Part shown: positions 1 through 44,580 of the stretch, piece after piece
Numbering within the stretch: the first letter of the stretch is position 1
How the letters are laid out: each line of letters begins with the position of its first letter
From: a virus
Taxonomy: Duplodnaviria > Heunggongvirae > Uroviricota > Caudoviricetes
Reading direction: 5' to 3' (one strand)
IMG/VR virus record: IMGVR_UViG_2534682161_000019
Length of the DNA: 44,580 nucleotides
Position numbers and translations under genes: made by a program
The notes under the pieces: model-generated
Database searches by the model: none
Told to the model about the DNA's origin: nothing
Seen by the model: only the letters and a program-made list of their open reading frames with translations

Positions 1-390
1 ATGCGTTACCTTTCATCGGTGAAAATAAGCGTACAACAACTATTTATGCTGGCATTAGCGATGATAGTTATTGGTTCTTTCGGAGTGTGTTTATTTGTTT
101 ACTATATTTTTATCGATAATTGATATTTTTTTTGGGTATTAAAACAGAGTGGCGCAAACGAAAATATAAATTCGCTATAAAGACGGGGGTGAGTATTAAA
201 AATAATAACTACTAAGTTAAAATCTTTAAAAGTGTTAAAAACATCACATTTAATTATGTTGGGTACTGGAGAATAACCCGTCGTTTTGTTAAAAATAATT
301 TCGCATGATGAATCCCCCTGTGCGGAGGGGCAATCAGCAAGCAGGAATATGGATAATCGCGGATTCAGGTGCTGATACTGAACTCACCGG

Positions 391-810
391 GTGACACCCG
401 GCGCCATGCAGATGATGAAAGTGATGAGTATACCTGCCCCTCTCCGGAGGGGCTTTTTTATAGGCGAACGGATTTCAACCACAATTTATGAGGCTGCGCA
501 ACTGCGTGGCCTTTTTCGTTTTGCGGGCTGCGGTTCCCCTCTTTTGATTCTCCGTGTAACCGGAGATATTGCGAATACGTATGTGCTTAACGGTAACAGT
601 GTGTATATACCTGCCCAGGTATTTACCATGAATCTGGTGATGCTGGGTAGTGCTGAACACCTGTACTTTAACGGTAACGAGCAAACACCAGTTTTCTCTG
701 CGATCCTTTCGAGGATACAGACAGTGTCTGGAGCGGCAGAAATCCGGGGTATGGTGACGACAGTTACAGACCAGTCTGCATCGCAATCTGGATCAAAGTA
801 TTCAGGCTGA
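391..810 (+). CDS. hypothetical protein, probably a remnant gene of a degraded neighbouring prophage
   Basis: 139-aa ORF in the six-frame track; no motif I recognise; lies just upstream of a truncated lom-like fragment. Confidence 0.25.
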   Translation: MTPGAMQMMKVMSIPAPLRRGFFIGERISTTIYEAAQLRGLFRFAGCGSPLLILRVTGDIANTYVLNGNSVYIPAQVFTMNLVMLGSAEHLYFNGNEQTPVFSAILSRIQTVSGAAEIRGMVTTVTDQSASQSGSKYSG

Positions 811-886
811 ATGCGGGGACACCCGTGACGGTGTCGGTTTCAGGTAATGCAGTGACGGTTATCTGGATGTCGAAGGCGTAAACACG

Positions 887-1170
887 ATGAAGATGCCACA
901 ACTACCGGCAAAACTGAGTGCCGGGTATCTTCATGCCCGTTCTGATATGTCCGGCAGTGATGATTTAACCGGGTTCAATGTGAAATACCGCTATGAATTT
1001 ACGGACACGCTGGGGCTGGTGACGTCATTCAGCTATGCAGGAGACAGGAATCGCCTGCTTACCCGTTACAGTTATACCCGCTGGCATGAAGACTCCGTGC
1101 GTAACTGCTAATTCAGCATGATGGCGGGTGTGGCTTACAGCCGTGTTTCCACCTTCTCCGGGGATTCGTA
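887..1170 (+). pseudogene. lom: truncated Lom/Ail/PagC-family outer-membrane protein gene fragment
   Basis: 74-aa ORF (887-1111) with ...[37 protein letters not shown] almost identical to the interior of the intact Lom at 41239-41838, then a frame break and a further ...MAGVAYSRVSTFSGD piece; the N-terminal signal peptide and C-terminal beta-strands are missing. Confidence 0.7.
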
Positions 1171-1325
1171 ATTAGCTTGCTAAGCATGCGATGTCAGGCT
1201 GATTAGTGAAGTGATGTTGTTCGCATTTTGTCAGGGAGGGGGTATTGAGACTTTTTTGGAGAGTAGAGATCTGGTGTGGTTGTAAAAATTGTTGTTGGCA
1301 TTGAGAGCTGAAAATATACCAGGCT

Positions 1326-1359
1326 CTAAAAAACTAAGGGGTTACCATTTGGTAACCCC
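1326..1359 (-). terminator. rho-independent terminator-like hairpin downstream of the tRNA-Ser 3-prime fragment
   Basis: Perfect inverted repeat GGGGTTACC-ATTT-GGTAACCCC (1338-1359) followed on the minus strand by a T-run (A-run 1327-1332 on plus). Confidence 0.5.
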
Positions 1360-1369
1360 TTATCTTATT

Positions 1370-1429
1370 TGGCGGAAGCGCAGAGATTCGAACTCTGGAA
1401 CCCTTTCGGGTCGCCGGTTTTCAAGACCG
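1370..1429 (-). other. 60-nt 3-prime fragment of a tRNA-Ser gene (serT-like), putative prophage attachment-site remnant (attL side)
   Basis: Reverse complement reads CGGTCTTGAAAACCGGCGACCCGAAAGGGTTCCAGAGTTCGAATCTCTGCGCTTCCGCCA, which matches the anticodon-stem-to-CCA part of E. coli serT as I remember it; the 5-prime half of the tRNA is absent (sequence beyond 1429 is unrelated); integrase lies 140 bp away. Confidence 0.7.
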
Positions 1430-1569
1430 AAGAAAAATAAAGAAAAATCAGTATAATACGCAAAATAGCCGAAAAGTTAATCAGACTTAACACCAAGAAA
1501 AATCAAGATGTTAGGGAGTTATTCAGAGTTAATATACCAGGTCTTTTGCCAGAAAATTTTCTGGATTGT

Positions 1570-2589
1570 CTACTTACTGACCACAAGCGGCAAATCCAGT
1601 GTTGGCGTGATTTTGGTTTTACGATCGTAAATCAACACCTGATTTTCTGTTTTGTGTCCACTGAAAATTTGTTTGTCGCGACTGCTGCCTTCGTAATCTG
1701 AAATTCCTTTGGCTTTTATGTCATGGAAGTTGCACCCAAACGGAACACCGGCTTTTTGCTCGGCTGCACGTTTAGCCTGATTCCACCAGTTGTTCAGCGT
1801 TTTAGCTATGACCTTCCCGCCTTTGGTTGTGTTGATCACATACTCGCATGTGCCGGAAGATACATTTCGGGCTAACTGGATCGCCGTACGTAATCGTGGA
1901 GACCATTCCTTGATTTGTTTGGTGCCGGTCTTGTTTTGCTCAATGTAAATCCCTTTGTCCATAATATCCTGCCATTTCAGCTCGAGCACATCACCGAGCC
2001 TTGCCGCACAGAGATAGGATATCTCCATTGCAATACGTAACTGTGGAATTGCTTCCGCATATATCGCAGCATACTGTTCATCGGTGATGTAAACAGTACG
2101 GGCTTTAAGCGTGAATTTTCTGACTCCTTTGCATGGATTATTTTTCACATACCCACGCTCATATCCCCATCCGTATACGCGACTCAGACTTGCCAGTTCA
2201 TGGTTTGCCTGGGTCTTGCTCTCAAGCCCCCGCTTATCCATGAAAATTCTTACCTGCTCAATTTTTACATTATCAGCAAGCATTTTCCCGAATACCGCCA
2301 GTAATGCCCTTTGATGTTGCCGATAATCTTTTTGGGTTCGGGGGGCCAGTTCTGTAAATGCAGGGGAGTCCATAAACATGTGCCATAATTTAGCTACGGT
2401 CATTATGTCGTGGAGTTTTGCCTTTTCCAGTTCATAATTTTGCCAGACTTTAGCCACGCTGGTTTCCCGCACTCTTCCTAGCTTTATCGTCCTTGTGCTT
2501 CCTTTGGGCTTCCATACGTAACTGTAACCATTCGATCTAACGCGCGGTGGCAGTACATTATCTTTTTTGTCTTTTCTTGGTCTTCCCAT
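1570..2589 (-). CDS. int: tyrosine site-specific integrase (lambda Int family)
   Basis: 339 aa; C-terminal ...FHDIKAKGISDYEGS...FSGHKTENQVLIYDRK resembles the lambda Int catalytic region (GHKSDTMASQYRDDR); adjacent to tRNA fragment; overlaps the xis-like ORF. Confidence 0.9.
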   Translation of the reverse strand: MGRPRKDKKDNVLPPRVRSNGYSYVWKPKGSTRTIKLGRVRETSVAKVWQNYELEKAKLHDIMTVAKLWHMFMDSPAFTELAPRTQKDYRQHQRALLAVFGKMLADNVKIEQVRIFMDKRGLESKTQANHELASLSRVYGWGYERGYVKNNPCKGVRKFTLKARTVYITDEQYAAIYAEAIPQLRIAMEISYLCAARLGDVLELKWQDIMDKGIYIEQNKTGTKQIKEWSPRLRTAIQLARNVSSGTCEYVINTTKGGKVIAKTLNNWWNQAKRAAEQKAGVPFGCNFHDIKAKGISDYEGSSRDKQIFSGHKTENQVLIYDRKTKITPTLDLPLVVSK

Positions 2590-2809
2590 TATTCAGTGCC
2601 TCAAAATCGGGTTCAGCAGAAACCAGTTCAGATACTTTTGACATTGCTGTTAGTCCACGTGGAATATCACAGCGTAGAACTATCGGCTCGTTTTTAGGCC
2701 CGATTAAAAATGGGATGCCGTGCAGTCTTAACTGGTGTTGCTGTCTTGTGTATCGCTTGTATTTCGTGATCTCTTGAATCTCTGCTGGCGATAGAGTTAA
2801 TTCATACAT
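2558..2809 (-). CDS. xis: putative excisionase / small DNA-binding protein
   Basis: 83-aa basic ORF immediately upstream of and overlapping the int start, the canonical xis position; sequence itself not confidently recognised. Confidence 0.5.
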   Translation of the reverse strand: MYELTLSPAEIQEITKYKRYTRQQHQLRLHGIPFLIGPKNEPIVLRCDIPRGLTAMSKVSELVSAEPDFEALNNGKTKKRQKR

Positions 2810-2875
2810 GTGGTCACATGCCTTACAGCATGACCGCCGCCAATATAATTCGGAGGCGGCGATCAGGGTTGAACA

Positions 2876-5359
2876 TTAAAAATCAGCCTGACTCGGGATC
2901 AGTTTTTGTATTGTAGCTGTAACGTATTTTGCCTGGTGACGGGCGTCATCCAGTGCATTGTGGTGCACGCCTTCGAATGGAATAACGGTTCTGGCATCAA
3001 AGTCGATTGTTTTTCCCAGCTCAACGATTGTGCGTACATCGCGATCGTTGTGGTAGCGCCACGGGCAGGGGATGTCCAGACGTTCGTATGAGGTGCGCAA
3101 AATTGCGTTATCGAAAGTTGCACCATTACCCCATACCTGAACGAATTTTTCATCTGAGTATTCGTTGATGAACTCCCGAAACCGCGAAAGGGCATCCTTC
3201 AGTTTTACCTGGTCTGTTAAAATGGCAGCTCTGGCTTCACTGGACTGCTTCAGCCACCATTCGATGGTTCCACCGTCAGGAACAGCCCCTGTATTCATTG
3301 CGTCAGTCAGACTGATAACGATATAAAATACTGGCCCGATTTCCCCTGTTTGTGGGTCGAAGAAAACCGCACCAATAACCACGATGGGCGCATTGGTGTT
3401 GGTTCCCATTGTTTCAAGGTCGATCATCAGGTGGTACCACACTCTGCTGGTGGATGTGATAACGTGATGACCGTTCACCGCAATTAAGGGATCTGCCGTC
3501 TCGCCAGTTTCATTATCGCTGGCGTGGTCCTGAGCGCTGCCAGCATTCTCCTTGTGTGGATGTTCAGCGCCTTCCATTTCCTCCGGATCATTTTCCTGAA
3601 CTTCAACCTGATTCTCTTCATCGAATGTTTCCTGGTATGTTGCGTCGCCCATCACCGCACCACAATCAGGGCAGTTGCCGCCGCCGGTCTGACCGCAGGC
3701 GGTGCAGACTTTTTCCGCTTCCTGTTGCGCTACTGGCTCAGGTTGTTTCGTTTCTGGCTCGTTTTGTAACGCATTTGGGCTGTTTTGTTCCGCGTTCTGG
3801 TCGTTCTGTTCCGTTTCTTGCTGGTTCTGATTCACAGAATCGCGGGTTTCAATCCCCTTCACCCATTTCGGATCATTCGGGTCGCTAATCCCTGCAACAA
3901 ATTCACTACGTGATACAGCAAGCAACTTATCGGCGTCAGGCTGGCTGATATTGGCTGCCTGCATAATTTTGTTTACTTCGTCAGCGGTAACTTTTACCGG
4001 CTCCGGTTGTGCGATCGTGTCAGATGCACCAGTATTTTGTTGTGAACCTGAGTATGTACCGTTTTTGCGGGCAAAATATTCTTCTTTCGTGATTTCAGTA
4101 GCCCCTGCAGCCAGCGCCTTATTCAGACCAGAAAGTTTGTTTGCACGACCGTATTTTTCGCCATCCTTGTCGGTGAAGAGGAAGTAGAACGGCCCCTCAC
4201 GCTCTACAGATGATTCGACTTCCACTTTGCATTCGGTTTTTTCGTTGTCGTGAATTGCCGTTTCCACTGCGTCAGTTTCTGGTACTGGCGACGAGAGAGT
4301 ATTAGCTGTGCCCTGATTTGTTCCTTCGTCATCTTCAAACACGCCCTTTGTAGTCAGGTATTCAGTGATGTATTTGTTCAGTGCCACGGGATCTTTGTGA
4401 ATGTCGATCGGGCGTTCACGGACAAGGCCAAAAATAGTCTGGCGGCTGTAGCGAAGCGCATCAGGTTGTTTGCGCATTGATGCGGAGATGCGCTTCCAGT
4501 CTTCGCGATCTCTGGCGATAACTTCATTTTTAGCCCAGCGAAGGATGCTGCCGTCAATGTTTCCGGCATCCGCATCACCAGGCCAGAGATAGTAGGCCAG
4601 CTCCCTGTCCAGGGTTTTCCATGTCTGCTTGTATTCGCGATGAATGGCGGCAGTTACAGGAGGGATTTTTTCTGCTGGGTTTTCAGTGTGCTGTCGGTTG
4701 GCTTTGGCGCGGGCAAGATCAACAACAGACGTGTATTTTCCAGTCTCTTTGCGCTCTGCGTCCTGCCGTTTTTTCCAGTTACGTAATTCAACCTGAATTT
4801 CGGGCCATTTGGTACCCGGCTTACATTTGTGTTTAACCCATCCGATAGCGAACAGTTTGCGTTCCGGATACATAGCGTTAATTTCAGGCGTTTTCATCAG
4901 TGCTTCAACGATATGCCCGTCAAAGGTAGCCACGTCTTCTTGCAGTAATTCCTGCGCGTCAATCGCCATATCAACGGTGATGTTTTCACATGTACCGAAC
5001 TTAACCAGGACCGCGTTCTGTACTTCAAGGGACAGCTTGTCAAAATTGACGTTAATAGGATCGGATTCTGGTTCGACCGGAATAAAGGAAGCGGATTCCT
5101 CATCCCAGTGGTTTTCCTGCATATATTCGGTATCCCAGGAGTCGATAGCAGGGCGGGGCATGCCGGGTTTATCTTCGCAGACAAGAAATTTATAAGCGCA
5201 GTCCTGAGCAGCAGGATATTGCTCCAGGAATTGCCAGGTAAATTTGGCACGGGCGCGGCGTTCATCACCGGCTTCAATGGCAGTGGCTACAGCAACTGCG
5301 CCCTCTTCTTTTATTGCCTGTTCGTCCGGAATGGCGGCGCAAATAAAGACTTTACTCAT
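2876..5359 (-). CDS. large early-region protein with C-terminal DnaQ-like (DEDDh) 3-prime-5-prime exonuclease domain (type often annotated exodeoxyribonuclease VIII-like in E. coli prophages)
   Basis: 827 aa; C-terminus carries Exo I (MIDLETMGT), Exo II (WGNGATFDNAIL) and Exo III (HHNALDDARH) motifs; Cys4 ribbon CTACGQTGGGNCPDCG; low-complexity Q/N/E-rich linker. Confidence 0.7.
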   Translation of the reverse strand: MSKVFICAAIPDEQAIKEEGAVAVATAIEAGDERRARAKFTWQFLEQYPAAQDCAYKFLVCEDKPGMPRPAIDSWDTEYMQENHWDEESASFIPVEPESDPINVNFDKLSLEVQNAVLVKFGTCENITVDMAIDAQELLQEDVATFDGHIVEALMKTPEINAMYPERKLFAIGWVKHKCKPGTKWPEIQVELRNWKKRQDAERKETGKYTSVVDLARAKANRQHTENPAEKIPPVTAAIHREYKQTWKTLDRELAYYLWPGDADAGNIDGSILRWAKNEVIARDREDWKRISASMRKQPDALRYSRQTIFGLVRERPIDIHKDPVALNKYITEYLTTKGVFEDDEGTNQGTANTLSSPVPETDAVETAIHDNEKTECKVEVESSVEREGPFYFLFTDKDGEKYGRANKLSGLNKALAAGATEITKEEYFARKNGTYSGSQQNTGASDTIAQPEPVKVTADEVNKIMQAANISQPDADKLLAVSRSEFVAGISDPNDPKWVKGIETRDSVNQNQQETEQNDQNAEQNSPNALQNEPETKQPEPVAQQEAEKVCTACGQTGGGNCPDCGAVMGDATYQETFDEENQVEVQENDPEEMEGAEHPHKENAGSAQDHASDNETGETADPLIAVNGHHVITSTSRVWYHLMIDLETMGTNTNAPIVVIGAVFFDPQTGEIGPVFYIVISLTDAMNTGAVPDGGTIEWWLKQSSEARAAILTDQVKLKDALSRFREFINEYSDEKFVQVWGNGATFDNAILRTSYERLDIPCPWRYHNDRDVRTIVELGKTIDFDARTVIPFEGVHHNALDDARHQAKYVTATIQKLIPSQADF

Positions 5360-5452
5360 TTTGTTTTAACCTCATTACAGATTTAAGGGTGAACAAATCC
5401 CTGCCATTGCTGGCATATAAAAATGAAACCGGATATTAATTACGGTGCTGTT

Positions 5453-5644
5453 TTAAAGTCCTGCCGGTATTTCGTTATTATTAGTGTGAGTAGTTTTATC
5501 TACCGGATAACAGTTACCGGGAATTTTTTGTTCTGCTGCTGCAGCCATGCATTCTTTCATTGAACCGTATAAGCCAGTCACCAGCTCAAGAGATTCGCCG
5601 GAAACAAGATAAACTGTCAGAACGAGTGCAAATGTTGTATTCAT
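5453..5644 (-). CDS. hypothetical small protein (hydrophobic N-terminus)
   Basis: 63-aa ORF in the leftward early operon, stop overlapping the next gene start (ATGA). Confidence 0.4.
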   Translation of the reverse strand: MNTTFALVLTVYLVSGESLELVTGLYGSMKECMAAAAEQKIPGNCYPVDKTTHTNNNEIPAGL

Positions 5645-5829
5645 TGTTTATATCCTTTTTGCAGCAGGTCCAGACGAGCCAGCATTGAAGGAATGCATAC
5701 TTCATTTAACAGGTCCTGCTCGAGTTTTCTCTGCTTAATGGCGTCTTCAATAAATGTTTTGTCTCCAGTGATAACGCCAATTTCGAAACGAAGTTCAGAC
5801 GTGATGGCATTACATGATAACTTTTCCAT
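5641..5829 (-). CDS. hypothetical small early protein (RacC-like position)
   Basis: ORF track gives 5641-5934; the internal ATG at 5829 (MEKLSCNAITSELRFEIG...) is preceded by a GAGGA RBS whereas the 5934 start has none, so the shorter start is preferred. Confidence 0.4.
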   Translation of the reverse strand: MEKLSCNAITSELRFEIGVITGDKTFIEDAIKQRKLEQDLLNEVCIPSMLARLDLLQKGYKQ

Positions 5830-6406
5830 TATCGCGTCCTCAACAATGAATTTTGTGATGCGGTGCCTGGTGCCTCCAGGTGACGTTAACCAGTTAACAA
5901 TTAACGCCGGATACAGAGAATCCACCCATAACACTGTTTTTGGTTTTAACTGTTCCGCGTGCGCTGAGCCGCATTCACCGCATCACAAAATTCACTTTTA
6001 AAAAAGGGCGGCAGAGCAGTCACGGAGTAAAACTGATACCGCCAAATGTCACCAGAATATTGATAACAGAGGGCGTTGTAGCGGGGTTGTCACTTAAGCG
6101 TATGGTCAACCTGACAACCCGGTGTCCTCAACGGGGAAAGGCGTCCCTCCCACCCCCGCCATACTTACCGCCGCGCCATTTCGCGGGTCGCCACAACCGG
6201 AAGCGCACGGTCGAATTAAATTTAACGACACCGTGCAGTGAGACGAACTTCGCCGTGCGCTTTCGTGTTGTGTGCCTGCTTTTAACCACGTCAGGCGAGG
6301 TGGTTTCCGTCATTCCCCAACGACAGGAAATCTGTATAATCTGGGTATCCCCAACGATCCAAGGAAATCATATGACAGAGCAAAGAGCACAAGCAGGTGA
6401 TGGTGT

Positions 6407-6613
6407 ATGGACCGGGATGATATTCTTGACAGAATTTTTTATGGCTATTTTCTTGAGCAACTGTTTTCTGTAGCGACTGGTCGTCTCGATAAACTTCTCT
6501 CAGTAGTGAGTATTATCCTCGGTTCATCTGTCATTGGCGGATTCATTCCGGAAATTTCTGGCGTTTTTATTGTTGTGATCGCAACCGTCCAAACGATTTA
6601 TGGATTCGGATAA
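6407..6613 (+). CDS. hypothetical small membrane protein (rightward ORF inside the leftward early region)
   Basis: 68 aa with a long hydrophobic stretch LLSVVSIILGSSVIGGFIPEISGVFIVVIATV; opposite orientation to flanking genes, as sieB is in Rac. Confidence 0.3.
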   Translation: MDRDDILDRIFYGYFLEQLFSVATGRLDKLLSVVSIILGSSVIGGFIPEISGVFIVVIATVQTIYGFG

Positions 6614-6628
6614 AAGTCAGGTAATACC

Positions 6629-6853
6629 ATGAGAAAATCCGCAGAATATTTGCAGCTTTTTGATGATGCAGAAAAATATTCTGATTCGGAATTGAAAATT
6701 CAGTTAAAAACTCTGGAAAAAACAGATAATCATATTTGGTCATCACTTAAAGATATTGCGATCTTAAAAACACAGATCAAAATAGGCGTCTCCATCGAAC
6801 AACAAGAGAAGTTGCCCACAAAATCCAAATTGATGCGATTTCTTTGTGGTTAG
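6629..6853 (+). CDS. hypothetical protein, same frame as 6407-6613 and separated from it by one stop codon
   Basis: 74-aa ORF; ATG 15 nt after the preceding TAA. Confidence 0.3.
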   Translation: MRKSAEYLQLFDDAEKYSDSELKIQLKTLEKTDNHIWSSLKDIAILKTQIKIGVSIEQQEKLPTKSKLMRFLCG

Positions 6854-6942
6854 GAATATCCAGATTGTTAAAGAGCATGCCGGAGGTTTATCCGTGTCCG
6901 GCGCACGCACTTCATCTGCGGAGAACTACTTGAGCTCATTGG

Positions 6943-7158
6943 TCAGTAGTTTTCAATCACTCGCGAAACGTTTAATGCCGCGCTTTTTGCCAGAGTGGTA
7001 ATATCCTGCTCCGCTGACACCAGTTCTTTAGAGAGGCGCTCTTTGTAGTCAGCGGCCTGCTTCAGGTCATTAATGGCGCGTATCTTTCCGCACATCCATT
7101 CGTAAATTTCATCCTCGGTATAGTCTGGTGCGATGATGACGGGTTCTCGTTTCTGCAT
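6943..7158 (-). CDS. hypothetical early protein
   Basis: 71-aa ORF in the leftward operon. Confidence 0.4.
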   Translation of the reverse strand: MQKREPVIIAPDYTEDEIYEWMCGKIRAINDLKQAADYKERLSKELVSAEQDITTLAKSAALNVSRVIENY

Positions 7159-7187
7159 ACTGATTCCTCGAGGTGCCGCTTCGCTTA

Positions 7188-7316
7188 TCAGTCGTTAGAT
7201 TTTGCCGAACTGGAAAGCGCCTGTTTAAACTCACTGAAGCTGAGAGCTTCTTCGCCTTCGGCAAGGCCTTCGAAGTATTCTTCGTAAGCCTTTTCCATGA
7301 TTGCGTCGAAATCCAT
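7188..7316 (-). CDS. hypothetical small acidic protein (42 aa)
   Basis: Not in the ORF track (under 60 aa); ATG at 7316 preceded by AGGTGAG RBS; MDFDAIMEKAYEEYFEGLAEGEEALSFSEFKQALSSSAKSND; fits tightly between flanking leftward genes. Confidence 0.35.
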   Translation of the reverse strand: MDFDAIMEKAYEEYFEGLAEGEEALSFSEFKQALSSSAKSND

Positions 7317-7317
7317 A

Positions 7318-7554
7318 TCACTCACCTGAATTTCTTTCCAGCCAGCGACGCGCGCCAGCTTCGGTTTTAAACGTTTTGCTTCTGGTATACGTCATCGCGG
7401 TGAACGTGCCGTCCTGGTTGGGAAACACGCCGTACACCAGAGATTCGTTGTTGCCAAGATCGATAGTATCCATGCTGACCTCATTTCCCCTTAACGCCGG
7501 GGTAGCGGAACAAAAACCTGCTGCATAGTTATTAAAGTTGAACCCTGCCGTCAT
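7318..7554 (-). CDS. hypothetical protein, first gene of the leftward early operon
   Basis: 78-aa ORF; an alternative start at 7473 (MDTIDLG...) has a GAGG RBS; not Arg-rich, so not an N-like antiterminator. Confidence 0.4.
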   Translation of the reverse strand: MTAGFNFNNYAAGFCSATPALRGNEVSMDTIDLGNNESLVYGVFPNQDGTFTAMTYTRSKTFKTEAGARRWLERNSGE

Positions 7555-7649
7555 GTTCTTACGCCTCGGGCTGGCTACTTAACCCCTGACCACTGCCGGG
7601 TAACTCTAGGTATTGCCCTGCGTTCTGTGGGGCGGGGTGGGTTGGCATG

Positions 7650-7700
7650 TATATAATGTACTTTATGTTCAGTGTTGTAAAGTACTTTGAGTACATTTTA
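7650..7700. promoter_or_regulatory. leftward early promoter/operator region (OL-like) with ATGTACT operator motifs
   Basis: ATGTACT at 7656-7662 (+) and 7690-7696 (-); 13-mer ATGTACTCAAAGT on the minus strand (7684-7696) is identical to one at 8240-8252. Confidence 0.45.
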
Positions 7701-7771
7701 TGTGTAAAAAAATGAGATGGGAAAAAGTGAAGCACAAACCCGGAGGGGGACGCTACCGGATTTATGCTGGT

Positions 7772-8191
7772 TTAAGAGGCTTTTTGTTTTTTCTTTCGTG
7801 CTAACTCTTCGTAAATTGCATTGTACTTTTGTTTTTTCTCCTCAAGAGTTTTTAAAAGTTCATCTGTCTCACTGTCAGGGAGCTCGTCCAGAAGATCAAT
7901 GATGATTTTTTGTCTTGGATTTAACTCCTGATAGAAACGTACCTGTCCACTTTCTTCTGTATCCTCTCCCAAAAGATAGGTTGGTGTTGTTCCAATGAGT
8001 GTTGCTAATTCCCTTAATTTCTCTCGGCGAGGAATTGTTTCGCCATTAAACCATTTGCTAACCGCTTTTGGTGTTAATTTCATTCGACGGGCAATTTCTG
8101 CCTGCCTTCCATGTTGTTCATAACCAGCGTTTTCACAGGCTAGCGCAAGCCTACTGGCGAACTCTTTACGCGCTTTATCTTCATGAACCAT
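7772..8191 (-). CDS. prophage repressor, HTH XRE family (RacR/DicA-like, no S24 peptidase domain)
   Basis: 139 aa; N-terminal HTH (...QAEIARRMKLTPKAVSKWFNGETIP...); acidic C-terminus; divergent from a Cro-like gene. Confidence 0.7.
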   Translation of the reverse strand: MVHEDKARKEFASRLALACENAGYEQHGRQAEIARRMKLTPKAVSKWFNGETIPRREKLRELATLIGTTPTYLLGEDTEESGQVRFYQELNPRQKIIIDLLDELPDSETDELLKTLEEKKQKYNAIYEELARKKKQKAS

Positions 8192-8199
8192 AAGTTCAA

Positions 8200-8260
8200 T
8201 GATATTCGCTCTTGAATGTACTGTCAGTTCTGTTATAGCATGTACTCAAAGTTCACATTG
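8200..8260. promoter_or_regulatory. divergent promoter/operator region between repressor and cro-like gene (OR-like)
   Basis: ATGTACT motifs at 8216-8222 and 8240-8246; shares 13-mer ATGTACTCAAAGT with the OL-like region. Confidence 0.5.
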
Positions 8261-8270
8261 TGAGGGTGAT

Positions 8271-8525
8271 ATGAACCAGAAAACACTTGAAGATGTAATC
8301 AAAACTGTTCGCGTTTCTGTTGTGGCCGACGTTTGTGGTGTCAGCCAAAGAGCAATCTACAAATGGATGGATAACGGAAAATTGCCTCGCACTGAATATA
8401 CCGGCGAAACAAATTATGCTGAAAAAATCGCTCATGCATCAAACGGATTATTTTCTGCCGATGCAATTTTAACTATTGGCAGAAATAAAACTACTACGAA
8501 AAAGCTGTTGGGAGTTGATTCATGA
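8271..8525 (+). CDS. Cro-like / YdaS-family small HTH regulator
   Basis: 84 aa from the ATG at 8271 (RBS GAGGGTGA); HTH-like VADVCGVSQRAIYKWMDNGKLP; divergent from the repressor. Confidence 0.6.
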   Translation: MNQKTLEDVIKTVRVSVVADVCGVSQRAIYKWMDNGKLPRTEYTGETNYAEKIAHASNGLFSADAILTIGRNKTTTKKLLGVDS

Positions 8526-8947
8526 AAATCAAGCATGAGCACATCCGCATGGCGATGAATGCCTGGTCGCATCCGGACGGCGAAAAAGTTCCGGCAGCTG
8601 AAATAACCCGGGCTTATTTTGAACTGGGTATGACGTTTCCGGAACTGTACGACGATTCACACCCAGAAGCCCTGGCTCGCAATACTCAGAAGATTTTCCG
8701 CTGGGTGGAGAAAGACACCCCTGATGCGGTTAAAAAAATTCAGGCGTTGTTACCAGCGATCGAAAAAGCAATGCCACCTCTGCTGGTGGCCCGAATGCGC
8801 AGCCACAGTTCAACCTGGTTTCGGGAGCTGGTGGAGACGCGGGAACGACTGGTGAGAGACGCTGATGATTTTGTCGCAGTGGCGATCGCTGGTTTCAATC
8901 AGATGAATCGTGGTGGTCCGGCGGGAAATGCCGTGGTGATGCACTAA
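8522..8947 (+). CDS. YdaT-like / CII-like early regulatory protein
   Basis: 141 aa directly after the cro-like gene (start overlaps its stop); same position and size as ydaT of Rac; assignment from recollection. Confidence 0.45.
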   Translation: MKIKHEHIRMAMNAWSHPDGEKVPAAEITRAYFELGMTFPELYDDSHPEALARNTQKIFRWVEKDTPDAVKKIQALLPAIEKAMPPLLVARMRSHSSTWFRELVETRERLVRDADDFVAVAIAGFNQMNRGGPAGNAVVMH

Positions 8948-8970
8948 AAGCACGGTGTTCGGAGTTTTTT

Positions 8971-9918
8971 ATGAGCAGCAAGCTTCATGGTCTTGTCTGG
9001 GAAGGGTGTGCCTTCACCGGCATGATCTTATCCAGGGTGGCAGTAATGGCTCGCCTTGCAGATTACAGCAATGACGAAGGTGTGTCATGGCCTGCAGTGG
9101 AGACCATTCGTCGTCAGATTGGGGCAAAGAGTGAATCAACGGTTAAAGCGGCGATAGCGGAACTGGAAAAGAACGGCTGGCTGACGAAGGAGGAACGTAA
9201 GGTCGGTGGGCGTAATGAAAGCAATATCTACCGTCTTAATGTGGAAAAACTCGAAGCAGCAGCAGCGGCGGCGCGTGAGGCATATAAACCGAAAAGAAAA
9301 ATTAACCCGGTAAAAAATGACCCGTCAAATATTGACCCCTCAACGGTTGACCCCTCAAATTTTGATGGATCAACCGTTGATAAAAAACATTCGGTTAGGG
9401 GGACGATGGTTGGCCCCGATCCGTCAGTATTAAAACCTGATCCGCCAGATAAAAGATCTTCTTGTCCGGACGCTTCGCAACCGGACCCGCAGATGGCTGA
9501 ACAGGATTTTTTAACCCGACACCCTGACGCGGTTGTGTTCAGTGCGAAAAAACGCCAGTGGGGCAGCCAGGAAGATTTAGCGTGTGCGCAGTGGATCTGG
9601 GGGCGAATCGTGAGTCTTTACGAGCAGGCTGCCAGCGATGATGGCGAAATCATGCGACCGAAAGAACCAAACTGGACTGCATGGGCCAATGATGTGCGCA
9701 CAATGCGGATGCTGGATGGCAGAACTCACAGACAAATTTGCGAAATGTTTGGTCGGGTACAGCGGGATCCATTCTGGGTAAAAAACATCATGAGTCCGGC
9801 AAAACTCCGGGAAAAATGGGATGAGCTGGTTATTCGTCTGGGGCGTTCGCCTGTACAGCGTTGCGTGAATCACATTTCTGAACCGGATACCGAAATTCCG
9901 CCGGGGTTCAGGGGGTAA
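8971..9918 (+). CDS. replication initiator protein (O-like; N-terminal winged HTH)
   Basis: 315 aa; N-terminal HTH (...VSWPAVETIRRQIGAKSESTVKAAIAELEKNGWL...); internal DPSNIDPSTVDPSNFDGSTVD tract encoded by iteron-like DNA repeats. Confidence 0.6.
   Translation: MSSKLHGLVWEGCAFTGMILSRVAVMARLADYSNDEGVSWPAVETIRRQIGAKSESTVKAAIAELEKNGWLTKEERKVGGRNESNIYRLNVEKLEAAAAAAREAYKPKRKINPVKNDPSNIDPSTVDPSNFDGSTVDKKHSVRGTMVGPDPSVLKPDPPDKRSSCPDASQPDPQMAEQDFLTRHPDAVVFSAKKRQWGSQEDLACAQWIWGRIVSLYEQAASDDGEIMRPKEPNWTAWANDVRTMRMLDGRTHRQICEMFGRVQRDPFWVKNIMSPAKLREKWDELVIRLGRSPVQRCVNHISEPDTEIPPGFRG
9313..9381. repeat. iteron-like direct/inverted repeats inside the replication gene (putative origin)
   Basis: Repeated TGACCC(C)TCAA units (aaaaatgacccgtcaaat / attgacccctcaacgg / ttgacccctcaaat / tttgatggatcaaccgttga) followed by an A-run. 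Confidence 0.45.
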
Positions 9919-9960
9919 GTGTTGATTTGAGGTCATGAAGTTATTTTCTCAGGAGAGTTT

Positions 9961-10362
9961 ATGGGGGCTATTTATACCGAAGAACAGCGGGAAAGATTAC
10001 AGCGTCACATCGTTGACCTTGTACGTAAAAACGGGCGTATGAAAATGCCACAACTGGCATCGGCAACATATGCTTCACATGATTCCATTCGCCGGTACCT
10101 GAAGATGCTGGTGAGCCAGGGCGAAGTGTATGTTGTCAGCGGAAAAGGGGTATTCCTTTCAGAGAGAGTTTACCGTGAATGGCTGGCAAGTTCGGCAAAA
10201 AAATCAAGGGTTATCCGCAAACCAGCACAAAAACAGGGTAAGGCCGGAGTACAACCCTACGACCGGCACCAGAACGTAATTTGCCGGGAATGTCGTAACA
10301 GCGAATCAATGCAGCGGGTACTGGCTTTTTACCGGGGTGGATTTCAGGAGCTCGTATCGTGA
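9961..10362 (+). CDS. hypothetical protein
   Basis: 133-aa ORF; ATG preceded by AGGAGAG. Confidence 0.45.
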   Translation: MGAIYTEEQRERLQRHIVDLVRKNGRMKMPQLASATYASHDSIRRYLKMLVSQGEVYVVSGKGVFLSERVYREWLASSAKKSRVIRKPAQKQGKAGVQPYDRHQNVICRECRNSESMQRVLAFYRGGFQELVS

Positions 10363-10667
10363 AAAAGTGGGTGCGTGCCGAGATACTGATTCTACGGCAG
10401 TGTGCGGGAACAATGACGGTGGAATGTATCGGGATGCTTATTGGTCGTAGTGAGGCTGCGGTCAGAACGAAAGCGCGGGAACTGGGTATTAGTATGATGT
10501 TACGGGGTGATTATCACCAGTCAGCAAAATATCCGCAGAGTGATATTGAGCTGGCGCGACAGCTGCATCAGCTTGGCGTGTCCAGGAGAGAAATCGCCAG
10601 AAAATTTGGAATGCCGCTGCGCACAGTGAATAACTACGTTTATTTCGACAGGAGGGTGTCTGCGTGA
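10359..10667 (+). CDS. hypothetical HTH-containing protein
   Basis: 102 aa with two HTH-like stretches (GRSEAAVRTKARELGIS and GVSRREIARKFGMPLRTV); start overlaps previous stop. Confidence 0.45.
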   Translation: MKKWVRAEILILRQCAGTMTVECIGMLIGRSEAAVRTKARELGISMMLRGDYHQSAKYPQSDIELARQLHQLGVSRREIARKFGMPLRTVNNYVYFDRRVSA

Positions 10668-10897
10668 AAATCCTGTATCAGGATTACGGCCCGGTGGGAC
10701 AGGTGGTTATCAGCAGTACTGTAATGGAGTTCCGGAAGCATAACCGTGTGGTGGATGCAGTACTGTTAGCCTGTCCGGGGATATCGGCGAGCCGTGCAGG
10801 TGTGTTTTTTATGAAGACGAAGTTATATGGCAGTACAGCGTGGATAAAGAAGGCGTACCGGGTAGCGTTACAGGAGGTAAACAGTGAGCGAAATTAA
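10664..10897 (+). CDS. hypothetical protein
   Basis: 77-aa ORF translationally coupled to its neighbours. Confidence 0.35.
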   Translation: MKILYQDYGPVGQVVISSTVMEFRKHNRVVDAVLLACPGISASRAGVFFMKTKLYGSTAWIKKAYRVALQEVNSERN

Positions 10898-11345
10898 CTG
10901 TCAGGCACTGCGAGAGGCGGCAGAGAAAGCAACTAAAGGAAGCTACATCGTAGGGCATACGTCTGTTAACCAGCATGGCAATTTAACAGGAGTTTTTGTT
11001 TGTCAAAAATGGAAAGGAGAACCCGGTGGCGTGATTGCAGAATGTCATGTTAACTGCCTGGTTGAAACAGATGCTCAGGCTTACGCAAACGCTGAATTTA
11101 TTGCTGCCTTTAATCCAAAGGTTGCGCTGGCGATACTGGATAAGCTGGAAGCTAAAGACAAGCGCATTGCAGAACTGGAGGCGAGGGAAATCCAGTTACC
11201 TGCTGGCTTCGACCTTCGATATGGACACCCGATAAATGCTGATGAGCGACATGTGATGATACCTAAAGAAAATGGCAACTGGATTCATCGGACTGACTTA
11301 GAGCACTCACTACGTGTTGCAGGGATTCGTATTAAAGGAGACTAA
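10884..11345 (+). CDS. Ead/Ea22-like protein
   Basis: 153 aa; resembles the Ead/Ea22-like family common in E. coli prophages (recollection only); coiled-coil-like middle. Confidence 0.4.
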   Translation: MSEINCQALREAAEKATKGSYIVGHTSVNQHGNLTGVFVCQKWKGEPGGVIAECHVNCLVETDAQAYANAEFIAAFNPKVALAILDKLEAKDKRIAELEAREIQLPAGFDLRYGHPINADERHVMIPKENGNWIHRTDLEHSLRVAGIRIKGD

Positions 11346-11346
11346 C

Positions 11347-11703
11347 GTGGAAATAAAACCAGAAGATGAGTTAAGTAATATTGTTTTATTTCCGGTAAAA
11401 GAGGATGACCCACGTAATCAGGTTAATTTTCTTTATGAGCCATCGGAAAGACCATATTGTCATCACGACTCTGTCCGGGTTGACGAAAAAGAGCGTCAGG
11501 TCCGCTGTAAAATCTGCGGTGCAGTTGTGGAGCCATTTGACTGGATGCTCTCTGTGGCGAAAAGAGAAACCAGACTGGCAGATGATGTAAGGATCTTGCG
11601 CCAGGAGGAACGGGAAAGGCGGAGAAATATAGAAAAGCTAATTCAGATTGAGCGTAACGTGAAAGCGCGGATACGCAGGGCGACAAAATCCAGAACAGAA
11701 TAA
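11347..11703 (+). CDS. hypothetical zinc-ribbon protein
   Basis: GTG start 7 nt after a perfect AAGGAG RBS (track gives an upstream overlapping ATG at 11314); CHHD...CKICG Cys/His cluster; Arg-rich C-terminus. Confidence 0.45.
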   Translation: MEIKPEDELSNIVLFPVKEDDPRNQVNFLYEPSERPYCHHDSVRVDEKERQVRCKICGAVVEPFDWMLSVAKRETRLADDVRILRQEERERRRNIEKLIQIERNVKARIRRATKSRTE

Positions 11704-11751
11704 TTAAATTTAGCACTGTTAAAAATTTAATCCTTAACCGGAGGTATATCA

Positions 11752-11946
11752 ATGTCAAACGCACAGAAAGTTATTAACGCTGAAAAATATAACGAGTGGG
11801 TGAAAAAGTTCTCAGAGCAGATTTTTAAAATTACTGGCGACGAGAATGCGGCAAAAAATGAATTAGAGCCGTGGACACCTGAAGGTGTCGCCCCAAATTA
11901 TTGCTGGTGGATGTTGATCCAGTTGATGCTGCAAATGAAGCGATGA
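11752..11946 (+). CDS. hypothetical protein
   Basis: 64-aa ORF; GGAGG RBS upstream. Confidence 0.4.
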   Translation: MSNAQKVINAEKYNEWVKKFSEQIFKITGDENAAKNELEPWTPEGVAPNYCWWMLIQLMLQMKR

Positions 11947-11998
11947 GTTATCACAACGATTAATGTCAGGAGGCCGCCCGAAAGGGCGGTAATGAAAA

Positions 11999-12689
11999 GT
12001 GACTGAATTAACCAAAGAGCAATTAATCGAAGAAGCCAAATTAAAAATAGCGATTGCGAAATGCCACCCCAATTCAGGGATGGCACGGGTAGAGGGCGAG
12101 TTATTCAAAATTGCACTGGCATCGCTGGTAGCAGAACCGCTGGTGCCCGTCATGTATAAAGGAATGAAACTGTTAACAAAAGAGGGGCTTGAGCTTATTC
12201 GTGACGGTATTGCGGAGGCTACGGGACTGGAAGCAATGTGTATGGCTGATGCTTTGCTGTCTGGGGGGGGGGGCAGTGCCGTCAGTGCCGAAAGAAATGT
12301 ATTGGCAGGATGCACCAGTTGAAAGTAGCAGCAAAGCAGCTGCATACGCTACAGGCTGGAAAGCCTGCCGCGAAGCCATGCTTCAGTCCGGAAACTTTCG
12401 GGATAATAAGAATTCGTCAACCAACAATTTTCGGGAAATCCCGGAAACGTCAACCAGCTCTCAGGGAACTCCGGCTGGCTGGATAAGCTGTAGTGATGCA
12501 GTTCCTGCTGAATATTGCGATGTGATTCTGCGCGATGATCTCGGGAATGTATTCCCCGGTTCATGGGATAAGGTTTTTTGCCCCACTCGTGGCGGGAATA
12601 AGATGGCTTTTGTGGACAAAGACGGCGTCGAAGTAGAGAGCTCAACCCACTGGATGCCGCTACCAGAATCGCCGAAGGTGGTGAAGTGA
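11999..12689 (+). CDS. DUF551-like protein interrupted by a frameshift at a G11 homopolymer (possible pseudogene, phase-variable gene or sequencing artefact)
   Basis: ORF 11999-12322 and ORF 12189-12689 are in different frames and join across GGGGGGGGGGG at 12263-12273; removing one G gives a continuous ~229-aa protein ending ...WMPLPESPKVVK. Confidence 0.45.
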
Positions 12690-12762
12690 TGGAAAATGAA
12701 TTCGAAAATGCTATCGCCACGGTGCAGCCAAAATCAATAGTTGAGTAGACTTACTCTGAGGC

Positions 12763-12791
12763 TTGACTACGAGGTTACCATTAGGTGTAAT
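12763..12791 (+). promoter_or_regulatory. sigma70-like promoter upstream of the AT-rich island
   Basis: TTGACT (12763-12768), 17-nt spacer, TGTAAT (12786-12791). Confidence 0.4.
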
Positions 12792-12863
12792 TTAGAGTAA
12801 GTTGGTAGCCTCAGTTGTCGAAGAGGCATAATGGTGATTGTTAGTTGATGCAATAATTAAGGA

Positions 12864-13355
12864 ATGTTAATGCCTACTAATGCTGAACAACCAGTATCAA
12901 TTAGTAAACCGAAGACCGTTACACTTCGTGCTTTTGAAATAAAAAACACTGCACTTTCGAAAAGTTCTAGCGAAGCTAAGGCCGATTTGATAGCAAGGCT
13001 TAGTCAAGTAAAACAGGCAAAAGATAGATGCATGTTGTTAAATCCAGAAGATCCTAAGCAGGAAAGAGATGTTCTTTCGTATTTTAAAGAATCTCCTGTT
13101 ACTGATTCAGTATTTTGCACTATGTTAAGGATTACATCTGACAAAGAAATCCAACACATAACAGATTCTCTTTTTGAGAAAGAGGTCTTTTCTCTGGATG
13201 ATATAGAAACATCTCATTTAGATGTGTCAGCAATATGTAAAGGCCATTACTATTTTTGCATGAGTGATGATTTTTTAGTTACAAATCTCCCATTAAATAA
13301 AACGATTGTGCGTTTACAAACGTATCTGAGTTGGTTTACAAATAATGAGCTTTAA
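12864..13355 (+). CDS. hypothetical protein, first gene of the AT-rich island
   Basis: 163-aa ORF; AAGGA RBS favours the second ATG at 12870; no recognised motif; AT-rich codon usage unlike the surrounding prophage. Confidence 0.5.
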   Translation: MLMPTNAEQPVSISKPKTVTLRAFEIKNTALSKSSSEAKADLIARLSQVKQAKDRCMLLNPEDPKQERDVLSYFKESPVTDSVFCTMLRITSDKEIQHITDSLFEKEVFSLDDIETSHLDVSAICKGHYYFCMSDDFLVTNLPLNKTIVRLQTYLSWFTNNEL

Positions 13356-13370
13356 GAATTCACCCCACTA

Positions 13371-13883
13371 GTGTCAGCAAAAGGGAAAACGAAACTTAGT
13401 GATTTAAAAGCCATAATCGTTAAAGATCCAGAACCGTTAGTACCGACTGCTATGTGTGATGAGTCTGGTGTTAGAAGTAAAAAGGGAGAAATTACGGTTA
13501 GCGAAGGTCATAAATCTATCAAGTTAACACAAAAAGTTCTGGATATTATCAGGAGTTCGATGTCAGACTCTGAACAACTTAATGATATGATGCTGAGTCA
13601 AATGATTTCTGCTGAATTGTTAATAAAATTTAAAAAGCCACGCAGAATGACAGATGATGAATATAGTAGAGCTTTAGGGGCTTATTTGAAACCCGTTAGC
13701 GATCTTGATAATGTATCATTTAAGCGAAAAGATAACAAAACAGAAGTGAAAGGCAAGGATTTGCTGTTAACAAAGTCTGTAAGTATTGAAACGACACAGT
13801 CAGGTAAATTAGTTGAGCATCATTTGCTACAAGAGATGAGCAAGTTTTTGCTAGAGTTAAGCAATGAAAAAAATAGCGGTTAG
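13371..13883 (+). CDS. hypothetical protein, second gene of the AT-rich island (same frame as the first, separated by one TAA)
   Basis: 170-aa ORF with a GTG start and no clear RBS; in-frame continuation of 12864-13355 across the stop at 13353-13355. Confidence 0.45.
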   Translation: MSAKGKTKLSDLKAIIVKDPEPLVPTAMCDESGVRSKKGEITVSEGHKSIKLTQKVLDIIRSSMSDSEQLNDMMLSQMISAELLIKFKKPRRMTDDEYSRALGAYLKPVSDLDNVSFKRKDNKTEVKGKDLLLTKSVSIETTQSGKLVEHHLLQEMSKFLLELSNEKNSG

Positions 13884-14325
13884 CGTATTATCAATATTGC
13901 TGCTCACATTGTTGGCTAGTTCAGTCTGGGATGTTCGTCCGGACGGTTTTTTTGCGTCGACAGTTTTTACAATTTCTGGAATAATGTTCTCAATTGGATT
14001 AGGGCTAATTGTGAATTTTAGCACATCCGGTGTAAGGAACCGTGGATACATTCTGCGTATTAGACGTAATGTAATGAGGGTGAGGAATTCATTTCTATTA
14101 TATTTTGGTTTGTCGACTTTTTCTTACATAGCAAATCAATATCTTACTGCTTTTGAGTTTTCTTTAACCTTTGGTGATGGTATCAAAACATGTTTTAGCG
14201 CATCCATATTCTTTTGCTTGCTTATAATTTATTCCTCTATATATTTTGTTGTTAATTTTATAGAGTTGCAAAAACTCAATAATGATATTTTTGATAAAGT
14301 CAATGCGGAAATAACTAACAAATGA
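13864..14325 (+). CDS. hypothetical integral membrane protein (about 4 TM helices), third gene of the AT-rich island
   Basis: 153 aa; hydrophobic segments SVLSILLLTLLASSVW, VFTISGIMFSIGLGLIVNF, FLLYFGLSTFSYIANQYL, FSASIFFCLLIIYSSIYFVVNFI; overlaps the upstream ORF by 20 nt. Confidence 0.55.
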   Translation: MKKIAVSVLSILLLTLLASSVWDVRPDGFFASTVFTISGIMFSIGLGLIVNFSTSGVRNRGYILRIRRNVMRVRNSFLLYFGLSTFSYIANQYLTAFEFSLTFGDGIKTCFSASIFFCLLIIYSSIYFVVNFIELQKLNNDIFDKVNAEITNK

Positions 14326-14523
14326 AATGGCTTTTGTGTGCATGTTAAATAAAGAATACATGGCATCATTTAATGATGTCATGTGTAACGAGCGAAAAGC
14401 CTTTTGAACGGTTTTCATAAGTTATATTGAAAGATAAAATTGCTGCGGGTGCTTGAGGCTATCTGCCTCAGGCATGAACACCAACGGCAGATAGATAAAA
14501 GCCCCACCCGACTATAAATCGAA

Positions 14524-14742
14524 GTGAGGCCCCTATATGCTCGTCACATACAGATTGCCTCTTACGGACCGAAAGGTCAAGGAGAAGCAGGCTATGAAGC
14601 AGCAAAAGGCGATGCTAATCGCCCTGATCGTCATCTGTTTAACCGTCATAGTGACGGCACTGGTAACGAGGAAAGACCTCTGCGAGGTACGAATCCGAAC
14701 CGGCCAGACGGAGGTCGCTGTCTTCACAGCTTACGAACCTGA
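14524..14742 (+). CDS. mok: mok-like overlapping reading frame of the hok toxin locus
   Basis: 72-aa ORF starting upstream of hok and overlapping it in another frame, ending 7 nt before the hok stop. Confidence 0.5.
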   Translation: MRPLYARHIQIASYGPKGQGEAGYEAAKGDANRPDRHLFNRHSDGTGNEERPLRGTNPNRPDGGRCLHSLRT

Positions 14743-14749
14743 GGAGTAA
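14594..14749 (+). CDS. hok: Hok/Gef-family type I toxin (HokD/RelF-like)
   Basis: 51-aa product MKQQKAMLIALIVICLTVIVTALVTRKDLCEVRIRTGQTEVAVFTAYEPEE: single TM helix plus conserved C-terminus; matches HokD as I recall it. Confidence 0.85.
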   Translation: MKQQKAMLIALIVICLTVIVTALVTRKDLCEVRIRTGQTEVAVFTAYEPEE

Positions 14750-14915
14750 GAGACCTGGCGGGGAGAATTCCCTCGCCACCTCTGATGTGTCAGGCTTCCT
14801 CAACGCACCCGCACTTAACCCGCTTCGGTGGGTTTTGTTTTTTCTGTGCATTCTGGTTTACAATTCGCACGCCAGCCTGAACAACTGGCACCTGCTGCGC
14901 CAGCAGAGACAACCG

Positions 14916-15194
14916 ATGGCGCACGATACCAAATTACACAATTCTGATGATTCTGCCGTCTTTGCCAGCAGGCACGGGCTGCGTTCTCACGCATTCAAAT
15001 ATGACTGGTATCAGCACGATCCCTGTACTGAAGAACAGGCCGAATGGCTGATTCATAACTACCGCAGACGTGGGTATGAGTTTAAGAAAGCCCTCAGTCT
15101 CGATTATCGTCACTGGATAATCTACGTCAGGCTCCCTTATTCCGAACGCCCGCCGCGTCCATCCCGCACATTCCAGCAACGGATCTGGAGGTAA
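14916..15194 (+). CDS. hypothetical protein (DUF1364-like/Rem-like position between hok and DUF968 gene)
   Basis: Track gives 14787-15194 with a GTG start and hydrophobic N-terminus; the internal ATG at 14916 yields a 92-aa product; start uncertain. Confidence 0.35.
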   Translation: MAHDTKLHNSDDSAVFASRHGLRSHAFKYDWYQHDPCTEEQAEWLIHNYRRRGYEFKKALSLDYRHWIIYVRLPYSERPPRPSRTFQQRIWR

Positions 15195-15195
15195 C

Positions 15196-16245
15196 GTGCG
15201 GGTATTACTTCGACCTGTTCCGGTGCCGGAACTCGGGCTGGTGGTCCTTAAGCCGGGCCGTGAATCTATGCAGGTATTTCATAATCCCCGGGTACTGGTG
15301 GAGCCGGAACCGAAAAGCATGCGCGGTCTGCCGTCCGGAGCTGTTCCTGCCGTTCGCCAGGCGCTGGCGGAAGATAAATCATTACTGCCATTTTTCAGCG
15401 ATGAGCGGGTGATTCGTGCTGCTGGCGGCGCTGGTGCACTGTCTGACTGGCTGTTGCGTCATGTCAAATCCTGCCAGTGGCCTCATGGTGACTATCATCA
15501 CAGTGAAACCGTCATACATCGTTACGGTACCGGCGCGATGGTGTTGTGCTGGCACTGCGACAACCAGTTGCGTGACCAGACCTCCGAATCACTCGGGCAA
15601 CTTGCTCATCAAAACCTGTCGGCATGGATGATTGACGTCATACGCCACGCAATGAATGGCACACAAGAGCGGGAATTATCGCTGGCTGAATTGTACTGCT
15701 GGGCTGCTGTAAATGATGTAGTGGATGCCATGACCGAAAATATGGCGCGTCGAATCCTGAAGCGTCCGGGTGAAAAAATCCGCTCAATATACCGCGAGAG
15801 CGACATCATACCGGGAGAACCGACAGCCACCAGCATACTGAAGCAGCGCACAAAAAATATTGCGCTACCACCTTACGCCCACCAGCAACAGAACCCACCA
15901 CAGGAAAAGACGGTGGTCAGCATCGCCGTTGATCCGGAGTCTCCTGAATCTTTCATGAAGCGACCTAAACGTCGCCGTTGGGTAAATGAGAAATATACGC
16001 GCTGGGTGAAGACTCAGCCGTGTGCGTGTTGTGGTCAACCAGCCGACGATCCCCATCACCTGATTGGTCATGGTCAGGGCGGAATGGGAACAAAGGCCCA
16101 CGATATTTTTACACTACCGCTGTGCCGGGAGCATCACAACGAACTTCATGCGGATCTGCTGGCGTTCGAAGAAAACCATGGTTCCCAGATTGATTTAATT
16201 TTTCGTTTTCTTGATCACGCCTTTGCAACCGGCGTGCTTGGGTAA
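15196..16245 (+). CDS. DUF968-like protein (YdfU-like) with C-terminal HNH-like Cys/His motif
   Basis: 349 aa; GTG start 5 nt after GGAGG; C-terminal ...CACCGQPADDPHHLIGHG...CREHHNELH. Confidence 0.55.
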   Translation: MRVLLRPVPVPELGLVVLKPGRESMQVFHNPRVLVEPEPKSMRGLPSGAVPAVRQALAEDKSLLPFFSDERVIRAAGGAGALSDWLLRHVKSCQWPHGDYHHSETVIHRYGTGAMVLCWHCDNQLRDQTSESLGQLAHQNLSAWMIDVIRHAMNGTQERELSLAELYCWAAVNDVVDAMTENMARRILKRPGEKIRSIYRESDIIPGEPTATSILKQRTKNIALPPYAHQQQNPPQEKTVVSIAVDPESPESFMKRPKRRRWVNEKYTRWVKTQPCACCGQPADDPHHLIGHGQGGMGTKAHDIFTLPLCREHHNELHADLLAFEENHGSQIDLIFRFLDHAFATGVLG

Positions 16246-16257
16246 AAGAGGTTACTG

Positions 16258-16629
16258 ATGCGTATAGAGTTTGTTTTGCCTTACCCGCCGACGGTGAACA
16301 CCTACTGGCGACGTCATGGCAGCACATATTTTGTATCAAAAGCCGGTGAGCGTTATCGCCGTGATGTGGCGTTCATTGTTCGCCAGCAGCGGTTGAAATT
16401 AAACCTCTCCGGAAGGCTGGCGATAAAGATTATTGCAGAGCCACCGGATAAGCGCCGTCGTGACCTGGACAATATCCTGAAAGCACTGCTGGATGCGCTG
16501 ACACATGCGGGGCTGCTTATAGACGACGACCAGTTTGATGAAATCAATATTGTGCATGGTCTGCCTGTTTGCGGTGGGCGACTGGGTGTGAATATATTCG
16601 TAATAAGAGGATGTAATGATGTTGCGTGA
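16258..16629 (+). CDS. rusA: RusA-family Holliday junction resolvase
   Basis: 123 aa; [12 protein letters not shown]...[27 protein letters not shown] matches RusA (PPS.N.YYR...RRRDLDN...DAL..AG...DD). Confidence 0.8.
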
Positions 16630-16990
16630 TATTCAGCTGGTTATGGAGCGGTGGGGAGCATGGGCAGCAAGTAATCATGAAGATGTAACATGGTCCTCGA
16701 TAGCTGCTGGTTTTAAAGGATTAATCCCGACTAAAGTGAAATCACGTCCTCAGTGTTCTGATGATGACGCCATGATAATTTGTGGCTGTATGGCACGATT
16801 AAACAAGAATAATCAGTATTTGCACGATTTGTTGGTGGATTATTACGTAGGTGGAATGACATTTATGGCTCTTGCACGTAAGCATAGATGTTCTGATGGG
16901 CTTATTGGTAAAAGACTTTATAAAGCTGAAGGTATTATTGAAGGAATGCTTATGGCTCTGAATGTCCGGTTAGATATGGATATGCGGTAG
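16616..16990 (+). CDS. Q: late-gene antiterminator Q (phage 82/21-type, Quu-like)
   Basis: 124 aa; [18 protein letters not shown]...[14 protein letters not shown]...LLVDYYV... resembles E. coli prophage Quu antiterminators; immediately upstream of the late region. Confidence 0.7.
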
Positions 16991-17137
16991 GGATATATAG
17001 TGACGAGGGTTATGTTTTCCGTGTTTATAATTAATATGTTTATTTTTTGATGGTCATGAATTTTATGGAAGGTAAACAAAATGTTGCCAGGTGAATTGAA
17101 AATATTGATAATCAATCATCATCATTAAATAAAAGGA

Positions 17138-17961
17138 GTGTTTATGTGGATTGTGTTAGCACTGTCACTGTCAACTCTCAGTTGGCATAAGGTAGTGGCT
17201 TTTTCATTGTTGACGGTGTCTGTTGTCCTGGCTGTGCTTAATGATATTATTGATTGGCCGGTGTTGTTTTTTGTTGCTACAATCGTTTTTTTTATTATTT
17301 TGAAGTTCAACTGGAAATATAACGCCTGGGCTAAATCCATATATGAAGCTGGCATAGTTTTATCAGCCATAGCATTATCTTTCCATTTATGGCCAGGGTT
17401 TCACAATCCTGTAGTGCTAAAGTCTGTCACTGTCGGACCTCAAAGCACTCCCTATACAATGTATTTTAATTTTGATAAAGCGCTGGTGCCATTTTTGTTA
17501 GTCCTGTGTACAGCTTCTTTGTTTAAAAAAGAAGTGAAATCAGAAGTGTCTTTGTGGAAATGGGGGGCTCTGTTGCTCTCTGTTCCTCTTATACTGTTTT
17601 TGGCTGTTTTTTTGGTGGGTTAAAGCCAGAGATTCATTTTCCAGAGTGGTTGCCAGAGTTTATATTGGCTAATTTGTTTTTTGTGTCTCTGGCAGAGGAG
17701 TCATTATTTAGAGGGTATATTCAATCACGGCTATCAGAAGTGACGTCTCCATTGGTTGCGTTAATTGTGGCGTCTTTGTTGTTTGGTTTTTATCACTATT
17801 CAGGTGGTGCTTTACTTGTATTATTTGCCACGTTATCTGGTGTTGTGTATGGATTGTCATGGATGTGGAGTGGGTGCTTGTGGGTGGCAACCCTTTTCCA
17901 TTTTGGTCTGAATCTGTGTCACTTGTTATTCTTTACCTATCCATTCTTAAAACATAATTGA
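17138..17961 (+). CDS. CPBP-family intramembrane metalloprotease (CAAX protease/Abi domain), disrupted by a frameshift in a T7 run
   Basis: ORFs 17138-17623 and 17554-17961 overlap in different frames; second part carries CPBP motifs EESLFRGY, FGFYHY, HFGLN; adding one T to the T7 run at 17607-17613 restores a single ~275-aa multi-TM protein; AT-rich. Confidence 0.65.
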
Positions 17962-18102
17962 TTTTTTTCTATGGCTTTAAATTTATAACACTGAAAAATA
18001 GCAGTATGTGACATTTGCATGAAAAATATGCACGGCAAAGCATTTACGTACGTAAAAAATCATGTATGCTTTTAAGAGTGGTTATTTCACCGCATAGCCT
18101 GA

Positions 18103-18126
18103 ACCCGCCTCTGAGCGGGTTTTTTG
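18103..18126 (+). terminator. rho-independent terminator after the CPBP gene
   Basis: ACCCGC-CTCTGA-GCGGGT hairpin followed by TTTTTTG. Confidence 0.55.
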
Positions 18127-18248
18127 TGCCCGCAAAGTAGCGCAGTGCGTTAAATGTGCTGGTAGTTATTAATACTGGTCTTTCTGCTTGCTGGCTTTTT
18201 AGACAAGAGTTATTGGTATGTCACGTTAACCAGAAAAGGGAAAAAGAC

Positions 18249-18446
18249 ATGCTAAAACAGCAGGATATGACCGAAACCGCCAGAGTGGTGTTTAATGAAT
18301 TAAGCGTCACCGAACCGGCGACCGTCGGGGAGATTGCGCAGAATACTTACCTTTCACGCGAGCGCTGCCAGTTAATACTGACTCAGCTTGTTATGGCGGG
18401 TCTGGCAGATTATCAGTTCGGTTGTTACAGACGCCTTCCGCAGTGA
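18249..18446 (+). CDS. hypothetical small winged-helix-like protein upstream of the methyltransferase
   Basis: 65 aa from the ATG at 18249 (AAGGGA RBS); ...VGEIAQNTYLSRERCQLILTQLVMAGL... resembles a DNA-binding wHTH. Confidence 0.45.
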   Translation: MLKQQDMTETARVVFNELSVTEPATVGEIAQNTYLSRERCQLILTQLVMAGLADYQFGCYRRLPQ

Positions 18447-18596
18447 AGGCTTTTTAATTTGTGGTAATGGGCGGCTGGTGGGTGTTAGCGGCACCTGCCA
18501 GCCATCTGCTCATGCGTTGGGGTCACAAGCAAACCTCAGGCCCATCTGCTTTGCGCAAAAGCGGTATGAGCCTATCAGAGAAGTGCTTATTGATCT

Positions 18597-19146
18597 ATGG
18601 CTAATACTGTAAAAATATCCAGCTGCGAGTTAATCAACGCTGATTTCCTGGAATTTATCCAGACCTTACCGGAAAACTCTGTCGATCTGATAGTCACAGA
18701 CCCGCCATACTTTAAAGTGAAGCCCGAGGGCTGGGATAACCAGTGGAAGGGCGACGATGATTACCTGAAATGGCTGGATCAGTGTCTGGCGCAGTTCTGG
18801 TGGGTATTAAAACCCGCCGGAAGTCTTTACCTGTTCTGTGGTCATCGCCTGGCATCTGATATCGAAATCATGATGCGTGAGCGCTTTAATGTGCTGAACC
18901 ACATTATCTGGGCGAAGCCGTCCGGGCGCTGGAACGGGTGCAACAAGGAAAGCCTGCGGGCGTATTTCCCGGCAACAGAGCGCATTCTGTTTGCGTCCGG
19001 GAGATTTGGTTGCCGACTTTTTCATGGGGTCAGGCTCCATAATAAAAGCAGCGCTGGCACTTGGGGGCATGGCGTTAAGCGTTGAACTTGAGTCTGAACG
19101 TTTTGAGCATACTGCGGGTGAAATAGTTACGTTGGCAGATAATTAA
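18597..19146 (+). CDS. DNA methyltransferase (N6-adenine/N4-cytosine type, DPPY motif), apparently frameshifted or internally deleted
   Basis: N-terminal frame contains TDPPYF; the SAM-binding motif (PGDLVADFFMGSGS...ALALGG...) is in a different frame ending at 19146; the combined length is short for this family. Confidence 0.55.
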
Positions 19147-19260
19147 ATCACTGCACAATAAGCTAATGAATTGATGTTAACTTCCCGTATTATTGGGCTA
19201 CTTCGAGAGAAAGGTGCATTACATTTCAGATGTATTTCATCTCACATCCGAGGAAGCAAT

Positions 19261-19336
<76 letters not shown>

Positions 19337-19339
19337 TAT

Positions 19340-19414
<75 letters not shown>

Positions 19415-19546
19415 ACATTTGATAGAGGCGTATTGCAGCACTGGCGTATTTTTATTACGTGAGGACAGATTGTTTTTTTAGGAACTCTCAGTTTTCGGGC
19501 TATGTTTTGAGGCCAGGTTAGCCTCAGTGCTGATTTTTTACAATAC

Positions 19547-19615
19547 CGGAATGGTGCATTATTGGTTGGGTTACGTAGTGAGCCCTATGGCAGGTACCGG
19601 TGATGCACCATTCCG
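19547..19615. other. long imperfect hairpin (13-bp stem, ~43-nt loop) downstream of the tRNAs
   Basis: CGGAATGGTGCAT (19547-19559) pairs with ATGCACCATTCCG (19603-19615). Confidence 0.4.
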
Positions 19616-19694
19616 ATGTTGTAAACATCACTTAGAGTAAGTTATAGAACAATTTGCTACTAAGTAAAACCTGAAACCTGGGAATACATCTTTA

Positions 19695-19718
19695 CCGCCA
19701 CACTTGGCGGTTTTTTTT
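19695..19718 (+). terminator. rho-independent terminator (possible tR-prime-like late terminator)
   Basis: CCGCCA-CACT-TGGCGG hairpin followed by TTTTTTTT. Confidence 0.6.
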
Positions 19719-19816
19719 ATTCTGTTTTTTCATGGCTCGCTACGGCGGCCTTTTTCATGTATACCCTGGCGGTTATTATGATGGCTTGTTTATTTGTTCA
19801 TAAGAGGATTGATACA

Positions 19817-20299
19817 GTGGTCACTTATGCTGATATCAGGGCAAAACGGGCCGAAATACTGAAAGCTAAGCAGGAATACATTCAGCGGTTGCGGGATACA
19901 GCCACAAGGCTGGTCAATGCCTATGAGTCTTCACTGGCGTTGCCGGAACTGCAATGGCGAGACATTGAGGGTGAGTTACATCCTTACGTCTATATTTGCT
20001 TCAATGGCTTCAGTGTCCGACCGGAGGATTTGCAGGTAGACCTTAGGGACGGAGTTGCGTTTAAATTATACACAGTTGTTGATGACAATCCCCGCCAGTC
20101 TGCAAGTATGGAAGTTGGTGTAAAGATTGTGCTGCTTGATGGCGATAACCTGACGATTTCAGTTAATGGTTATGGGGACAGAACATTTTCGCACGTAGAT
20201 ACCGATGCAAAAATTAACGAGGTATGCGAGTTCATCAAAGACAGTATTTTAATGTCGATGAATGATGTGAATTTGGCAAAGCATCTCTGCCGAAGATAG
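19817..20299 (+). CDS. hypothetical protein (moron at the position stx occupies in Stx phages)
   Basis: ORF track 19757-20299; GTG at 19817 lies 9 nt after an AAGAGG RBS; no recognised motif. Confidence 0.4.
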   Translation: MVTYADIRAKRAEILKAKQEYIQRLRDTATRLVNAYESSLALPELQWRDIEGELHPYVYICFNGFSVRPEDLQVDLRDGVAFKLYTVVDDNPRQSASMEVGVKIVLLDGDNLTISVNGYGDRTFSHVDTDAKINEVCEFIKDSILMSMNDVNLAKHLCRR

Positions 20300-20509
20300 A
20301 AGGCAGGAGTCGTAAAAAGGAATCGTTCGAAAATCTCAGAATCACCAGGCTGCGCATTTGCGTGGCCTTTTTTGTATCCGCGCCACGCCCGGCGCATATC
20401 AAAAACCACAGAGCCTTTCAGGGGTGAGCTTACGGGATGGTCAGTGTGACTTTCTCTGTGGGCTGGTCACCCCCGGGCGCAGGCTCACCCACTAAAAGGA
20501 AAAGTCACG

Positions 20510-20935
20510 ATGTTTGGTATTTTCAAAAAGAAAACACGCAAGGCCATTACCGAAGTGAAGAAGATGGAGAACCGCGACGCAGTGGAGGCGACCGTCTGGG
20601 GTGCGTATTCCATTGCATACGCTGACGACACCTGTGACTCGAAAGAAATCGCGGTACTGGAGAAAACCATTGCAGCACTTCCTGCCTTTGCGCCGTTCTC
20701 CGGTGAGATTGCACAAATGAGTGCAAATATCCGCGCCCGTTATGAAGCGTCGCCGCGCTCTGCCAATGCTGAAGCCCTTCGCCAGCTGGCTGATGTCGCC
20801 GGTACTGATGACGCAGTGAATGTGCTGTGCCTGTGTCTGGATATTGCAGACCAGGATGGCATTGGGCCGGAGGAAGAAGTACAGCTCAAGAAAATTGCTC
20901 AGGCGCTTCAGTTACCGCTGGAGCAGTACCTGTGA
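20510..20935 (+). CDS. TerB-like (tellurite-resistance TerB domain) protein
   Basis: 141 aa; layout ...AYSIAYADDTCDSKEIAVLE... and ...DIADQDGIGPEEEVQLKKIAQALQL... resembles the two TerB repeat units (ADG..S.EE / SDG.FDDDEK...IA..LG). Confidence 0.5.
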   Translation: MFGIFKKKTRKAITEVKKMENRDAVEATVWGAYSIAYADDTCDSKEIAVLEKTIAALPAFAPFSGEIAQMSANIRARYEASPRSANAEALRQLADVAGTDDAVNVLCLCLDIADQDGIGPEEEVQLKKIAQALQLPLEQYL

Positions 20936-21084
20936 AAAGTGCGCGCCTTGTACTGGCTGCCATCCTGCTGTTTCTGGTAGTGGTGGTGGATTTTACCGGA
21001 CGGCTGATGTCGGTACTGGCAGATGGTGTGCTGGTGGTGATGGTGTTGGTCGTGCTCCGGCCTTTACTGCGCAAATCTGAATAA
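20932..21084 (+). CDS. hypothetical small hydrophobic peptide overlapping the TerB-like stop
   Basis: GTG at 20932 overlaps the TGA of the upstream gene (GTGA); 50-aa product VKSARLVLAAILLFLVVVVDFTGRLMSVLADGVLVVMVLVVLRPLLRKSE. Confidence 0.3.
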   Translation: MKSARLVLAAILLFLVVVVDFTGRLMSVLADGVLVVMVLVVLRPLLRKSE

Positions 21085-21195
21085 CACCACGCAAAAGGCA
21101 TCTGCGGGTGCCTTTGATTGGGTGTTGTTTTTACGGGCCGCTGGTGGCCTTTTTTGTTTCCATTATACAACGCCCGCATCTGCGAGGTGGGGGTT

Positions 21196-21411
21196 ATGAA
21201 ATCCATGGACAAAATTTCAACGGGCATTGCCTATGGCACCTCCGCAGGCAGTGCTGGCTACTGGTTTTTACAGTGGCTTGATCAGGTCAGTCCGTCACAG
21301 TGGGCTGCGATTGGTGTATTAGGGAGTCTGGTTCTGGGCTTCCTGACTTATCTGACAAATCTGTACTTCAAAATAAGAGAAGACAGAAGAAAGGCTGCGA
21401 GAGGTGAATAA
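21196..21411 (+). CDS. S: pinholin S21-type holin with dual-start motif (antiholin/holin)
   Basis: 71 aa [71 protein letters not shown]; matches phage 21 S21 as I recall it; Met1 and Met4 give the two starts. Confidence 0.85.
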
Positions 21412-21908
21412 TGCCTCCATCATTACGAAAAGCCGTTGCTGCTGCTATTGGTGGCGGGGCTATTGCTATAGCATCTGTGTTAATCACTGGTCCAGGTGGT
21501 AACGATGGTCTGGAAGGTGTCAGTTACATACCATACAAAGATATTGTTGGTGTATGGACTGTATGCCACGGACACACCGGAAAAGACATCATGCTCGGTA
21601 AAACGTATACCGAAGCAGAATGCAAAGCCCTCCTGAATAAAGACCTTTCCACGGTCGCCAGACAAATTACCCCGTACATCAAAGTCGATATACCAGAAAC
21701 AACGCGCGGCGCTCTTTACTCATTCGTCTATAACGTGGGTGCTGGAAATTTCAGAACATCGACTCTTCTTCGCAAAATAAACCAGGGTGATATCAAAGGC
21801 GCATGTGATCAGCTACGGCGCTGGACATACGCTGGCGGTAAGCAATGGAAAGGGCTGATGACCCGTCGTGATATTGAGCGTGAAGTCTGTTTGTGGGGGC
21901 AGCAATGA
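21411..21908 (+). CDS. R: SAR endolysin (phage 21 R-type lysozyme, T4-lysozyme fold)
   Basis: 165 aa; N-terminal signal-anchor-release domain ([23 protein letters not shown]) then catalytic ...[26 protein letters not shown]... Confidence 0.85.
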
Positions 21909-22372
21909 GCAGAGTAACCGCGATTATCTCCGCTCTGATTATCTGCATCGTCGTCTGTCTGTCGTGGGCGGTCAATCATTACCGTGATAACGCCATCGCC
22001 TACAAAGAACAGCGTGATAAAAAAGTCAGTGAGCTGAAGCAGGCGACTGCCACCATCGCTGACATGCAGCAGCGTCAGCGTGATGTTGCTGCGCTCGATG
22101 CAAAGTACTCGAGAGAATTAGCCAATGCGCAAGCTGAAAATGAAACTCTGCGTGCTGATGTTACCGCTGGTCGTAAGCGCCTGCGGATCAACGCCACCTG
22201 TCCAGGCTCCGTGCGTGAAGCCACCGCCACCGCCCGCGTGGGCAATGATGCCAGCGTCGAACTCTCTCCAGTTGCTGGACGAAACGTTCTCGGTATCAGA
22301 GACGGAATCATCAGCGACCAGGCAGCATTGAGAACGCTTCAGGAATATATCCGTACTCAGTGCCTGAAATAG
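21905..22372 (+). CDS. Rz: i-spanin Rz
   Basis: N-terminal TM helix then coiled-coil-rich periplasmic domain; ATG at 21905 preceded by a GGGGG RBS (track begins at the upstream GTG 21893). Confidence 0.8.
22125..22331 (+). CDS. Rz1: o-spanin Rz1 (lipoprotein embedded in the +1 frame of Rz)
   Basis: [22 protein letters not shown]... lipobox LVVSAC; proline-rich mature region (PPPPPAW); fully nested in Rz. Confidence 0.8.
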
Positions 22373-22599
22373 TTTTTTCAATGCGTTGTATCGTCGCCGT
22401 ATTTCCGCATTAACAGAGACCGCAGCCCTATGGGGAGACTCCTCTGCGCGAGTGTGCGGGGATAATCAAAAACGATACACACCGGGGTTTACTGCGTTAA
22501 CGGAGCGCGGCGTTGTCCCCTCATAGTCGCCTGGCCGGTGCGATGGTGGAAGAAACCGGAACACATTACAAAATGATAACAATTATCATTTTTCGGGTC

Positions 22600-22700
22600 C
22601 TCCTGGCGGGGTGGGCCTGTACACGGGGCGGGTCGGCGCGGAAAAAAGCGCATTTTTGTGATTTTATCGTCATCATCATCATGTATGTAAACTGTTGTTT
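22600..22700. other. putative cos site (cosN-like cohesive-end region) upstream of the terminase small subunit
   Basis: GGGCGGGTCGGC at 22626-22637 resembles the lambda cohesive end GGGCGGCGACCT; located between Rz and terS as cos is in lambda. Confidence 0.4.
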
Positions 22701-22828
22701 TTAATGTAATTGATACAAAAAAGATGATGGTTGTGGCCAATTTTTGTTCGACATCTTTGTGTGGCGGCATTTCTTTACAAAAAAAACAGAATCACTTCTG
22801 TTCAGAGGGGTATGTGGAGGAGGCGTAG

Positions 22829-23305
22829 ATGGACGGCGAGCTGAAAAATATGAAGTTAAATATTAATCAACTGGCAGCCCTTTCAGGCCTGCACCGGCAG
22901 ACCGTTACCGCAAGAATGGCGGATGTTCCTCTTGCTCCGGGCAGTAATGAGAAGAAAAAACTTTATCTCCTGACGGACCTGATTACTGCGCTGCTGGCAA
23001 AAACACCATCTACCGAAGATGAGGAGATGAATCCACACGATCGCAAGGCATGGTATCAGTCCGAGCGCGAGCGTCTTAAATTTCAGCATGAAACTGTTCA
23101 GCTTGTCCCTGTCAGTGATGTCAGGCGGTCGTTTTCCGTCGTGGTGAAAGCCATTGTGCAGATACTGGAAACCTGGCCTGACAGGCTGGAGAGGGACAGG
23201 GGGTGGACTGCATCACAACTGAACGAAGTGCAGATCGTTGTTGATGAGATCCGTGACACGCTGGAAAAGGCAGTGATTGCCTGCTGTGATGAGGCTGATA
23301 TGTGA
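22829..23305 (+). CDS. terminase small subunit (Nu1-like position, N-terminal HTH)
   Basis: 158 aa; ATG 5 nt after GGAGGAGG; N-terminal LNINQLAALSGLHRQTVTARMADVP; immediately precedes and overlaps the gpA-like terminase. Confidence 0.65.
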   Translation: MDGELKNMKLNINQLAALSGLHRQTVTARMADVPLAPGSNEKKKLYLLTDLITALLAKTPSTEDEEMNPHDRKAWYQSERERLKFQHETVQLVPVSDVRRSFSVVVKAIVQILETWPDRLERDRGWTASQLNEVQIVVDEIRDTLEKAVIACCDEADM

Positions 23306-25425
23306 ATCCGGTTAACGAGTGCCATAGCCGCGCATCCGATATCTGGCGCGAAGTGGCCTCGCTGTTTCGCCCGCCTGGCCGGTTACCAGTAGCGGAAGCC
23401 ATCAGGCGTTATATGCGGGTACCACGGGGAGCCAACACTTCAGGTCCGTGGGAGTCATCGCTGACGCCCTATATGATTGACCCCATTAATACATTATCAG
23501 CCCGTGAATATGACGCGGTGGTGTTTGTCGGACCGGCGCGAACCGGGAAAACCGAAGGGCTGATTGATGGCTGGATTGTGTACGGCATCATCTGTGATCC
23601 GGCGGATATGCTGGTGGTGCAGATGACTGAGACGAAGGCGCGTGAGCATTCCAGAACGCGTCTTTCCAGGACGTTTCGCCACAGTCCGGAGGTCAGTAAG
23701 CGCCTCAGTCCTTCCCGTAATGACAACAACGTCCACGACAAAATGTTTCTTGACGGCTCATTCCTGAAAATTGGCTGGCCGTCGATCACCGTATTTTCCT
23801 CCTCGGATTACCGTCGTGTGGCGCTGACGGATTATGACCGTTTTCCTGAGAACGTCGACGGTGAAGGGGATGCCTTCACGCTGGCATCAAAGCGTACCAC
23901 CACCTTTATGTCCTCGGGGATGACCCTGGTCGAAAGTTCGCCCGGGCGGGATATCACCGATACCAAATGGCGTTGTGGTGGCGCACATGAGGCACCGCCA
24001 ACAACGGGGATCCTGTCACTGTATAACCGGGGAGACCGCCGCCGGTGGTACTGGCCGTGTCCGCACTGCGGGGAATATTTTCAGCCGGTGATGGATAACA
24101 TGACCGGTTACCGGAATAACCCTGATTTTGTGGCTGCCGGGCAGGCGGCCCGCCTGATGTGTCCGCACTGCCGCGGCCTGATTGCTCCGGAACAGAAGCG
24201 TGAACTGAATAACCAGGGGATCTGGCTGCGGGAAGGCGAACGGGCAGCGGCGGATGGCAGTATTACCGGAACCCCTCGAAATTCCAGAATAGCAAGTTTC
24301 TGGATGGAGGGGCCGGCAGCGGCGTTTCAGACCTGGGAACAACTGATTTTTAAGCTGCTGGCGGCAGAAGAAGAGTATGAGCGAACCGGCAGTGAAGAGA
24401 CCCTGAAAGCGGTGGTAAACACCGATATCGGACGACCCTATCTGCCCCGTTCAGCCACGGAACAGCGTAAAAGTGAACTGCTTGAACAGCGTGCCGAGCC
24501 GTTTCCCCGGCGATCTGTGCCGGATGGTGTGCGTTTTATTGAGGCAACGGTTGACGTACAGGGCGGTAAAAATCGCCGTTTTGTTGTGCAGATCACCGGA
24601 TACGGAGAACAGGGGGAACGCTGGATTGTTGATCGCTACAACATCCGGCATTCACTGCGCTGCAGTCCCAATGGTGAAAGTCTGCCGGTTGATCCGGCGG
24701 CATATCCGGAGGACTGGGATTTGTTGCTGACGGATGTGCTCCATAAAACATGGCCGCTGGCTTCTGATCCGGATGTGCGCATGCGTCTGATGGCCATGGC
24801 GGTGGATACGGGAGGGGAAGCCGGGGTGACAGATAATGCCTATCGTTTCTGGCGTCGTTGCCGGAGTGACGGACTGGGCAACAGGGTGTTTCTGTTCAAG
24901 GGGGATGGTCTTCGCCGTGACAGGCTGATTAACCGTACCTTCCCGGATAATACCGGCAGAAGTGCCCGCCGTGCCAGAGCCAGTGGCGATGTCGCGCTGT
25001 GGCTGGTTCAGACGGATGCGTTTAAGGACCGTGTAAATAATGCCCTGTGGCGTGACACACCAGGGCCGAACTATATCCACTTTCCCGACTGGCTGGGGCG
25101 GTGGTTTTACGATGAGCTGACCTATGAAGAGCGCGGCAGTGACGGAAAATGGCGAAAACCGGGCAGGGGCGCTAACGAGGCGTTTGACCTGCTGGTGTAT
25201 GCGGATGCGCTTGCCGTTCTGCATGGTTACGAAAAGATCCGCTGGCCCTCCGCACCGGACTGGGCACAGCGGGAAACGTGGCTCGTTTTTCCGCAGGAGC
25301 GTTCTGGTGAAACGGCATCCCCGGAACTGACGGCCGGGGCAGAAAAACGCCGTCGTCGGAAGAAAAAACTGCGGACGGAGCGTGCGGAAGATAATCCATG
25401 GATAACATCAGGAGGCTGGTTGTGA
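23302..25425 (+). CDS. A: terminase large subunit (lambda gpA family)
   Basis: 707 aa; Walker A VFVGPARTGKTE; paired CPHCG motifs (WYWPCPHCGEYF, LMCPHCRGLI) as in lambda gpA. Confidence 0.9.
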   Translation: MNPVNECHSRASDIWREVASLFRPPGRLPVAEAIRRYMRVPRGANTSGPWESSLTPYMIDPINTLSAREYDAVVFVGPARTGKTEGLIDGWIVYGIICDPADMLVVQMTETKAREHSRTRLSRTFRHSPEVSKRLSPSRNDNNVHDKMFLDGSFLKIGWPSITVFSSSDYRRVALTDYDRFPENVDGEGDAFTLASKRTTTFMSSGMTLVESSPGRDITDTKWRCGGAHEAPPTTGILSLYNRGDRRRWYWPCPHCGEYFQPVMDNMTGYRNNPDFVAAGQAARLMCPHCRGLIAPEQKRELNNQGIWLREGERAAADGSITGTPRNSRIASFWMEGPAAAFQTWEQLIFKLLAAEEEYERTGSEETLKAVVNTDIGRPYLPRSATEQRKSELLEQRAEPFPRRSVPDGVRFIEATVDVQGGKNRRFVVQITGYGEQGERWIVDRYNIRHSLRCSPNGESLPVDPAAYPEDWDLLLTDVLHKTWPLASDPDVRMRLMAMAVDTGGEAGVTDNAYRFWRRCRSDGLGNRVFLFKGDGLRRDRLINRTFPDNTGRSARRARASGDVALWLVQTDAFKDRVNNALWRDTPGPNYIHFPDWLGRWFYDELTYEERGSDGKWRKPGRGANEAFDLLVYADALAVLHGYEKIRWPSAPDWAQRETWLVFPQERSGETASPELTAGAEKRRRRKKKLRTERAEDNPWITSGGWL

Positions 25426-25634
25426 GCACAGAAGAAGCCAGAGAAATGATACAGCGGTACCGTGAAGCGGAAATGGCCGTACTGGAGGGGAAGTCTGTCA
25501 CCTTCAACGGACAGCAACTGACGCTGGAAAGCCTTTCTCAGATCCGCGCCGGACGTCAGGAGTGGGAACGCAGGCTTGCCGCGATGGTGAGCCGCAGGCG
25601 GGGAAAACCGGGATTTAAACTGGCGAGGTTTTAA
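25422..25634 (+). CDS. W: head-tail joining protein gpW-like
   Basis: GTG 6 nt after AGGAGG, overlapping the terminase stop; ~70 aa ending ...RRRGKPGFKLARF (lambda W ends ...RRRGPAGFYV). Confidence 0.7.
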   Translation: MSTEEAREMIQRYREAEMAVLEGKSVTFNGQQLTLESLSQIRAGRQEWERRLAAMVSRRRGKPGFKLARF

Positions 25635-27136
25635 TGGCAATTATTGATGATGTGATAGGCGTGTTCTCTCCAGGCTGGAAAGCGACCAGACTGCGTTCAA
25701 GGGCGTTAATCATGGCCTATGAGGCGGTGAAACCGACCCGGACACATAAAGCCCGGCGTGAAAATCGATCTGCTGATCAACTCAGTAAATATGGCGCGGT
25801 TTCCCTGCGGGAGCAGGCCCGTTTTCTGGATATCAATCATGACCTGGTGATTGGTGTGTTTGACAAGCTTGAAGAGCGGGTGATTGGTGCCAGAGGAATT
25901 ACTGTGGATCCTCAGCCATTACGAAAAAACGGGGAAATGGCGGCAGAGCTGGCTGCGGATATCCGCCGGTTGTGGGCTGAATGGTCCGTGAGTCCCGATG
26001 TGACAGGGCAGTATACCCGTCCCGTGCTTGAGCGTTTACTGCTGCGGACCTGGCTGCGGGATGGTGAAGTGTTTGCGCAGATGGTCAGTGGTGCGGGAAA
26101 CGGTCTGGAACGGACGGCGGGAGTGCCATTCTGGCTTGAAGCGATGGAGCCGGATTTTGTTCCTATGCGCAGTGATGAATCCGCCGGGCTGAATCAGGGG
26201 GTTTTTCTTGATGAGTGGGGCAGACCGAAAAAATATCTGGTTTATAAAAATTATCCGGTCAGTGGTCGGCAGAGTGATACGAAAGAAATCGCCGCCGGAA
26301 AAATGATCCACCTGAAGTTCACTCGTCGTCTGCATCAGACGCGAGGCTCATCCATGTTATCGGGGGTGCTGATGCGGATCAGTGCCCTTAAGGAGTATGA
26401 GGATGCGGAACTGACAGTGGCGCGTATTGCTGCGGCGCTGGGACTGTATATCCGTAAAGGTGACGGACAGGACTATGAAGATCCGGGGAGCAAAGAAACC
26501 GAGCGGGAAGTCCATATCACCCCGGGAATTATTTATGACGATTTGCGCAAGGGCGAGGATATCGGCATGGTCAAATCCGATCGTCCCAATCCCAACCTTG
26601 AAACTTTCCGCAACGGCCAGTTGCGTGCAGTGGCAGCTGGCAGTCGTCTGAGCTTTTCCAGTGCGGCGCGTAACTATAACGGCACCTACAGCGCCCAGCG
26701 GCAGGAGCTGGTCGAGTCCACGGATGGTTACCTGATCCTGCAGGACTGTTTTATTGGTGCGGTAACCCGCCCGGTGTACCGGACATGGCTGAATATGGTG
26801 GTTGCGGCAGGTCTGCTGAAAATTCCGGCGGATGTGGAGATGAAGACGCTATATAACGCGACGTATTCCGGTCCGGTGATGCCGTGGATTGACCCGGTTA
26901 AGGAGGCTGAAGCCTGGCGGATACAGATCCGGGGTGGTGCCGCGACGGAATCCGACTGGATCCGCGCAGGCGGGCGCAACCCGGATGAGGTCAAACGTCG
27001 CCGTAAGGCGGAAACTGAGGAAAACCGCAGGCTGGGGCTGGTCTTTGATACTGACCCCGCCAACGACAAAGGAGGCAACAGTGCCGGAACTGAACAACAG
27101 CGTCAGCAGGCCACCGACAGCCAGCATGAAGAATAA
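25634..27136 (+). CDS. portal protein
   Basis: 500-aa ORF directly after W and before the protease-capsid gene; size and position fit a portal. Confidence 0.75.
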   Translation: MAIIDDVIGVFSPGWKATRLRSRALIMAYEAVKPTRTHKARRENRSADQLSKYGAVSLREQARFLDINHDLVIGVFDKLEERVIGARGITVDPQPLRKNGEMAAELAADIRRLWAEWSVSPDVTGQYTRPVLERLLLRTWLRDGEVFAQMVSGAGNGLERTAGVPFWLEAMEPDFVPMRSDESAGLNQGVFLDEWGRPKKYLVYKNYPVSGRQSDTKEIAAGKMIHLKFTRRLHQTRGSSMLSGVLMRISALKEYEDAELTVARIAAALGLYIRKGDGQDYEDPGSKETEREVHITPGIIYDDLRKGEDIGMVKSDRPNPNLETFRNGQLRAVAAGSRLSFSSAARNYNGTYSAQRQELVESTDGYLILQDCFIGAVTRPVYRTWLNMVVAAGLLKIPADVEMKTLYNATYSGPVMPWIDPVKEAEAWRIQIRGGAATESDWIRAGGRNPDEVKRRRKAETEENRRLGLVFDTDPANDKGGNSAGTEQQRQQATDSQHEE

Positions 27137-29105
27137 ATCCTGGTTCAGGATGCAGGCGGGTGGTCAGGGTGAGGCGGATATTTATATTTATGACGAGATT
27201 GGTTTCTGGGGCGTCACCGCGAAGCAGTTTGTCAGCGATATGAATGCCCTGGGTGATATCACCCACATTAATCTCCACATCAACTCACCGGGTGGCGATG
27301 TCTTTGAAGGCATCGCCATTTTTAATGCCCTGAAAAATCACGGTGCGGCCATTACCGTGTATGTGGATGGCGTTGCCGCCTCGATGGCATCCCTGATTGC
27401 GATGGCCGGTGACACGGTCATTATGCCGGAAAATGCCTTCATGATGATCCATAAACCCTGGGGGATCAGCGGTGGTGATGCGGAGAAAATGCGCACTTAT
27501 GCCGAACGTCTGGACAAACTTGAGTCGGTTATGGTGCCGGTATATGCGCAGAAAACCGGAAAAACTACCGATGAAATTGCCGCCATGCTGGCGGATGAGA
27601 CCTGGATGTCCGGTGCCGAGTGTCTGGCACACGGATTTGCTGACCAGGTGACGCCAGCCGTTAAGGCAATGGCATGTATTCAGTCAACACGTACAGAGGA
27701 ATTTAAAAAGATGCCGGAATCCATCCGAAATATGATCACGCAGCCACACAACAGTGCCCCGCGTGATACCACAGTGACAATCCCTGCACCGGCGGTAACA
27801 GAACCATCACCGGTACCGGCAGTGTCTGATGAGGCGACCATTCGCGCCCGCGTTATGGCTGAGCAGAAAGCCCGCATGTCAGGCATTAACGATCTGTTTG
27901 CCATGTTTGGCGGGCGCTATCAGGCGCTTCAGGCGCAGTGTGTGGCCGATCCTGACTGTTCGCTGGAAATGGCCCGCGAGCGCCTTCTGAATGAAATGGG
28001 CAAGGAGTCCTCGCCGACCAACAAAAACACACCGGCCCATATTTATGCCGGAAACGGCAATTTTGTGGGAGACGGGATCCGCCAGGCGATGCTGGCCCGT
28101 GCCGGATATGAAAATGTCGAGAAGGATAATGTCTATAACGGGATGACCCTGCGTGAATGGGCTCGCATGTCACTGACCGAGCGTGGTATTGGGGTGGCCA
28201 GTTATAACCCCATGCAGATGGTCGGGCTGGCGCTGACGCACAGCACCTCTGATTTTGGCAATATTCTGCTGGATGTGTCGAACAAGGGGCTGATCCAGGG
28301 CTGGGAGGAATCAGAAGAAACCTTCCAGAAGTGGACCCGTAAGGGACGCCTGTCAGACTTCAAAACAGCGTATCGCGTGGGGATGGGCGGTTTTGGTTCT
28401 CTGCGTCAGGTTCGTGAAGGGGCGGAGTATAAATACATCACCACCTCAGATCGCAAGGAGACCATTGCTCTGGCCACTTACGGGGAGATTTTCTCCATCA
28501 CCCGCCAGGCCATTATCAATGATGACCTGAATATGCTGGTTGACGTGCCGATGAAGATGGGGCGTGCGGCGAAGGCAACGATTGGTGACCTGGTTTACAA
28601 GGTGCTGACGGATAACCCGAAACTGTCAGACGGTAAGGCGCTGTTCCATGCCGATCACAAAAATATTGCCACCGGCGGGATCTCCGTTTCCGGGCTGGAT
28701 GCGGCCCGTCAGATGATGCGCCTGCAGAAAGAAGGCGATCGCGCCCTGAATATCCGTCCGGCCTTTATGCTGGTGCCGGTGTCACTGGAGACGGTGGCGA
28801 ACCAGACCATCAAATCGGCCAGTGTGAAAGGGGCGGATGCAAACGCCGGTGTCATTAACCCGATCCAGAACTTTGCCGAAGTAATTGCGGAAGCGCGTCT
28901 TGATGCGGCAGATCCGAAAACCTGGTACCTGGCTGCGGCACAGGGCACCGACACCATTGAAGTGGCCTGGCTCGATGGTGTGGACACCCCCTACATTGAC
29001 CAGCAGGAAGGTTTCACCACTGACGGTATCGCCACAAAAATCCGTATTGATGCCGGTGTGGCACCACTTGACTGGCGCGGGCTGGTGCGTTCGTCGGTGG
29101 CCTGA
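27081..29105 (+). CDS. fused prohead protease (ClpP-like) - scaffold - major capsid protein (Gifsy-2-type head gene)
   Basis: GTG at 27081 5 nt after AAAGGAGG; N-terminal ClpP-like domain (...HINLHINSPGGDVFEGIAIFNALKNH...VDGVAASMASLIAMAGD...MMIHKPW...), central linker, C-terminal ~300 aa resembling an HK97-fold capsid protein. Confidence 0.75.
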   Translation: MPELNNSVSRPPTASMKNKSWFRMQAGGQGEADIYIYDEIGFWGVTAKQFVSDMNALGDITHINLHINSPGGDVFEGIAIFNALKNHGAAITVYVDGVAASMASLIAMAGDTVIMPENAFMMIHKPWGISGGDAEKMRTYAERLDKLESVMVPVYAQKTGKTTDEIAAMLADETWMSGAECLAHGFADQVTPAVKAMACIQSTRTEEFKKMPESIRNMITQPHNSAPRDTTVTIPAPAVTEPSPVPAVSDEATIRARVMAEQKARMSGINDLFAMFGGRYQALQAQCVADPDCSLEMARERLLNEMGKESSPTNKNTPAHIYAGNGNFVGDGIRQAMLARAGYENVEKDNVYNGMTLREWARMSLTERGIGVASYNPMQMVGLALTHSTSDFGNILLDVSNKGLIQGWEESEETFQKWTRKGRLSDFKTAYRVGMGGFGSLRQVREGAEYKYITTSDRKETIALATYGEIFSITRQAIINDDLNMLVDVPMKMGRAAKATIGDLVYKVLTDNPKLSDGKALFHADHKNIATGGISVSGLDAARQMMRLQKEGDRALNIRPAFMLVPVSLETVANQTIKSASVKGADANAGVINPIQNFAEVIAEARLDAADPKTWYLAAAQGTDTIEVAWLDGVDTPYIDQQEGFTTDGIATKIRIDAGVAPLDWRGLVRSSVA

Positions 29106-29127
29106 TAACCGCGTTATCACAATCACT

Positions 29128-29146
29128 GCCCGAAAGGGCTTTTTTT
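29128..29146 (+). terminator. short terminator-like hairpin after the capsid gene
   Basis: GCCC-GAAA-GGGC followed by TTTTTTT; short stem, so weak. Confidence 0.3.
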
Positions 29147-29191
29147 ATGCCTGAAAACAGCCCCCCGGGGGCTGTCCGGAGAGACAGCATT

Positions 29192-29518
29192 ATGGCTAAA
29201 AATTTTGTACAGGACGGCACCACCATTGAGCTGGTGAATGCCGGGGATCAGACCATTCTGAGCGGTGCCGCTGTGGTGGTTGGCAGCATGGTGGCAGTGA
29301 CCATTACCGATATTCCTGCCGGGAAGACTGGTGACGGGTTCGCCGAAGGCGTGTTCCTGCTGCCCAAACAGTCTGCCGACGATATTCAGGCCGGTGTGGC
29401 GGTTTATCTGAAGGACGGGACTGTGCAGCCTGCCGCAGACGGTGCAGTGGCGGCGGGAATGGCATGGGAGCATGCGCCGTCAGGCACCACCACGGTGGCG
29501 GTTAAAATCAATGCCTGA
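29192..29518 (+). CDS. putative head decoration / small head structural protein
   Basis: 108 aa directly after the capsid gene (lambda D-like position and size); Gly/Ala/Val-rich. Confidence 0.4.
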   Translation: MAKNFVQDGTTIELVNAGDQTILSGAAVVVGSMVAVTITDIPAGKTGDGFAEGVFLLPKQSADDIQAGVAVYLKDGTVQPAADGAVAAGMAWEHAPSGTTTVAVKINA

Positions 29519-29792
29519 TCTGTTTGCGCGAATGTGCAGCCGGATGGACCTGGCGACCGTACGCATGATGGGGAAAACGGCGGAGATTAACGGCGTAGTG
29601 TATGACGTGATACCGGAGTATGAGTCTGCGGATATGGGGGCGCTTTCCGGCAGTCAGTTGTCACTGGTGGTGTTTTCAGCGCAGTACCGGCCGGCCCGCG
29701 ATGATGTGGTTGTGTTTGACGGTCGCTCACTGGTGGTGACCCGTTATGACACGTACAACGGTAATCCCCGGATTTTTGTCGAACAGGAATAA
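29511..29792 (+). CDS. putative head-tail joining protein (FII-like position)
   Basis: 93 aa from the ATG at 29511, overlapping the previous stop; lies between head genes and gpZ. Confidence 0.4.
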   Translation: MPDLFARMCSRMDLATVRMMGKTAEINGVVYDVIPEYESADMGALSGSQLSLVVFSAQYRPARDDVVVFDGRSLVVTRYDTYNGNPRIFVEQE

Positions 29793-29794
29793 GT

Positions 29795-30418
29795 ATGGCG
29801 ATAAAAGGTCTGGCGCAGGCCATGAAAAATCTGGATGCGATTAACCGCCGTGCCGTTCCCCGGGCTGCCGCCACGACGCTTAACCGTGTGGCGGAGTCCA
29901 TCATCGCGAAAACGGCCTCTTCGGTTGCCCGGGAGCTGGCGGTCCCACACCGTCTCATCCGTGAGCGTATCCGCCTGCAACGGGCCAGCGCAGACAGGGT
30001 TTATGCGAAGGTCATCATCAACACCGGTAATCTGCCCGCCATAAAACTGGGGACGGCCAGCGTGCGGCTTTCCCGCAGAAAGCGGCGAAAGAAAGGTGAG
30101 CGTTCGGTCACGAAAGGCGGTAGCAGTGTGCTGATTGTCGGGAAACGACGGATCCCGAATGCTTTTATTACCCGGCTGGAAAATGGCCGGTGGCATGTGA
30201 TGCAGCGTATGCCGTGGGCATCATCGTCCACCGGTGCGGACAGCAAAGGGAGGACGAAACGCCACCGTCTGCCGATCGAAGTGGTGAAGATTCCGACTGC
30301 CGGACCGCTGGCAGAAACCTTTGAACGTGAACGGGACCGGATGTACCGGGAAAAATTACCGGTGCAGATGATGAAAGCCATGACGCATCAGTTACGCCTG
30401 GTGCTGAAAAGAAAATGA
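29795..30418 (+). CDS. Z: minor tail protein Z (lambda gpZ-like)
   Basis: 207 aa; MAIKGL.QA..NL..I...AVP.AAA...NRVA.S........VARE...........R.RL.RA..... pattern and ...RLENGRWHVMQR... match lambda Z. Confidence 0.85.
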   Translation: MAIKGLAQAMKNLDAINRRAVPRAAATTLNRVAESIIAKTASSVARELAVPHRLIRERIRLQRASADRVYAKVIINTGNLPAIKLGTASVRLSRRKRRKKGERSVTKGGSSVLIVGKRRIPNAFITRLENGRWHVMQRMPWASSSTGADSKGRTKRHRLPIEVVKIPTAGPLAETFERERDRMYREKLPVQMMKAMTHQLRLVLKRK

Positions 30419-30430
30419 CAGGGAGGGTGT

Positions 30431-30829
30431 ATGAAACACCGTGAAATACGGGCGGCAGTTCTGTCTGCCCTGAAAGAAAATATTTCTGAGCGGGTGAGCT
30501 GGTTTGACGGCCGCCCGGTTTTTATTGATGAACAGGAACTACCTGCTGTTGCTGTTTACCTGACTGATGCGTCTGCTGCTGACGAGTTCGTTGATGAGGG
30601 GACCTGGGAGGCGACACTGCATATTGAAGTTTTTCTCAGGGCAAAAGAACCGGACTCGGCACTGGATATGTGGATGGAAGAGAAAATCCTTCCTGCGCTG
30701 GAGGCGGTTCCCGGCCTCAGTGCGTTACTGCTGAAGATGAATCTTCAGGGGTATGACTACCGCCGGGATGATGAGTTTATGATGTGGGGATCGGCAGATC
30801 TCCTGTGGAAAATTACCTACGAGATGTGA
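30431..30829 (+). CDS. U: tail terminator protein U (lambda gpU)
   Basis: 132 aa [14 protein letters not shown]...FDGRPVF.DE...PAVAVYLT...W.A.LHIEVFL...GYDYRRDD...ITYEM, closely matching lambda U. Confidence 0.9.
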
Positions 30830-30836
30830 GGACGAT

Positions 30837-31586
30837 ATGGCAATACCAAATCCTCTTGAGCCGGTGAAAGGTTCCGGCACCACACTATGGGTGTACACCG
30901 GCACTGGTGATGCTTATGCAAACCCGCTGTCAGACGATGAGTGGACGCGCCTGGCAAAAATAAAGGATCTGACACCCGGCGAGATGACGGCAGAATCCTA
31001 CGATGATAACTATCTGGATGATGATGATGCGGACTGGGTATCCACCGGGCAGGGGCAGAAATCAGCAGGGGATACCAGTTTTACGCTGGCCTGGAAGCCC
31101 GGCGAGAAAGGGCAGCGCGATTTGATCGCCTGGTTTGACAGCAGTGAGAGCCGAGCCTACAAAATCCGTTTCCCGAACGGCACGGTGGATGTGTTCCGTG
31201 GCTGGGTGAGCGCCATTGGTAAAGCGGTGACCGCCAAAGAGGTGATCACCCGTACCGTGAAGATCACCAATATCGGCCGTCCGTCGCTGGCGGAAGATCA
31301 GGGGGACATCACGCCGGTCACCGGTATTACCGTGACGCCATCAACGGGCAATGTGGCAAAAGGTCAGAATATCACCCTGACTGTGGCCGTTCAGCCGGAA
31401 GGGGCGACGGATAAAACCTTCCGCGCCACGTCAGCGAATCAGAATTTCGCCACCATTACCGTGAAAGGGAACACGATCACGGTGAAAGGTGTTGCGGCCG
31501 GTAAAGCGCAGATCCCTGTGGTGACCGGAAATGGTCAGTTTGCGGCAGTGGCAGAAATTACCGTCACGGATGGTGTTGCGGGTTAA
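30837..31586 (+). CDS. V: major tail protein V (lambda gpV) with C-terminal Ig-like domain
   Basis: 249 aa; ...[51 protein letters not shown]...[16 protein letters not shown]... nearly identical to lambda V. Confidence 0.95.
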
Positions 31587-31606
31587 GCTGAGGGAGTGAT
31601 AAAAGC

Positions 31607-32038
31607 ATGTTTCTGAAAACAGAACAATTTGAATATAACGGCGTGTCCGTCACCCTTTCCGAACTGTCTGCGCTGCAGCGTATTGAGCATCTTGCCCTCC
31701 TGAAACGGCGGGCAGAAGAGGCTGAAGCCAGCGGCAACCTGCAGGTGAGCGTGGAAGACATTGTCAGAACCGGGGCGTTTCTGGTGGCGATGTCCCTGTG
31801 GCATAACCATCCACAGAAAACGGAGTCACCGTCAATGAATGAGGCTGTGATGCAGATTGAGCAGGAAGTCCTGACCACCTGGCCTGCTGATGCCATTGCC
31901 CGGGCGGAAGACGTGGTGTTGCGTCTGTCCGGGATGAGTGAGCCTGTTCATGTGGATACGGATATCACCGAAGTGGCGAAAAATAATGCGCTTACTGATG
32001 ATGATTTTTCTGCGGGAAAGTCTTCGACGGCGAGCTGA
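31607..32038 (+). CDS. G: tail assembly chaperone G (lambda gpG)
   Basis: 143 aa MFLKTEQFEYNGVSVTLSELSALQRIEHLALLKRRAEEAEA..., closely matching lambda G. Confidence 0.9.
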   Translation: MFLKTEQFEYNGVSVTLSELSALQRIEHLALLKRRAEEAEASGNLQVSVEDIVRTGAFLVAMSLWHNHPQKTESPSMNEAVMQIEQEVLTTWPADAIARAEDVVLRLSGMSEPVHVDTDITEVAKNNALTDDDFSAGKSSTAS

Positions 32039-32469
32039 ATTTTGCCCTCAGACTGGCGCGTGAGATGGGGAGGCCTGACTGGCGCACCATGCTTGCCGGG
32101 ATGACATCCACCGAATATGCCGACTGGCACCGTTTTTACCGCACGCATTATTTTCAGGATACCCAGCTGGATATGCATTTTTCCGGGCTGATGTACGCCG
32201 TACTCAGCCTGTTTTTTTGCGATCCGGATATGCATCCGGCGGATTTCAGTCTGCTTGCACCCCGACGTGATGATGAGCAGACGGAGATGCCGGATGAGGA
32301 CGATATGCTGATGCGGAAAGCGGCAGGACTTTCTGGTGGTGTCCGCTTTGGGGCTGACGGGAAGGAAATCGTTACGGTCAGTGATGACATGCGGAGCAGT
32401 ACAGAGGATGAAGCCATGCTGATGATGGTGTCTGAGGGAATTCCAGGAGGTGTACGCTATGGCGGGTAA
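31607..32469 (+). CDS. GT: tail assembly chaperone G-T fusion made by programmed -1 ribosomal frameshift
   Basis: Slippery heptamer GGGAAAG at 32014-32020 in the G frame, as in lambda; the -1 frame continues into the T-like ORF (...DWRTMLAGMTSTEYADWHRFYRTHYFQD...), which matches lambda gpT. Confidence 0.8.
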
Positions 32470-35071
32470 TTTTGCCGATCTGACAGCTGTTCTTACACTG
32501 GATTCAACCCGTTTTTCTGAAGAGGCTGCACGGGTAAAGAAAGAACTGGGTGAAACCAGTGACCTTGCGGATTTGATGGCCGGGCGTGTCAGCCAGTCTT
32601 TTAAGAAACAGGCCACTGCCGTTGAACAGGGCCTGAGCCGTCAGGCGCTGGCTGCACAAAAAGCCGGGATTTCCGTCGGGCAGTATAAAGCGGCCATGCG
32701 TACCCTGCCAGCACAGTTTACGGATATCGCCACGCAGCTTGCCGGTGGTCAGAATCCCTGGCTTATTCTGCTGCAACAGGGCGGTCAGGTGAAGGACGCC
32801 TTCGGCGGGATGCTCCCCATGTTCAGGGGGCTTGCCGGTGCGATCACCCTGCCGATGGTCGGGGTCACCTCGCTGGCGGTGGCGACAGGTGCGCTGGCGT
32901 ATGCCTGGTACCAGGGGGATTCCACGCTTTCAGCGTTTAATAAAACCCTGGTTCTTTCCGGTAATCAGTCCGGACTGGCTGCCGATCGCATGCTGACGCT
33001 CTCCAGAGCCGGACAGGCAGCAGGGCTGACGTTTAACCAGGCGAGCGAGTCACTGGCAGCCCTGGTGAATGCCGGTGTGCGTGGTGGTGAACAGTTTGAT
33101 GCCATCAACCAGAGTGTGGCGCGTTTTGCTTCTGCATCCGGTGTGGAAGTGGACAAGGTTGCAGAGGCTTTTGGAAAGCTGACCACCGACCCGACGTCGG
33201 GACTGATGGCTATGGCGCGCCAGTTCCGTAACGTGACGGCAGAGCAGATTGCGTATGTTGCGCAGCTGCAGCGTTCGGGTGATGAGGCAGGGGCCTTACA
33301 GGCGGCGAACGATATCGCCACAAAAGGCTTTGATGAGCAGACCCGTCGCCTGAAAGAAAACATGGGGACGCTGGAAACCTGGGCGGATAAAACCGGGAAG
33401 GCATTCAAATTGATGTGGGATGCCATCCTGGATATCGGTCGTCCTGAATCCTCAGCGGATATGCTCGCCAGTGCGCAGAAGGCATTTGATGAGGCGGATA
33501 AAAAATGGCAGTGGTACCAGAGCCGGAGTCAGCGCCGGGGAAAGACCTCCTCTTTCCGTGCCAACCTTCAGGGTGCATGGGATGACCGTGAAAATGCCCG
33601 TCTGGGGCTGGCGGCAGCCACGCTGCAGTCGGATATGGAAAAAGCCGGTGAACTGGTGGCAAGGGACCGGGCTGAGCGTGAGGCGTCACAGCTGAAGTAT
33701 ACCGGAGAGGCGCAGAAGGCGTATGAGCGCCTGCTGACGCCACTGGAGAAATATACCGCCCGTCAGGAAGAACTGAATAAGGCACTGAAAGACGGGAAAA
33801 TTCTGCAGGCGGATTACAACACGCTGATGGCGGCGGCGAAAAAGGATTATGAAGCGACGCTGAAAAAGCCGAAACAGTCCGGCGTGAAGGTGTCTGCGGG
33901 CGATCGTCAGGAAGACAGTGCTCATGCTGCCCTGCTGACGCTTCAGGCAGAACTCCGGACGCTGGAGAAGCATGCCGGAGCAAATGAGAAAATCAGCCAG
34001 CAGCGCCGGGATTTGTGGAAGGCGGAGAGTCAGTTCGCGGTACTGGAGGAGGCGGCGCAACGTCGCCAGCTGTCTGCACAGGAGAAATCCCTGCTGGCGC
34101 ATAAAGATGAGACGCTGGAGTATAAACGCCAGCTGGCTGCACTTGGCGACAAGGTTACGTATCAGGAGCGCCTGAACGCGCTGGCGCAGCAGGCGGATAA
34201 ATTCGCACAGCAGCAACGGGCAAAACGGGCCGCCATTGATGCGAAAAGCCGGGGGCTGACTGACCGGCAGGCAGAACGGGAAGCCACGGAACAGCGCCTG
34301 AAGGAACAGTATGGCGATAATCCGCTGGCGCTGAATAACGTCATGTCAGAGCAGAAAAAGACCTGGGCAGCTGAAGACCAGCTTCGCGGGAGCTGGATGG
34401 CAGGCCTCAGGTCCGGCTGGAGCGAGTGGAAAGAGAGCGCCACGGACAGTATGTCGCAGGTAAAAAGTGCAGCCACGCAGACCTTTGATGGTATTGCACA
34501 GAATATGGCGGCGATGCTGACCGGCAGTGAGCAGAACTGGCGCAGCTTCACCCGTTCCGTGCTGTCCATGATGACAGAAATTCTGCTTAAGCAGGCAATG
34601 GTGGGGATTGTCGGGAGTATCGGCAGCGCCATTGGCGGGGCTGTTGGTGGTGGCGCATCCGCGTCAGGCGGTACAGCCATTCAGGCCGCTGCGGCGAAAT
34701 TCCATTTTGCAACCGGAGGATTCACAGGAACCGGCGGCAAATATGAGCCAGCGGGGATTGTTCACCGTGGTGAATTTGTCTTCACGAAGGAGGCAACCAG
34801 CCGGATTGGTGTCGGCAACCTGTACCGCCTGATGCGGGGCTATGCGGAAGGTGGTTATGTGGGCGGTGCCGGAAGTCCGGCGCAGATGCGGCGGGCTGAA
34901 GGCATTAATTTTAATCAGAACAATCACGTGGTGATTCAGAACGACGGTACGAATGGTCTGCCAGGTCCACAGATGATGAAGGCAGTGTATGACATGGCCC
35001 GCAAGGGTGCCCGTGATGAAATTCAGACACAGATGCGTGATGGTGGCCTGTTCTCCGGAGGTGGACGATGA
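32459..35071 (+). CDS. H: tail tape measure protein H (lambda gpH)
   Basis: ATG at 32459 8 nt after AGGAGG (track begins at the upstream GTG 32450); ~870 aa, long stretches essentially identical to lambda H (...QALAAQKAGISVGQYKAAMRTLPAQFTDIATQLAGGQNPWLILLQQGGQVKD...). Confidence 0.95.
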   Translation: MAGNFADLTAVLTLDSTRFSEEAARVKKELGETSDLADLMAGRVSQSFKKQATAVEQGLSRQALAAQKAGISVGQYKAAMRTLPAQFTDIATQLAGGQNPWLILLQQGGQVKDAFGGMLPMFRGLAGAITLPMVGVTSLAVATGALAYAWYQGDSTLSAFNKTLVLSGNQSGLAADRMLTLSRAGQAAGLTFNQASESLAALVNAGVRGGEQFDAINQSVARFASASGVEVDKVAEAFGKLTTDPTSGLMAMARQFRNVTAEQIAYVAQLQRSGDEAGALQAANDIATKGFDEQTRRLKENMGTLETWADKTGKAFKLMWDAILDIGRPESSADMLASAQKAFDEADKKWQWYQSRSQRRGKTSSFRANLQGAWDDRENARLGLAAATLQSDMEKAGELVARDRAEREASQLKYTGEAQKAYERLLTPLEKYTARQEELNKALKDGKILQADYNTLMAAAKKDYEATLKKPKQSGVKVSAGDRQEDSAHAALLTLQAELRTLEKHAGANEKISQQRRDLWKAESQFAVLEEAAQRRQLSAQEKSLLAHKDETLEYKRQLAALGDKVTYQERLNALAQQADKFAQQQRAKRAAIDAKSRGLTDRQAEREATEQRLKEQYGDNPLALNNVMSEQKKTWAAEDQLRGSWMAGLRSGWSEWKESATDSMSQVKSAATQTFDGIAQNMAAMLTGSEQNWRSFTRSVLSMMTEILLKQAMVGIVGSIGSAIGGAVGGGASASGGTAIQAAAAKFHFATGGFTGTGGKYEPAGIVHRGEFVFTKEATSRIGVGNLYRLMRGYAEGGYVGGAGSPAQMRRAEGINFNQNNHVVIQNDGTNGLPGPQMMKAVYDMARKGARDEIQTQMRDGGLFSGGGR

Positions 35072-35397
35072 AAACCTTCCGCTGGAAAGTGAAACCCGGT
35101 ATGGATGTGGTTTCGGCCCCTTCCGTCAGGAAAGTGCGCTTTGGTGATGGCTATTCCCAGCGAGCGCCTGCCGGGCTGAACGCTGACCTGAAAACGTACA
35201 GCGTGACGCTGTCTGTCTCCCGTGAGGAGGCCACGGCGCTGGAGTCGTTTCTGGCTGAGCACGGGGGCTGGAAAGCCTTTCTGTGGACGCCGCCTTATGA
35301 GTGGCGGCAGATAAAGGTGACCTGCGCAAAATGGTCGTCGCGGGTCAGTATGCTGCGTGTTGAGTTCAGCGCAGAGTTTGAACAGGTGGTGAACTGA
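35068..35397 (+). CDS. M: minor tail protein M (lambda gpM)
   Basis: 109 aa MKTFRWKVKPGMDVVSAPSVRKVRFGDGYSQRAPAGLNADLKTYSVTLSV..., matching lambda M. Confidence 0.95.
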   Translation: MKTFRWKVKPGMDVVSAPSVRKVRFGDGYSQRAPAGLNADLKTYSVTLSVSREEATALESFLAEHGGWKAFLWTPPYEWRQIKVTCAKWSSRVSMLRVEFSAEFEQVVN

Positions 35398-36095
35398 TGC
35401 AGGATATCCGGCAGGAAACACTGAATGAATGCACCCGTGCGGAGCAGTCGGCCAGCGTGGTGCTCTGGGAAATCGACCTGACAGAGGTCGGTGGAGAACG
35501 TTATTTTTTCTGTAATGAGCAGAACGAAAAAGGTGAGCCGGTCACCTGGCAGGGGCGACAGTATCAGCCGTATCCCATTCAGGGGAGTGGTTTCGAACTG
35601 AATGGCAAAGGCACCAGTACGCGCCCCACGCTGACGGTTTCTAACCTGTACGGTATGGTCACCGGGATGGCGGAAGATCTGCAGAGTCTGGTCGGCGGAA
35701 CGGTGGTCCGGCGTAAGGTTTACGCCCGTTTTCTGGATGCGGTGAACTTCGTCAACGGAAACAGTGACGCCGATCCGGAGCAGGAGGTGATCAGCCGCTG
35801 GCGCATCGAGCAGTGCAGCGAACTGAGCGCGGTGAGTGCCTCCTTTGTACTGTCCACGCCGACGGAAACGGACGGCGCTGTTTTTCCGGGACGTATCATG
35901 CTGGCCAACACCTGCACCTGGACCTATCGCGGTGATGAGTGCGGTTATAGCGGTCCGGCTGTCGCGGATGAATATGACCAGCCAACGTCCGATATCACGA
36001 AGGATAAATGCAGCAAATGCCTGAGCGGTTGTAAGTTCCGCAATAACGTCGGCAACTTTGGCGGCTTCCTTTCCATTAACAAACTTTCGCAGTAA
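35397..36095 (+). CDS. L: minor tail protein L (lambda gpL)
   Basis: 232 aa MQDIRQETLNECTRAEQSASVVLWEIDLTEVGGERYFFCNEQNEKGEPVTWQGRQYQPYPIQGSGFE..., matching lambda L. Confidence 0.95.
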   Translation: MQDIRQETLNECTRAEQSASVVLWEIDLTEVGGERYFFCNEQNEKGEPVTWQGRQYQPYPIQGSGFELNGKGTSTRPTLTVSNLYGMVTGMAEDLQSLVGGTVVRRKVYARFLDAVNFVNGNSDADPEQEVISRWRIEQCSELSAVSASFVLSTPTETDGAVFPGRIMLANTCTWTYRGDECGYSGPAVADEYDQPTSDITKDKCSKCLSGCKFRNNVGNFGGFLSINKLSQ

Positions 36096-36100
36096 ATCCC

Positions 36101-36844
36101 ATGACACAGACAGAATCAGCGATTCTGGCGCACGCCCGGCGATGTGCGCCAGCGGAGTCGTGCGGCTTCGTGGTGAGAGCGCCGGAGGGGGAAAGATATT
36201 TTCCCTGCGTGAATATTTCCGGTGAGCCGGAGGCGTATTTCCGTATGTCGCCGGAAGACTGGCTGCAGGCAGAAATGCAGGGTGAGATTGTGGCGCTGGT
36301 CCACAGCCACCCCGGTGGTCTGCCCTGGCTGAGTGAGGCCGACAGGCGGCTGCAGGTGCAGAGTGATTTGCCGTGGTGGCTGGTCTGCCGGGGAGTGATT
36401 CATAAGTTCCGCTGTGTGCCGCATCTCACCGGGCGGCGTTTTGAGCACGGGGTGACAGACTGTTATACGCTGTTCCGCGATGCCTATCATCTTGCAGGTA
36501 TCGATTTGCCGGATTTTTACCGACATGATGACTGGTGGAAATCAGGTCAGAATCTCTATCTGGATAATCTGGAGGCCACAGGGCTGTATCAGGTGCCGTT
36601 GTCATCAGCACAACCGGGCGATGTGCTGCTGTGCTGTTTTGGTTCATCGGTGCCGAATCATGCCGCCATTTACTGTGGTGATGGCGAGCTGCTGCACCAT
36701 ATTCCTGAACAACTGAGCAAACGAGAGAGGTATACCGACAAATGGCAGCGACGCACACACTCCCTCTGGCGTCACCAGGCATGGCACGCATCTGCCTTTA
36801 CGGGGATTTACAACGATTTGGCCGCCGCATCGATCTGCGTGTGA
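36101..36844 (+). CDS. K: tail assembly protein K (lambda gpK; JAB/MPN plus NlpC/P60-like domains)
   Basis: 247-aa ORF; MTQTESAILAHARRCAPAESCGFVV...HSHPGG... matches lambda K; the 3-prime end overlaps the I ORF by ~100 nt, so one boundary is uncertain. Confidence 0.9.
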   Translation: MTQTESAILAHARRCAPAESCGFVVRAPEGERYFPCVNISGEPEAYFRMSPEDWLQAEMQGEIVALVHSHPGGLPWLSEADRRLQVQSDLPWWLVCRGVIHKFRCVPHLTGRRFEHGVTDCYTLFRDAYHLAGIDLPDFYRHDDWWKSGQNLYLDNLEATGLYQVPLSSAQPGDVLLCCFGSSVPNHAAIYCGDGELLHHIPEQLSKRERYTDKWQRRTHSLWRHQAWHASAFTGIYNDLAAASICV

Positions 36845-37413
36845 AAACGGGGGCCGAAGCCATCCGGGCGCTGGCCACACAGCTCCCGGCGTTTCGTCAG
36901 AAACTGAGCGACGGCTGGTATCAGGTACGGATTTCCGGGCGGGACGTCAGCACGTCCGGATTGACGGCGCAGTTACATGAGGTTCTGCCTGACGGCGCTG
37001 TGATTCATATTGTTCCCAGAGTCGCCGGGGCCAAGTCAGGTGGCGTATTCCAGATTGTCCTGGGGGCTGCCGCCATTGCCGGATCATTCTTTACTGCCGG
37101 AGCCACCCTTGCAGCATGGGGGGCAGCCATTGGGGCCGGTGGTATGACCGGTATCCTGTTTTCTCTCGGTGCCAGTATGGTACTTGGTGGTGTGGCGCAG
37201 ATGCTGGCACCGAAAGCCAGAACTCCCCGTACACAGACAACGGATAACGGTAAGCAGAACACCTATTTCTCCTCACTGGATAACATGGTTGCCCAGGGCA
37301 ATGTTCTGCCCGTTCTGTACGGTGAAATGCGCGTGGGGTCGCGGGTGGTCTCTCAGGAGATCAGCACGGCAGACGAAGGGGATGGTGGTCAGGTTGTGGT
37401 GATTGGTCGCTGA
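36742..37413 (+). CDS. I: tail assembly protein I (lambda gpI)
   Basis: 223 aa MAATHTLPLASPGMARICLYGDLQRFGRRIDLRVKTGAEAIRALATQLPAFRQKL..., matching lambda I; start may be the internal Met (MARICLY...). Confidence 0.85.
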   Translation: MAATHTLPLASPGMARICLYGDLQRFGRRIDLRVKTGAEAIRALATQLPAFRQKLSDGWYQVRISGRDVSTSGLTAQLHEVLPDGAVIHIVPRVAGAKSGGVFQIVLGAAAIAGSFFTAGATLAAWGAAIGAGGMTGILFSLGASMVLGGVAQMLAPKARTPRTQTTDNGKQNTYFSSLDNMVAQGNVLPVLYGEMRVGSRVVSQEISTADEGDGGQVVVIGR

Positions 37414-37472
37414 TGAAAAACGTTTATGTGAAACCGCCTCAGGGCGGTTTTGTCGTTTCTGGAGCGTGAGGA

Positions 37473-40400
37473 ATGGGTAAAGGCAGCAGTAAGGGGCATA
37501 CCCCGCGCGAAGCGAAGGACAACCTGAAATCATCCCAGATGCTGAGCGTGATAGACGCCATCAGCGAAGGGCCGGTTGAAGGTCCGGTGGACGGATTAAA
37601 AAGTGTGCTGCTGAACAGTACGCCAGTGCTGGACAGTGAGGGGAATACCAATATCTCCGGTGTAACGGTGGTTTTCCGGGCAGGTGAGCAGGAGCAGACA
37701 CCGCCGGAGGGATTTGAATCCTCCGGCTCCGAGACGGTGCTGGGTACGGAAGTGAAGTACGACACGCCGATTACCCGGACCATCACGTCTGCAAACATCG
37801 ACCGTCTGCGCTTTACCTTCGGTGTGCAGGCACTGGTGGAAACCACCTCAAAGGGGGACCGGAATCCGTCGGAAGTCCGCCTGCTGGTTCAGATCCAGCG
37901 TAATGGTGGCTGGGTGACGGAAAAAGACATCACCATTAAGGGCAAAACCACCTCGCAGTATCTGGCCTCGGTGGTGGTGGGTAACCTGCCGCCGCGCCCG
38001 TTCAATATACGGATGCGCAGGATGACGCCGGACAGCACCACAGACCAGCTGCAGAACAAAACGCTCTGGTCGTCATACACTGAAATCATCGATGTGAAAC
38101 AGTGCTACCCGAACACGGCACTGGTCGGCGTGCAGGTGGATTCGGAGCAGTTCGGCAGCCAGCAGGTGAGCCGTAATTATCATCTGCGCGGGCGCATTCT
38201 GCAGGTGCCGTCGAACTATAACCCGCAGACGCGGCAATACAGCGGTATCTGGGACGGAACGTTTAAGCCGGCATACAGCAACAACCCGGCCTGGTGTCTG
38301 TGGGATATGCTGACCCATCCGCGCTACGGCATGGGGAAACGTCTTGGTGCGGCGGATGTGGACAAATGGGCGCTGTATGTCATCGGCCAGCATTGCGATC
38401 AGTCGGTGCCGGACGGTTTTGGCGGCACGGAGCCGCGCATCACCTGTAATGCGTACCTGACCACACAGCGCAAGGCGTGGGATGTGCTCAGTGATTTCTG
38501 CTCGGCGATGCGCTGTATGCCGGTATGGAACGGGCAGACGCTGACGTTCGTGCAGGACCGACCATCAGATAAGGTGTGGACCTATAACCGCAGTAATGTG
38601 GTGATGCCGGATGATGGCGCGCCGTTCCGCTACAGCTTCAGCGCCCTGAAGGACCGCCATAATGCCGTTGAGGTGAACTGGATTGACCCGGACAACGGCT
38701 GGGAGACGGCAACAGAGCTTGTGGAGGACACGCAGGCCATTGCCCGTTACGGTCGTAACGTCACGAAGATGGATGCCTTTGGCTGTACCAGCCGGGGGCA
38801 GGCGCACCGCGCCGGGCTGTGGCTGATTAAAACGGAACTGCTGGAAACGCAGACCGTGGACTTCAGCGTGGGTGCCGAAGGGCTTCGCCATGTACCGGGC
38901 GATGTTATTGAAATCTGTGATGATGACTATGCCGGTATCAGCACCGGTGGTCGTGTGCTGGCGGTGAACAGCCAGACCCGGACGCTGACGCTCGACCGTG
39001 AAATCACGCTGCCATCCTCCGGCACCACGCTGATAAGCCTGGTTGACGGAAATGGCAATCCGGTCAGCGTGGAGGTTCAGTCCGTCACCGACGGCATGAA
39101 GGTGAAAGTGAGCCGTGTTCCTGACGGCGTTGCCGAATACAGCGTGTGGGGGCTGAAGCTGCCGACGCTGCGCCAGCGCCTGTTCCGCTGCGTGAGTATC
39201 CGTGAGAACGACGACGGCACGTATGCCATCACTGCCGTGCAGCATGTACCGGAAAAAGAAGCCATCGTGGATAACGGGGCGCACTTTGACGGCGACCAGA
39301 GCGGCACGGTGAATGGTGTCACACCGCCAGCGGTGCAGCACCTTACCGCCGAAGTCACCGCAGACAGCGGGGAGTATCAGGTACTGGCCCGCTGGGACAC
39401 GCCGAAGGTGGTGAAGGGCGTGAGCTTCATGCTTCGCCTGACCGTGGCAGCGGACGACGGCAGTGAGCGGCTGGTCAGCACAGCCCGGACGACGGAAACC
39501 ACATACCGCTTCAGACAACTGGCGCTGGGGCGTTATATGCTGACGGTCCGGGCTGTAAATGCCCGGGGGCAGCAGGGTGATCCGGCGTCGGTATCGTTCC
39601 GGATTGCGGCACCGGCAGCGCCTGTCACTATTGAACTGATACCGGGGTATTTTCAGATAACGGCAGTCCCGCGTCTTGCGGTGTATGACCCGACGGTACA
39701 GTTTGAGTTCTGGTTCTCGGAAAAACGGATTGCTGATATCAGGCAGGTTGAAACCACAGCCCGCTATCTTGGCACGGCGCTGTACTGGATAGCTGCCAGT
39801 ATTAATATCAGGCCGGGCCATGATTATTACTTTTATATCCGCAGTGTGAACATCGTCGGTAAATCAGCGTTTGTGGAAGCTGTCGGCCGGCCGGTTAATG
39901 ATGCTGAGGTGTATCTCAATTTTTTTGAAGGGAAAATAAACAGCACCCTGCTGGGGCAGGAGCTGAACGATCGTATTAATGCCTCGGCATTGCGCAGTGA
40001 AGTTGAGCAACTGGAGGATGAGATCAATCAGCAGATAGAGAGTGATATTGCTGAAGTGACCCAAAAAATCGGGGAGACAGAAAACAGCCTCACACAGCTG
40101 GTTGCGAAAAAAAATGATGAGCTGTCACTGGGTATATCACAGGTGAGCCAGAGAGTGGATAACGTCAGCAGCGAACTCACGCAGACGGTCAGTCAGAGTA
40201 ATGAGGAGAATGCACGCCAGATAGCGCAGGTTCGCCAGTATGTGGATCAAAAAAGCAGTGAAATCATGACGACAACGGACCAGAAGCTGGGAGATCAGGA
40301 GGCCACCATCCAGCAGATACAAAAGGTTCAGACGGACACCAGTAATAACCTGAACAGTATGTGGGCCGTGAAACTGCAGCAGATGCAGGATGGTCGCCTT

Positions 40401-41171
40401 TATATTGCGGGTATCGGTGCCGGTATTGAGAACACCCCTGACGGCATGCAGAGCCAGGTGCTGCTGGCGGCAGACAGGATTGCGATGATTAATCCTGCGA
40501 ATGGCAACACAAAGCCGATGTTTGTTGGTCAGGGCGATCAGATATTCATGAACGACGTGTTCCTGAAACGCCTGACGGCTCCCACCATTACCAGCGGCGG
40601 CAATCCGCCGGTATTTTCCCTGACACCGGACGGGCGGCTGACGGCGAAAAATGCCGATATCAGCGGTAACGTGAATGCGAACTCCGGGACGCTCAACAAC
40701 GTCACGATTAACGAGAACTGTCGGGTTCTGGGAAAACTGTCCGCCAACCAGATTGAAGGCGATCTCGTTAAAACAGTGGGCAAAGCTTTCCCCCGGGACT
40801 CCCGTGCACCGGAACGGTGGCCATCAGGGACCATCACCGTCAGGGTTTATGACGATCAGCCGTTTGACCGGCAGATTGTTATTCCGGCGGTGGCATTCAG
40901 CGGCGCTAAACATGAGCGGGAGAATAACGATATTTATTCGTCATGCCGCCTGATAGTACGGAAAAACGGTGCTGAAATTTATAACCGTACCGCGCTGGAT
41001 AATACGCTGATTTACAGTGGCGTTATTGATATGCCAGCTGGTCGCGGCCACATGACGCTGGAGTTTTCGGTGTCATCATGGCTGGTAAATGACTGGTATC
41101 CCACAGCAAGTATCAGCGATTTGCTGGTTGTGGTGATGAAGAAAGCCACCGCAGGCATCAGTATCAGCTGA
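37473..41171 (+). CDS. J: host specificity protein J (central tail fibre/tip attachment, lambda gpJ)
   Basis: 1232 aa; sequence closely matches lambda J throughout as recalled (e.g. ...[58 protein letters not shown]...). Confidence 0.95.
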
Positions 41172-41190
41172 ATTTTATAACCCATATACG

Positions 41191-41214
41191 GGCGCCAGAA
41201 ATGGCGCCTTTTTT
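41191..41214 (+). terminator. rho-independent terminator after J
   Basis: GGCGCC-AGAAAT-GGCGCC hairpin followed by TTTTTT. Confidence 0.6.
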
Positions 41215-41238
41215 ATTGCAGAAAAGCGAGAGGTAATT

Positions 41239-41838
41239 ATGCGTAAATTATGTGCTGTTATTTTGTCCGCAGTAGTCTGGCAGATCGCCGCTGCTACGCC
41301 AGCGAGTGCAGCAGAGCATCAGTCCACACTAAGCGGCGGGTATCTTCAGTCCCATACTGATATGCCCGGAAACGATGACCTGAAGGGCATTAACGTGAAA
41401 TACCGTTATGAATTTACGGACACGCTGGGGCTGGTGACGTCATTCAGCTATGCAGGAGACAAGAATCGCCAGCTGACCCGTTACAGTGATACCCGCTGGC
41501 ATGAAGATTCCGTTCGTAACCGCTGGTTCAGCGTAATGGCGGGGCCGTCTGTGCGCGTGAATGAATGGTTCAGCGCGTATGCGATGGCGGGTGTGGCTTA
41601 CAGCCGTGTGTCGACTTTCTCCGGGGATTATCTCCGCGTAACTGACAATAAGGGGAAAACGCACGATGTGCTGACCGGAAGTGATGACGGTCGCCACAGC
41701 AACACGTCTCTGGCGTGGGGAGCTGGCGTGCAGTTTAACCCGACCGAATCCGTGGCCATTGATATTGCTTATGAAGGCTCCGGCAGTGGCGACTGGCGCA
41801 CTGACGGTTTCATCGTGGGTGTCGGTTATAAATTCTGA
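41239..41838 (+). CDS. lom: Lom outer-membrane protein (Ail/Lom/PagC family), lysogen-expressed moron
   Basis: 199 aa with signal peptide MRKLCAVILSAVVWQIAAATPASA; beta-barrel sequence ...[23 protein letters not shown]...GFIVGVGYKF as in lambda Lom. Confidence 0.9.
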   Translation: MRKLCAVILSAVVWQIAAATPASAAEHQSTLSGGYLQSHTDMPGNDDLKGINVKYRYEFTDTLGLVTSFSYAGDKNRQLTRYSDTRWHEDSVRNRWFSVMAGPSVRVNEWFSAYAMAGVAYSRVSTFSGDYLRVTDNKGKTHDVLTGSDDGRHSNTSLAWGAGVQFNPTESVAIDIAYEGSGSGDWRTDGFIVGVGYKF

Positions 41839-41863
41839 TTAGCCAGGTAACACAGTGTTATGA

Positions 41864-41891
41864 CAGCCCGCCGGTTCAGGCGGGCTTTTTT
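41864..41891 (+). terminator. rho-independent terminator after lom
   Basis: CAGCCCGCC-GGTTCA-GGCGGGCT hairpin followed by TTTTTT. Confidence 0.6.
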
Positions 41892-41902
41892 GTGGGGTGA
41901 AT

Positions 41903-43993
41903 ATGGCAGTAAAGATTTCAGGTGTCCTGAAGGACGGAGCGGGTGAGCCTGTCGTAAACTGTGCGATTGAATTGCGAGCCAGAAGAACCAGTCCGACAGT
42001 TGTGGTTAATATTGTGGCAACCTGTCTTACGGGAAGTGATGGCGGGTATACTATTAATGCTGAGCCGGGATTTTATGATGTATTTTTGTCCCGCTCAGGG
42101 CATCCTCCTGTAAAGGCGGGGGAAATTTATGTTGCACCGACAGATGAGCCGGATACGCTGAATGCTTTTCTGGATGCACCAAAGGAGGGTGATTTACGCC
42201 CTGAGGTAATGAAGCGTTTTGAGGAAATGGTAAATACCGTTGTTCGCTTGTCTGAGCAGGTGGTCAGTGACAGGGAGAGAGCAGAAACAGCTGCTGATGA
42301 TGCAATCAATGCAGCAACATCTGCGGCGGTTAGTAAGGATGAGGCAGAAGAGCTAAAAAATCAGACACAGCAGAGCGCCGAAGCTGCAGCCGGAAACGCA
42401 CAGCAGACGGCACAGGATGTGACGACAACCGCAACGGCCCGTGATGATGCGGAACGTTTTGCGGGTGAGGCTGAAAACAGCGCACAGACATCAGGCACAG
42501 CGCGGGACGAATCAGTCGATGCCGCCGAACGTGCCCGCCTTTATCATAATACCGCATCATCAGCAGCGACCAGTTCAGAACTGTCGGCAAATGCTGCGCT
42601 GGGGCACAAAAACAGTGCCGCCGAATACGCCCGACAGGCTAAAGCCAGCCAGGATGCAGGTGCAGACAATGCGCAGGAAGCGAAACAGTACAGGGATGAG
42701 GCGCAGCAGATAGTTGATGACCTGAATGCAACAAATGCCAGCACGACAGAAAAAGGTCTGGTGCAACTCTGTAGTTATACGGACAACGACAGCGAGGAAC
42801 TGGCTGCCACGCCAAAGGCTGTCAAAGCCGTCATGGACGAAACGAAAACAAAAGCGCCACTGGACAGCCCGGCCTTCACCGGCACCCCAACCACCCCAAC
42901 CCCACCGGATGATGCCGCCGGTCTGGAAGCAGCGAACGCAGCGTTTGTGCGCAAACTGCTTGCTGCGCTGGTTGGCTCATCACCGGAAGTTCTGGACACC
43001 CTGAACGAGCTGGCAGCGGCGCTGGGCAATGACCCGAACTTTGCGACGACAATCACAAACGCGCTGGCAGGCAAACAACCGCTTAATGACGTCTTAACGG
43101 CAATCAGCGCACTGACGCAACGGGCAGATAATCTTCTGTACTTCAATACAGACGGGAATGCCTCACTGTCTCTGCTGTCAGAGAAGGGCCGCGCATTGCT
43201 GGCGCATGACACGGCTGAAGCCATGCGCACGGAGCTTGAGCTGAGCGCGGCTGCGACGATGGAACCCCAGAGTGATATCCGTGACCGCACACCGGGCAGG
43301 CTGGCCCTGTCCGGGATGTATGGGTTTGGACAGGCATTCACCAGCGCCGAAGCTCTGTCATTTAACGGACAGGCTGATTTCGTTATATGGCTGCAGACAG
43401 TCACCCCGGGGCGTTATGCGGTCAGTATTGCGGACTCCTCCACGCTGCTGGTGGGCACCACGAAATTTAACGGTATCATTGATGTGATGTGGTCACCGTC
43501 TGATAACGATGGTTCAGACTCAGCGCGTAAATTCAAAACGCTGCTGTACTACAACCAGTATTACGAGGATGAGCACAGCATACATTGTATGCGTTATCGC
43601 TACAGTGGTAACAGCTGGAATGCAACATCAAGCCTTATTGTGTATGACGGCAACTCCCTGGCATATCTGATGTCCTCAACCGCCGGTAATGGTCCGTTCT
43701 CATATTACCAATACCCGGCCGTCGGTGTGCCGATTATGGCGGTATATCAGGGAGAAAGTTTTGGTGAAAATGCTTCTCTGGGACTCGGTGATACTGTGCC
43801 GGGTTCCCGTCTTGGTCCTCTGGCCATGAGTGCACAGGTTAGTGATACAGGGACATACGCATCCTCACCGCAGGTTGTGATTGGCGGTGCCGGTGAATAC
43901 AACTTCCCCGGTCGTTACACGGCGCTTTCGGGCCTGGGTAACAATTATGGTACTCAGCGTGGCTTTATCGGTCTTTTTGTACGCATTGAGTAA
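41903..43993 (+). CDS. stf: side tail fibre protein Stf-like (lambda-like N-terminus, divergent C-terminal distal domain)
   Basis: N-terminus MAVKISGVLKDG.G.PV.NC.I.L.ARR.S.TVVVN... and central ...ATPKAVKAVMDETKTKAPLDSPAFTGTPT.PT...NELAAALGNDPNFATTITNALAGKQP... match lambda Stf; the C-terminal ~250 aa differ. Confidence 0.85.
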   Translation: MAVKISGVLKDGAGEPVVNCAIELRARRTSPTVVVNIVATCLTGSDGGYTINAEPGFYDVFLSRSGHPPVKAGEIYVAPTDEPDTLNAFLDAPKEGDLRPEVMKRFEEMVNTVVRLSEQVVSDRERAETAADDAINAATSAAVSKDEAEELKNQTQQSAEAAAGNAQQTAQDVTTTATARDDAERFAGEAENSAQTSGTARDESVDAAERARLYHNTASSAATSSELSANAALGHKNSAAEYARQAKASQDAGADNAQEAKQYRDEAQQIVDDLNATNASTTEKGLVQLCSYTDNDSEELAATPKAVKAVMDETKTKAPLDSPAFTGTPTTPTPPDDAAGLEAANAAFVRKLLAALVGSSPEVLDTLNELAAALGNDPNFATTITNALAGKQPLNDVLTAISALTQRADNLLYFNTDGNASLSLLSEKGRALLAHDTAEAMRTELELSAAATMEPQSDIRDRTPGRLALSGMYGFGQAFTSAEALSFNGQADFVIWLQTVTPGRYAVSIADSSTLLVGTTKFNGIIDVMWSPSDNDGSDSARKFKTLLYYNQYYEDEHSIHCMRYRYSGNSWNATSSLIVYDGNSLAYLMSSTAGNGPFSYYQYPAVGVPIMAVYQGESFGENASLGLGDTVPGSRLGPLAMSAQVSDTGTYASSPQVVIGGAGEYNFPGRYTALSGLGNNYGTQRGFIGLFVRIE

Positions 43994-44007
43994 TGAGGAA
44001 ATCAGGC

Positions 44008-44580
44008 ATGAAAATCAGAGCGGTGAAAGGTATCAGAAACGCACATTATCTTGAAAATGGTGCGGTTGACTGCGAGGTGTTATTTGAAGGTGAAACGGAG
44101 TTCGCCCTGTATACTGCCATACAGGATGATATGGCCCCGACAGGCCAGCATGTCTGGCAGGAGCTGCAAAGCGGGAAATGGGGCGAAATCGCCCCGTTCA
44201 CTGTCACGCCGGAACTTATTGCAGCGGCAAAGGATGCCAAAAGGCGGGAAATTGAGGCATGGCGCGACAGTCAGGAAAACGTTGAGTTTATTTTCACGTT
44301 TGATGGCCGTCGTTTTGATGGCGGAAAAACCTCGCAGTCACGCCTTGCCCCCGTGGTTGCAGCAGCACAGGCCGGACTGCTTCCGGATGGTTTTTTCTGG
44401 ACTGATGCGGATAATAACAACGTCGTACTGACCAGGGAGAAACTTATTGCGCTGAACGATGCCATGATGGTGGCCATGGTGGCGGAGGGATTTAAAATCC
44501 ACGAACGCCAGCGGGAGATGAAGGAACAACTGAATAATCTGGATGACTTGGCTTCAATTCGAGCGTTTGGCATTTGCTAA
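44008..44580 (+). CDS. putative tail fibre assembly/chaperone-like protein (non-canonical)
   Basis: ATG at 44008 7 nt after GAGGA (track begins at 43993); ~190 aa ending at a TAA at the window edge; downstream of stf where tfa normally sits, but it does not resemble lambda Tfa as I recall it. Confidence 0.35.
   Translation: MKIRAVKGIRNAHYLENGAVDCEVLFEGETEFALYTAIQDDMAPTGQHVWQELQSGKWGEIAPFTVTPELIAAAKDAKRREIEAWRDSQENVEFIFTFDGRRFDGGKTSQSRLAPVVAAAQAGLLPDGFFWTDADNNNVVLTREKLIALNDAMMVAMVAEGFKIHERQREMKEQLNNLDDLASIRAFGIC

Follow-up and report, generated by a model that had tools for sequence, protein, structure and literature searches.

The stretch of DNA analysed here (the "window", 44,580 nt in length) represents a lambdoid prophage of E. 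coli, with an integrase, DicF, Ea22, DUF551, hok/sok, DUF968, RusA, Q, lysis and tail genes. It belongs to the Qin/Rac-like prophages that bear DicF (the relative has ydfA/ydfB-like genes), and its small RNA genes STnc100 and DicF are located at 273-465 and 6006-6057 (-). Between the DUF551 gene and hok, within the nin region, the GC content falls to 0.29-0.38 across about 12750-14550, against about 0.50 on both flanks, which bears out the AT-rich island of the original prediction. Direct reading of this island confirms that two open reading frames (ORFs), 12864-13355 and 13371-13883, lie in the same frame and are split by the TAA at 13353-13355 and a further 15 nt; translation of 12864-13883 yields 340 codons with one internal stop. 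The TAA is followed by GAA TTC ACC CCA CTA and then by the GTG at 13371, with no change of frame relative to the upstream ORF, and the second ORF ends with the TAG at 13881-13883. The earlier remark that the second ORF has no clear ribosome-binding site also holds, as the 25 nt preceding GTG 13371 (tgagctttaagaattcaccccacta) contain no Shine-Dalgarno-like purine run. On the other hand, the start of the first ORF was originally put at 12864, and we find ATG 12870 likelier: the AAGGA motif upstream of it directly abuts 12864, and the sequence MPTNAE, which corresponds to a start at ATG 12870, is the N-terminus both in the NCBI PGAP annotation and in all homologues. Hereafter, the joined frame is referred to as gene A and the gene that follows it as gene B (Table 1).

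Table 1. Features of the A-B locus (positions in the window)
Feature	Position	Strand	Remarks
Cassette common to different lambdoid prophage backbones	12644..14809		DUF551 3' end, AT-rich A-B module and hok/sok
Candidate sigma-70 promoter of the A-B operon	12763..12791	+	TTGACT, 17 nt, TGTAAT; weak candidate, read from the sequence
Gene A, codons 1-161	12870..13352	+	AAGGA 6 nt upstream of ATG 12870; profile positions 6-155
Premature ochre stop TAA	13353..13355	+	in place of TTA (Leu162), T-to-A change at 13354
Gene A, codons 163-337 and natural stop	13356..13883	+	contains GTG 13371, start of the 170-aa ORF
Gene B, 153-aa membrane protein, intact in the window	13864..14325	+	shares 20 nt with the end of A

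The cassette is delimited by the positions at which similarity to loci on other prophage backbones begins (12644) and stops (14809). The candidate promoter was missed by a consensus scan, the -10 rule of which demands A at position 2. An internal promoter of gene B, comparable to pLIT of lambda, was considered and rejected, with seven promoter-like sites against 6.1 in shuffled sequence, and a terminator-like hairpin inside B (13924-13944) was likewise dismissed as being at the chance level (2 vs 1.6). Within gene A, an in-frame ATG at 13560 (Met231) is preceded at 4 nt by a strong AGGAG and could give rise to a C-terminal peptide of 107 aa; this start is conserved only among close relatives and is probably fortuitous. 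The hok/sok genes lie directly downstream in the same transferable cassette (Rfam sok match at 14447-14596, Hok ORF at 14537-14749), and hok is annotated as frameshifted in the nearest relative of the window. As for the existing annotations, the 161-aa N-terminal piece of A is recorded elsewhere as a hypothetical protein (P0082) and the 170-aa ORF from GTG 13371 as another (P0083), while in place of B the PGAP pipeline sometimes reports an antisense ORF of about 72-84 aa (7465-7683 in the nearest relative; 14164-14418 (-) in the window).

The original prediction left it open whether the two ORFs are two genes or one gene of about 340 aa that carries a nonsense mutation, and the comparison with homologues speaks for the latter: the relatives are uninterrupted and have a sense codon at the site. 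The nearest relative, NZ_AP042570.1 (L001), which alone among 5,426 complete E. coli genomes carries the island, is 99.8% identical to the window over 1751 nt and encodes a single coding sequence of 337 aa; base by base, it differs at 13354 and has TTA (Leu162) where the window has TAA. The same TTA and an uninterrupted ORF are present in eight further (draft) E. coli loci, which were fetched via the neighboring gene. Among 5.8 billion proteins searched, we identified 81 homologues of A, nearly all of them 307-357 aa in length, and when 1.84 billion cluster representatives were searched with a profile, 457 clusters of the A family at 50% identity came up (E<=1e-3); nearly all of the 150 representatives listed from these 457 are full-length single proteins of roughly 300-345 aa. 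In all 61 aligned homologues residue 162 is hydrophobic (L, F, I, Y or V), and it falls within the conserved motif ELxEFTP, of which E163 and T165 are near-invariant and P166 is invariant in the same alignment. Moreover, the two pieces encoded by the window, taken from its identical IMG/VR copy (L039), match one family profile consecutively, at positions 6-155 and 163-322, so the arrangement of the ORFs is not due to chance.

The alternative of two genes would have homologues consistently organised as pairs; in the 81 homologues, the 150 listed cluster representatives, 78 viral loci and 14 other loci, we encountered no gene that is naturally divided in two. Two proteins that start at the equivalent of the split (P0327 and P0362) were examined as candidates for such a version and rejected, as both are located at contig ends, and three loci (L028, L069 and L112) were rejected as they contain frameshifts at other positions. 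No copies were found on plasmids either, where they were also sought. Since the relatives possess a sense codon and the homologues are full-length, the TAA stop must be regarded as the derived state. We therefore propose, on the strength of sequence comparison, that 12870-13883 is very probably a single gene of 337 codons, in which Leu162 (TTA) was converted into an ochre stop by a T-to-A transversion at 13354.

The window differs from the closest complete genome by a single base at this codon, which might raise the suspicion of a sequencing or assembly error in this record. However, the identical TAA recurs across numerous assemblies made independently of each other (NCBI, Logan and IMG/VR), hence it is not a sequencing error, and we regard the probability of such an artefact as practically negligible. 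The exact 161-aa fragment is recorded on 84 contigs, in 133 index blocks, as well as on the IMG/VR contig L039. Eight sampled TAA loci exhibit no differences from the window over 3.6 kb (12700-16300), and the ninth (L034) deviates only around an IS insertion, with full (100%) identity from 12774 on; over 6.46 kb, L014 and L017 are 100% and 99.985% identical, respectively. All sampled TAA loci share one prophage backbone. These data show that the TAA allele arose once and recently, and subsequently spread clonally on that backbone. With regard to its frequency, the allele roughly equals the intact alleles of its 90% cluster in the database (84 contigs versus about 71), and it could be tolerated or even favoured; the zero diversity of the TAA lineage indicates that this frequency results from clonal spread rather than from long-term maintenance. 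Recurrent mutation or reversion was suggested by several 170-aa variants (P0085, P0086, P0088 and P0093) that share polymorphisms with intact 337-aa alleles, and was rejected for the cases checked: the loci L010 and L015, annotated with 170 aa only, carry the intact 337-codon ORF (2007-3020) and are annotation artefacts, in which the 170-aa model was applied to an uninterrupted gene.

Several other differences among the closely related loci deserve mention in their own right. Over the 1751 nt compared, all three differences between the window and the nearest relative are non-synonymous and located in A (13333, 13354 and 13554). One of them gives the relative the substitution W155L, which affects a tryptophan found in at least 90% of the A family, and judging by the alignment its "intact" allele may itself be impaired. 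The locus L034 (AP025751.1) contains an IS3-family element (1574-2904, with rve and HTH_Tnp_1 domains), inserted with a 5-bp duplication at window positions 12774-12778, exactly between TTGACT (12763-12768) and TGTAAT (12786-12791), and this is a second disruption of the A-B module. Decay is also evident in the neighborhood, as a poly-G run in the DUF551 gene carries a frameshift, and methylase and Ea22-like genes are truncated in the nearest relative. In the window, the poly-G tract at 12256-12266 (within 11999-12689) is G11 and splits the 229-aa DUF551 gene into the ORFs 11999-12322 and 12189-12689; in loci that otherwise match the window exactly, its length is G10 (L034), G11, G12 or G13, and the nearest relative has G10 too. 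The G10 and G13 variants are in frame, and a related cassette (L012) has G4. Either the tract is prone to slippage and contingency-like, or the variation stems from sequencing error in a homopolymer.

We then considered what the interrupted gene encodes, which the original prediction, correct as to the interruption itself, had missed together with the partner gene. Neither the window fragments, nor the joined protein, nor 19 homologues yield a Pfam match even at E<=10, and searches of PHROGs, NCBIfam, PADLOC and PDB sequences with A were negative, with lambda RexA itself serving as a positive control for the PHROG search (phrog_12654, 5e-162). A tblastn search of A against 50,697 phage records matched only Escherichia phage PhiR68_2 and Acinetobacter phage TCUAN1. 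The structure of A was modelled (AF2; pLDDT 77.6, pTM 0.73). Its structural neighbors include RdgC, Iml3, Chl4/CENP-N and 3oh8, all of which are listed as neighbors of RexA in the paper that describes the RexA structure (PMC11077077), and the predicted structure of A exhibits the RexA/RdgC-like fold, with a globular domain that is split and with a beta-sheet dimerisation domain. In RexA, the globular domain is composed of residues 1-139 and 248-279, with a hinge at 140-142 and the dimerisation domain at 143-234 (PMC11077077). By analogy, we infer that the 161-aa fragment corresponds only to the first part of the globular domain, and residues 163-337 to the dimerisation-type domain and the C-terminal helix; this placement of residue 162 was judged from the order of secondary structure elements and the analogy with RexA, not from a superposition. 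In an intact module, A would be a cytoplasmic protein of the RexA/RdgC fold, predicted to bind DNA and to sense infection.

Homology to lambda RexA (PF15969, PHROG 12654) or RexB at the level of sequence was considered and rejected, with BLASTP, Pfam, PHROGs, NCBIfam, PADLOC, PDB and hhalign all negative. In particular, the BLASTP comparison of A with lambda RexA gives E=4.1, which is not a match, and hhalign of the A family against 25 RexA homologues assigns a probability of 0.3% with 61 sequences of the family and 0.4% with 194. A is therefore outside the Pfam RexA family, and the predicted structure suggests treating it as a sequence family of its own, new within the RexAB type as defined by structure.

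Gene B encodes a protein predicted to comprise four long helices and a beta-hairpin (AF2 pLDDT 86.5), with three of the four helices passing a strict hydropathy threshold, and it has 93 homologues in the database. Its linkage to A is striking in extent: full-length B follows directly downstream of A in all 75 viral loci with room for it and in 14/14 loci from diverse genomes and phages, and the two genes overlap in 71 of the 75. A accordingly has an obligate, small membrane partner encoded downstream, with about four transmembrane helices, as do the RexAB-type systems. The Mu-like phage contig L022, with GemA and Mu F genes nearby, carries a natural A-B fusion of 452 aa (P0236, at 4001-5359); this single case may be an assembly error of 1 nt, and it would fit a physical interaction of A with B. 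As in the case of A, sequence comparisons with the lambda counterpart were negative: the best BLASTP hit of B to RexB has E 0.06 over 14 residues, none of 41 members of the B family matches the RexB Pfam family (PF15968), and B has no match in PHROGs (RexB being PHROG 14878). A fold match of B to viral proteins was also rejected, as Foldseek against BFVD returned nothing at E<=0.001 and RexB is not among the matches listed. B can be called a RexB-like partner by analogy only, with the likeness limited to the size and the number of helices.

The genomic slot of the pair offers a further point of comparison. In PhiR68_2 and TCUAN1, A and B are located immediately downstream of a cI/LexA-type repressor gene on the same strand, the position that rexA and rexB occupy downstream of cI in lambda. 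A repressor homologue (of the cI/LexA or HTH type) is found upstream on the same strand in 55 of the 70 IMG/VR loci with enough upstream DNA, many of which are redundant, and the search, an iterated jackhmmer, can pick up generic HTH proteins; in 43 of these 55 the repressor gene ends within 600 nt of A. Beyond the repressor there is often a divergent gene for a Cro-like HTH protein. The module of the window itself is not adjacent to a repressor and occupies the nin region. The A-B family ranges over Enterobacterales, Acinetobacter and Bacteroidota, and our survey of the literature on the family, or on PhiR68_2 in that context, returned nothing relevant. From the fold, the partner and the genomic slot taken together, we infer that A and B probably constitute a two-gene exclusion (abortive infection) module analogous to RexAB. 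In this scenario, B would be a four-helix effector of the inner membrane that collapses membrane integrity or potential once activated by A, and the lambdoid prophage of the window, itself in decay, would carry the module in its nin region as an AT-rich accessory (moron) cassette.

Comparison with known systems helps to delineate this proposal. Like lambda RexA/RexB (PF15969/PF15968; PDB 8TWQ), A and B form an operon of a cytoplasmic protein of ~300 aa followed by a four-helix membrane protein of ~150 aa, are located directly downstream of a cI-type repressor on the same strand in most phage contigs of the family, and are carried by temperate phages and prophages. However, they have no detectable sequence or profile similarity to the lambda proteins; A is longer than RexA (337 vs 279 aa) and contains a disordered insert of about 30 residues (190-219), while B differs from RexB in the beta-hairpin between helices 3 and 4 and has no fold match to viral proteins. 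Lambda rexA and rexB are 15 nt apart, whereas A and B overlap by about 20 nt, and the copy in the window departs further from the lambda arrangement in its distance from the repressor and in the stop codon within A. In the RexABpp system of the Pseudomonas putida prophage P1 (PP_5643/PP_5644; Sci Rep 2026), RexApp is detectable against RexA by HHpred at 98% probability (PMC12894663), whereas A is not detectable by hhalign; defence, DNA binding and B-dependent toxicity of RexABpp are supported experimentally (PMC12894663). The Rex-like pairs of actinobacteriophages (Sbash gp30/31, CarolAnn gp44/43, Toast gp42 and Butters gp30/31) also combine a cytoplasmic A-like protein of 337-372 aa with a membrane protein; these pairs confer exclusion of heterotypic phages, and some of them adjoin the immunity repressor (PMC11077077; PMC12894663). 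They differ from A-B in the phylum of the host and, in the case of Butters, in the reversed roles of A and B. RdgC (PDB 2OWL), in contrast, is the product of a chromosomal housekeeping gene, with neither a membrane partner nor a phage or repressor context.

What, then, is the fate of the gene interrupted in the window? Its stop is followed by G, and UAA with a following G is an efficient terminator in E. coli. The only tRNA genes found in the window, which could have included a suppressor, are those of tRNA-Thr(TGT) and tRNA-Gly(TCC), and no Rfam recoding element was detected there. Features of programmed recoding (selenocysteine, pyrrolysine or programmed read-through) are also missing from this locus, in which the codon is UAA, confined to one clonal lineage, and all homologues have a sense codon at the site. 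Owing to the UAA-G context, and with neither a suppressor tRNA in the window nor a recoding signal, inactivation is favoured over read-through on the sequence evidence. It could be argued that full-length protein still arises by read-through or suppression in amounts sufficient for function, as there is only one in-frame stop and the frame downstream is undamaged. However, the latter is expected anyway of a mutation so young, which has had too little time for decay, and the clean frame is uninformative on function. The low level of A that would result is not obviously useless, given that the behaviour of RexAB-type systems depends on the A:B ratio (PMC12894663), and yet we regard such a rescue as extremely improbable.

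A second way to preserve function would be a split gene, in which termination at the TAA and reinitiation at GTG 13371 give 161-aa and 170-aa pieces that reassemble, so that the stop is tolerated or selected. The GTG is in frame and only 15 nt past the stop; in the model, the break falls after the helix 147-157 and before the strand 164-166, by analogy with the RexA hinge at 140-142 it could be near a domain boundary, and the allele is present on as many as 84 contigs. On the other hand, the GTG lacks a Shine-Dalgarno sequence, and proximity is the sole support for re-initiation there, which may nonetheless occur at a low level. Residues 161-170 are confidently structured in the model of A (pLDDT about 90), and residues 162-166 belong to one of the most conserved motifs (ELxEFTP), and being both structured and highly conserved the segment does not resemble a permissive linker. 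Furthermore, no natural two-gene version was found in the homologues and loci listed above, as the short members checked turned out to be contig-edge fragments or frameshifts, and the zero diversity of the TAA lineage points to clonal spread. A functional split gene is therefore very unlikely, and the 170-aa ORF from GTG is probably a by-product of annotation and not a gene.

Instead, we propose that gene A in the window is a young nonsense pseudogene, which the sequence evidence makes most likely non-functional, and we hold this with good confidence. Translation would end after residue 161 and leave only the first part of the globular domain, deprived of the segments from which lambda RexA builds its dimerisation domain and its closing C-terminal helix; no dimeric A protein would be made, and the module would lack its sensor and activator. 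Ribosomes would stop short of the 20-nt A/B overlap, and with the loss of coupling the translation of B (13864-14325), the own Shine-Dalgarno sequence of which is weak (GAG, 7 nt upstream), would probably be lowered as well. The module in the window is thus probably silent, i.e. switched off, as far as can be judged from its sequence. With this respect the locus resembles the ordinary nonsense pseudogenes of cryptic prophages, with a single derived stop, disrupted neighbors and fragments annotated as separate hypothetical proteins; it differs from them only in that the 170-aa annotation has been copied onto genomes with an intact gene (L010 and L015).

One may also consider the stop as selected, with the loss of A disarming a costly or self-toxic sensor of abortive infection while B is kept, perhaps in a role of its own, as has been proposed for lambda RexB. 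The TAA clone is widespread, there are three other independent disruptions of A with an intact B (in L028, L069 and L112), and the E. coli alleles exhibit a ratio of non-synonymous to synonymous changes of 7:2 in A and 0:2 in B. However, A is 2.2 times longer than B, and four disruptions in A versus none in B fall short of significance (about p=0.23); two frameshifts are in a poly-A run and possibly represent assembly errors, and the counts of SNPs are tiny. The decay of adjacent genes of the same prophage, moreover, is what would be expected of neutral loss. We consider adaptive loss to be quite unlikely. As regards the frameshifts themselves, they are located at 3741-3771 in L028, at about 3741 in L112 and at about 3255-3396 in L069, with B intact in each. 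Two of them fall within the poly-A run coding for the KFKKP motif, which is conserved (the change in Orbaceae ESL0727, the second copy of which, L026, is intact, is from A7 to A6), and one is near codon 100 of a PhiR68_2-type allele of E. coli. The more comprehensive proposal, that A and B are a widespread, unrecognised family of the RexAB type and that the TAA clone is a "sensor-null, effector-intact" genotype spread by selection that keeps a RexB-like function, likewise appears doubtful to us when taken as a whole.

It must be noted that the stop itself is an ordinary, recent pseudogenising mutation, the main import of which is for annotation: the "hypothetical proteins" of 161 aa and 170 aa are pieces of one gene. 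The family to which this gene belongs is of broader interest. The A-B pair occupies the classical rexAB position in numerous temperate phages from Enterobacterales, Acinetobacter and Bacteroidota, and if it is indeed of the RexAB type, it would add to these systems a large family unrelated in sequence and absent from Pfam, PHROGs, NCBIfam and PADLOC. The natural occurrence of intact and null alleles in nearly isogenic prophages of E. coli would make a functional comparison of the two straightforward.

Follow-up and report, generated by a model that had tools for sequence, protein, structure and literature searches.

The hok toxin gene is located on the plus strand at positions 14594-14749 of the window, which is the whole 44,580-nucleotide stretch of viral DNA that was analysed, and encodes a small protein of 51 amino acids preceded by the Shine-Dalgarno (SD) sequence AAGGAG at 14579-14584 (+). 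It belongs to what is very probably an intact hok/sok module, composed of a killer peptide and an antisense RNA and regulated in the manner of plasmid R1. An earlier note on this DNA had assigned the 51-aa frame to the Hok family, which is borne out by its match to Pfam PF01848 HOK_GEF (E 1.2e-23, 82.9 bits with a cut-off of 22) and by its 100% identity to HokD/RelF of E. coli K-12. In an alignment of related loci, 30, 24 and 45 of the 51 columns are variable at codon positions 1, 2 and 3 respectively, and judged by this third-position signature the hok ORF is under purifying selection. The Tyr47 codon of hok lies within a UACG motif (TTACGAA, window 14732-14735), the sequence recognised by the tRNA deaminase TadA; all 34 aligned loci have TACGAA, and nearly all have the T before it. 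The hokD mRNA of K-12 is reported to be approximately 6% A-to-I edited, which recodes Tyr to Cys (PMC12214031). HokD, with its identical peptide, has been used as a toxic control (bioRxiv 10.1101/2025.08.07.668861), and Hok is presumed to be toxic in this strain as well.

The mok-equivalent ORF of 70 aa spans 14537-14749 (+) in the same frame as hok, which it overlaps, and starts upstream of it with an SD of its own (GAGG, 14526-14529 (+), 7 nt 5' of the start codon and invariant in the alignments). The start ATG at 14537 is invariant as TATATG/ATGC in the alignments of related loci. Nearly all loci have an ATG 56-58 nt 5' of the hok ATG that opens an ORF of about 68-70 codons, in most of them in the hok frame and in the rest in the +1 frame, and the annotation of K-12 mokC, which has its stop codon in common with hokC, provides a parallel. 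The mok-like frame that had been proposed at 14524-14742 does exist mechanically as an ORF with a GTG start, but it is not mok, as the conserved start is ATG 14537 in the hok frame. GTG 14524 was rejected as the mok start because among 37 related loci the ORF that it opens is open in the window only; it also overlaps the GAGG that serves the conserved ATG. Choosing the start of mok by ORF length is misleading, and it is the conserved ATG and not the longest ORF that is relevant. In the 19 codons that belong to mok only, 12, 13 and 9 of 19 columns are variable at the three codon positions and there is no bias. The absence of codon bias here and the third-position bias in hok imply that hok is selected as a protein, whereas the mok leader is selected as an RNA or merely for being translated. 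By analogy with R1, translation of hok would be coupled to that of mok.

Predicted structure of the hok mRNA

The hok mRNA is predicted to be approximately 400 nt in length (14447-14846, +), which follows from a promoter-like site at one end and the only convincing plus-strand terminator nearby at the other. A promoter scan found TTTTCA and TAAAAT separated by 17 nt at 14412-14440 (+), with a predicted transcription start at about 14447. The promoter matches the consensus at 9 of 12 positions and ends 6 nt before a conserved GGGUGC; hokC-type and Photorhabdus loci likewise have their -10 box 6 nt before a conserved GGG(U/C)GC. The 5' end of the mRNA corresponds to position 1 of the Rfam model RF01794, and its 3' end to an intrinsic terminator at 14817-14846 (+) which consists of a 7-bp stem (14817-14834) and a following T run. 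The mRNA is presumably both transcribed and processed in this strain. Between the immunity region and Q this is the only clear intrinsic terminator on the plus strand, weaker candidates being found at 13924 and 16357, both inside ORFs; since it is the sole clear one, it may double as a nin-region terminator upstream of Q.

RF01794 matches the window in full length at 14447-14596 on the hok sense strand (102.9 bits, E 2.2e-22, gathering score 59), far beyond chance, and so confirms the structured upstream leader that had been noticed. The very 5' end is occupied by the translational activator element tac (GGGUGCUUGAGG, 14447-14458, +), which in the MFE structure of the full-length mRNA pairs with the fold-back inhibition element fbi (CCUCAACGCACCC, 14798-14810, +) and in that of the 59-nt leader with the upstream complementary box ucb (AAGCCCC, 14499-14505, +). 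The latter is a putative anti-SD of mok and pairs either with the mok SD region or with tac. In the full-length MFE structure the mok start codon forms part of the Sok target hairpin (14533-14553, +), which has the loop CUCGUCA at 14540-14546. Further downstream, the box GCCUCUUAC (14557-14565, +) complements the mok SD (GAGGC). Its partner in the closed MFE fold is the hok SD region, and it is invariant except for a single-base difference in one locus. This near-invariant box is likely to represent dcb, an assignment that is modelled on R1 (PMC9841398).

The full-length mRNA has an MFE of -157.8 kcal/mol (z -7.4), and its fold, in which tac is closed by fbi and ucb masks the mok SD region, is the inert closed form known from plasmid R1 (PMC9841398). 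A metastable hairpin of -19.6 kcal/mol with an 11-bp stem is adopted by the first 34 nt; in the nascent transcript it would extend over 14449-14475 (+). The hairpin TGAGGC-TATCT-GCCTCA reported by the earlier note is real and forms the core of this stem, and its position, given there as approximately 14452-14470, is now exactly 14454-14470 (TGAGGC 14454-14459, TATCT 14460-14464, GCCTCA 14465-14470). For the first 59 nt, the MFE structure is the tac/ucb stem, the same as in the Rfam consensus. Folding of 3'-truncated mRNAs with ViennaRNA gives the tac/ucb conformer as the MFE when they end at 14760-14780. When the mRNA ends at 14796, the MFE is the closed form with tac/ucb 1.3 kcal/mol above it, and tac/ucb was not found as the MFE for ends at 14790-14805.

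A total of 53 related loci from Escherichia, Shigella, Kluyvera, Citrobacter, Pseudocitrobacter, Pantoea, Photorhabdus and others were gathered, of which 34 were aligned for the analysis of covariation. Across these 34 loci the MFE structure of the window is paired in 86.9% of cells, compared to about 43% (40-47%) in slid controls, and 35 of its pairs are compensatory in that both sides have changed. Three such pairs are located in the tac/fbi helix, which is 90.1% paired and provides the long-range closure of the mRNA. The metastable 5' hairpin, scored separately, is 95.7% paired and has 3 compensatory pairs. Position 14450, which is either U or C, covaries with both of its partners: with that in fbi it forms U-A in 22 loci and C-G in 9, and with that in the metastable hairpin U-A in 22 and C-G in 10. 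Two alternative partners thus constrain a single position, which provides direct evidence that the mRNA switches between conformations. No variation is seen in the tac/ucb pairs (99.2% paired), and their covariation is therefore uninformative.

The predicted Sok antisense RNA

The earlier note had expected a Sok-like RNA on the minus strand within 14480-14600, and this can now be delimited by homology to sokC, the position of the sokW -10 box and a strand-specific hairpin. When the annotated sokC of K-12 is carried over through the alignment it falls on 14545-14491 of the minus strand, which predicts an RNA of approximately 49-55 nt that starts at about 14545 and stops at about 14497-14491. 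The putative promoter (14552-14580, -) is composed of a -35 box TTGACC (14580-14575), a 17-nt spacer and a -10 box CAATCT (14557-14552). It overlaps the hok SD region and leaves 6 nt between the -10 box and the G at 14545. All 37 loci share this layout, the variants of the -10 box being TAATCT, TAACCT, CACTCT and others, and the -10 box is found at the position of the sokW -10 TAACCT which was mutated to silence sokW (primers YO-421/422, PMC8621323). With only two of six consensus matches the -10 box is weak and of the same class as in the annotated sokC; it is for this reason that the promoter (7 of 12 matches) stayed below the threshold of a strict sigma-70 scan. A strict terminator scan likewise failed to pick up the bulged Sok hairpin. 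As both scans missed Sok, its placement relies on homology and comparative folding.

The terminator hairpin of Sok was identified at 14500-14531 (-) as the RNAalifold consensus of 22 antisense sequences; it comprises 13 pairs (14531-14500), 4 of which are compensatory, and is followed by a U run at 14500-14497. The hairpin includes an invariant U-G pair and a G-U pair in 19 of the 22 loci, both of which would read as A-C mismatches if the sense strand were folded instead. In agreement with this strand specificity, the MFE of the Sok region is -22.1 kcal/mol (z -4.3) on the minus strand and -8.3 kcal/mol (z -1.1) on the plus strand, and the antisense strand folds more stably in 37 of 37 homologous loci, by a mean of 10.7 kcal/mol. 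Sok is predicted to begin with GACGAG, which complements the loop CUCGUCA in the hairpin around the mok start codon. The 5' tail is hypervariable across loci with the exception of GCAU, the complement of the mok AUGC, which fits a role of the tail as specificity determinant. Judged by its sequence, the locus thus has a predicted antisense RNA that possesses a promoter and a terminator hairpin of its own and is complementary to the start of mok.

RF01794 was considered and rejected as evidence for the strand or the ends of Sok, given that its K-12 match is on the hokC strand and sokC is annotated on the opposite one. The search of Rfam for Sok and hok elements accordingly found the hok leader but did not locate Sok itself, because the model named sok matches the hok sense strand and does not place the antisense gene. 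Three independent loci have this sense-strand match, namely the window, K-12 hokC and an R1-type plasmid. The model, which is labelled sok antitoxin, describes the sense hok leader from the 5' end of the mRNA to the hok AUG, and pipelines that use it to place the antitoxin get the strand of "sok" wrong.

Prophage context, proposed mechanism and alternatives

The locus is carried by a lambda-like (lambdoid) E. coli prophage, and the flanking genes fit the earlier proposal of a hok/sok toxin-antitoxin locus inside a prophage. On the left side, sequences that match window 1-6500 carry integrase, exonuclease and dicB genes, and the DicF sRNA is found in the dicB region at 6006-6057 (-, 77 bits). 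A rem-like ORF, a DUF968/YdfU protein, RusA and the Q antiterminator follow 3' of hok, and the gene order hok-rem-ydfU is common to the window and the Qin prophage of K-12. E. coli N96 is 99.9% identical to window 1-6500, and its hok neighbourhood differs from that of the window by an ImmA/IrrE and HTH insert. Other features of the prophage are a match to the STnc100 sRNA near the left end (273-465, +, 111.7 bits) and two phage-borne tRNA genes 3' of Q (19261-19333 and 19340-19411, +).

Directly 5' of hok, window 12700-14440 is AT-rich with a GC content of 29-38%, compared to about 50% around it. This block contains a 337-codon frame (12864-13883) that is broken by an in-frame TAA at 13353-13355, followed by a hydrophobic ORF of 153 aa (13864-14325). 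No match to these ORFs was found in Pfam, PHROGs, PADLOC or NCBIfam, and the block may constitute an uncharacterised moron or defence cargo. Its DNA occurs in just one of 5426 complete E. coli genomes, OkiPb01695 (locus L001), in which a T replaces the A at 13354 and the 337-aa frame is intact. The hok gene of OkiPb01695 is annotated as frameshifted (L001 6195-6361), so that this genome and the window display reverse patterns.

The hok/sok system and its location in prophages are both already known, and the locus is real but ordinary since near-identical copies exist in thousands of E. coli genomes. A query with the 461-bp locus matches 4713 of the 5426 complete genomes, and 3500 have a copy that covers at least 80% of it. 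The top matches are about 97% identical and annotated as hokD, and PPompW prophages contain a copy of 97.8% identity annotated as "gef: phage maintenance protein". In RefSeq the annotation of such loci is limited to the Hok CDS. The hok/sok system is a textbook one and hok genes were previously reported to be about four-fold enriched in prophages (bioRxiv 10.1101/2025.08.07.668861), and the locus therefore adds little new biology.

The following mechanism is proposed by analogy with the R1 model (PMC9841398). The weak promoter at 14412-14440 would give rise to a stable hok mRNA of approximately 400 nt, the 5' tac of which would be held in the metastable hairpin while the transcript is nascent. 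In the complete transcript tac would pair with the 3' fbi and ucb would mask the mok SD, allowing neither translation nor binding of Sok. Slow trimming from the 3' end would then take off fbi and cause tac to switch to ucb, thereby exposing the ribosome-binding site of mok and the target hairpin. Sok, a short and unstable RNA synthesised from the convergent promoter at 14580-14552, would pair with the mok start region (14533-14553), block translation of mok and, via translational coupling, that of hok, and mark the duplex for RNase III. Once the synthesis of Sok is halted, the processed hok mRNA would be translated and the 51-aa Hok would damage the inner membrane.

The biological role of the module may be to stabilise the prophage or, by analogy with hokW-sokW of Sakai prophage 5 (Sp5), to accelerate lysis upon induction; the blocking of other phages is a further candidate. 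In Sp5, HokW is toxic and is neutralised by sokW, treatment with mitomycin C leads, in a RecA-dependent manner, to the disappearance of sokW and the induction of HokW, and deletion of hokW-sokW halves the release of phage (PMC8621323). The locus of the window is co-directional with the early-right operon, in which it is situated between replication/nin-type genes and rem-ydfU-rusA-Q. As Sok is convergent, this arrangement raises the idea that the locus is wired into prophage induction: read-through transcription would silence the Sok promoter head-on and generate a 5'-extended hok mRNA without a free 5' tac, so that Hok would serve as an auxiliary lysis timer. This idea is doubtful, but if true it would explain why, in Sp5, sokW RNA is lost in a RecA-dependent manner and HokW appears (PMC8621323).

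A rival explanation is that the locus is a structurally intact but silent relic which is carried along with the prophage and produces no Hok under any condition. K-12 hokD is devoid of the entire leader, hok is annotated as frameshifted in the sole complete genome that shares the upstream block, the hok promoter is only a 9/12 match, and the chromosomal hok/sok loci of E. coli, which have likewise been argued to be relics, failed at post-segregational killing in earlier work (summarised in bioRxiv 10.1101/2025.08.07.668861 and PMC12214031). However, all regulatory elements of the window locus are intact, compensatory changes testify to constraint at the RNA level, the hok ORF is under purifying selection, and hokW-sokW, a close relative that also resides in a prophage, is functional and influences the release of phage (PMC8621323). 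A silent relic is thus improbable. A second rival holds that the degenerate -10 box supports no synthesis of Sok, in which case hok would be silenced by mRNA folding and its weak promoter alone. In its favour are a -10 box CAATCT where most relatives have TAATCT or TAACCT and the failure of the strict scan to detect the promoter, but the -10 box of K-12 sokC (CACTCT) is equally poor and combined with the same TTGACC and 17-nt spacer, yet sokC is an annotated RNA gene. The minus-strand terminator hairpin has moreover been kept together with its strand-specific G-U pairs, and selection should act against a hok that is unrepressed while its mok start is intact, which makes a locus without Sok very unlikely. 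Lastly, the minus-strand ORFs at 14533-14727 and 14468-14605 exist mechanically, but the chance that the conservation reflects a protein gene on that strand and not an RNA-regulated hok is negligible, as it is in the plus-strand hok frame that third codon positions vary most, the Pfam match belongs to the plus-strand product and the leader is conserved as RNA pairing, not as codons.

Comparison with known hok/sok loci

The intact hok/sok module proposed here has counterparts for all the elements of hok/sok (parB) of plasmid R1, including tac, fbi, ucb, dcb, the metastable hairpin, mok and Sok (PMC9841398). As in the window, the R1 Sok promoter overlaps the hok SD region (PMC9841398). R1 Hok shares 42% identity with Hok of the window over 45 residues, and unlike the window the R1-type leader has an extra insertion in the 5' stem. 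The two loci also differ in their setting: R1 is a plasmid that is stabilised via post-segregational killing, whereas the locus of the window resides in a prophage.

The hokC/sokC locus of K-12 (gef) resembles that of the window in several aspects. Its Sok promoter is of the same class (TTGACC, a 17-nt spacer and a -10 box beginning with C), mok and hok share one frame, the Sok hairpin is likewise short, and the leaders are of similar length (147 nt in hokC/sokC and 150 nt in the window). The hokC peptide, on the other hand, is a different paralogue with 82% identity to Hok of the window. The K-12 hokC copy (L018) diverges at the 3' end where fbi would be expected, with IS186 annotated adjacent to it, and hokC/sokC is located in a chromosomal islet and not in a prophage.

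The hokW-sokW locus of Sp5 in E. coli O157:H7 is likewise a hok/sok locus of a lambdoid prophage with a 51-aa Hok, and its leader architecture and the position of its Sok -10 box are the same as in the window (PMC8621323). A HokW-like copy (L015) is 90% identical to Hok of the window and ends in FVDYESRK instead of FTAYEPEE. The Sok hairpin of the window is approximately 21 nt shorter than that of hokW-type loci, and the single-stranded 5' tail of Sok is GACGAGCAUAUAGGGG in the window and GUUCAGCAUGGAUUGAG in the hokW type. The promoters differ in both boxes, with a -10 of CAATCT in the window and TAACCT in hokW and a -35 of TTGACC and TTGCCT, respectively. In addition, sokW is backed by experiment, whereas Sok of the window is predicted from sequence. 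The identical HokD peptide is found with two Sok cassettes, one with the short hairpin, as in the window (14505-14545) and PPompW, and one with a hokW-type hairpin that is about 21 nt longer, as in three E. coli loci (L006, L007 and L010); the 5' tails differ as well. This suggests a modular exchange of the antitoxin-recognition region. In a milder reading, HokD would be linked to exchangeable Sok cassettes with short or long hairpins, permitting several prophage copies to coexist in the same cell without cross-talk.

Another relative of the window locus is hokD (relF) of the cryptic Qin prophage of K-12. Its coding region and 3' UTR, together with fbi and the terminator, hardly differ from those of the window, and its downstream neighbours, rem and ydfU, are the same. 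Just 5' of the hok SD the homology ends and is replaced by relBE, and for this reason K-12 hokD has no tac, ucb, mok, Sok target or Sok gene. The loss of the leader agrees with the report that K-12 hokD lost canonical components through rearrangement (PMC12214031). Base-level coordinates are now given for Sok, mok and all elements of the hok mRNA in a complete hokD-type locus, which K-12 lacks, and their value is chiefly for annotation. The window contains the complete version of the K-12 hokD locus.

Follow-up and report, generated by a model that had tools for sequence, protein, structure and literature searches.

The window analysed here (the whole stretch of DNA, 44,580 nucleotides) carries, past the antiterminator gene Q of a lambdoid prophage, a copy of an accessory gene for a CPBP-family intramembrane protease whose reading frame is broken at a run of seven T. 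The best explanation, to which we assign a probability of about 80%, is a null allele produced by a 1-nt slippage deletion. We propose that in Escherichia coli STEC 7V (O2:H25) replication slippage shortened a T8 run to T7 at codons 155-157, that translation would stop after 159 residues, upstream of all catalytic motifs, and that the catalytic domain would remain in the -1 frame, with no good start of its own. The T7 allele would represent a genuine and recent loss-of-function mutation of a dispensable accessory gene.

A CPBP gene broken at a T7 run

The ORF list of the window contains an upstream ORF (17138/17144..17623) that overlaps a downstream ORF in another frame (17554..17961), just as the initial annotation described. 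The true start of the CPBP gene is the ATG at 17144, located 5 bases past an AGGAG at 17134-17138, and its equivalent is the RefSeq start in relatives. The homopolymer at 17607-17613 is exactly T7, and adding one T to it joins 17144-17623 and 17554-17961 into a single ORF of 272 aa; the earlier proposal that one T would fuse the two ORFs into a multi-TM protein was thus correct, the length having then been put at ~275 aa. The repaired protein differs from WP_000265262.1 solely by R245C (99.6% identity). The features of the gene are as follows:

17144..17623, + strand: 5′ part of the CPBP gene, coding for a truncated product of 159 aa (residues 1-157 native, then LVG and a stop)
17286..17293, + strand: first T8 run, coding V-F-F; intact in the window and a slippage hot spot in other genomes
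17607..17613, + strand: T7 run, site of the 1-nt deletion; intact alleles have T8, coding A-V-F-F-G within a TM helix
17614..17961, + strand: 3′ part of the CPBP gene in the -1 frame, residues 158-272, with the entire PF02517 catalytic domain
17695-17712, + strand: motif 1, EESLFR (E185/E186/R190)
17782-17796, + strand: motif 2, FGFYH (F214-H218)
17875-17877, + strand: codon of Cys245, the residue of the window allele
17899-17913, + strand: motif 3, HFGLN (H253-N257)

The three CPBP motifs are found where they had been claimed, on the downstream ORF. The frame break falls at codon 157, inside a TM helix and 5′ of every catalytic residue. Because all three catalytic motifs lie 3′ of the break, the window allele, which has no intact ORF for the protease, should be null, and a null phenotype is what we would expect of T7 alleles. 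The 159-aa product is predicted to contain 4-5 TM helices without any catalytic motif. It corresponds to GenBank EGE65428.1, 'abortive infection protein [E. coli STEC_7v]', and matches positions 1-159 of PHROG 13291. The region was also said to be AT-rich, which agrees with a GC content of 35-40% over 16800-18150 compared to ~50% in the flanks.

Position of the gene between Q and a putative late block

The elements that surround the gene are the following:

16616..16990, + strand: antiterminator Q gene of the PF06530 type (QuuD/DLP12-like), directly upstream of the cargo slot
17084..17112, + strand: sigma-70 promoter-like site (TTGCCA, 17 nt, GATAAT; 10/12 consensus positions), candidate promoter of the CPBP gene
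18043..18070, + strand: putative late promoter pR′ of this Q type (-35 TTTACG at 18043-18048, 16-nt spacer, -10 TATGCT at 18065-18070)
18102..18126, + strand: intrinsic terminator, AACCCGCC-loop-GGCGGGTT followed by a U tract

The Q gene carries the annotation 'antiterminator Q family protein' in relatives, PF06530 was detected on four related loci (L008-L011), and its product shares 84% aa identity with Q of phages ev207 and PhiR11_1. The location that the initial annotation gave for the CPBP gene, between Q and the lysis genes, is supported. The candidate promoter of the CPBP gene is kept in 9/9 loci, with a -35 element TTGCC(A/T) and a -10 element GATAAT, including one locus in which IS1 is inserted upstream. 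In strain HCP4S3_I4, IS1 lies between Q and the CPBP gene (L003, 4001-4902).

Downstream of the gene, the boundaries of homology with other prophages delimit two segments. Loci that share the same Q type and carry other cargo (an ORF6N gene in L012, a reverse-strand porin in phages ev207 and PhiR11_1) are homologous to the window from exactly 18043, and are unrelated to it upstream of TTTACG. Prophages with another Q (a DUF1133-type Q in L013, another antiterminator in L014) show homology with the window only from 18101/18104, at the terminator stem. Three different Q families are followed by this conserved terminator at an equivalent position, and its predicted fold reaches -18.3 kcal/mol (z=-3.28), a stability matched by 0/200 shuffled sequences. 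In the block 18043-18126, a conserved TTAAGAGTGGTTA follows TATGCT and precedes the terminator. Since a promoter-like segment specific to the Q type abuts a generic terminator, this block is probably the pR′/tR′ late leader. We considered the possibility that the CPBP gene lies inside the pR′-tR′ leader and is driven by the late promoter, and ruled it out because the Q-type-specific block starts at 18043, downstream of the gene. The CPBP gene would instead sit between Q and pR′, in the nmpC slot of DLP12-type phages, and would not be part of the late transcript. In DLP12, the lysis operon is served by a Q-controlled promoter of its own (PMC7918800), and a paper on pR′ (PMC6266700) gives no sequence for this Q type; our promoter assignments rest on consensus matches and on the comparative boundaries described above. 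The terminator that had been noted behind the gene is a real hairpin with a U tract, but it is not private to the gene: it appears to be a conserved tR′-like terminator of the late leader, located after a pR′-like promoter, that would also end CPBP transcripts.

The nmpC/ompC porin moron of DLP12-type phages offers a close parallel, as it occupies the same slot, after a QuuD-type Q and before the TTTACG...TATGCT...terminator block, and is likewise cargo of the lysogenic-conversion type that codes for an envelope protein. The two proteins are unrelated, and the genes differ in orientation: the CPBP gene runs in the direction of Q, the porin gene against it. In other prophages the slot contains an ORF6N gene, a porin gene or nothing. 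The CPBP gene displays the traits of a moron, namely the promoter-like site at 17084-17112, a terminator (common with the late leader), a low GC content and presence/absence polymorphism at the slot. Further downstream, a DNA methyltransferase gene (18597-19146) has lost ~500 nt internally in comparison with L012-L014 and now consists of ORFs of 162 aa and 51 aa; N96 and OkiPb01695 carry the same remnant, labelled there as a partial pseudogene. Between this remnant and the lysis region, the prophage carries tRNA-Thr (TGT) at 19261-19336 and tRNA-Gly (TCC) at 19340-19414, which were the only two matches found with Rfam.

Family, structure and conservation of the protein

The product of the gene is a member of the CPBP/Rce1-type family. 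Searched against the Rce1-like Pfam family PF02517, the downstream ORF alone gives 71.1 bits (E=9.5e-20) and the repaired protein 68.7 bits (E=5.5e-19), for a gathering score of 22.4, with residues 169-258 of the repaired protein aligned to positions 3-92 of the 93-position profile. Across 54 aligned homologues, with identities down to ~45%, the EExxxR, FxxxH and HxxxN motifs are present and residues E185, E186, R190, F214, H218, H253 and N257 are invariant, so that the family assignment made in the initial annotation, and the alignment check of the motifs suggested with it, both hold. NCBIfam returned only sub-threshold matches, to the myxosortase and ABC-CPBP models, hence no specific subfamily name applies.

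Because a sequence search of the PDB produced no match at E<=10, we relied on a predicted structure and Foldseek. The AF2 model of a 97%-identical protein (P0001) has a pLDDT of 94.9 and ~9 helices. The three best Foldseek matches are to Rce1 (4CAD) and SpdC (6U0O), with probabilities of 0.80-0.99, E ~0.03 and TM-scores of 0.4-0.5, which are weak statistics; the next PDB matches have E>2.5, which indicates that the top matches are specific. Rce1, the type II CAAX prenyl endopeptidase that founded the CPBP superfamily and the top Foldseek match, has in common with the prophage protein the PF02517 domain, the EExxxR/FxxxH/HxxxN motifs and a multi-helix membrane fold. The identity between the two is only ~15% with a TM-score of ~0.4, and the N-terminal half of the family found in the window has conserved motifs of its own. 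Bacteria are not known to have prenylated CAAX substrates, so the substrate must differ from that of Rce1.

The N-terminal half, outside of the Pfam domain, contains residues that are invariant in the subfamily (H81, G85, N88, S101 and N109-x-D-K-A-x-x-P-F117; residues 78-119, window 17380-17500) and that map in the model to a region with short beta strands. They constitute a conserved and undescribed feature of the Enterobacterales CPBP subfamily.

Distribution and earlier records of the gene

The gene is already known, being annotated in RefSeq and represented by PHROG 13291 (E=1e-176). By megablast it was found in 572/5426 complete E. coli genomes, nearly always annotated as 'CPBP family intramembrane glutamic endopeptidase', and the carriers include O157:H7, O55:H7, O145, O111 and O103. 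WP_000265262.1 and WP_000265267.1, from E. coli lambdoid prophages and belonging to PHROG 13291, are the same gene of 272 aa at the same position past Q; relative to WP_000265262.1, the window copy has T7 rather than T8, is truncated and carries the minority allele Cys245. A second family, PHROG 26389 (135 positions), matches residues 2-135 of the frameshifted 135-aa ORF of the window, its out-of-frame N-terminus included, and is built on the frameshifted downstream ORF. Exact look-ups of the 135-aa GTG-start ORF and of the haplotype-B C-terminal ORF returned no record.

Neither megablast nor tblastn found a match in a phage collection of 50,697 records, and the gene was seen only in prophages and chromosomes. 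Homologues with ~50% identity are solitary chromosomal genes across Enterobacterales, located in unrelated housekeeping surroundings, for instance on an island in Salmonella, between cupin and permease genes in Dickeya, and between modF and galE in Hafnia; no conserved partner gene was found beside these three. Literature searches on CPBP or CAAX proteins of prophages, E. coli or O157 yielded nothing on this gene.

Recurrent length changes at the T runs

Where intact relatives have T8 in the alignments (A1 and A2), the window has T7, so its frameshift corresponds to the loss of 1 nt from the intact gene. The comparison with intact homologues that had been recommended at the outset was extended to complete E. 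coli genomes, and T8 was present in all of them, in 20/20 close haplotypes and in 60/60 records sampled evenly over the 572 carriers (80/80 in total). Beyond these genomes, T7 occurs in contigs of SRR31814702, SRR29217271, SRR12693838 and ERR4314115. In the last three, the same 159-aa fragment is encoded on a second haplotype, which is distinguished by four silent or intergenic SNPs, Arg245 and T6 instead of T7 past the stop. In all, 5-6 contigs carry T7 compared to 455 (R245) and 78 (C245) contigs with intact proteins of the same type, and variants account for ~1% of contigs. The run can also expand: a 167-aa product (P0126), found on 7 contigs, derives from a T9 (+1) form of this second tract in an O157-type allele. 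Strain HCP4S3_I4 has T9 at the first tract (17286-17293), and NCBI annotates its gene as a frameshifted pseudogene; a 220-aa product with a TTG start (P0004) begins directly after this tract.

Position 245 is R or K in 29/29 homologues, which had first led us to read R245C as a second mutation acquired after pseudogenization. This reading was ruled out, since the repaired window protein is identical to a C245 protein (P0122) found intact on 78 contigs.

These observations identify the T tracts as slippage or mutational hot spots, not as a phase-variation locus, and the pattern fits the sporadic loss of a dispensable accessory gene, not a contingency switch or programmed recoding.

Sequencing error, switching or loss of the gene

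The initial annotation left three options for the broken frame: an inactivated gene, a phase-variable gene or a sequencing error. The 454 platform miscalls homopolymers, and for a time our leading idea was an artefact, in which 7V truly has T8 and an intact gene, and the run was undercalled in the 454 consensus. The window is 100% identical to AEXD01000008.1, from E. coli STEC 7V (stx2g, isolated from healthy cattle), whose genome (AEXD00000000) was obtained with 454 Titanium FLX only and assembled with Celera (PMC3491183). Against its two closest relatives, only two genes of the window are frameshifted, and each breaks at one of the longest homopolymers (T7/T8 and G11/G10), the second being:

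11999-12689: DUF551-domain gene, split into ORFs of 107 aa and 166 aa by G11 at 12263-12273

SRR058105 is an early accession and probably represents the original 454 run of 7V; its Logan contig (L026) shows a further 1-nt deletion at window position 17295 (ATTATT to ATATT), which the GenBank assembly does not have and which illustrates the error profile of 454. Intact ORFs for the exact repaired protein with C245 are also common. A C-terminal fragment that is diagnostic of T7 together with Cys245 is nevertheless found in two Logan contigs, one from SRR058105 and the other from SRR31814702, a much later run in which contig SRR31814702_549 is 100% identical to window 17300-18216 (917 nt), T7 included. 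The same run reproduces the G11 frameshift in the DUF551 gene, and the frameshifted 107-aa DUF551 product occurs on at least 24 contigs from many unrelated, independent assemblies, so G11 is not a 454 error. Strain OkiPb01695 has G10 and an intact protein of 229 aa. T7 also occurs, on the other haplotype, in the three further independent runs described above. The artefact was downgraded once the T7 and G11 matches of SRR31814702 were seen; plausible as it was for a 454-only source, we now consider it unlikely. The confirmation provided by SRR31814702 would fail if this run were old 454 data deposited late. Real length variation is much more plausible at the poly-G tract of the DUF551 gene than at the T run. 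Homopolymer length differences are common between near-identical prophages: an intergenic A8 run at window 22779-22786 is A7 in strain N96, and the frame of a Hok/Gef gene in the related OkiPb01695 prophage (L005, 17594-17760) is broken at a G5 run where the window (14759) has G4.

The gene could also be a contingency locus turned ON and OFF at the T tract, or the full-length protein could be decoded from T7 by -1 ribosomal frameshifting or by transcriptional slippage on U7. Repeated changes of the tract, seen as T7 in two haplotypes and as T9 in another, and the variation of the other T8 tract of the gene are compatible with a switch, and, as read from the sequence, a -1 slip on GUU-UUU-UUG would bring back the native frame. 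Contingency genes of Haemophilus, Neisseria and Campylobacter likewise switch frame by +/-1 changes of a coding homopolymer; unlike them, the present gene has rare variants, a short tract and tract residues that are not conserved. T8 was fixed among the 80 sampled complete genomes, T7 and T9 are confined to ~1% of contigs, and the F-F pair that forms the tract is replaced by FL, LL or AL at the same columns in homologues, counts and substitutions that do not resemble those of a slippage-based phase-variable gene. For phase variation by slippage in mismatch-repair-proficient E. coli, a tract of eight T is moreover short. As for recoding, the heptamer U-UUU-UUG exists only in the mutant allele, and the 77 nt downstream of the run form no stable RNA structure that could be stimulatory (z=-0.73 vs shuffles); with T8 ancestral, no recoding signal for T7 would be expected to have evolved. 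A phase-variable or recoded gene is, in our opinion, very improbable. We give a slim chance to a milder version, in which the two T8 tracts would make the protease a low-frequency heritable ON/OFF locus whose loss is recurrently selected in some hosts (for example in cattle commensal niches), a reading suggested by the independent occurrence of T7 on two haplotypes, of T9 on a third and of T9 at the other tract. In a weaker form of this idea, the 159-aa N-terminal fragment may have a scaffold function of its own. SpdC is a catalytically inactive CPBP protein, and the fragment could similarly keep a non-catalytic role in scaffolding or partner binding, the allele being selected and not just tolerated. 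The subfamily-invariant residues of the N-terminal half, the presence of SpdC 6U0O among the best structural matches and the recovery of the same 159-aa product on two haplotypes point in this direction. The rarity of the fragment, the absence of additional adaptive changes in T7 alleles and the invariance of the catalytic motifs in the family, which implies selection on enzyme activity, argue against it, and we regard such a role as extremely improbable. Inactivation by slippage is the best supported of the three initial options.

Possible function of the intact protein

We propose that this lambdoid-prophage accessory ('moron') gene encodes a polytopic inner-membrane endopeptidase of 272 aa, of the CPBP/Rce1 glutamic type, with a predicted active site (E185/E186/R190, H218 and H253/N257) that, in the intact form, lies in a C-terminal four-helix core. 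A conserved sigma-70-like candidate promoter of its own suggests that the lysogen would probably express the gene without relying on late transcription. The intact protein would most likely be a glutamate/histidine intramembrane endopeptidase that acts on a peptide substrate in the membrane or periplasm.

CPBP/'Abi' proteins have been linked to immunity, and the Gram-positive members of the same domain family include the bacteriocin self-immunity proteins PlnI and SkkI as well as SpdC/LyrA (lysostaphin resistance A; 6U0O) and MroQ. Some RefSeq copies of the prophage gene are even named 'lysostaphin resistance A-like', and SpdC is among the top structural matches. In contrast to these Gram-positive systems, neither the window nor the vicinity of the chromosomal homologues contains a bacteriocin gene, a two-component system or a SagB-like partner, and no bacteriocin or export/processing genes were found in the window or beside the Salmonella, Dickeya and Hafnia homologues. 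The prophage family also differs from SpdC in that its catalytic residues are kept intact. The name 'abortive infection protein' used in GenBank derives only from 'Abi', the old name of the Pfam family. PADLOC defence models gave no match at E<=1, and the neighbours of the gene (Q, a small hypothetical gene, the DNA methyltransferase remnant and the tRNAs) provide no linkage to defence genes in the window; no defence genes were seen beside the chromosomal homologues either. By analogy with its relatives, our best guess is an envelope-modifying or immunity-like role.

As a rare null allele of an annotated prophage gene, whose truncated products were already deposited (GenBank EGE65428.1, PHROG 26389), the finding itself matters little. 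It is of modest use in illustrating that independent public read assemblies can serve to check homopolymer frameshifts in drafts obtained with 454 only; both suspect frameshifts of the window (T7 and G11) proved reproducible. The other point of modest use concerns the intact gene, which codes for an uncharacterised and strongly conserved CPBP protease present in ~10% of complete E. coli genomes, including O157:H7. Its product could reasonably be proposed to serve in lysogenic conversion by acting on the envelope.

Follow-up and report, generated by a model that had tools for sequence, protein, structure and literature searches.

Architecture of the locus

The window, by which we mean the whole analysed stretch of 44,580 nucleotides from a caudoviricete record (IMG/VR IMGVR_UViG_2534682161_000019), contains at 18104-19146 a short succession of elements: an intrinsic terminator, a gene for a 65-aa winged-helix protein (wHTH), a leader of about 150 nt, and the remnant of a DNA methylase gene. 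In all probability this interval opens the late region of a lambdoid prophage as its first cassette, and in it the methylase is broken and the wHTH gene and the leader are intact. The features are as follows.

18104..18125, plus strand: intrinsic terminator, CCCGC-loop-GCGGG followed by T6 (direct reading of the sequence)
18187..18224, plus strand: conserved motif CTTGCTGG-N-ACAAGAGTTATTGGTATGTCAC, some 25-60 nt before the start codon of wHTH (alignment of relatives)
18249..18446, plus strand: winged-helix protein gene, 65 aa, intact; NCBI name 'TrmB family transcriptional regulator' (ORF, homologues)
18433..18450, plus strand: terminator-like hairpin GCCUUC-CGCAGU-GAAGGC, then UUUUUAAUUU, with the wHTH stop codon at the loop-stem edge (terminator scan)
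18447..18596, plus strand: conserved leader, a structured RNA of about 150 nt that separates the wHTH gene from the methylase (covariance model, RNAalifold)
18597..18994, plus strand: N-terminal methyltransferase remnant, codons 1-133 (Pfam N6_N4_Mtase profile and alignment)
18597..19085, plus strand: ORF as now readable, 162 aa, made of 133 native and 29 out-of-frame residues (ORF list, alignment)
18993..18995, no strand: deletion junction ...ATTCTGTTTG|CGTCCGGGAG (BLAST coordinates and alignment)
18994..19146, plus strand: C-terminal methyltransferase remnant, codons 301 to the end, in the other frame (Pfam N6_N4_Mtase profile and alignment)
19261-19336, plus strand: tRNA-Thr(TGT) (ARAGORN; Rfam tRNA, 65 bits)
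19340-19414, plus strand: tRNA-Gly(TCC) (ARAGORN; Rfam tRNA, 65 bits)

The terminator marks the start of the cassette, and homology to phages phiP27 and SfV starts at the same place. The SfV counterpart of this site is annotated as a putative rho-independent terminator, and nearly all relatives have a terminator here, of varying sequence; it is probably the late-operon terminator that is read through by Q. Upstream in the window lie Q and then, between Q and the terminator, a CPBP protease gene, which carries a 1-nt change in a T8 homopolymer that could be a sequencing error. In SfV, mEp460, phiP27 and the Stx phages, too, the cassette follows a terminator and lies in the interval from Q to the lysis genes, and in the relatives the methylase is followed by a holin gene, stx or tRNAs; comparison with phiP27 indicates that the tRNA pair of the window (19261..19414) fills the slot of ileZ/argO and stx in Stx phages. 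There is no restriction gene next to the methylase, its neighbours being the CPBP protease gene upstream and the tRNAs downstream. A comparative paper on pR' (PMC6266700) mentions neither the methylase nor the small ORF.

The methyltransferase remnant

Intact relatives of the methylase are proteins of 348-352 aa with the motif order DPPY, central region, FxGxG, and their sequence matches in PDB are the beta-class enzymes RsrI, MboIIA and CcrM. In the window, catalytic motif IV (DPPY, 18699-18710) is read in the frame of 18597, and SAM-binding motif I (FFMGSGS, 19018-19038) in the frame that ends at 19146, as had been noted in the initial annotation. The Pfam N6_N4_Mtase profile recovers the two halves separately in these two frames, the N-terminal piece at profile positions 1-105 (E 2.4e-16, 60.8 bits, cut-off 26.7) and the C-terminal piece at positions 180-218 (E 2.4e-08, 34.6 bits); both are above the Pfam gathering score, and profile positions 106-179 are absent from the remnant. 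Together the two pieces amount to about 183 of some 350 residues, so the combined length is indeed short for the family.

The two halves have different closest relatives. The 5' piece is 93-97% identical at the DNA level to intact phage and prophage genes, and its product is 97.7% identical to residues 1-133 of the TUM9812 and phiP27 L24 proteins and 95.5% identical to the methylase of phage 1720a-02. The C-terminal part aligns with residues 301-347 of the intact proteins at 68-80% identity, and its DNA is about 77% identical to TUM9812 and phiP27 and 93% identical to strain 08-00022. These identities indicate that the C-terminal remnant derives from a diverged 3' allele.

The phage 1720a-02 methylase has been described as very similar to M.EcoGII, which, together with M.EcoGI, is a non-specific N6-adenine DNA and RNA methyltransferase from prophages of E. 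coli O104:H4 C227-11 (PMC5778455). The remnant thus probably belongs to the M.EcoGII family of beta-class N6-adenine enzymes, on the strength of that published statement and the 95.5% N-part identity. It is, as originally proposed, an orphan phage methyltransferase, here of the N6-adenine type, and the anti-restriction role suggested for it would fit the published account of the family (PMC5778455).

The deletion and its spread

Alignment of both halves to the intact phiP27 L24, SfV orf48 and phage 1720a-02 proteins locates the lesion at 18993/18995 and leaves no single intact frame. The gene has sustained one clean deletion of 503 nt, equal to codons 134-300 plus 2 nt, which removed 167 residues including the central target-recognition region; the match to every intact relative ends at the junction base. 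The deletion also shifts the frame, which is why DPPY and FxGxG are found in different frames. Of the two lesions offered in the initial annotation, frameshift or internal deletion, it is the latter that is observed, and a simple frameshift can be set aside. The 162-aa ORF lacks both the target-recognition region and motif I. The remnant cannot be active, because codons 134-300 are missing and the frame is shifted; by these alignments the methylase gene of this prophage is shown to be dead, and its sole possible product is predicted to be the 162-aa fragment without the SAM-binding motif.

The identical junction is found in 7 of 5,426 complete E. coli genomes, finished independently and from different sources, and in four IMG/VR contigs, giving 11 independent records overall. 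Since the junction is common to all of these, the deletion is inherited and is not an assembly error. It is a rare allele: the 5' part of the gene is matched in 1,875 of the 5,426 genomes, many E. coli genomes having two to five copies of the methylase family, and the deletion is present in only those seven. RefSeq/PGAP flag the identical allele as a pseudogene.

Microhomology at the junction is limited to a single base, C18994. Repeat-mediated deletion was considered and rejected, as there is only this 1-nt microhomology and a nearby GCAG/GCAG pair in the intact genes predicts another junction. The right breakpoint lies near a mosaic boundary seen in strain 08-00022, and the event may have been either a plain deletion in an ancestor of mosaic sequence or a recombination of two alleles out of register. 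An intact gene with the diverged 3' allele was found neither in the 5,426 E. coli genomes (eight matches, of which seven are deleted and one is N-terminally truncated) nor in IMG/VR by exact 30-mer search (five matches, four deleted and one truncated). In strain 08-00022 and at locus L093 the gene with this 3' allele has undergone N-terminal truncation instead, and this independent second decay suggests relaxed selection.

Two readings would keep the gene, or a part of it, in service. The split might be a sequencing or assembly artefact, or a frameshift of 1-2 nt in a gene that is really intact; the homopolymer change in the CPBP gene makes errors in the window conceivable, but 503 nt are missing and not one or two, and the recurrence of the same junction in independently finished genomes and IMG/VR contigs, together with the alignments, refutes this explanation and leaves it a negligible probability. 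The remnant might instead still serve as a split methyltransferase in two pieces, or the shortened protein might have taken on another function, for instance that of a dominant-negative partner to other prophage copies. With an undamaged leader and start region, a DPPY-bearing fragment could form on induction, potential partners exist in the genomes with several family copies, and beta-class methyltransferases are thought to act as dimers (PMC7544214). We nevertheless regard this as highly improbable, given the loss of 167 residues with the target-recognition region among them, the rarity of the allele (7 of the 1,875 gene-matching genomes), and the independent decay of the 3' allele in 08-00022 and L093; moreover, the C-terminal piece has for a start only TTG (18991) or an internal ATG (at about 19024), with no ribosome-binding site evident when the sequence was read by eye. 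The split methylase in itself is best seen as ordinary prophage gene decay, with identical alleles already recorded as RefSeq pseudogenes, and the surrounding cassette is of more use than the dead gene.

The winged-helix gene

The 65-aa wHTH-like ORF of the initial annotation is a genuine conserved gene, with homologues in 334 clusters from Escherichia, Salmonella, Klebsiella, Citrobacter and Buttiauxella and with pN of 0.03-0.17 versus pS of 0.5-0.9. Its AF2 model (pLDDT 92.5) has three helices, H1-H2-H3, and a beta-hairpin wing, and the best Foldseek matches of the model are generic winged-helix domains of OhrR/MarR (TMq 0.81) and IclR, with the WH domains of SelB also among them. All Pfam matches of the protein, weak ones to TrmB and MarR_2, are below the gathering cut-off (18.0 versus 25.6 bits), and Pfam gives no match to HTH_3 (XRE-type). 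The most conserved stretch, even in copies of 41-52% identity, is the presumed recognition helix (residues 37-49, RCQLILTQLV).

The gene adjoins the methylase in 20 of 21 species-level loci, and the wHTH-methylase neighbourhood is seen in 67 of the 80 fetched IMG/VR loci that encode the identical wHTH protein, another six being too short to judge. Other combinations occur among 84 non-redundant loci: 17 have the methylase and the leader without the wHTH gene, 13 have neither leader nor wHTH, and in about six the wHTH gene is followed by a shortened spacer of 76-100 nt (seven are tabulated, including L094, which was left out of the covariance-model search). A narrow wHTH HMM caught 81 of 149 loci and its iteration added diverged forms of 75-98 aa; the wHTH counts are still lower bounds. 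Sequence comparison thus makes the wHTH gene a frequent, though not obligatory, partner of the methylase across Enterobacterales, and because the leader and wHTH combinations vary among the 84 loci, no single regulatory scheme fits every member of the family.

The conserved motif upstream of the gene (18187-18224) travels with it, the core CAGAGYTA being present in 40 of 54 loci with wHTH versus 2 of 30 without. It has no clear dyad symmetry, and a sigma-70 scan of 18131-18248 called no promoter there or elsewhere in that interval; the motif could be a promoter, an operator or a 5'-UTR element. A different site, 'CAGAGTTA', found upstream of both genes, was considered as a wHTH operator and rejected, being restricted to a few lineages (L096, L101, L107) and lacking conservation in leaders of the E. 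coli and Proteus types.

The structured leader

The spacer between the two genes, on which the initial annotation does not remark, is 142-153 nt long in 24 loci and can be folded by RNAalifold into four helices, all on the plus strand.

18467-18472/18508-18513, plus strand: P1
18473-18482/18494-18503, plus strand: P2
18521-18530/18585-18595, plus strand: P3, long-range
18539-18545/18566-18572, plus strand: P4, with an inner stem 18553-4/18561-2

The 3' strand of P3 stops 1 nt short of the methylase AUG at 18597, and compensatory changes support this helix, although its outer part is poorly paired in some divergent leaders. The covariance model finds the leader in 69 of 88 non-redundant sources, and the end of the match is at the first downstream start codon in every case except L252. 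In the leader alignment 92% of cells are paired, 24 of 32 pairs have double-sided changes, and covariation is 0.379 compared to at most 0.096 in slid controls; an alignment made by MAFFT only gives 86.5% paired cells and covariation of 0.268, with controls at or below 0.109. The minimum free energy is -68.2 kcal/mol (z -2.9). The RNA structure of the leader is very probably real.

A cmscan of 16900-19800 against Rfam 15 (E<=1) gave nothing in 18447-18596 and returned the two tRNAs and weak chance-level matches elsewhere; among the latter, an isrK-like match just before the terminator (21.9 bits, gathering score 50) was treated as chance. The leader is also unannotated in all 12 RefSeq records that were checked, and we consider it a candidate new RNA family. 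At its upstream edge, equivalents of the terminator-like hairpin (18433-18450) with different stems are present in SfV, mEp460, Kluyvera, Buttiauxella, Enterobacter mori and Plesiomonas, and none was seen in Proteus.

The spacer could also be read as a small coding ORF of 45 codons, beginning at AUG 18468, ending 8 nt past the methylase AUG and translationally coupled to it. This AUG lies within the invariant AAUGGGCG in 60 of the 66 leaders that have the core, and the ORF overlaps the methylase start in the window, in phiP27 and in a few other cases. Across the leaders, however, the ORF that this AUG would open is anything from 4 to 47 codons long, the peptide is not conserved because the indels are not multiples of three, AUG 18468 is not preceded by a Shine-Dalgarno sequence, and the compensatory changes and G-U/G-C alternations favour RNA pairing. 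We therefore find a coding function for the spacer very unlikely, and treat it below as a structured RNA.

Possible control of the methylase

M.EcoGII has been reported to stay silent in lysogens and to do harm if over-expressed (PMC5778455). From the position of the gene and this silence, we infer that in intact phages the methylase would be transcribed only in lytic growth, upon Q antitermination through the terminator. The initial annotation had suggested an epigenetic moron; a cassette that is preceded by a terminator in the interval from Q to the lysis genes, and whose relative is lysogen-silent, looks more like a late gene of the lytic cycle than like a moron expressed by the lysogen. 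The enzyme would then broadly methylate adenines of progeny DNA, blunting host restriction. As it is harmful in excess, its synthesis is probably also held down post-transcriptionally. P3 may do this by pairing the 11 nt directly upstream of the AUG and limiting translation, as the structure and covariation suggest, and a leader helix that ends 1 nt before the AUG suggests that translation of a toxic enzyme is gated in a manner that recalls Mu com-mom. The wHTH would be a conserved, dispensable accessory, its target most likely a nucleic acid linked to the cassette, either its own upstream motif or the leader. Timing, toxicity control and anti-restriction function of the cassette are all attributed here by analogy with its relatives. 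That the leader controls methylase translation is about an even chance.

In 6 of 84 loci a related methylase is immediately preceded by a Com-like zinc-ribbon ORF. The one at L263 scores 34.3 bits (PF10122 cut-off 22.9) and the one at L239 scores 18.3 bits, below that cut-off; true Com-like ORFs are confined to distant relatives of the methylase of the window. Operons of com and a methylase are documented in Mu-like prophages (Hin1523, Hia5, Nme1821; PMC3299994), and Com binds mom mRNA, activating its translation (PMC6483171). By analogy, the Com-like ORFs may be taken as a precedent for translational gating in this family.

What the wHTH protein does can be conceived in two main ways. It may be a DNA-binding controller that follows a C-protein-like logic, binding its own upstream motif and setting the timing or level of wHTH-methylase transcription. 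The tight synteny with the methylase, the conservation of the presumed recognition helix, the co-occurrence of the motif with the gene, and a predicted fold nearest to the MarR/OhrR/IclR DNA-binding domains all point in this direction; against it are the lack of a clear dyad or a called sigma-70 promoter, the location of the cassette within an already Q-dependent late operon, the 17 loci that have methylase and leader without wHTH, and the lack of homology to XRE-type C-proteins and of any restriction gene that would need timing. We hold this reading to be possible, and only tentatively so. As for the 'controller-like' label of the initial annotation, it does not apply in the sense of the C-proteins of restriction-modification (R-M) systems, for the same reasons of fold, missing restriction gene and wHTH-less loci. 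Alternatively, the wHTH may be a translational regulator that acts on the leader RNA, as an analogue of Mu Com, which opens the stem-loop that masks the mom start, or as an HTH protein of the Aca2 kind, able to bind DNA as well as RNA. In the modelled structure P3 would occlude the methylase start region, related cassettes have Com-like genes in the corresponding place, com-methylase operons and mRNA binding by Com are established (PMC3299994, PMC6483171), and winged helices, such as the SelB domains among the fold matches, can bind RNA. These fold matches are generic, however; the leader occurs without wHTH, and wHTH with a truncated spacer; and five loci have a Com-like gene between the leader and the methylase, with a longer wHTH-like ORF upstream in the two that were read (L239, L241), so that the two roles may not be interchangeable. 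We consider such an RNA regulator doubtful, and action of the wHTH through the leader, by whatever means, rather unlikely too. Also improbable is the complete scheme in which the leader would be an undescribed family of cis-regulatory RNAs that gates translation of M.EcoGII-type enzymes by sequestering the start region, with the wHTH as its trans-acting partner, as a non-homologous lambdoid equivalent of Mu com-mom.

M.EcoGII-type enzymes are widely used as non-specific m6A tools, and about one complete E. coli genome in three has prophage DNA that matches them; we found no description in the literature of how a phage holds them silent and later switches them on. The leader offers a new, if modest, lead, and the wHTH partner, the covarying leader ending at the start codon and the Com-like genes make up a concrete hypothesis of control that is cheaply testable.

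Comparison with known systems

M.EcoGII and M.EcoGI share with the methylase discussed here the order DPPY-central region-FxGxG, the length of about 349 aa in the intact relatives, and the status of a prophage-borne orphan with no restriction partner; the copy in the window differs in having lost codons 134-300, in being frameshifted, and in having its last 50 codons from a diverged allele (68-80% aa identity). The wHTH is similar to the winged-helix domains of MarR, TrmB and IclR in its predicted H1-H2-H3 and beta-wing fold, with TMq up to 0.81 to OhrR, but it consists of nothing more than a 65-aa domain, the dimerisation or ligand domains found in those families being absent, and its Pfam scores are below cut-off. 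It resembles the C-proteins of R-M systems in being a small HTH protein whose gene comes right before one of R-M type and is itself preceded by a conserved non-coding motif. Unlike the wHTH, a winged helix by its AF2 model, the C-proteins are XRE-type, bind palindromic C-boxes and time the restriction enzyme; in the window there is no restriction gene, and the conserved motif shows no clear palindrome.

The resemblance to Mu com-mom is in the layout: in both cases the gene of a small protein immediately precedes a DNA-modification gene that is known or presumed to be harmful, late and anti-restriction, and mRNA structure is present at the start of the modification gene, here in the form of P3, which may mask it. 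The components are different, as Com is a Cys4 zinc ribbon (Zn_ribbon_Com) and the wHTH is a predicted three-helix winged helix with two Cys, the leader is a multi-helix element of about 150 nt compared to a single stem-loop, and the phage is lambdoid and not Mu-like. If the complete scheme were true, lambdoid phages would have evolved a non-homologous switch, similar to Mu com-mom, for a toxic anti-restriction enzyme.

A deletion within the phage methyltransferase gene

Downstream of a 65-aa winged-helix (wHTH) ORF at 18249-18446, present as the initial annotation described it, the two methyltransferase motifs do lie in different frames: DPPY (18699-18710) in a 162-aa ORF at 18597-19085, and FFMGSGS (19018-19038) in the frame with its stop at 19146. 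The 5' piece corresponds to positions 1-105 of the 221-position Pfam profile N6_N4_Mtase (E 2.4e-16) and the 3' piece to positions 180-218 (E 2.4e-08); both exceed the gathering score, the middle of the profile is absent, and the resemblance is confirmed as real, chance being excluded. Intact relatives are 348-352 aa long and consist of DPPY, a central region, and then FxGxG; relatives of solved structure are, by sequence, beta-class enzymes such as M.RsrI, M.MboIIA and CcrM.

Megablast matches in phage records (phiP27, 93%; phage 1720a-02, 90%; SfV, 83%; mEp460, 78%; and many Stx2 phages) all end at query base 895-896, i.e., at 18994-18995 of the window. Among complete E. coli genomes, seven records cover the entire 1,351-nt query at 99-100%, and the remaining matches fall into two pieces spaced about 500 nt wider than in the window. 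Two intact loci read as follows:

TUM9812: 198-nt 'TrmB family transcriptional regulator', 1,047-nt methyltransferase, tRNA-Thr, tRNA-Gly
phiP27: L23, L24 (1,059 nt), ileZ, argO, stx2e

A frameshift or an internal deletion had been guessed; BLAST and MAFFT alignments with intact relatives bear out the latter, as a single clean gap of 503 nt. At the junction, ...ATTCTGTTTG abuts CGTCCGGGAG, with C18994 as the sole ambiguous base. The N-terminal part retains residues 1-133 of the intact protein (97.7% identity to TUM9812 and phiP27, 95.5% to 1720a-02) and the C-terminal part residues 301-347 (68-80% identity); the loss of 167 codons plus 2 nt explains the change of frame between them. The present ORF would encode 133 native and 29 out-of-frame residues, a product that has neither the target-recognition region nor the SAM-binding motif. 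The split gene is a pseudogene of the ordinary kind, from a phage methyltransferase family already known, and identical alleles are flagged so in RefSeq: in strains GB089 and N96, PGAP annotates an incomplete methyltransferase pseudogene and a 40-aa 'hypothetical protein'.

M.EcoGII is a 349-aa beta-class enzyme from a prophage of E. coli O104:H4, which targets adenine whatever the context, is not expressed in the lysogen, is deleterious when over-expressed, and has been proposed to shield phage DNA from restriction (PMC5778455). Since the same paper calls the methylase of phage 1720a-02 very similar to M.EcoGII, and the 1720a-02 gene is among our matches, the remnant may be filed under the M.EcoGII family, by way of the 1720a-02 methylase rather than an M.EcoGII alignment.

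Distribution and decay of the allele

With the 550-nt remnant as query, matches were found in 1,875 of 5,426 complete genomes, at 2,540 places; only seven of the 1,875 have the 503-nt deletion, and the other matches listed all end at base 398. Of 80 IMG/VR contigs retrieved for an identical wHTH protein, 67 code for a full-length methylase, one shares the deletion, one lacks a methylase, and 11 are cut short or matched in part only. The deletion is real and rare. The 3' 152 nt of the gene represent a diverged allele, about 77% identical to TUM9812 and phiP27 and known solely in decayed form; four IMG/VR contigs and the seven genomes have it with the 503-nt deletion. Neither the complete E. coli genomes nor, by an exact 30-mer, IMG/VR yielded an intact gene that ends in this allele, and simple deletion and out-of-register recombination are therefore indistinguishable. 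Strain 08-00022 (locus L004, 3700-4153) and one IMG/VR contig (L093) carry the same 3' allele with an independent deletion, which starts just 5' of the wHTH gene, after GTTAAC, and ends at about methylase codon 224, taking the wHTH gene and all preceding methylase codons. N96 (L005, 1-2457), which has the 503-nt deletion too, carries an IS66 insertion at the start codon of the wHTH gene.

Genomic setting

The window is a lambdoid prophage, with genes for integrase, exonuclease, DUF968, RusA, lysozyme, gpA terminase, lambda-type portal and J tail tip protein, and for a Q antiterminator (PF06530, E 2.8e-51). In SfV, mEp460, phiP27 and Stx phages, the cassette is placed between Q and the lysis or stx genes, just behind an intrinsic terminator. 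Given this position and the reported silence of M.EcoGII in the lysogen, we infer that the methylase, initially labelled an 'epigenetic moron', belongs to the late genes under Q and is not a moron that the lysogen expresses.

Features around the cassette
16990-18103, slot between Q and the terminator
17084-17112, promoter-like site
17144-17961, CPBP/Rce1-like intramembrane protease gene, broken into two ORFs
18048-18125, weak isrK-like covariance-model match, ending in the terminator
18104-18125, intrinsic terminator; of varying sequence, in the same place, in relatives
19261-20299, tRNA-Thr(TGT), tRNA-Gly(TCC), then a 180-aa ORF (19757-20299) without family match
19523-19635, hairpin of some 110 nt made up of a long, imperfect inverted repeat, 3' of the tRNAs
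20510-20935, TerB-like gene; a DUF3927 gene also lies downstream of the 180-aa ORF

Cargo of the slot before the terminator differs by phage: the window has the CPBP protease, phiP27 a GIY-YIG nuclease, TUM9812 a MazF-like toxin and mEp460 a hypothetical gene, and in SfV the slot is empty (slots in comparison loci: L003 1702-2931, L002 2404-2805, L008 2007-2423). If pR' is upstream of the slot, the lysogen could express such genes. The break in the protease gene comes from the loss of 1 nt in a T8 homopolymer (T run near 17607-17613), by comparison with the intact 272-aa gene of GB089 (99% identity); a genuine frameshift, phase variation and sequencing error are all conceivable. The isrK-like match (21.9 bits against a gathering score of 50; E 0.079) is below the curated threshold, and the sequence immediately 5' of the terminator is kept in phiP27 and 1720a-02; this segment may correspond to a short StxS/6S-like transcript from pR' to the terminator. 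The tRNAs and the 180-aa ORF fill the position of ileZ/argO and stx in Stx phages; the inverted repeat was detected only via spurious Rfam microRNA-precursor matches (26.5 bits; gathering score, 116.6).

A conserved leader RNA

In every one of a first set of 24 loci, 142-153 nt separate the wHTH stop codon from the methylase AUG. This spacer, which the initial annotation does not mention, shows the same nucleotide identity as the coding sequence on either side, though synonymous sites are saturated there. RNAalifold predicts four helices, listed here with one further hairpin:

P1, 18467-18472 / 18508-18513
P2, 18473-18482 / 18494-18503
P3, 18521-18530 / 18585-18595
P4, 18539-18545 / 18566-18572; inner stem 18553-4 / 18561-2
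18433-18450, separate hairpin across the wHTH stop codon, then a U tract; recurs in several genera with different stem sequences

After relatives of the methylases of Proteus and Plesiomonas had been added from IMG/VR to widen diversity, a sequence-only HMM found the leader in 123 of 149 loci, most matches extending to the methylase start and some weaker ones covering only the 5' part or lying upstream of a Com-like ORF; with a covariance model, 69 of 88 non-redundant sources gave a match. Covariation was assessed on a model-fitted alignment and on one made by MAFFT only, the structure for the latter being projected from the window sequence.

Covariation in the leader (controls: partners slid by 1-3 columns)
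Measure	Model-fitted	MAFFT-only
Standard-pair cells	92.2% (slid 23-44%)	86.5% (slid 28-41%)
Pairs changed on both sides	24/32	13/32
Compensatory-change cells	244 (slid 18-56)	122 (slid 21-78)
Covariation score	0.379 (slid <=0.096)	0.268 (slid <=0.109)
Shuffles attaining the score	0/500	0/500

Alternations of U-A with U-G and of G-C with G-U are frequent and fit an RNA of the + strand; the window leader folds at -68.2 kcal/mol (z -2.9). A single nucleotide separates the conserved pairing from the methylase AUG. Protein coding is ruled out as the cause of conservation, because an ORF opened at the conserved AUG (18468) is 4 to 47 codons long, depending on the leader. The leader has no match in Rfam 15, and the region is unannotated in all 12 RefSeq records listed. 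Together with its conserved winged-helix neighbour, this covarying RNA is the most interesting item of the interval.

In L189 and L191-L195, the wHTH gene is present, the spacer is only 76-100 nt, and the leader is not matched; in L181 and L187, the HMM match is limited to model positions ~7-79, roughly P1/P2, and the covariance model gives short matches of low score, about 28 bits. This short-spacer subgroup suggests a modular or alternative leader.

The winged-helix gene and its possible roles

The wHTH ORF is a real gene (pN 0.03-0.17 against pS 0.5-0.9, with synonymous sites saturated), with homologues in 334 clusters from Escherichia, Salmonella, Klebsiella, Citrobacter and Buttiauxella, many of them named TrmB-family regulators by NCBI. 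All its Pfam matches are sub-threshold. The AlphaFold model (pLDDT 92.5) has three helices and a beta-hairpin wing, and the best PDB matches (OhrR/MarR, TMq 0.81; IclR; winged-helix dimerisation domains of O-methyltransferases; SelB) are generic winged-helix domains.

A full-length methylase follows about 150 nt 3' of the wHTH gene in 20 of 21 evaluable loci (one genome per species, from Escherichia to Proteus and Plesiomonas). The two genes do not always occur together: of 84 non-redundant methylase loci, 47 have wHTH gene and leader, 17 the leader without wHTH, about six the wHTH with a short spacer (seven tabulated; L094 never searched with the model), and 13 neither. Diverged wHTH-like ORFs of 75-98 aa, 215-317 nt 5' of the methylase, occur in the L204-L240 group, where the leader is retained (e.g., L204 707-940, L221 692-985, L233 704-940); in L203, L210 and L212 its place is taken by an unrelated ORF of 81-88 aa, which matches no Pfam family.

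The suggestion that the wHTH protein is a controller of the methylase is a reasonable lead, neither established nor general. Action on DNA is possible, if doubtful: helix 3 (RCQLILTQLV) shows no variation even where a copy is only 41-52% identical, and a conserved motif 5' of the gene (18187-18224) is found in 40 of 54 loci with wHTH against 2 of 30 without. Action on the leader RNA, the conserved element next to the gene, is unlikely, and leaders do occur without wHTH; the remaining probability falls to a protein that acts on neither.

Proposed working and comparison with known systems

Transcribed late and under Q, the intact methylase would methylate adenines broadly in progeny DNA as an anti-restriction measure, and helix P3 would restrain its translation because the enzyme is harmful. 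A precedent for such restraint within the family is a Com-like zinc-ribbon ORF directly 5' of the methylase in six of the 84 loci, in five of them between leader and methylase. All are Cys4 ORFs of 38-42 aa, and that of L263 scores 34.3 bits against the PF10122 (Zn_ribbon_Com) cut-off of 22.9:

L239 1058-1183; L241 1062-1187; L242 1058-1183
L250 1019-1135; L259 1062-1178; L263 1051-1179

C-proteins of restriction-modification systems have an XRE fold, a restriction-gene partner and a palindromic C-box; the wHTH protein lacks the first two, and the conserved motif 5' of its gene shows no clear dyad symmetry. In phage Mu, Com opens an mRNA stem over the mom start and activates translation; if leader and wHTH protein prove to be a switch of the com-mom kind, the interest of the finding would rise.

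Follow-up and report, generated by a model that had tools for sequence, protein, structure and literature searches.

Analysis of the window, a 44,580-nucleotide stretch of Caudoviricetes DNA (IMG/VR record IMGVR_UViG_2534682161_000019), reveals a long hairpin (B), a smaller hairpin (C1) and an intrinsic terminator (T1) downstream of two tRNA genes. On balance, these features probably constitute the 3' part of a self-contained, tRNA-linked non-coding transcription unit that would yield a processed small RNA (sRNA). The unit has the order promoter, tRNA-Thr, tRNA-Gly, domain A, U-run, hairpin B, 3' module and terminator (Table 1). Hairpin B is an RNA-level structure of the plus strand, the order tRNA-Gly, A, B and terminator is fixed over many mosaic lambdoid prophages, and the full unit (tRNA, A, B, 3' module and terminator) also occurs on IncF plasmids. 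Hairpin and cassette are unannotated; no Rfam family describing the hairpin was found, and literature searches on the element or its context gave no specific description.

Table 1. Features of the tRNA/RNA unit and its surroundings in the window.
Feature	Position	Strand	Basis or remark
Q gene, PF06530	16616-16990		upstream of tRNAs
tR'-like terminator GAACCCGCC-UCUGAG-CGGGUUUUUU, outside unit	18101..18126	+	fold, sister-locus homologues
Promoter candidate (putative), tRNA/RNA unit	19132..19159	+	consensus scan: TTGGCA-16-CACAAT, 9/12; weak
tRNA-Thr (UGU)	19261..19336	+	ARAGORN; Rfam tRNA 65.0 bits
tRNA-Gly (UCC)	19340..19414	+	ARAGORN; Rfam tRNA 65.6 bits
Domain A, branched four-way-junction spacer RNA	19436..19532	+	folding, RNAalifold
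U-run after domain A	19534-19539	+	
Hairpin B, ~29 bp G·U-rich stem with small apical stem-loop	19537..19625	+	fold, covariance model
Conserved unpaired UGGCAGG in hairpin B	about 19588-19594	+	
B', alternative local hairpin GAUGUU-GUA-AACAUC	19615..19629	+	covarying second pair
C1 hairpin, 14 bp, one bulge	19630..19665	+	folds
A/U-rich linker AAAACCUGAAACCUGGGAAUACAUCUUU, mostly single-stranded	19666..19693	+	largely unpaired in folds
Intrinsic terminator T1, 3' end of unit	19694..19718	+	fold and recurrence in every lineage
T2, weaker terminator-like hairpin GGCUCGC-UACG-GCGGCC with U5	19734..19755	+	fold

The preliminary description reported a 13-bp inverted repeat at 19547-19559 / 19603-19615. 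The repeat is real, but its length was under-called: a repeat search gives arms of 30 nt (19537-19566 / 19596-19625) that are 83% Watson-Crick complementary and 29 nt apart, and the arms reported earlier are only the middle of this longer stem. With G·U pairs allowed, RNAfold pairs 29 of the 30 arm positions, the sole mismatch being C19546·A19616. The resulting 9 + 20 bp, interrupted by this one mismatch, reach the length of RNase III-type double-stranded RNA (at least 20 bp). Within the 29-nt loop a small apical stem forms (about 19568-19572 / 19581-19585), and the unpaired UGGCAGG downstream of it is nearly invariant among copies of B; invariant stem sequences are found as well. Folding, which had been suggested as a check, supports a structured RNA: the minimum free energy (MFE) of 19530-19720 is -71.6 kcal/mol, compared to -42.6 ± 3.9 kcal/mol for 200 dinucleotide shuffles (z = -7.5), none of which folds equally well. 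The Rfam search suggested alongside it returned for B only chance miRNA-precursor models, which match hairpin shape, and no family for A or B was found at gathering or relaxed thresholds in the window and six sister loci.

Pairing in B is maintained across lineages. Among 43 distinct variants, 98.4% of 1376 stem cells are paired, compared to 33-58% when the 3' partners are slid, and pairing of ~98% holds across 43-48 distinct homologues. One-sided variation, passing through G·U, is found in 17 pairs and compensatory changes in 3 pairs; the count of double-change pairs is unexceptional, being reached by 165 of 500 shuffles. With plasmid copies added, compensatory pair types are seen in 11 of 32 pairs. 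Phylogeny may inflate covariation statistics of this kind, drawn as they are from related sequences, and this, with the unexceptional double-change count, weighs against the favoured explanation. The alternative hairpin B' and the basal 9 bp of B are mutually exclusive. The second pair of B' is A-U in 6 and G-C in 13 of 19 distinct variants (95 loci), without exception.

The strand to which the structure belongs is evident from its G·U pairs. These account for 21% of B stem cells, compared to 0.5-0.7% for A·C, a ~30- to 40-fold excess, and 21 stem columns contain G·U. Because each G·U would be an A·C mismatch on the other strand, B is a plus-strand RNA structure and neither a DNA palindrome nor a gene. 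Only 77.6% of the cells would pair on the minus strand; the mean MFE is -40.8 kcal/mol for the plus and -22.3 kcal/mol for the minus strand, with the plus strand folding better in 43 of 43 variants, and the covariance model of B scores 107 bits on the plus strand versus 49 bits on the minus strand. Frpo and ssi hairpins are single-strand DNA promoters of conjugative plasmids, and single-stranded DNA hairpins tolerate strand-specific G·T pairs. A similar G·T-tolerant hairpin could in principle form here in single-stranded DNA too, and the long inverted repeat, the coincidence of the element with mosaic junctions between modules and its presence on conjugative plasmids would suit a DNA-level element, such as a palindrome used for recombination or binding, one end of a small mobile element or an Frpo/ssi-like promoter. 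Such an element is nonetheless very improbable. A duplex-DNA site would not keep 21 G·U columns at this excess over A·C, a single-stranded DNA stage is absent from prophage late regions, no conjugative-transfer genes are annotated in the 10-kb plasmid stretch (for which the PLSDB annotation is incomplete), and the orientation of the element is constant and the same as that of the tRNAs and terminator.

Neither strand of 19306-19756 contains an open reading frame (ORF) of at least 40 amino acids (aa). The sole small ORF over B has 29 aa here and 15 aa elsewhere, since a 4-nt apical indel shifts the frame, and the alignment places the variation in the 5' arm at first codon positions, while stem pairing is kept. 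A small-ORF reading of B was rejected on these grounds, and it is extremely improbable that the region encodes a small protein. In many E. coli genomes PGAP does annotate a 'hypothetical protein' CDS across the matching stretch, for example the 104-aa WP_053287136.1 (locus L003, 4098-4409), and an ATG at 19551 starts the 29-aa frame; however, this ATG is sequestered within the stem and has no Shine-Dalgarno sequence at a usable distance. The earlier reading of the region as a structured non-coding RNA is upheld by strand-specific covariation, its non-coding nature and fixed synteny with tRNA-Gly and the terminator.

The terminator is as previously described, with the stem at 19694-19711 (ACCGCCA-CACU-UGGCGGU) and T8 at 19711-19718. 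T1 has seven pairs, five of them G-C, and a 4-nt loop, and alone folds at -11.3 kcal/mol (z = -5.7). The region has no shortage of terminator-like sites (9 found versus 4.9 ± 2.0 expected), but T1 stands above chance because it is conserved across homologous units: each of the 24 distinct groups of downstream sequences examined has ACCGCC-N4-7-GGCGG-T7-9-ATTC at the end of the unit. A T1-type terminator also closes the cassette on IncF plasmids. The stem of T2 (19734-19750) with its T5 folds at -10.4 kcal/mol (z = -2.5), and equivalents are found in sister loci L002 (4295-4312) and L014.

T1 had also been interpreted as a tR'-equivalent, with a lambda 6S-like RNA upstream. According to that interpretation, T1 ends a constitutive pR' transcript of the lambda 6S or StxS type, is the site of Q, and the hairpin is part of that RNA. 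It is true that T1 is an intrinsic terminator on the late strand within the Q-to-lysis interval, and Q-modified polymerase would need to pass it. However, 2.7 kb with several cargo genes and two tRNAs separate T1 from the Q stop codon upstream, whereas a tR' is placed about 50-250 nt downstream of pR', after Q. The identical cassette and terminator occur on IncF plasmids without Q or lysis genes, outside any Q or late-operon dependence. In addition, a distinct tR'-like terminator at 18101-18126 is a candidate, and a better one than T1, for the tR'-type late terminator; a weak isrK-like match (18048-18125, 21.9 bits, E = 0.1) adjoins it. In sister loci, Q, a pR'-like promoter and the terminator AACCCGCC...GCGGGTTTT all lie upstream of a distinct tRNA promoter, as in L002 (pR'-like promoter 3459-3487, terminator 3539-3562, tRNA promoter 3632-3660) and in L013 (homologous terminator 6961-6980). 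In Stx phages, the tR'-terminated RNA is reported to begin directly downstream of pR' (PMC7547250). It is therefore very unlikely that T1 is the tR'-equivalent.

The hairpin has a constant upstream neighbour, tRNA-Gly. Among the 56 representative loci listed, every one except L078 has a tRNA-Gly(UCC) upstream of the hairpin at a fixed spacing. The hairpin begins about 105-140 nt after the phage tRNA-Gly, behind domain A, and loci with a partial BLAST match to the element have the same tRNA-Gly spacing. The tRNA arrays are Thr-Gly in 63 loci, Met-Lys-Thr-Gly in 11, and of other composition in a few. Pseudogenised genes are present in the neighbourhood of the cassette. In most sister copies a strong promoter immediately precedes the tRNAs, for example TTGCAA-17-TATTAT followed by the GC-rich CCTGCGCCC, whereas the tRNA promoter of the window is only a 9/12 consensus match, which weighs against the favoured explanation. 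A promoter scan of 19415-19694 found no promoter-like site except an artefact inside the tRNAs. With the last tRNA before it and the operon terminator after it, all on one strand, the element occupies the position of a 3'ETS-type trailer.

Domain A is itself structured. Its closing helix has 8 bp, CAGCACUG (19436-19443) with CAGUGCUG (19525-19532), six of which hardly vary, while another is A-U, G·U or G-C depending on the copy. Domain A alone folds at -33.3 kcal/mol (z = -3.9), and RNAalifold gives one shared junction for 21 distinct sequences of type A1; the divergent A2 type also has the closing helix (7 bp). The helix abuts a 5-bp stem, comparable to the acceptor and T stems of tRNA, and the loop sequences are non-canonical. 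ARAGORN calls A tRNA-like only at relaxed (80%) thresholds with an 'intron', and the calls are inconsistent; at default thresholds it finds no tRNA in domain A. The Rfam tRNA model has no match in 19415-19720 at E <= 5, nor any even at E <= 5-10. The idea of a tRNA pseudogene was rejected given the inconsistency of ARAGORN with intron search and lowered thresholds.

The 3' module exists in two versions. To judge from sequence comparison, the segment between B and the terminator in sister copies (C2+T) is a divergent sRNA of the STnc100/PasD type, and the 3' module of the window is a short version that lacks the STnc100-like core. Northern blots have validated PasD, whose stability depends on Hfq (PMC8550237), and PasD and STnc100 share common ancestry (bioRxiv 10.64898/2026.05.13.724894). 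A true STnc100 is present elsewhere in the window, at 273-465 (Rfam, 111.7 bits). The C2+T model matches this STnc100 with 24.1 bits (E = 0.0024), PasD2 of E2348/69 with 23.9 bits and another STnc100-like RNA with 40.1 bits (E = 1e-6). Plasmid copies of C2+T match Rfam STnc100 with 30-36 bits (E = 1e-4 to 3.5e-3); full C2 copies score 17-36 bits, under the STnc100 gathering threshold (47 bits).

In the window, C1 occupies the position of the branched STnc100-like core of sister loci, and C1 is poorly conserved across lineages. Rfam STnc100 (RF02076) has no match in 16900-20600 at E <= 5. The long-version covariance model aligns to 19623-19718 with 97 core positions deleted, and the linker and terminator score 24.0 bits (E = 0.0024) against it, a value that is roughly calibrated and comes mostly from the terminator. 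As the match to the long model is by linker and terminator only, the 3' module of the window could be a decayed remnant, which is a further point against the favoured explanation. The linker (...AUACAUC(C/U)UU(U/A)ACCGCC) is kept in other short-version loci and is a candidate seed or Hfq-contact segment. A 10-mer complementarity scan of the window gave 44 matches versus about 25 expected; two 13-mers were prominent, in stretches of unchecked conservation, and no target was convincing. The STnc100/PasD upstream region TTTGTTAAAA aligns to the basal 3' arm of B GTGTTGTAAAA. A promoter for the 3' module inside B was nevertheless rejected: although the arm aligns with the -10 region of STnc100/PasD, there is no -35 and the -10 itself is disrupted, and co-transcription with the tRNAs is preferred for this reason.

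Decay could extend to the whole cassette, in which case A and perhaps B would be degenerate tRNA genes, C1 a broken STnc100-like sRNA, and the structure residual. ARAGORN at relaxed thresholds calls C2, as well as A, tRNA-like, the closing helix of A abuts its 5-bp stem in the fashion of tRNA, the C2 core is missing from the window, and neighbouring genes are pseudogenised. However, A is recognised neither by the tRNA model nor by ARAGORN at default thresholds, and B is still 98% paired despite many substitutions, in lineages with only 70-77% identity left in their flanks, a sign of purifying selection. A decaying remnant is improbable.

Of 5,426 complete E. coli genomes, 387 contain at least part of the element, ETEC, STEC and APEC strains among them, as do well over 100 IncF plasmids; 76 IncF plasmid records, including pVir68, contain at least 80% of the unit. 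On the plasmids the cassette adjoins a DMT transporter gene, about 3.5 kb from the IncFII repA, Q and lysis genes are absent, and the companion tRNA-Gly scaffold carries a UUU (Lys) anticodon. Taxonomically, the element is established no further than Escherichia and Salmonella. A pattern scan of genome contigs used a degenerate pattern (about 32 bits), with 119 of the 120 loci listed being chance matches and the sole true match among them in Escherichia ruysiae. Prophages PP2 and PP5 of E2348/69 lack hairpin B; thus, the published RIL-seq and Northern data for this strain do not cover it.

The plasmid copies bear on whether B serves only the tRNAs. It is possible that B is a purely cis-acting processing or stability element, such as an RNase III site or a barrier to 3'-exonucleases, with no functional RNA released and T1 merely the operon terminator. 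The fixed position after tRNA-Gly, the long near-perfect double-stranded stem and the absence of an sRNA core from the 3' module of the window are all compatible with such a role. However, B, C2 and T persist at two plasmid loci, L250, which lacks the tRNA and A, and L251, in which they have decayed; therefore, B travels with the sRNA module and not with the tRNA. The near-invariant unpaired UGGCAGG and the invariant sequences in the stem suggest that B is not just a generic stem. A role limited to cis is accordingly doubtful, but it carries more weight than a remnant.

In the favoured explanation, that of a tRNA-linked unit yielding an sRNA, the unit would be transcribed in lysogens from the tRNA promoter, the RNA being co-transcribed with the tRNAs. 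Processing of the tRNAs by their usual enzymes, together with a cut at or near the ~29-bp hairpin, would release a stable RNA of ~180 nt, either B-C1-T1 or its 3' part, ending at 19718. RNase III is the candidate nuclease suggested by this model, and B' could cap the new 5' end after cleavage. By analogy to STnc100/PasD, the U8 of T1 may provide an Hfq-type 3' end, and the RNA would act by base pairing. T1, backed by T2, would halt constitutive transcription ahead of the cargo and lysis genes further downstream, and Q-modified RNA polymerase would read through T1 after induction.

Alternatively, A and B may together be an unrecognised RNA 'punctuation and maturation' cassette, or the B-containing RNA may function in tRNA biology. 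As a cassette, the tRNA and the tRNA-shaped spacer would recruit tRNA-processing enzymes, and the G·U-rich ~29-bp hairpin with its UGGCAGG bulge would direct a second cut or bind a specific factor; mobile elements could in this way use a strong promoter of stable RNA to make a regulatory RNA of the STnc100 type. As for tRNA biology, the UUU (Lys) anticodon on plasmids would fit counter-defence against anticodon nucleases. This alternative is tentative, about as probable as a purely cis-acting B and clearly less so than the tRNA-linked sRNA unit.

If expressed as predicted, the tRNA-linked unit would represent an unannotated RNA family borne by mobile elements. It would tie together phage tRNA genes, the Hfq-dependent prophage sRNAs of the STnc100/PasD type, and the shielding of lysis genes against constitutive 'moron' transcription, three subjects usually treated apart, and it offers a concrete, testable route by which an sRNA might be made from a tRNA co-transcript. 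Annotation would be corrected as well, since pipelines now call hypothetical proteins across the RNA. Moreover, the Q-to-lysis interval of the phage holds at least two successive terminators, of which only the first is tR'-like.

Among known RNAs, STnc100 and PasD are the closest to the 3' module. They too belong to mobile elements and occupy the sense strand of the Q-to-lysis 'moron' region, and sister C2+T shares their branched core followed by linker and terminator, with cross-matches in both directions; the window copy differs in having no branched core and no Rfam STnc100 match. STnc100 and PasD2 have promoter-like elements of their own (a -35 TTGACT in PasD2, a TGnTAAAA extended -10 in STnc100) and no upstream hairpin or tRNA, whereas the 3' module of the cassette has no recognisable promoter of its own and is preceded by tRNA-Gly, A and B. 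The neighbourhood of the anti-sRNAs AgvB/AsxR and of PasA/PasC, which form convergent sRNA pairs at the moron site (RusA, Q, tRNAs, TerB and holin), is also that of the present element. Identity with these sRNAs was rejected: Rfam AgvB/AsxR have no match, PasA and PasC are on the opposite strand, and the PasA probe sequence is absent even allowing 3 mismatches. As in the lambda 6S/tR' and StxS systems, a late-strand intrinsic terminator between Q and the lysis genes would need Q readthrough; unlike theirs, T1 is not adjacent to pR' or Q, has a separate tR'-like terminator upstream, and has copies on Q-less plasmids.

A true copy of DicF is present at 6006-6057 of the window. Like DicF-type prophage sRNAs, which are matured by RNase III or RNase E, the present element would be a prophage RNA within a longer co-transcript that adjoins long double-stranded RNA; it has no similarity to DicF in sequence or structure, and its processing is predicted. 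3'ETS-leuZ is an sRNA excised from the 3' trailer of a tRNA operon, with its own 3' end at the operon's terminator. The present element has the same position between the last tRNA and an intrinsic terminator, where tRNA 3' processing would release it, but at five to six times the length it is modular and extensively structured, and it has no sequence relationship to 3'ETS-leuZ. The stable RNAs C and D of T4, GOLLD and ROOL are structured RNAs linked to phage tRNA genes. Although the present element is much smaller, has no Rfam match to GOLLD or ROOL, and differs in hosts and architecture, it is, like all of these RNAs, non-coding, structured, conserved and physically tied to the tRNA genes of phages.

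The hairpin and terminator at 19547-19718 lie in the late-regulatory region of a lambdoid prophage, in the 340-nt gap that separates tRNA-Gly from the ORF that follows (19757). Neither strand of this gap has an ORF of at least 40 aa. Genes of the Q-to-lysis region were identified by Pfam (see table); the Rce1/CPBP-like cargo gene consists of two overlapping ORFs, and the methylase gene is truncated or frameshifted. The presence of sok and DicF confirms that this is an sRNA-rich lambdoid prophage. The closest relative, E. coli N96, is 100% identical across the hairpin and terminator and has an IS66 element upstream instead of the genes seen here.

Genes, tRNAs and small RNAs in the window, and matches to R2, the covariance model of the C2 module plus terminator. 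Positions are those of the window unless a homologous locus (L247, L248) is named.
Feature	Position	Source	Bits	E
RusA	16258-16629	Pfam		
Q antiterminator, PF06530 type	16616-16990	Pfam		
Rce1/CPBP-like cargo gene, split	17138-17961	Pfam		
N6/N4 DNA methylase, truncated	18597-19146	Pfam		
tRNA-Thr(UGU)	19261-19336	ARAGORN		
tRNA-Gly(UCC)	19340-19414	ARAGORN		
ORF without family	19757-20299	Pfam		
TerB	20510-20935	Pfam		
P21-type holin	21118-21411	Pfam		
Lysozyme	21411-21908	Pfam		
Rz	21893-22372	Pfam		
STnc100 sRNA, canonical, near the left end	273-465 (+)	Rfam RF02076	111.7	
DicF sRNA	6006-6057 (-)		77	
sok antitoxin RNA (hok/sok locus)	14447-14596 (+)		102.9	
Window's own STnc100	293-460	R2	24.1	0.0024
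PasD2 of EPEC E2348/69	L247 5148-5327	R2	23.9	0.0026
Further STnc100-like RNA in E2348/69	L248 3188-3355	R2	40.1	1e-6

The inverted repeat of the preliminary description exists, but its arms are longer than the 13 bp noted there. The arms of this hairpin, B, are 30 nt each (19537-19566 and 19596-19625), 83% Watson-Crick paired and separated by 29 nt. The RNA fold of 19530-19720 has an energy of -71.6 kcal/mol versus -42.6 ± 3.9 for shuffles (z = -7.5). At least part of the 301-nt region is present in 387 of 5,426 complete E. coli genomes by BLAST, mostly at 70-80% identity, and a pattern scan of IMG/VR returned approximately 100 prophage loci, among which the hairpin has 44 distinct variants. 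In an alignment of 43 distinct variants, in which the RNAalifold stem has 32 pairs, 98.4% of 1,376 stem cells are paired, versus 33-58% in a control with the 3' partners slid by 1-3 columns. In seventeen main-stem pairs a single side varies, always via G·U, and three pairs have double changes. Addition of plasmid and other divergent copies gave 48 distinct sequences in a model-fitted alignment, with compensatory pair types in 11 of the 32 pairs. The pairing depends on the strand: G·U accounts for 21% of cells and A·C for fewer than 1%, and only 77.6% would pair in a minus-strand reading. All 43 variants fold better on the plus strand (mean MFE -40.8 versus -22.3 kcal/mol), and R1, the covariance model of B, scores 107 bits on the plus strand versus 49 on the minus; it detects exactly one copy of B in the window. 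The apical stem has been swapped wholesale between lineages (GGAGAU/AUUUCC, AGAGA/UCUCU, GGGYU/AGCCC), yet the unpaired UGGCAGG 3' of this stem persists.

PGAP predicts hypothetical proteins across the hairpin and terminator in many RefSeq genomes, for example at 4098-4409 of the sister locus L003 (WP_053287136.1, 104 aa). The sole small frame in B (ATG at 19551) is 29 aa in the window versus 15 aa in most relatives, owing to a 4-nt indel, and 5'-arm substitutions fall at its first codon positions. Because the frame is not conserved, the predicted proteins are probably annotation artefacts, and the calls over B itself are most likely spurious. The conserved, strand-specific pairing and the lack of a conserved frame show that B is a plus-strand RNA structure under purifying selection. 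The suggestion of a structured noncoding RNA is thus supported by the folding energy, the strand-specific pairing and the absence of an ORF of at least 40 aa.

B is fixed in its linkage to tRNA-Gly, to a branched spacer (domain A) and to a conserved terminator. In 55 of the 56 representative loci listed (the exception is L078), 135-142 nt separate the end of tRNA-Gly(UCC) from the hairpin's conserved GAAUGG downstream, and the spacing is equal at loci where BLAST matched only the hairpin. The tRNA arrays are Thr-Gly at 63 loci, Met-Lys-Thr-Gly at 11, and a few others, with Gly always last. Domain A, approximately 95-105 nt between tRNA-Gly and B, comes in at least two poorly alignable sequence types, both closed by an (A/G)GCACUG ... 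CAGUGC(U/C) helix followed by a U-run. In the window it is predicted to fold as a four-way junction (-33.3 kcal/mol, z = -3.9) whose closing helix directly abuts a 5-bp stem, a tRNA-like arrangement. Since no tRNA detector accepted domain A at normal thresholds, "tRNA-like" is only a topological remark. The Rfam search proposed earlier was run against Rfam 15, and no family matches A or B. Most lineages have strong promoters directly 5' of the tRNA arrays, preceded by A/T-rich tracts (for example TTGCAA-17-TATTAT followed by GC-rich CCTGCGCCC, and TTGACG-type promoters); in the window lineage the sole candidate is a weak one, TTGGCA-16-CACAAT (19132-19159).

The canonical terminator reported at 19695-19718 is real. 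This terminator, T1, has its stem at 19694-19711 and T8 at 19711-19718 and is by itself ordinary. A terminator of the form ACCGCC-N4-7-GGCGG-T7-9-ATTC closes every lineage downstream of the hairpin (24 of 24 sequence groups). A weaker terminator-like hairpin, T2 (19734-19750, then T5), lies 3' of T1. The T2 stretch (19734-19759) runs into the annotated ATG (19757) of the ORF without family, whose start seems more plausibly to be the GTG at 19818, which follows AAGAGGA.

T1 had been suggested as a possible tR' equivalent. A terminator, GAACCCGCC-UCUGAG-CGGGUUUUUU, whose 3' part reads CGGGU6, lies at 18101-18126 (+) and closes a weak isrK-like match (18048-18126, +; 21.9 bits, E = 0.1). The consensus terminator scan missed this terminator, and just upstream no promoter-like site turned up. 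In the sister locus L002 a homologue of this terminator (3539-3562) sits between the end of Q with a pR'-like promoter (3459-3487) and a separate tRNA promoter (3632-3660), where a short RNA of the lambda 6S/StxS type would be expected (PMC7547250); L013 has the homologue at 6961-6980. As pR'-proximal short RNA and tR', the segment 18048-18126 is the better candidate. Given this tR'-like terminator and its sister-locus homologues 5' of the tRNA promoter, T1 is a second terminator further downstream in the late interval, not tR'.

The segment between B and the terminator has two forms, C1 (approximately 70 nt, present in the window) and C2 (approximately 160 nt), and C2 has a covarying multi-branch core. 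In a prophage copy, the C2 module plus terminator matches Rfam STnc100 weakly (17.5 bits, E = 0.12); plasmid copies reach 30-36 bits (E = 1e-4 to 3.5e-3). R2 was built from 33 distinct sequences, and its alignments to STnc100, PasD2 and the further STnc100-like RNA cover the full model length with a common branched architecture. These cross-matches and the plasmid matches to STnc100 place C2 plus terminator in the STnc100/PasD lineage as a divergent member. PasD was validated by Northern blot and its stability is Hfq-dependent (PMC8550237); shared ancestry of PasD and STnc100 was proposed by Zhu et al. (bioRxiv 10.64898/2026.05.13.724894). AgvB, AsxR and PasA/PasC were excluded as the identity of the hairpin-terminator region. 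The window's STnc100 at 273-465 lacks an upstream hairpin B and a tRNA. Against the region under study, R2 aligns at 19623-19718 via linker and terminator only (24.0 bits, E = 0.0024). As 97 core positions are missing, the window appears to hold a core-less short version of the 3' module, a copy that may be a decayed derivative. Weak R2 matches at 41141-41215 and 41791-41891 (+; 18 bits, E ~0.04) are probably terminator-driven.

The last bases of the B 3' arm and the first bases beyond can form an alternative hairpin, B', G(A/G)UGUUGUAA...CA(U/C)C (19615-29 in the window), whose formation is incompatible with the basal 9 bp of B. At the second pair of B', 6 distinct variants have A-U and 13 have G-C, without exception. 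B' would fit a conformational switch, or an RNA whose 5' part rearranges once B has been cut; this reading is suggestive only, as few independent events underlie the covariation. An extended -10 region, TGnTAAAA, sits just 5' of STnc100 and PasD2, and the basal 3' arm of B aligns with it. Lineages with B lack the -35 and have a disrupted -10, which favours transcription together with the tRNAs, from their promoter, over an internal promoter.

The full unit also occurs on IncF conjugative plasmids, with promoter, tRNA, A, B (60 bits), C2 plus terminator (111 bits) and the terminator itself. There it adjoins a DMT transporter gene, approximately 3.5 kb from the IncFII repA, and neither Q nor lysis genes are present. 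Coverage of the unit is at least 80% in 76 plasmid records, including pVir68. Other IncF plasmids retain B, C2 and the terminator, with the tRNA and A absent (L250) or visibly decayed (L251). B therefore travels with the downstream sRNA module and not with the tRNA, and T1 belongs to the cassette and not to the phage late operon. The cassette is autonomous, with its own promoter in most lineages. On the plasmids, the tRNA upstream of the cassette (at 4816-4889 of the IncF locus L249, NZ_CP076263.1; Rfam tRNA, 48.7 bits) has a tRNA-Gly scaffold with a U-rich anticodon loop, and is called Lys(UUU) by ARAGORN. A mobile tRNA thus seems to have changed its anticodon, which could be relevant to defences based on anticodon nucleases. 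The surroundings of L249, L250 and L251 are dense in other Hfq-type sRNA genes (isrN, STnc490, UptR, CopA), which suggests that IncF plasmids carry sRNA "islands".

From the sequence, steps of transcription, processing, base pairing and insulation can be inferred; none of the studied strains carries the element. The unit would be transcribed from the tRNA promoter in lysogens and plasmid-bearing cells. RNase P and RNase E would act at the tRNAs and perhaps also at A, and RNase III or another nuclease at the ~29-bp stem, leaving a stable RNA that ends in the U8 terminator. The released RNA may act by Hfq-assisted base pairing, as its relatives do. T1 and T2 would insulate the downstream cargo and lysis genes from constitutive transcription, and Q-modified polymerase would override both.

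At L013 a strong minus-strand terminator (7793-7817, -) faces T1 from immediately downstream, with equivalents in other C2-type loci; no Rfam family matches this region. The layout resembles the "convergent sRNA pair" of the moron site (PMC4104026). Neither Rfam 15 nor the literature searched contains the hairpin, domain A or their fusion to an STnc100-type module; in kind, they belong with mobile-element sRNA loci and tRNA-trailer RNAs.

Follow-up and report, generated by a model that had tools for sequence, protein, structure and literature searches.

In the window (the whole 44,580-nucleotide stretch of phage DNA considered here), a short open reading frame of the PHROG 5091 family, which we call the cargo gene, lies between a block of Q, methylase and tRNA genes and the genes for lysis (Table 1). 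As the original prediction had it, the gene follows the tRNA genes and a terminator, and its product of about 160 residues starts at a GTG behind the ribosome-binding site AAGAGG. The longer form that had been allowed for, from the ATG at 19757 to the same stop at 20299, is present as well and runs to 180 residues on the plus strand. The gene had also been placed upstream of the lysis cassette. A holin gene does follow, but the TerB-like and DUF3927 genes that stand between the two had been missed. An Rfam scan of positions 16000-22500 returns only the two tRNAs above threshold.

Table 1 Features of the cargo gene and its surroundings in the window.
Feature	Position	Strand	Details
tRNA-Thr(UGU)	19261-19336		
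tRNA-Gly(UCC)	19340-19414		
Upstream intrinsic terminator	19694-19719	+	Hairpin ACCGCCACACTTGGCGGT (19694-19711) followed by T8; 7 pairs, 5 of them G-C, loop of 4
Promoter-like element	19752-19779	+	TTTTCA (19752-19757), 16-nt spacer, TATTAT (19774-19779); 9/12 matches
Alternative in-frame starts of the cargo ORF	ATG 19757, ATG 19778, ATG 19781	+	ATG 19757 gives 180 aa (PGAP choice)
Shine-Dalgarno sequence	19802-19808	+	AAGAGGA, 8 nt 5′ of GTG 19817
Cargo CDS (PHROG 5091 family)	19817-20299	+	160 aa, GTG start
Mosaic, fast-diverging central segment	19917-20116	+	Residues ~34-100, from the end of helix 1 through the first half of the β-sheet
Downstream intrinsic terminator	20347-20374	+	Hairpin AGGCTGCGCATTTGCGTGGCCT (20347-20368) followed by TTTTTT; 9 pairs, 6 of them G-C
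TerB/TciA-like gene	20510-20935		Pfam TerB
DUF3927 (TciB-like) gene	20932-21084		By comparison with annotated relatives
P21-type holin, then lysozyme, Rz and terminase genes	from ~21118		

Pairwise comparison with eight diverged relatives (Nei-Gojobori) gives dN/dS values of 0.15-0.27 for the ORF, which indicates purifying selection on a translated sequence. Judged from this pattern, the PHROG 5091 match and the size of the family (see below), the cargo ORF is almost certainly a real, translated gene. At the equivalent place in other lineages, the family start is preceded by AGGAG, AAGGA or GGAG.

RefSeq (PGAP) annotates the 543-nt form as a ‘hypothetical protein’, and the 160-residue form is used in at least one other submitted annotation (P0160). 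The true product could be longer if one of the in-frame ATGs further 5′ (19757, 19778 or 19781) were used. Starting at 19757, a hydrophobic N-terminal segment would anchor the protein to the membrane, and the N-terminus of the 180-residue form is indeed borderline hydrophobic (Kyte-Doolittle value of 1.59 in a 19-residue window). Besides the PGAP annotation, an extended form is favored by in-frame ATG or GTG codons that several divergent lineages have 33-39 nt 5′ of the family start; some of these codons have GAGG or AAGGTG 5-7 nt before them, and an extension of 12-15 residues is annotated in about 38% of the profile matches. Against this, the PHROG 5091 profile starts at residue 21 of the 180-residue ORF, which is GTG 19817, and most homologs as annotated begin with the motif M-[VI]-T-Y. 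Among the loci that carry relatives (designated by L numbers), ATG 19757 is replaced by ATA in L009, L010, and L016. An in-frame upstream ATG is absent in the P2-type gene (L003), L035, L046, and L047, with an out-of-frame ATG in L026 and L047. Judged by eye, the aligned sequences of close relatives show mostly non-synonymous changes within the extension, and a -10 box (TAnnAT) with a G behind it would account for the upstream ‘ATG’. We consider a longer product distinctly unlikely and keep GTG 19817 as the family start, although the sequence comparisons are compatible with a dual start, which may be in use. An in-frame ATG exactly 36 nt 5′ of the family start is shared by L013, L020, L021, L031, L036, L045 and the window (19778-19783), lineages whose proteins are no more than 25-50% identical. 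This ATG either marks where the conserved -10 box ends or serves as a second translation start.

The gene had been described as lacking any recognizable motif, and database searches agree: there is no Pfam, NCBIfam, PADLOC or PDB sequence match, and the only assignment is to PHROG 5091, a family of unknown function (E=5.5e-41, residues 21-174 of the 180-residue ORF against positions 2-161 of the 164 in the profile). With the window protein, Pfam yields only RepB_C at E 0.04, below the cut-off, and NCBIfam yields no match; a Pfam scan of 51 family members gives scattered chance matches only. PADLOC-DB v2.0.0 matches neither the window protein nor its CharmingMan and P2-type homologs, and PDB sequence searches with two profiles reach E 0.14 at best. 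The original prediction had named homology to a known phage late protein, or evidence that the ORF is untranslated, as grounds for giving it up; no such homology appears, and the substitution pattern points to translation. No paper was found under the PHROG 5091 identifier or six protein accessions.

A word-indexed search recovers 23 homologs with 49-99% identity in E. coli, Salmonella, Citrobacter, and Hafnia. An exhaustive profile search (E≤1e-3) expands the family to about 119 clusters at 50% identity, nearly all of them single-domain proteins of 155-180 residues, and all annotated as ‘hypothetical’. Scanning the GTDB representatives (one genome per species) with the family alignment gave no confirmed locus. 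In the representative library, 21 stretches of a 2983-residue secreted repeat protein, P0033, match the family profile. Its repeats hold acidic TVTDDDGDSDTDN motifs (TVTDDDGDSD repeats) that are similar to the TVVDDNPR loop of the family. P0033 was considered as a domain-fusion clue and set aside, as the match is most likely compositional.

The cargo gene is bracketed by its own terminators, and this arrangement recurs in the family. A G+C-rich hairpin followed by a T-run lies within 75 nt 3′ of the stop codon in 15 of 16 lineages, and terminator-like hairpins are visible upstream of the gene in several others besides the window. The TATTAT -10 box of the promoter-like element is located 43 nt before GTG 19817. 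A promoter scan of the region as a whole does not rise above shuffled sequences (12 sites vs 8.2 ± 3.3). A -10-like hexamer (at least 4/6 matches including A2 and T6, often with an upstream TG) is found at -50 to -36 in 13 of the 16 lineages for which DNA is available, compared to 2-7 of 16 in control windows of equal size. Homology of L011 to the window begins at around 19767, which indicates that the -10 box travels with the gene, and homology breakpoints sit at the edges of the cassette. With a G+C content of 0.44-0.48, the ORF lies below both the TerB-like gene (0.53-0.56) and the methylase gene (0.53).

Insertion into a variable slot, an own downstream terminator and a deviant base composition are features by which morons are recognized, and all three are found here. 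For a fourth, an own promoter, the consensus match and the positionally conserved -10-like box provide a candidate, with the overall scan at the level of shuffles. We conclude that the cargo ORF is very probably an autonomous cargo or moron unit. The flanking terminators, the -10-like box, the low G+C content, mosaicism within the gene and the presence of relatives at other cargo sites all support the earlier suggestion of an accessory gene. The terminator between the cargo gene and the lysis genes favors expression in the lysogen over purely late expression, as far as can be read from the DNA, because a terminator in this position suits transcription at a time when the holin must stay silent.

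In Stx phages, stx is located in the late region downstream of Q (PMC6266700). The gene order in phiP27 is Q, GIY-YIG, a TrmB-like gene, methylase, tRNA-Ile, tRNA-Arg, stxA2e, stxB2e, and holin. The TrmB-like gene and DNA methylase module of the window is 90-93% identical to that of Stx2 phages, and 93% to that of phiP27, so the claim that the cargo gene occupies an stx-equivalent position holds. It shares with the stxAB cassette of phiP27 (stx2e) a place 3′ of Q, the TrmB-like gene, methylase and tRNAs and 5′ of the lysis genes, and Q-dependent read-through would similarly boost its expression upon induction. In contrast to stxAB, the cargo consists of one gene instead of two, has no signal peptide, and is bracketed by its own terminators; no relationship in sequence or fold exists, and a search of the cargo protein for Shiga and AB5 toxin domains gave no Pfam match to the RIP A- or B-subunit. 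In the related prophage PPyecE_EH1910, the slot from the methylase to the same TerB-like gene is filled by a ‘plasmid stabilization protein’ and a ‘transcriptional regulator’, which by annotation would make a toxin-antitoxin-like pair.

In the window, two overlapping ORFs take the place of a gene for a CPBP/Rce1-like intramembrane protease just 3′ of Q (17138-17961), which is intact at 819 nt in E. coli GB089 and N96, so the split is probably a frameshift or a sequencing error. The DNA methyltransferase gene (18597-19146) is truncated or frameshifted into ORFs of 162 and 51 residues. It is marked as a pseudogene by PGAP in GB089 and N96, and the phiP27 homolog measures 1059 nt. The best σ70-like match in the region, TTGCCA-17 nt-GATAAT at 17084-17112 (10/12), lies about 95 nt 3′ of the Q stop codon and is a candidate for the late promoter pR′.

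Relatives of the cargo gene are distributed over several kinds of phage site. All 19 IMG/VR loci are lambdoid prophages, in which the downstream TerB gene (present in most) is 91-100% identical, mostly 94-98%, and the cargo gene 68-100%. The Q-to-holin slot is occupied in six independent lambdoid lineages. Relatives between antiterminator and holin with 22-31% identity occur in the unrelated phages L002 (CharmingMan), L031, L035, L045, and L048. Copies in tail operons represent two lineages, Xenorhabdus and Chromobacterium, and one lineage has a solitary chromosomal copy. On plasmids, the family is almost absent.

Two further lineages carry the family gene in the gpA-portal hotspot of P2. The gene order in these P2-like loci is gpA, ParM, ParR, variable cargo, a 42-residue ORF (at most loci), the family gene, and the portal gene in opposite orientation. 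In all six sampled loci, the family gene is adjacent to the portal gene, and a more divergent copy (L046) has the same position. The portal-adjacent protein of P88-like P2 phages (vB_EcoM-705R2, PhiR44_2) is a true member of PHROG 5091 (E=1.4e-67). P2-type copies have the same length and predicted architecture as the cargo protein, but share only about 25% identity with it and differ in phage type and slot. Of 5426 complete E. coli genomes, 397 (7%) carry the P2-type branch, among them ST131 EC958 and ETEC H10407, and the lambdoid type is rare, with 27 of the 5426. The gpA-portal interval has been documented as a hotspot for defence (PMC9122126). In Rousset et al., the P2-type protein appears in loci with StbA and Plasmid_stab_B and carries no label beyond ‘hypothetical’.

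The family gene is frameshifted in two IMG/VR prophages (L018, L019) and truncated by an IS1 insertion in ETEC H10407 (L040, 6001-7141), and is therefore dispensable for host and prophage. Among the neighboring small ORFs of ten loci, no conserved partner gene was found, and a toxin-antitoxin or defence/anti-defence pair with a small partner ORF was rejected on the same ten loci. An HNH_3/AP2-type endonuclease gene is located directly 5′ of the family gene in L002 (3423-3908) and L048 (3892-4383). These endonucleases share 37% identity and belong to unrelated phages, which may hint that homing endonucleases help to move the cassette, or may be a coincidence of the slot.

In its 160-residue form, the cargo protein is soluble and mildly acidic, with a mass of roughly 18 kDa and a pI of 5.2 (family median 5.1). 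The check for signal peptides and membrane segments proposed with the original prediction found no transmembrane segment or hydrophobic leader in this form, and as there is no signal peptide, the protein is predicted to be cytoplasmic. The AlphaFold2 model (pLDDT 86.8, pTM 0.79) consists of a helix (residues 4-39), an antiparallel sheet of eight strands across residues 46-124, and a second helix (130-159). The two-layer helix-sheet-helix folds of the actin capping protein subunits, the FP domains of PI31 and Fbxo7, frataxin/CyaY, and T3SS chaperones are among the closest known systems. Positions conserved across the family include Y36, S39, L40, Y57, V58, F82, T86, and K141, together with the motifs TVxDDxPRGG and EVCExIK. 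Neither the protein nor its conserved positions display an apparent catalytic motif or signature, and we see about an even chance that it is a non-enzymatic binding protein.

The center of the gene diverges much faster than its flanks. In the central segment, nucleotide identity to L009, L011, and L012 is 46-78% (46-74% for L009 and L012), compared to 90-100% in 19767-19916 and 84-100% in 20117-20299. Here, dS is saturated and dN is 0.25-0.31; comparison with L013, an evenly diverged allele, gives a dN/dS of 0.29 in the central segment versus 0.06-0.11 in the flanks. Since dS is saturated, we attribute the divergence to recombination between old alleles combined with relaxed constraint. Positive selection on the segment was considered and is unsupported, for dS is saturated there.

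Our preferred reading, which we put forward tentatively, is that the cargo gene is a self-contained moron in the stx slot that is expressed by the prophage and encodes a non-enzymatic binder involved in phage-phage conflict. The unit would comprise a terminator, an own promoter, one gene and a second terminator, placed in the variable cargo slot of a lambdoid phage between the Q, methylase and tRNA block and the TerB-like gene with the lysis cassette. In the lysogen, host RNA polymerase would transcribe the gene from its own promoter, with its terminator shielding the lysis genes from this transcription. Upon induction, Q-modified polymerase would read through and expression would rise. The protein would bind a partner stoichiometrically, the mosaic central sheet segment (residues 34-100) setting the specificity and the invariant helix residues and the TVxDDxPR(GG) loop forming a common core. 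It would serve to exclude other phages or to defend against them, a role shared with other small prophage morons that are not enzymes. For the anti-phage role as such, the word we would use is possible rather than probable.

The cargo gene resembles morons such as HK97 gp15, bor, lom and rexAB of lambda, and old, tin and fun of P2 in being a unit of (here putative) promoter, gene and terminator between conserved phage genes. It shares with classical morons a deviant base composition, a patchy presence among relatives and the use of recognized sites, namely the late region, tail operons and the P2 gpA-portal hotspot (PMC9122126). However, it is not homologous to any of those named. Where the exclusion factors gp15, Bor, and Lom are membrane proteins or lipoproteins, the cargo protein is predicted to be soluble and cytoplasmic, and it has no ATPase or nuclease domain, in contrast to Old.

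A closer functional parallel may be Tai (phi80 orf63), a single small prophage gene without a recognizable domain that is missed by both PADLOC and DefenseFinder (PMC11364771). Tai blocks tail assembly by binding rather than catalysis, and its family, with identities of 22-43%, is found at moron loci of beta- and gamma-proteobacterial phages and in satellite hotspots (PMC11364771). By analogy, Tai might be the best functional model for the cargo protein. Family identity with Tai was rejected: hhalign of the 51-sequence profile against TaiEcA, the one Tai sequence compared, gave a probability of 0.07 and an E of 0.72. Furthermore, TaiEcA appears mainly helical by eye, whereas the cargo protein is helix-sheet-helix. 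Tai is usually encoded upstream of the packaging module, unlike the cargo gene, and a search of neighboring ORFs found no adjacent anti-Tai-like partner of the cargo gene.

Small cytoplasmic binders are also typical of counter-defence and host-takeover proteins. The cargo protein could accordingly be a small inhibitor of a host defence or housekeeping protein that aids phage replication, made at entry from a constitutive promoter and later, in larger amounts, from the late transcript. The known anti-defence genes of lambdoid phages belong to the early operons and do not sit behind Q, which counts against this function. Anti-defence genes are also rare in P2-like phages (28 of 1511; bioRxiv 10.64898/2026.02.27.708500), the chromosomal orphan copy lies away from recognizable phage genes, and the insulation of the lysis genes by a terminator suggests expression during lysogeny. 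We consider a counter-defence or host-takeover role unlikely.

The protein might instead act on host physiology as a lysogenic-conversion factor (stress tolerance, cell division or colonization), possibly jointly with its TerB/TciA-like and DUF3927/TciB-like neighbors. Most lambdoid loci of E. coli have a TerB-like gene directly 3′ of the cargo gene, as does even CharmingMan, where the cargo protein is 27% and TerB 88% identical; the slot also houses virulence and fitness cargo in other phages (stx, with IraM nearby). However, a terminator divides the cargo gene and the TerB-like gene into separate transcription units. TerB is absent in L019-L022, L031, L035, L045, and L048 and from the P2-type and tail-operon copies, and PPyecE_EH1910 has TerB without the cargo gene. 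A functional operon of the two genes was rejected, as a terminator separates them and each occurs independently. We regard the host-physiology role as quite unlikely.

Very unlikely is a phage-intrinsic late function (lysis timing, late transcription or cos packaging) in place of a moron: the gene recurs just 5′ of the holin in the six lambdoid lineages, adjoins the portal/cos end in all six sampled P2-like loci and, in L044, overlaps the next tail gene by 8 nt, but it is absent from most lambdoid phages (the 27 E. coli genomes above, and only 5 matching phage records), the lysis cassettes and terminases next to near-identical alleles are unrelated, the gene comes with a terminator and a -10-like box of its own, it is pseudogenized in some prophages, and copies also occur in tail operons and on a chromosome.

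In P2-like loci, the family gene is not the variable part; the other cargo, between the gene and ParM/ParR, is what changes (6/6). Since the P2-type gene stays adjacent to the portal gene, a lineage-conserved accessory gene fits these loci as well as a defence gene does.

That the gene is catalogued as ‘hypothetical’ and as PHROG 5091 was known, and a moron in the stx slot is of a well-known kind. New are the family-wide picture of an autonomous cassette that recurs in cargo hotspots and contains a mosaic segment, and the argument for expression in the lysogen. The Q-to-lysis slot holds the lambdoid cargo that is massively expressed on induction, with Shiga toxin as the medical example, and the other occupants of the stx slot reveal what selection favors there. 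This phage-restricted family is missing from Pfam, NCBIfam and the defence database, and no solved structure is related to it, yet its P2-type branch reaches 7% of complete E. coli genomes. With its own -10-like box, a holin-shielding terminator and a specificity-like mosaic segment, the cargo gene is a single-gene, easily clonable candidate for a new phage-exclusion or counter-defence activity. If it had neither activity, it would be an ordinary uncharacterized moron.

The non-coding stretch between tRNA-Gly and the upstream terminator region (19415-19760) is strongly structured, with an RNA MFE of -128 kcal/mol (z = -7.1) and a hairpin with 30-nt arms (19537-19566 and 19596-19625). Partial matches to approximately 19430-19758 carry no annotation and are about 80% identical among the matches listed; they seem to account for most of the roughly 400 additional E. 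coli genomes matched. The stretch could be an unannotated prophage RNA or a regulatory element.

Follow-up and report, generated by a model that had tools for sequence, protein, structure and literature searches.

The closest described systems to the locus studied here are the tciA-tciB-tciC genes of phage P1 (NC_005856, positions 70233 to 70929) and the ter clusters of bacteria, which include terB. In P1, CRISPRi indicated that tciA, tciB and tciC are all nonessential (PMC10695390), and about half of the members of one P1-like plasmid subgroup lack the tci operon, which is described as variable and often lost (PMC9603915). Transcripts of the P1 tci genes were detected in P1vir infection, and the transcriptome preprint reporting them groups these genes under "cell division-control genes" (bioRxiv 10.64898/2025.12.28.696737). 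Our literature search found no experimental work on the function of TciA or TciB. For the bacterial relatives, the ter cluster has been tied to phage inhibition and colicin resistance (PMC8123226), and terC is required for phage resistance in K. pneumoniae (PMC12054061). A TerB-TerC complex in ter operons is described through the TerC interactome, as cited in PMC11003894 and PMC12054061. Moreover, Iyer et al. proposed that Ter components carried by phages, among them the TerB that stands alone in Erwinia jumbo phages, target superinfecting phages (PMC7824862).

We compared with these systems a two-gene locus of the window, by which we mean the whole stretch of DNA that was analyzed (44,580 nucleotides), a lambda-like prophage. 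Judged by sequence similarity, positions 20510 to 21084 are almost certainly the tciA-tciB pair first named in phage P1: the TciA proteins of P1 and the window are 85% identical in amino acids (79.5% in nucleotides), the TciB proteins belong to the same DUF3927 family (44% identity), and in both genomes the start of tciB overlaps the stop of tciA. The feature is already known, as this named pair, as PHROGs 632 and 1470, and as Pfam DUF3927. A copy of positions 20400 to 21200 that is 100% identical is present in E. coli N96, where RefSeq names the two products "tellurite resistance TerB family protein" and "DUF3927 family protein." The features to which we refer are collected in Table 1.

Table 1. 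Coordinates of tciAB and of the surrounding features in the window
Feature	Position	Strand	Description and basis
Integrase	1570-2589	-	
Repressor-like HTH protein	7772-8191	-	
RusA	16258-16629		
Antiterminator Q	16616-16990	+	Pfam Phage_antitermQ, 2.8e-51
Upstream intrinsic terminator	20347-20378	+	9-bp stem and T run (terminator scan); left cassette boundary
tciA leader	20378-20509	+	Conserved, structured; alignment of distinct sequences and consensus fold
tciA	20510-20935	+	141-aa TerB-fold protein with basic N-terminal tail and acidic six-helix core; ATG 20510, TGA 20933-20935
tciB	20932-21084	+	50-aa predicted two-helix membrane peptide, DUF3927; GTG 20932, TAA 21082-21084
Downstream intrinsic terminator	21135-21161	+	Terminator scan; right cassette boundary, in the tciB/holin interval
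S21-type class II holin (pinholin)	21196-21411	+	Pfam Phage_holin_2_1, 8.6e-36; MKSM dual start
R21-type lysozyme	21411-21908	+	Pfam Phage_lysozyme, 5e-45
Rz	21893-22372	+	Pfam Phage_lysis, 3e-38
707-aa ORF	23302-25425		Large terminase according to RefSeq annotation of related strain N96

A replication region was also identified in the window, and a gene for a DUF1441 protein lies downstream of Rz. The Q gene is followed by a 4.2-kb accessory stretch that holds a CAAX-protease-like ORF, a truncated DNA methyltransferase ORF, genes for tRNA-Thr and tRNA-Gly, a long hairpin and a gene for a 180-aa hypothetical protein, and tciA follows this stretch. The sequence AAGGA lies 9 nt 5' of the tciA ATG, and GGAG lies 8 nt 5' of the tciB GTG, which shares its TG with the tciA stop codon (GTGA). 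From the tciB stop to the start of the S21 holin gene there are 111 nt, in agreement with the roughly 110 nt given by an earlier reading of the letters alone (the first-pass annotation). Every feature noted in that annotation was confirmed at the positions it gave. A minus-strand ORF of 113 aa at 20886-21227 runs antisense to a gene that is under selection and was for this reason regarded as spurious.

Next, we looked into the identity of TciA. The first-pass annotation had noted that the 141-aa ORF resembles TerB and that its two halves resemble TerB repeat units, and profile searches upheld both observations. TciA matched the Pfam TerB model PF05099 in two stretches (27.3 bits against a cutoff of 24.4, E = 4.8e-6) and PHROG 632 from end to end (1.6e-63). 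An exhaustive search of 1.84 billion cluster representatives returned 153 relatives, of which a few are close and the rest are 140 to 150 aa long with 28 to 40% identity. We built a family profile of 49 members with the window protein as first sequence; it aligned with the solved K. pneumoniae TerB (2jxu_A) over residues 15-149 (E = 4.3e-25), whereas a single-sequence phmmer search of the PDB sequences with TciA did not find 2JXU. The phmmer search returned no more than weak matches to PNPase (E about 0.006), which we took as spurious. AlphaFold predicts six helices for TciA and disorder in the tail formed by residues 1-15 (pLDDT of the model, 83.9), and the structures closest to the model are the TerB-like crystal structures 2h5n and 2ou3. 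When the N-terminal and C-terminal halves of the 49-sequence family alignment were compared profile to profile, they matched with 94.5% probability (E = 8e-8), bringing into register two helices, each with an (A)DGxxxxxE motif; when the halves were compared by BLASTP, no alignment resulted, so the internal repeat is visible only by profiles. These comparisons show that TciA is a soluble TerB-fold protein, an internally duplicated helical domain with two acidic (A)DGxxxxxE motifs.

The net charge of TciA is +6 over residues 1-19 and -12 over the remainder, and 52 alignment columns are invariant across 32 sequences. Residues C42, C107 and C109 are invariant in the close TciA clade but are not conserved in the wider TerB family. 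A search of NCBIfam gave no match for TciA or TciB. The first-pass annotation had also noted that TerB domains occur in some phage-defense contexts, a link that found no backing here: the PADLOC models, searched at E ≤ 1, matched neither TciA nor TciB nor the upstream 180-aa protein.

The small hydrophobic ORF of about 50 aa that had been pointed out after tciA, with its GTG overlapping the upstream stop, proved to be a recognizable family member. TciB matched Pfam DUF3927 (5e-13, 49 bits against a cutoff of 25) and PHROG 1470, named "TciB-like" (1.9e-23), and these two were its only matches in Pfam and PHROG, with no holin family among them. Its GRAVY value is 1.54, the residues A, I, L, M, F, V and W make up 68% of the peptide, and its hydropathy profile has two peaks (residues 5-20 and 25-42) separated by the loop DFTGR, with basic residues at both ends. 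Nine diverse members share the invariant residues D20, F21, T22, S27, D31, G32 and P44. From this pattern we infer that the two hydrophobic helices of TciB would form a hairpin whose ends both lie in the cytoplasm and whose conserved Asp-Gly is buried in helix 2. A longer, 85-aa version that starts in the same frame at GTG 20827 was rejected: DUF3927 spans residues 4-48 of the 50-aa form, the P1 gene starts at the tciA stop, GGAG precedes GTG 20932, and PGAP annotates tciB at coordinates identical to ours. The 90 copies of tciB comprise 49 distinct nucleotide sequences, for most of which dN/dS relative to the window copy is about 0.1-0.5, and between the window and P1 the differences amount to pS 0.72 at synonymous sites and pN 0.37 at nonsynonymous sites. 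These results confirm that tciB is a real gene and that its product is a conserved, putative membrane peptide under purifying selection.

We also evaluated how consistently the two genes occur together. All 89 tciA-tciB junctions have a stop/start overlap, which is GTGA in 87 and TGATG, the form of the P1 record, in 2. Of 90 loci seeded with TciA, every one with downstream sequence has a TciB-like ORF after TciA except locus L070, where this ORF is disrupted. Conversely, a co-occurrence analysis in IMG/VR, proposed by the first-pass annotation as a check, found that a TerB ORF ends at the TciB start in every one of 77 TciB-seeded viral loci. A tblastn search of the phage collection with TciB gave no matches, probably owing to the low-complexity filter. 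TerB homologues occur in 91 deposited phage genomes, and a DUF3927 gene follows TerB in the virulent N4-like Salmonella phage FSL SP-076, in Pseudomonas phage ZY21, in the lambdoid phage JLK-2012 and, with a weaker match, in the jumbo Erwinia phage Caitlin. One database protein (P0056) is a natural in-frame TciA::TciB fusion; in an AF2 model of it, built from an alignment without TciB homologues and intended to show whether the peptide docks on the TerB domain, the TciB part is of low confidence (pLDDT 45-73). In prophage PP2 of the EPEC strain E2348/69, by contrast with these pairs, the DUF3927 gene follows a 247-aa multipass membrane protein, without TerB. The adjacency of TerB and DUF3927 is thus near-universal across unrelated phages, yet not absolute. 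The overlapping stop and start codons suggest that TciA and TciB are produced by translational coupling.

To place the pair in its genomic surroundings, we aligned the window with related loci. On the left, homology typically begins at 20345-20380; on the right it ends at 21162, a position shared by 55 loci, some of which have an unrelated holin downstream. Both ends coincide with the two intrinsic terminators found by the scan, and the tail of the upstream terminator, GTGGCCTTTTTTGTATCC, is repeated with one mismatch at 21144-21161 (18 nt). These alignments support the view that tciAB and its leader of about 130 nt, flanked by the two terminators, make up a putative 0.8-kb mobile accessory cassette, which we also saw as degraded remnants. 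The first-pass annotation had proposed a two-gene moron. The part of this proposal that concerns a mobile unit held up, for the cassette has discrete ends and variable presence, with differing genes flanking it on both sides. Of the promoter and terminator that a full moron would have for itself, the terminator is present (21135-21150), while a consensus scan of 20369-20509 found no sigma-70-like promoter inside the cassette; a weak or non-sigma-70 promoter would escape such a scan, and a related locus has RNA-seq reads in uninduced cells. As for small RNAs in the spacer between tciB and the holin gene, PasA and PasC, which adjoin holins in EPEC prophages, are absent here.

The leader is conserved beyond the coding sequence that follows it. 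It has 41 invariant columns among 35 distinct sequences, and its identity is still 71-88% where it precedes a second class of TciA alleles, with a coding identity of just 53-56%. Its consensus structure has 23 pairs, with 97.4% of cells paired and 4 pairs showing compensatory changes, covariation that is suggestive; given how closely related the sequences are, it does not amount to proof. When the segment 20340-20525, which includes the upstream terminator hairpin, was folded as a single sequence, z was -2.5. The leader had no match in Rfam, which over 19000-21500 returned only the two tRNAs and, on a hairpin, subthreshold miRNA-like matches. It was present in 1,261 of 5,426 complete E. coli genomes, almost exclusively on chromosomes. 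The conservation of the leader suggests regulation beyond that for which our preferred reading, given below, accounts.

At relaxed sensitivity, the tciAB pair was found in 1,355 of the same 5,426 genomes (about a quarter), at a median of two places per carrying genome and a maximum of eight; 3,028 of these places are chromosomal and 390 are on plasmids. In O157:H7, the gene order is a Q-like gene, tRNA-Ile, tRNA-Arg, tciA, tciB and nanS-p, and this interval is the slot of stx in Stx phages. Outside the lambdoid phages, the FSL SP-076 pair is located among dUTPase, replication and ATPase genes, and the Caitlin pair lies beside tRNA genes where the genome record begins.

Our preferred reading of these data, to which we give a probability of about one half, is that tciAB encodes a TerB protein and its membrane partner, which would act as a complex at the inner membrane during the lytic phase and give Ter-like protection. 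By analogy with ter operons, TciA and TciB probably form a single complex on the cytoplasmic side of the inner membrane, in which TciB would be to TciA the membrane partner that TerC is to TerB. The predicted location at the membrane is drawn from the hydropathy and charge distribution of TciB together with the basic tail of TciA. The cassette would be transcribed together with the late genes by Q-modified polymerase, which is most likely because no promoter was found, and its P1 counterpart would be transcribed from Pban. Q-dependent transcription here and the C1-repressed ban operon in P1 would make tciAB an accessory function of the lytic phase and not a gene that benefits the lysogen, and its occurrence in virulent phages counts in support of a lytic-phase role, as do the tci transcripts of P1vir infection. 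As to what the complex would do, we tentatively suggest, again by analogy with Ter, that it may protect the membrane of the infected cell, either through superinfection exclusion or through tolerance of pore-forming colicins and of membrane or metal stress; this specific role is doubtful, yet it is a better candidate than a tellurite pump or a part in the lysis clock.

The first-pass annotation had proposed that the pair might modulate lysis timing. According to this explanation, TciA-TciB would delay or sharpen lysis by acting either on the holin itself or on the membrane potential by which the holin is triggered. It draws on position: a holin gene lies downstream of tciAB in 112 of 123 nonredundant lambdoid loci, within 300 nt in 96 of them, and this holds whether the holin is S21-like or of the unrelated family phrog_198, and with endolysins of four types (M15, GH108, GH19-like and R21-type). 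The predicted form of TciB is also in keeping with it, holins and antiholins being likewise small membrane proteins. However, the pair lies remote from annotated lysis genes in P1, FSL SP-076 and Caitlin, so a dedicated lysis role is not the simplest reading. Moreover, an intrinsic terminator separates tciB from the holin gene, the nanS-p esterase gene sits between the two in other prophages, and TciB matched no holin family. Since the ends of the cassette are terminators, its position may reflect only a slot that is permissive for recombination. We consider a role in lysis timing unlikely, and the earlier proposal depends on a holin adjacency that some of the phages do not share.

Lysogenic conversion is also rather unlikely. 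Here tciAB would be expressed in the lysogen and would give the host resistance to tellurite, to colicins or to both, as is implied by its names in databases and as the homology of TciA to TerB could lead one to expect. The terminators on both sides are moron-like and would insulate the holin from transcription of the cassette, and tciAB is highly prevalent in pathogenic E. coli, with up to 6 to 8 copies per genome. In uninduced cultures of E2348/69, the DUF3927 gene and its neighbors had 10 to 60 times more reads than the holin gene (PMC8550237, table S2); lysogens may therefore show some expression, which may not be confined to the late phase. Against conversion, terB alone is insufficient for resistance, the smallest resistance-conferring clone cited in PMC11003894 being terBCDEF, and the minimal functional unit has been described as TerC-TerD (PMC12054061), whereas the subset of window ORFs that was scanned held no homologue of either. 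In addition, the scan found no promoter, the P1 pair is in a C1-repressed operon, and strictly virulent phages carry the pair as well.

Two further explanations were weighed. In the first, which we regard as quite unlikely, tciAB would take part in host takeover by blocking cell division or altering Zn and Mn handling during infection. "Inhibition of cell division" is part of the Tci name, P1 tciA shares its operon with a dicF-like region, and the ter operon has been tied to filamentous growth of Y. pestis (PMC4633105). Zn and Mn induce the ter operon of K. pneumoniae, and terC aids resistance to both metals (PMC12054061); TciA keeps the acidic motifs, to which its clade adds the three invariant cysteines. 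This case is nevertheless one of analogy alone. In the second, which is a long shot, tciAB would be a minimal self-regulated Ter system: the leader would be a new cis-regulatory RNA through which a cue from the membrane, from metals or from stress adjusts the translation or stability of tciAB, and TciA-TciB would stabilize the energized inner membrane, so that superinfecting phage, colicins or abortive-infection systems could not set off potential-sensitive holins too early. If true, it would tie TerB to lysis control in about a quarter of E. coli genomes. Finally, that the cassette is hitchhiking DNA, a functionless recombination linker that happens to hold ORFs, is extremely improbable: although the P1 genes are nonessential and lost from about half of one P1-like subgroup, and degraded remnants occur, both ORFs are under purifying selection (for TciB versus P1, the pS and pN values given above), TciA keeps its 52 invariant columns, and the pair is retained in unrelated phage lineages.

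The complex at the inner membrane, acting in the lytic phase, remains the reading that we prefer. TerB is widespread and the ter cluster was described decades ago, and the phage form consists of two genes, one for a TerB domain and one for a 50-residue partner. The pair is kept from lambda-like prophages to P1, N4-like phages and Pseudomonas phages, and it therefore offers a compact and tractable entry to TerB function. The most useful functional leads are the conserved leader and the near-universal pairing of TerB with DUF3927 across unrelated phages. Furthermore, tciAB is among the commonest late-region accessory pairs that E. coli prophages carry, O157:H7 genomes having several copies each, and any effect that it has on exclusion, colicin tolerance or lysis would bear on competition among prophages in pathogenic strains.

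Compared with known systems, the window pair shares with the terZABCDE(F) clusters (IncHI2 plasmid R478, K. pneumoniae; structure 2JXU) a TerB that is a full-length homologue of TciA, of similar size, with a TerB-like fold and a duplicated motif. Ter clusters differ in the partners that they supply: TciA of the window is without TerC, TerD, TerE, TerZ and TerA, and its sole partner is the 50-aa peptide. No terC or terD homologue and no Ter family was found among the subset of window ORFs scanned, and the neighbors of tciA are the genes for the 180-aa hypothetical protein, the DUF3927 peptide and the holin, whereas a ter operon is recognized by TerB, TerC and TerD together. The label "tellurite resistance" is extrapolated from homology and gains no support from the gene context, and we regard it as weakly founded.

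The P1 operon is the nearest counterpart. P1 and the window are alike in having tRNA genes and a gene for a DNA methyltransferase upstream of tciA. The two differ in that tciC is present in P1 and not in the window, where a terminator comes after tciB; a tblastn search with P1 TciC across the loci matched a single P1-like locus. They also differ in control, the P1 pair being in the C1-controlled ban operon between tRNA genes, with tciA between the C1-controlled Pban promoter and ban, whereas the window pair is in a Q-dependent late region. P1 has no conserved leader, and its DNA homology with the window is confined to the tciA coding sequence.

In FSL SP-076, in gp5-gp6 of Erwinia phage vB_EamM_Caitlin and in ZY21, the two genes also stand in this order, with a short spacer between them or none. 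The Pfam TerB and DUF3927 scores exceed the cutoffs in FSL SP-076 and ZY21, while the small ORF of Caitlin is below the DUF3927 cutoff (16 bits against 25). These virulent-phage pairs differ from the window pair in that TciA identity is 40-65% and annotated lysis genes are not adjacent. With the late-region morons of lambdoid phages (stx, nanS-p, bor and lom), tciAB has in common its place in the interval from Q or the tRNAs to the holin, its bounding terminators and its variable presence; it differs from them in having no detected promoter of its own and in occurring also in non-lambdoid and virulent phages.

The 130-nt leader that precedes tciA, the gene for the TerB-fold protein TciA, was more conserved than the gene itself, with 71 to 88% nucleotide identity versus 53 to 56% for the tciA coding sequence behind it, and its predicted structure was preserved. 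Rfam returned no match for the leader, and no promoter was found within it. The leader may represent a cis-regulatory RNA not described before, or else a recombination linker. It also stands in front of a second class of TciA alleles, which showed 41 to 43% amino acid identity, begin with MFG..KKFEKRDLA and are likewise followed by TciB, the DUF3927 membrane peptide. This class occurred at loci L013, L164, L167, L168, L178 (JLK-2012) and L180 (O157:H7), and it is the form that O157:H7 prophages carry. The tails of both terminators bracketing the cassette have an 18-nt sequence in common, GTGGCCTTTTTTGT(A/T)TCC, which could be the footprint of a recombination-mediated insertion at a terminator.

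Three cysteines of TciA (C42, C107 and C109, the latter two forming a CxC motif) were invariant in the close TciA clade, and the wider TerB family lacks them; this trio may form a thiol, metal or tellurite-reactive site. One database match, P0056 (196 aa), is a natural in-frame TciA-TciB fusion found on a single contig and may be either a sequencing or indel artifact or a viable fused form.

DUF3927 genes were also found apart from TerB. The EPEC strain E2348/69 carries one without a TerB partner (locus L174, 4130-5117; NC_011601, 740129-741116), preceded, across an 85-nt gap, by a gene for a 247-aa multipass membrane protein of unknown family. Base means in uninduced RNA-seq of this strain were 226 and 37 for the two genes versus 3.5 for the holin. 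A degraded remnant in E. coli Ecol_AZ159 (locus L179, 2501-2742) consists of the leader followed immediately by a truncated DUF3927 pseudogene; it adjoins an IS200/IS605 transposase and does not lie within an obvious prophage.

Proximity of the TerB-DUF3927 pair to tRNA genes, at about 0.1 to 1.1 kb, is seen repeatedly in unrelated phages: the window, P1, JLK-2012, O157:H7 prophages, the jumbo phage Caitlin and Pseudomonas phage ZY21 (the window and loci L001, L176, L177, L178 and L180). The methyltransferase open reading frame of the window covers only the first half of its Pfam model, and PGAP annotates its equivalent in E. coli N96 as an incomplete pseudogene. Between tRNA-Gly and the next terminator, the fold of 19500-19720, the region of a very stable hairpin, had a z score of −7.07; Rfam gave only miRNA-like matches to the hairpin, all below threshold. 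Because the window also has a match to the sok antitoxin RNA, it is predicted from sequence to contain a hok/sok-type locus.

Features of the window and their coordinates
Feature	Coordinates	Strand	Remarks
STnc100 sRNA match	273-465		111.7 bits
DicF RNA match	6006-6057	minus	77 bits
sok antitoxin RNA match	14447-14596		102.9 bits
DNA methyltransferase ORF	18597-19085		N6_N4_Mtase, model positions 1-105 of 221
tRNA genes	19261-19414		
Long hairpin	19523-19635		~110 nt; 5' of terminator 19694-19711
Terminator tails, common 18-nt sequence	20362-20379, 21144-21161		
tciA leader	20378-20509		
TciA C42	20633-20635		
TciA C107, C109	20828-20836		
tciB-holin spacer	21085-21195		
TATAAT box	~21163-21168	minus	within spacer; opposite tciB and holin

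On the minus strand of the tciB-holin spacer, two hairpins come after the TATAAT box, and the second of them carries a short T run; a consensus promoter scan did not call the box as a promoter. This element has the same position and orientation as PasA, an sRNA of EPEC prophages, but without sequence similarity to it. The STnc100 family is related to the EPEC sRNAs PasD1 and PasD2; the start of PasD2 in E2348/69 is about 40 nt 3' of a DUF3927 stop codon, whereas the STnc100 match of the window lies at the prophage's far end. In P1, a methyltransferase gene (dmt) likewise lies 5' of tRNA genes and tciA, and a dicF-like region is present in the same operon as tciA; the window has a DicF match of its own.
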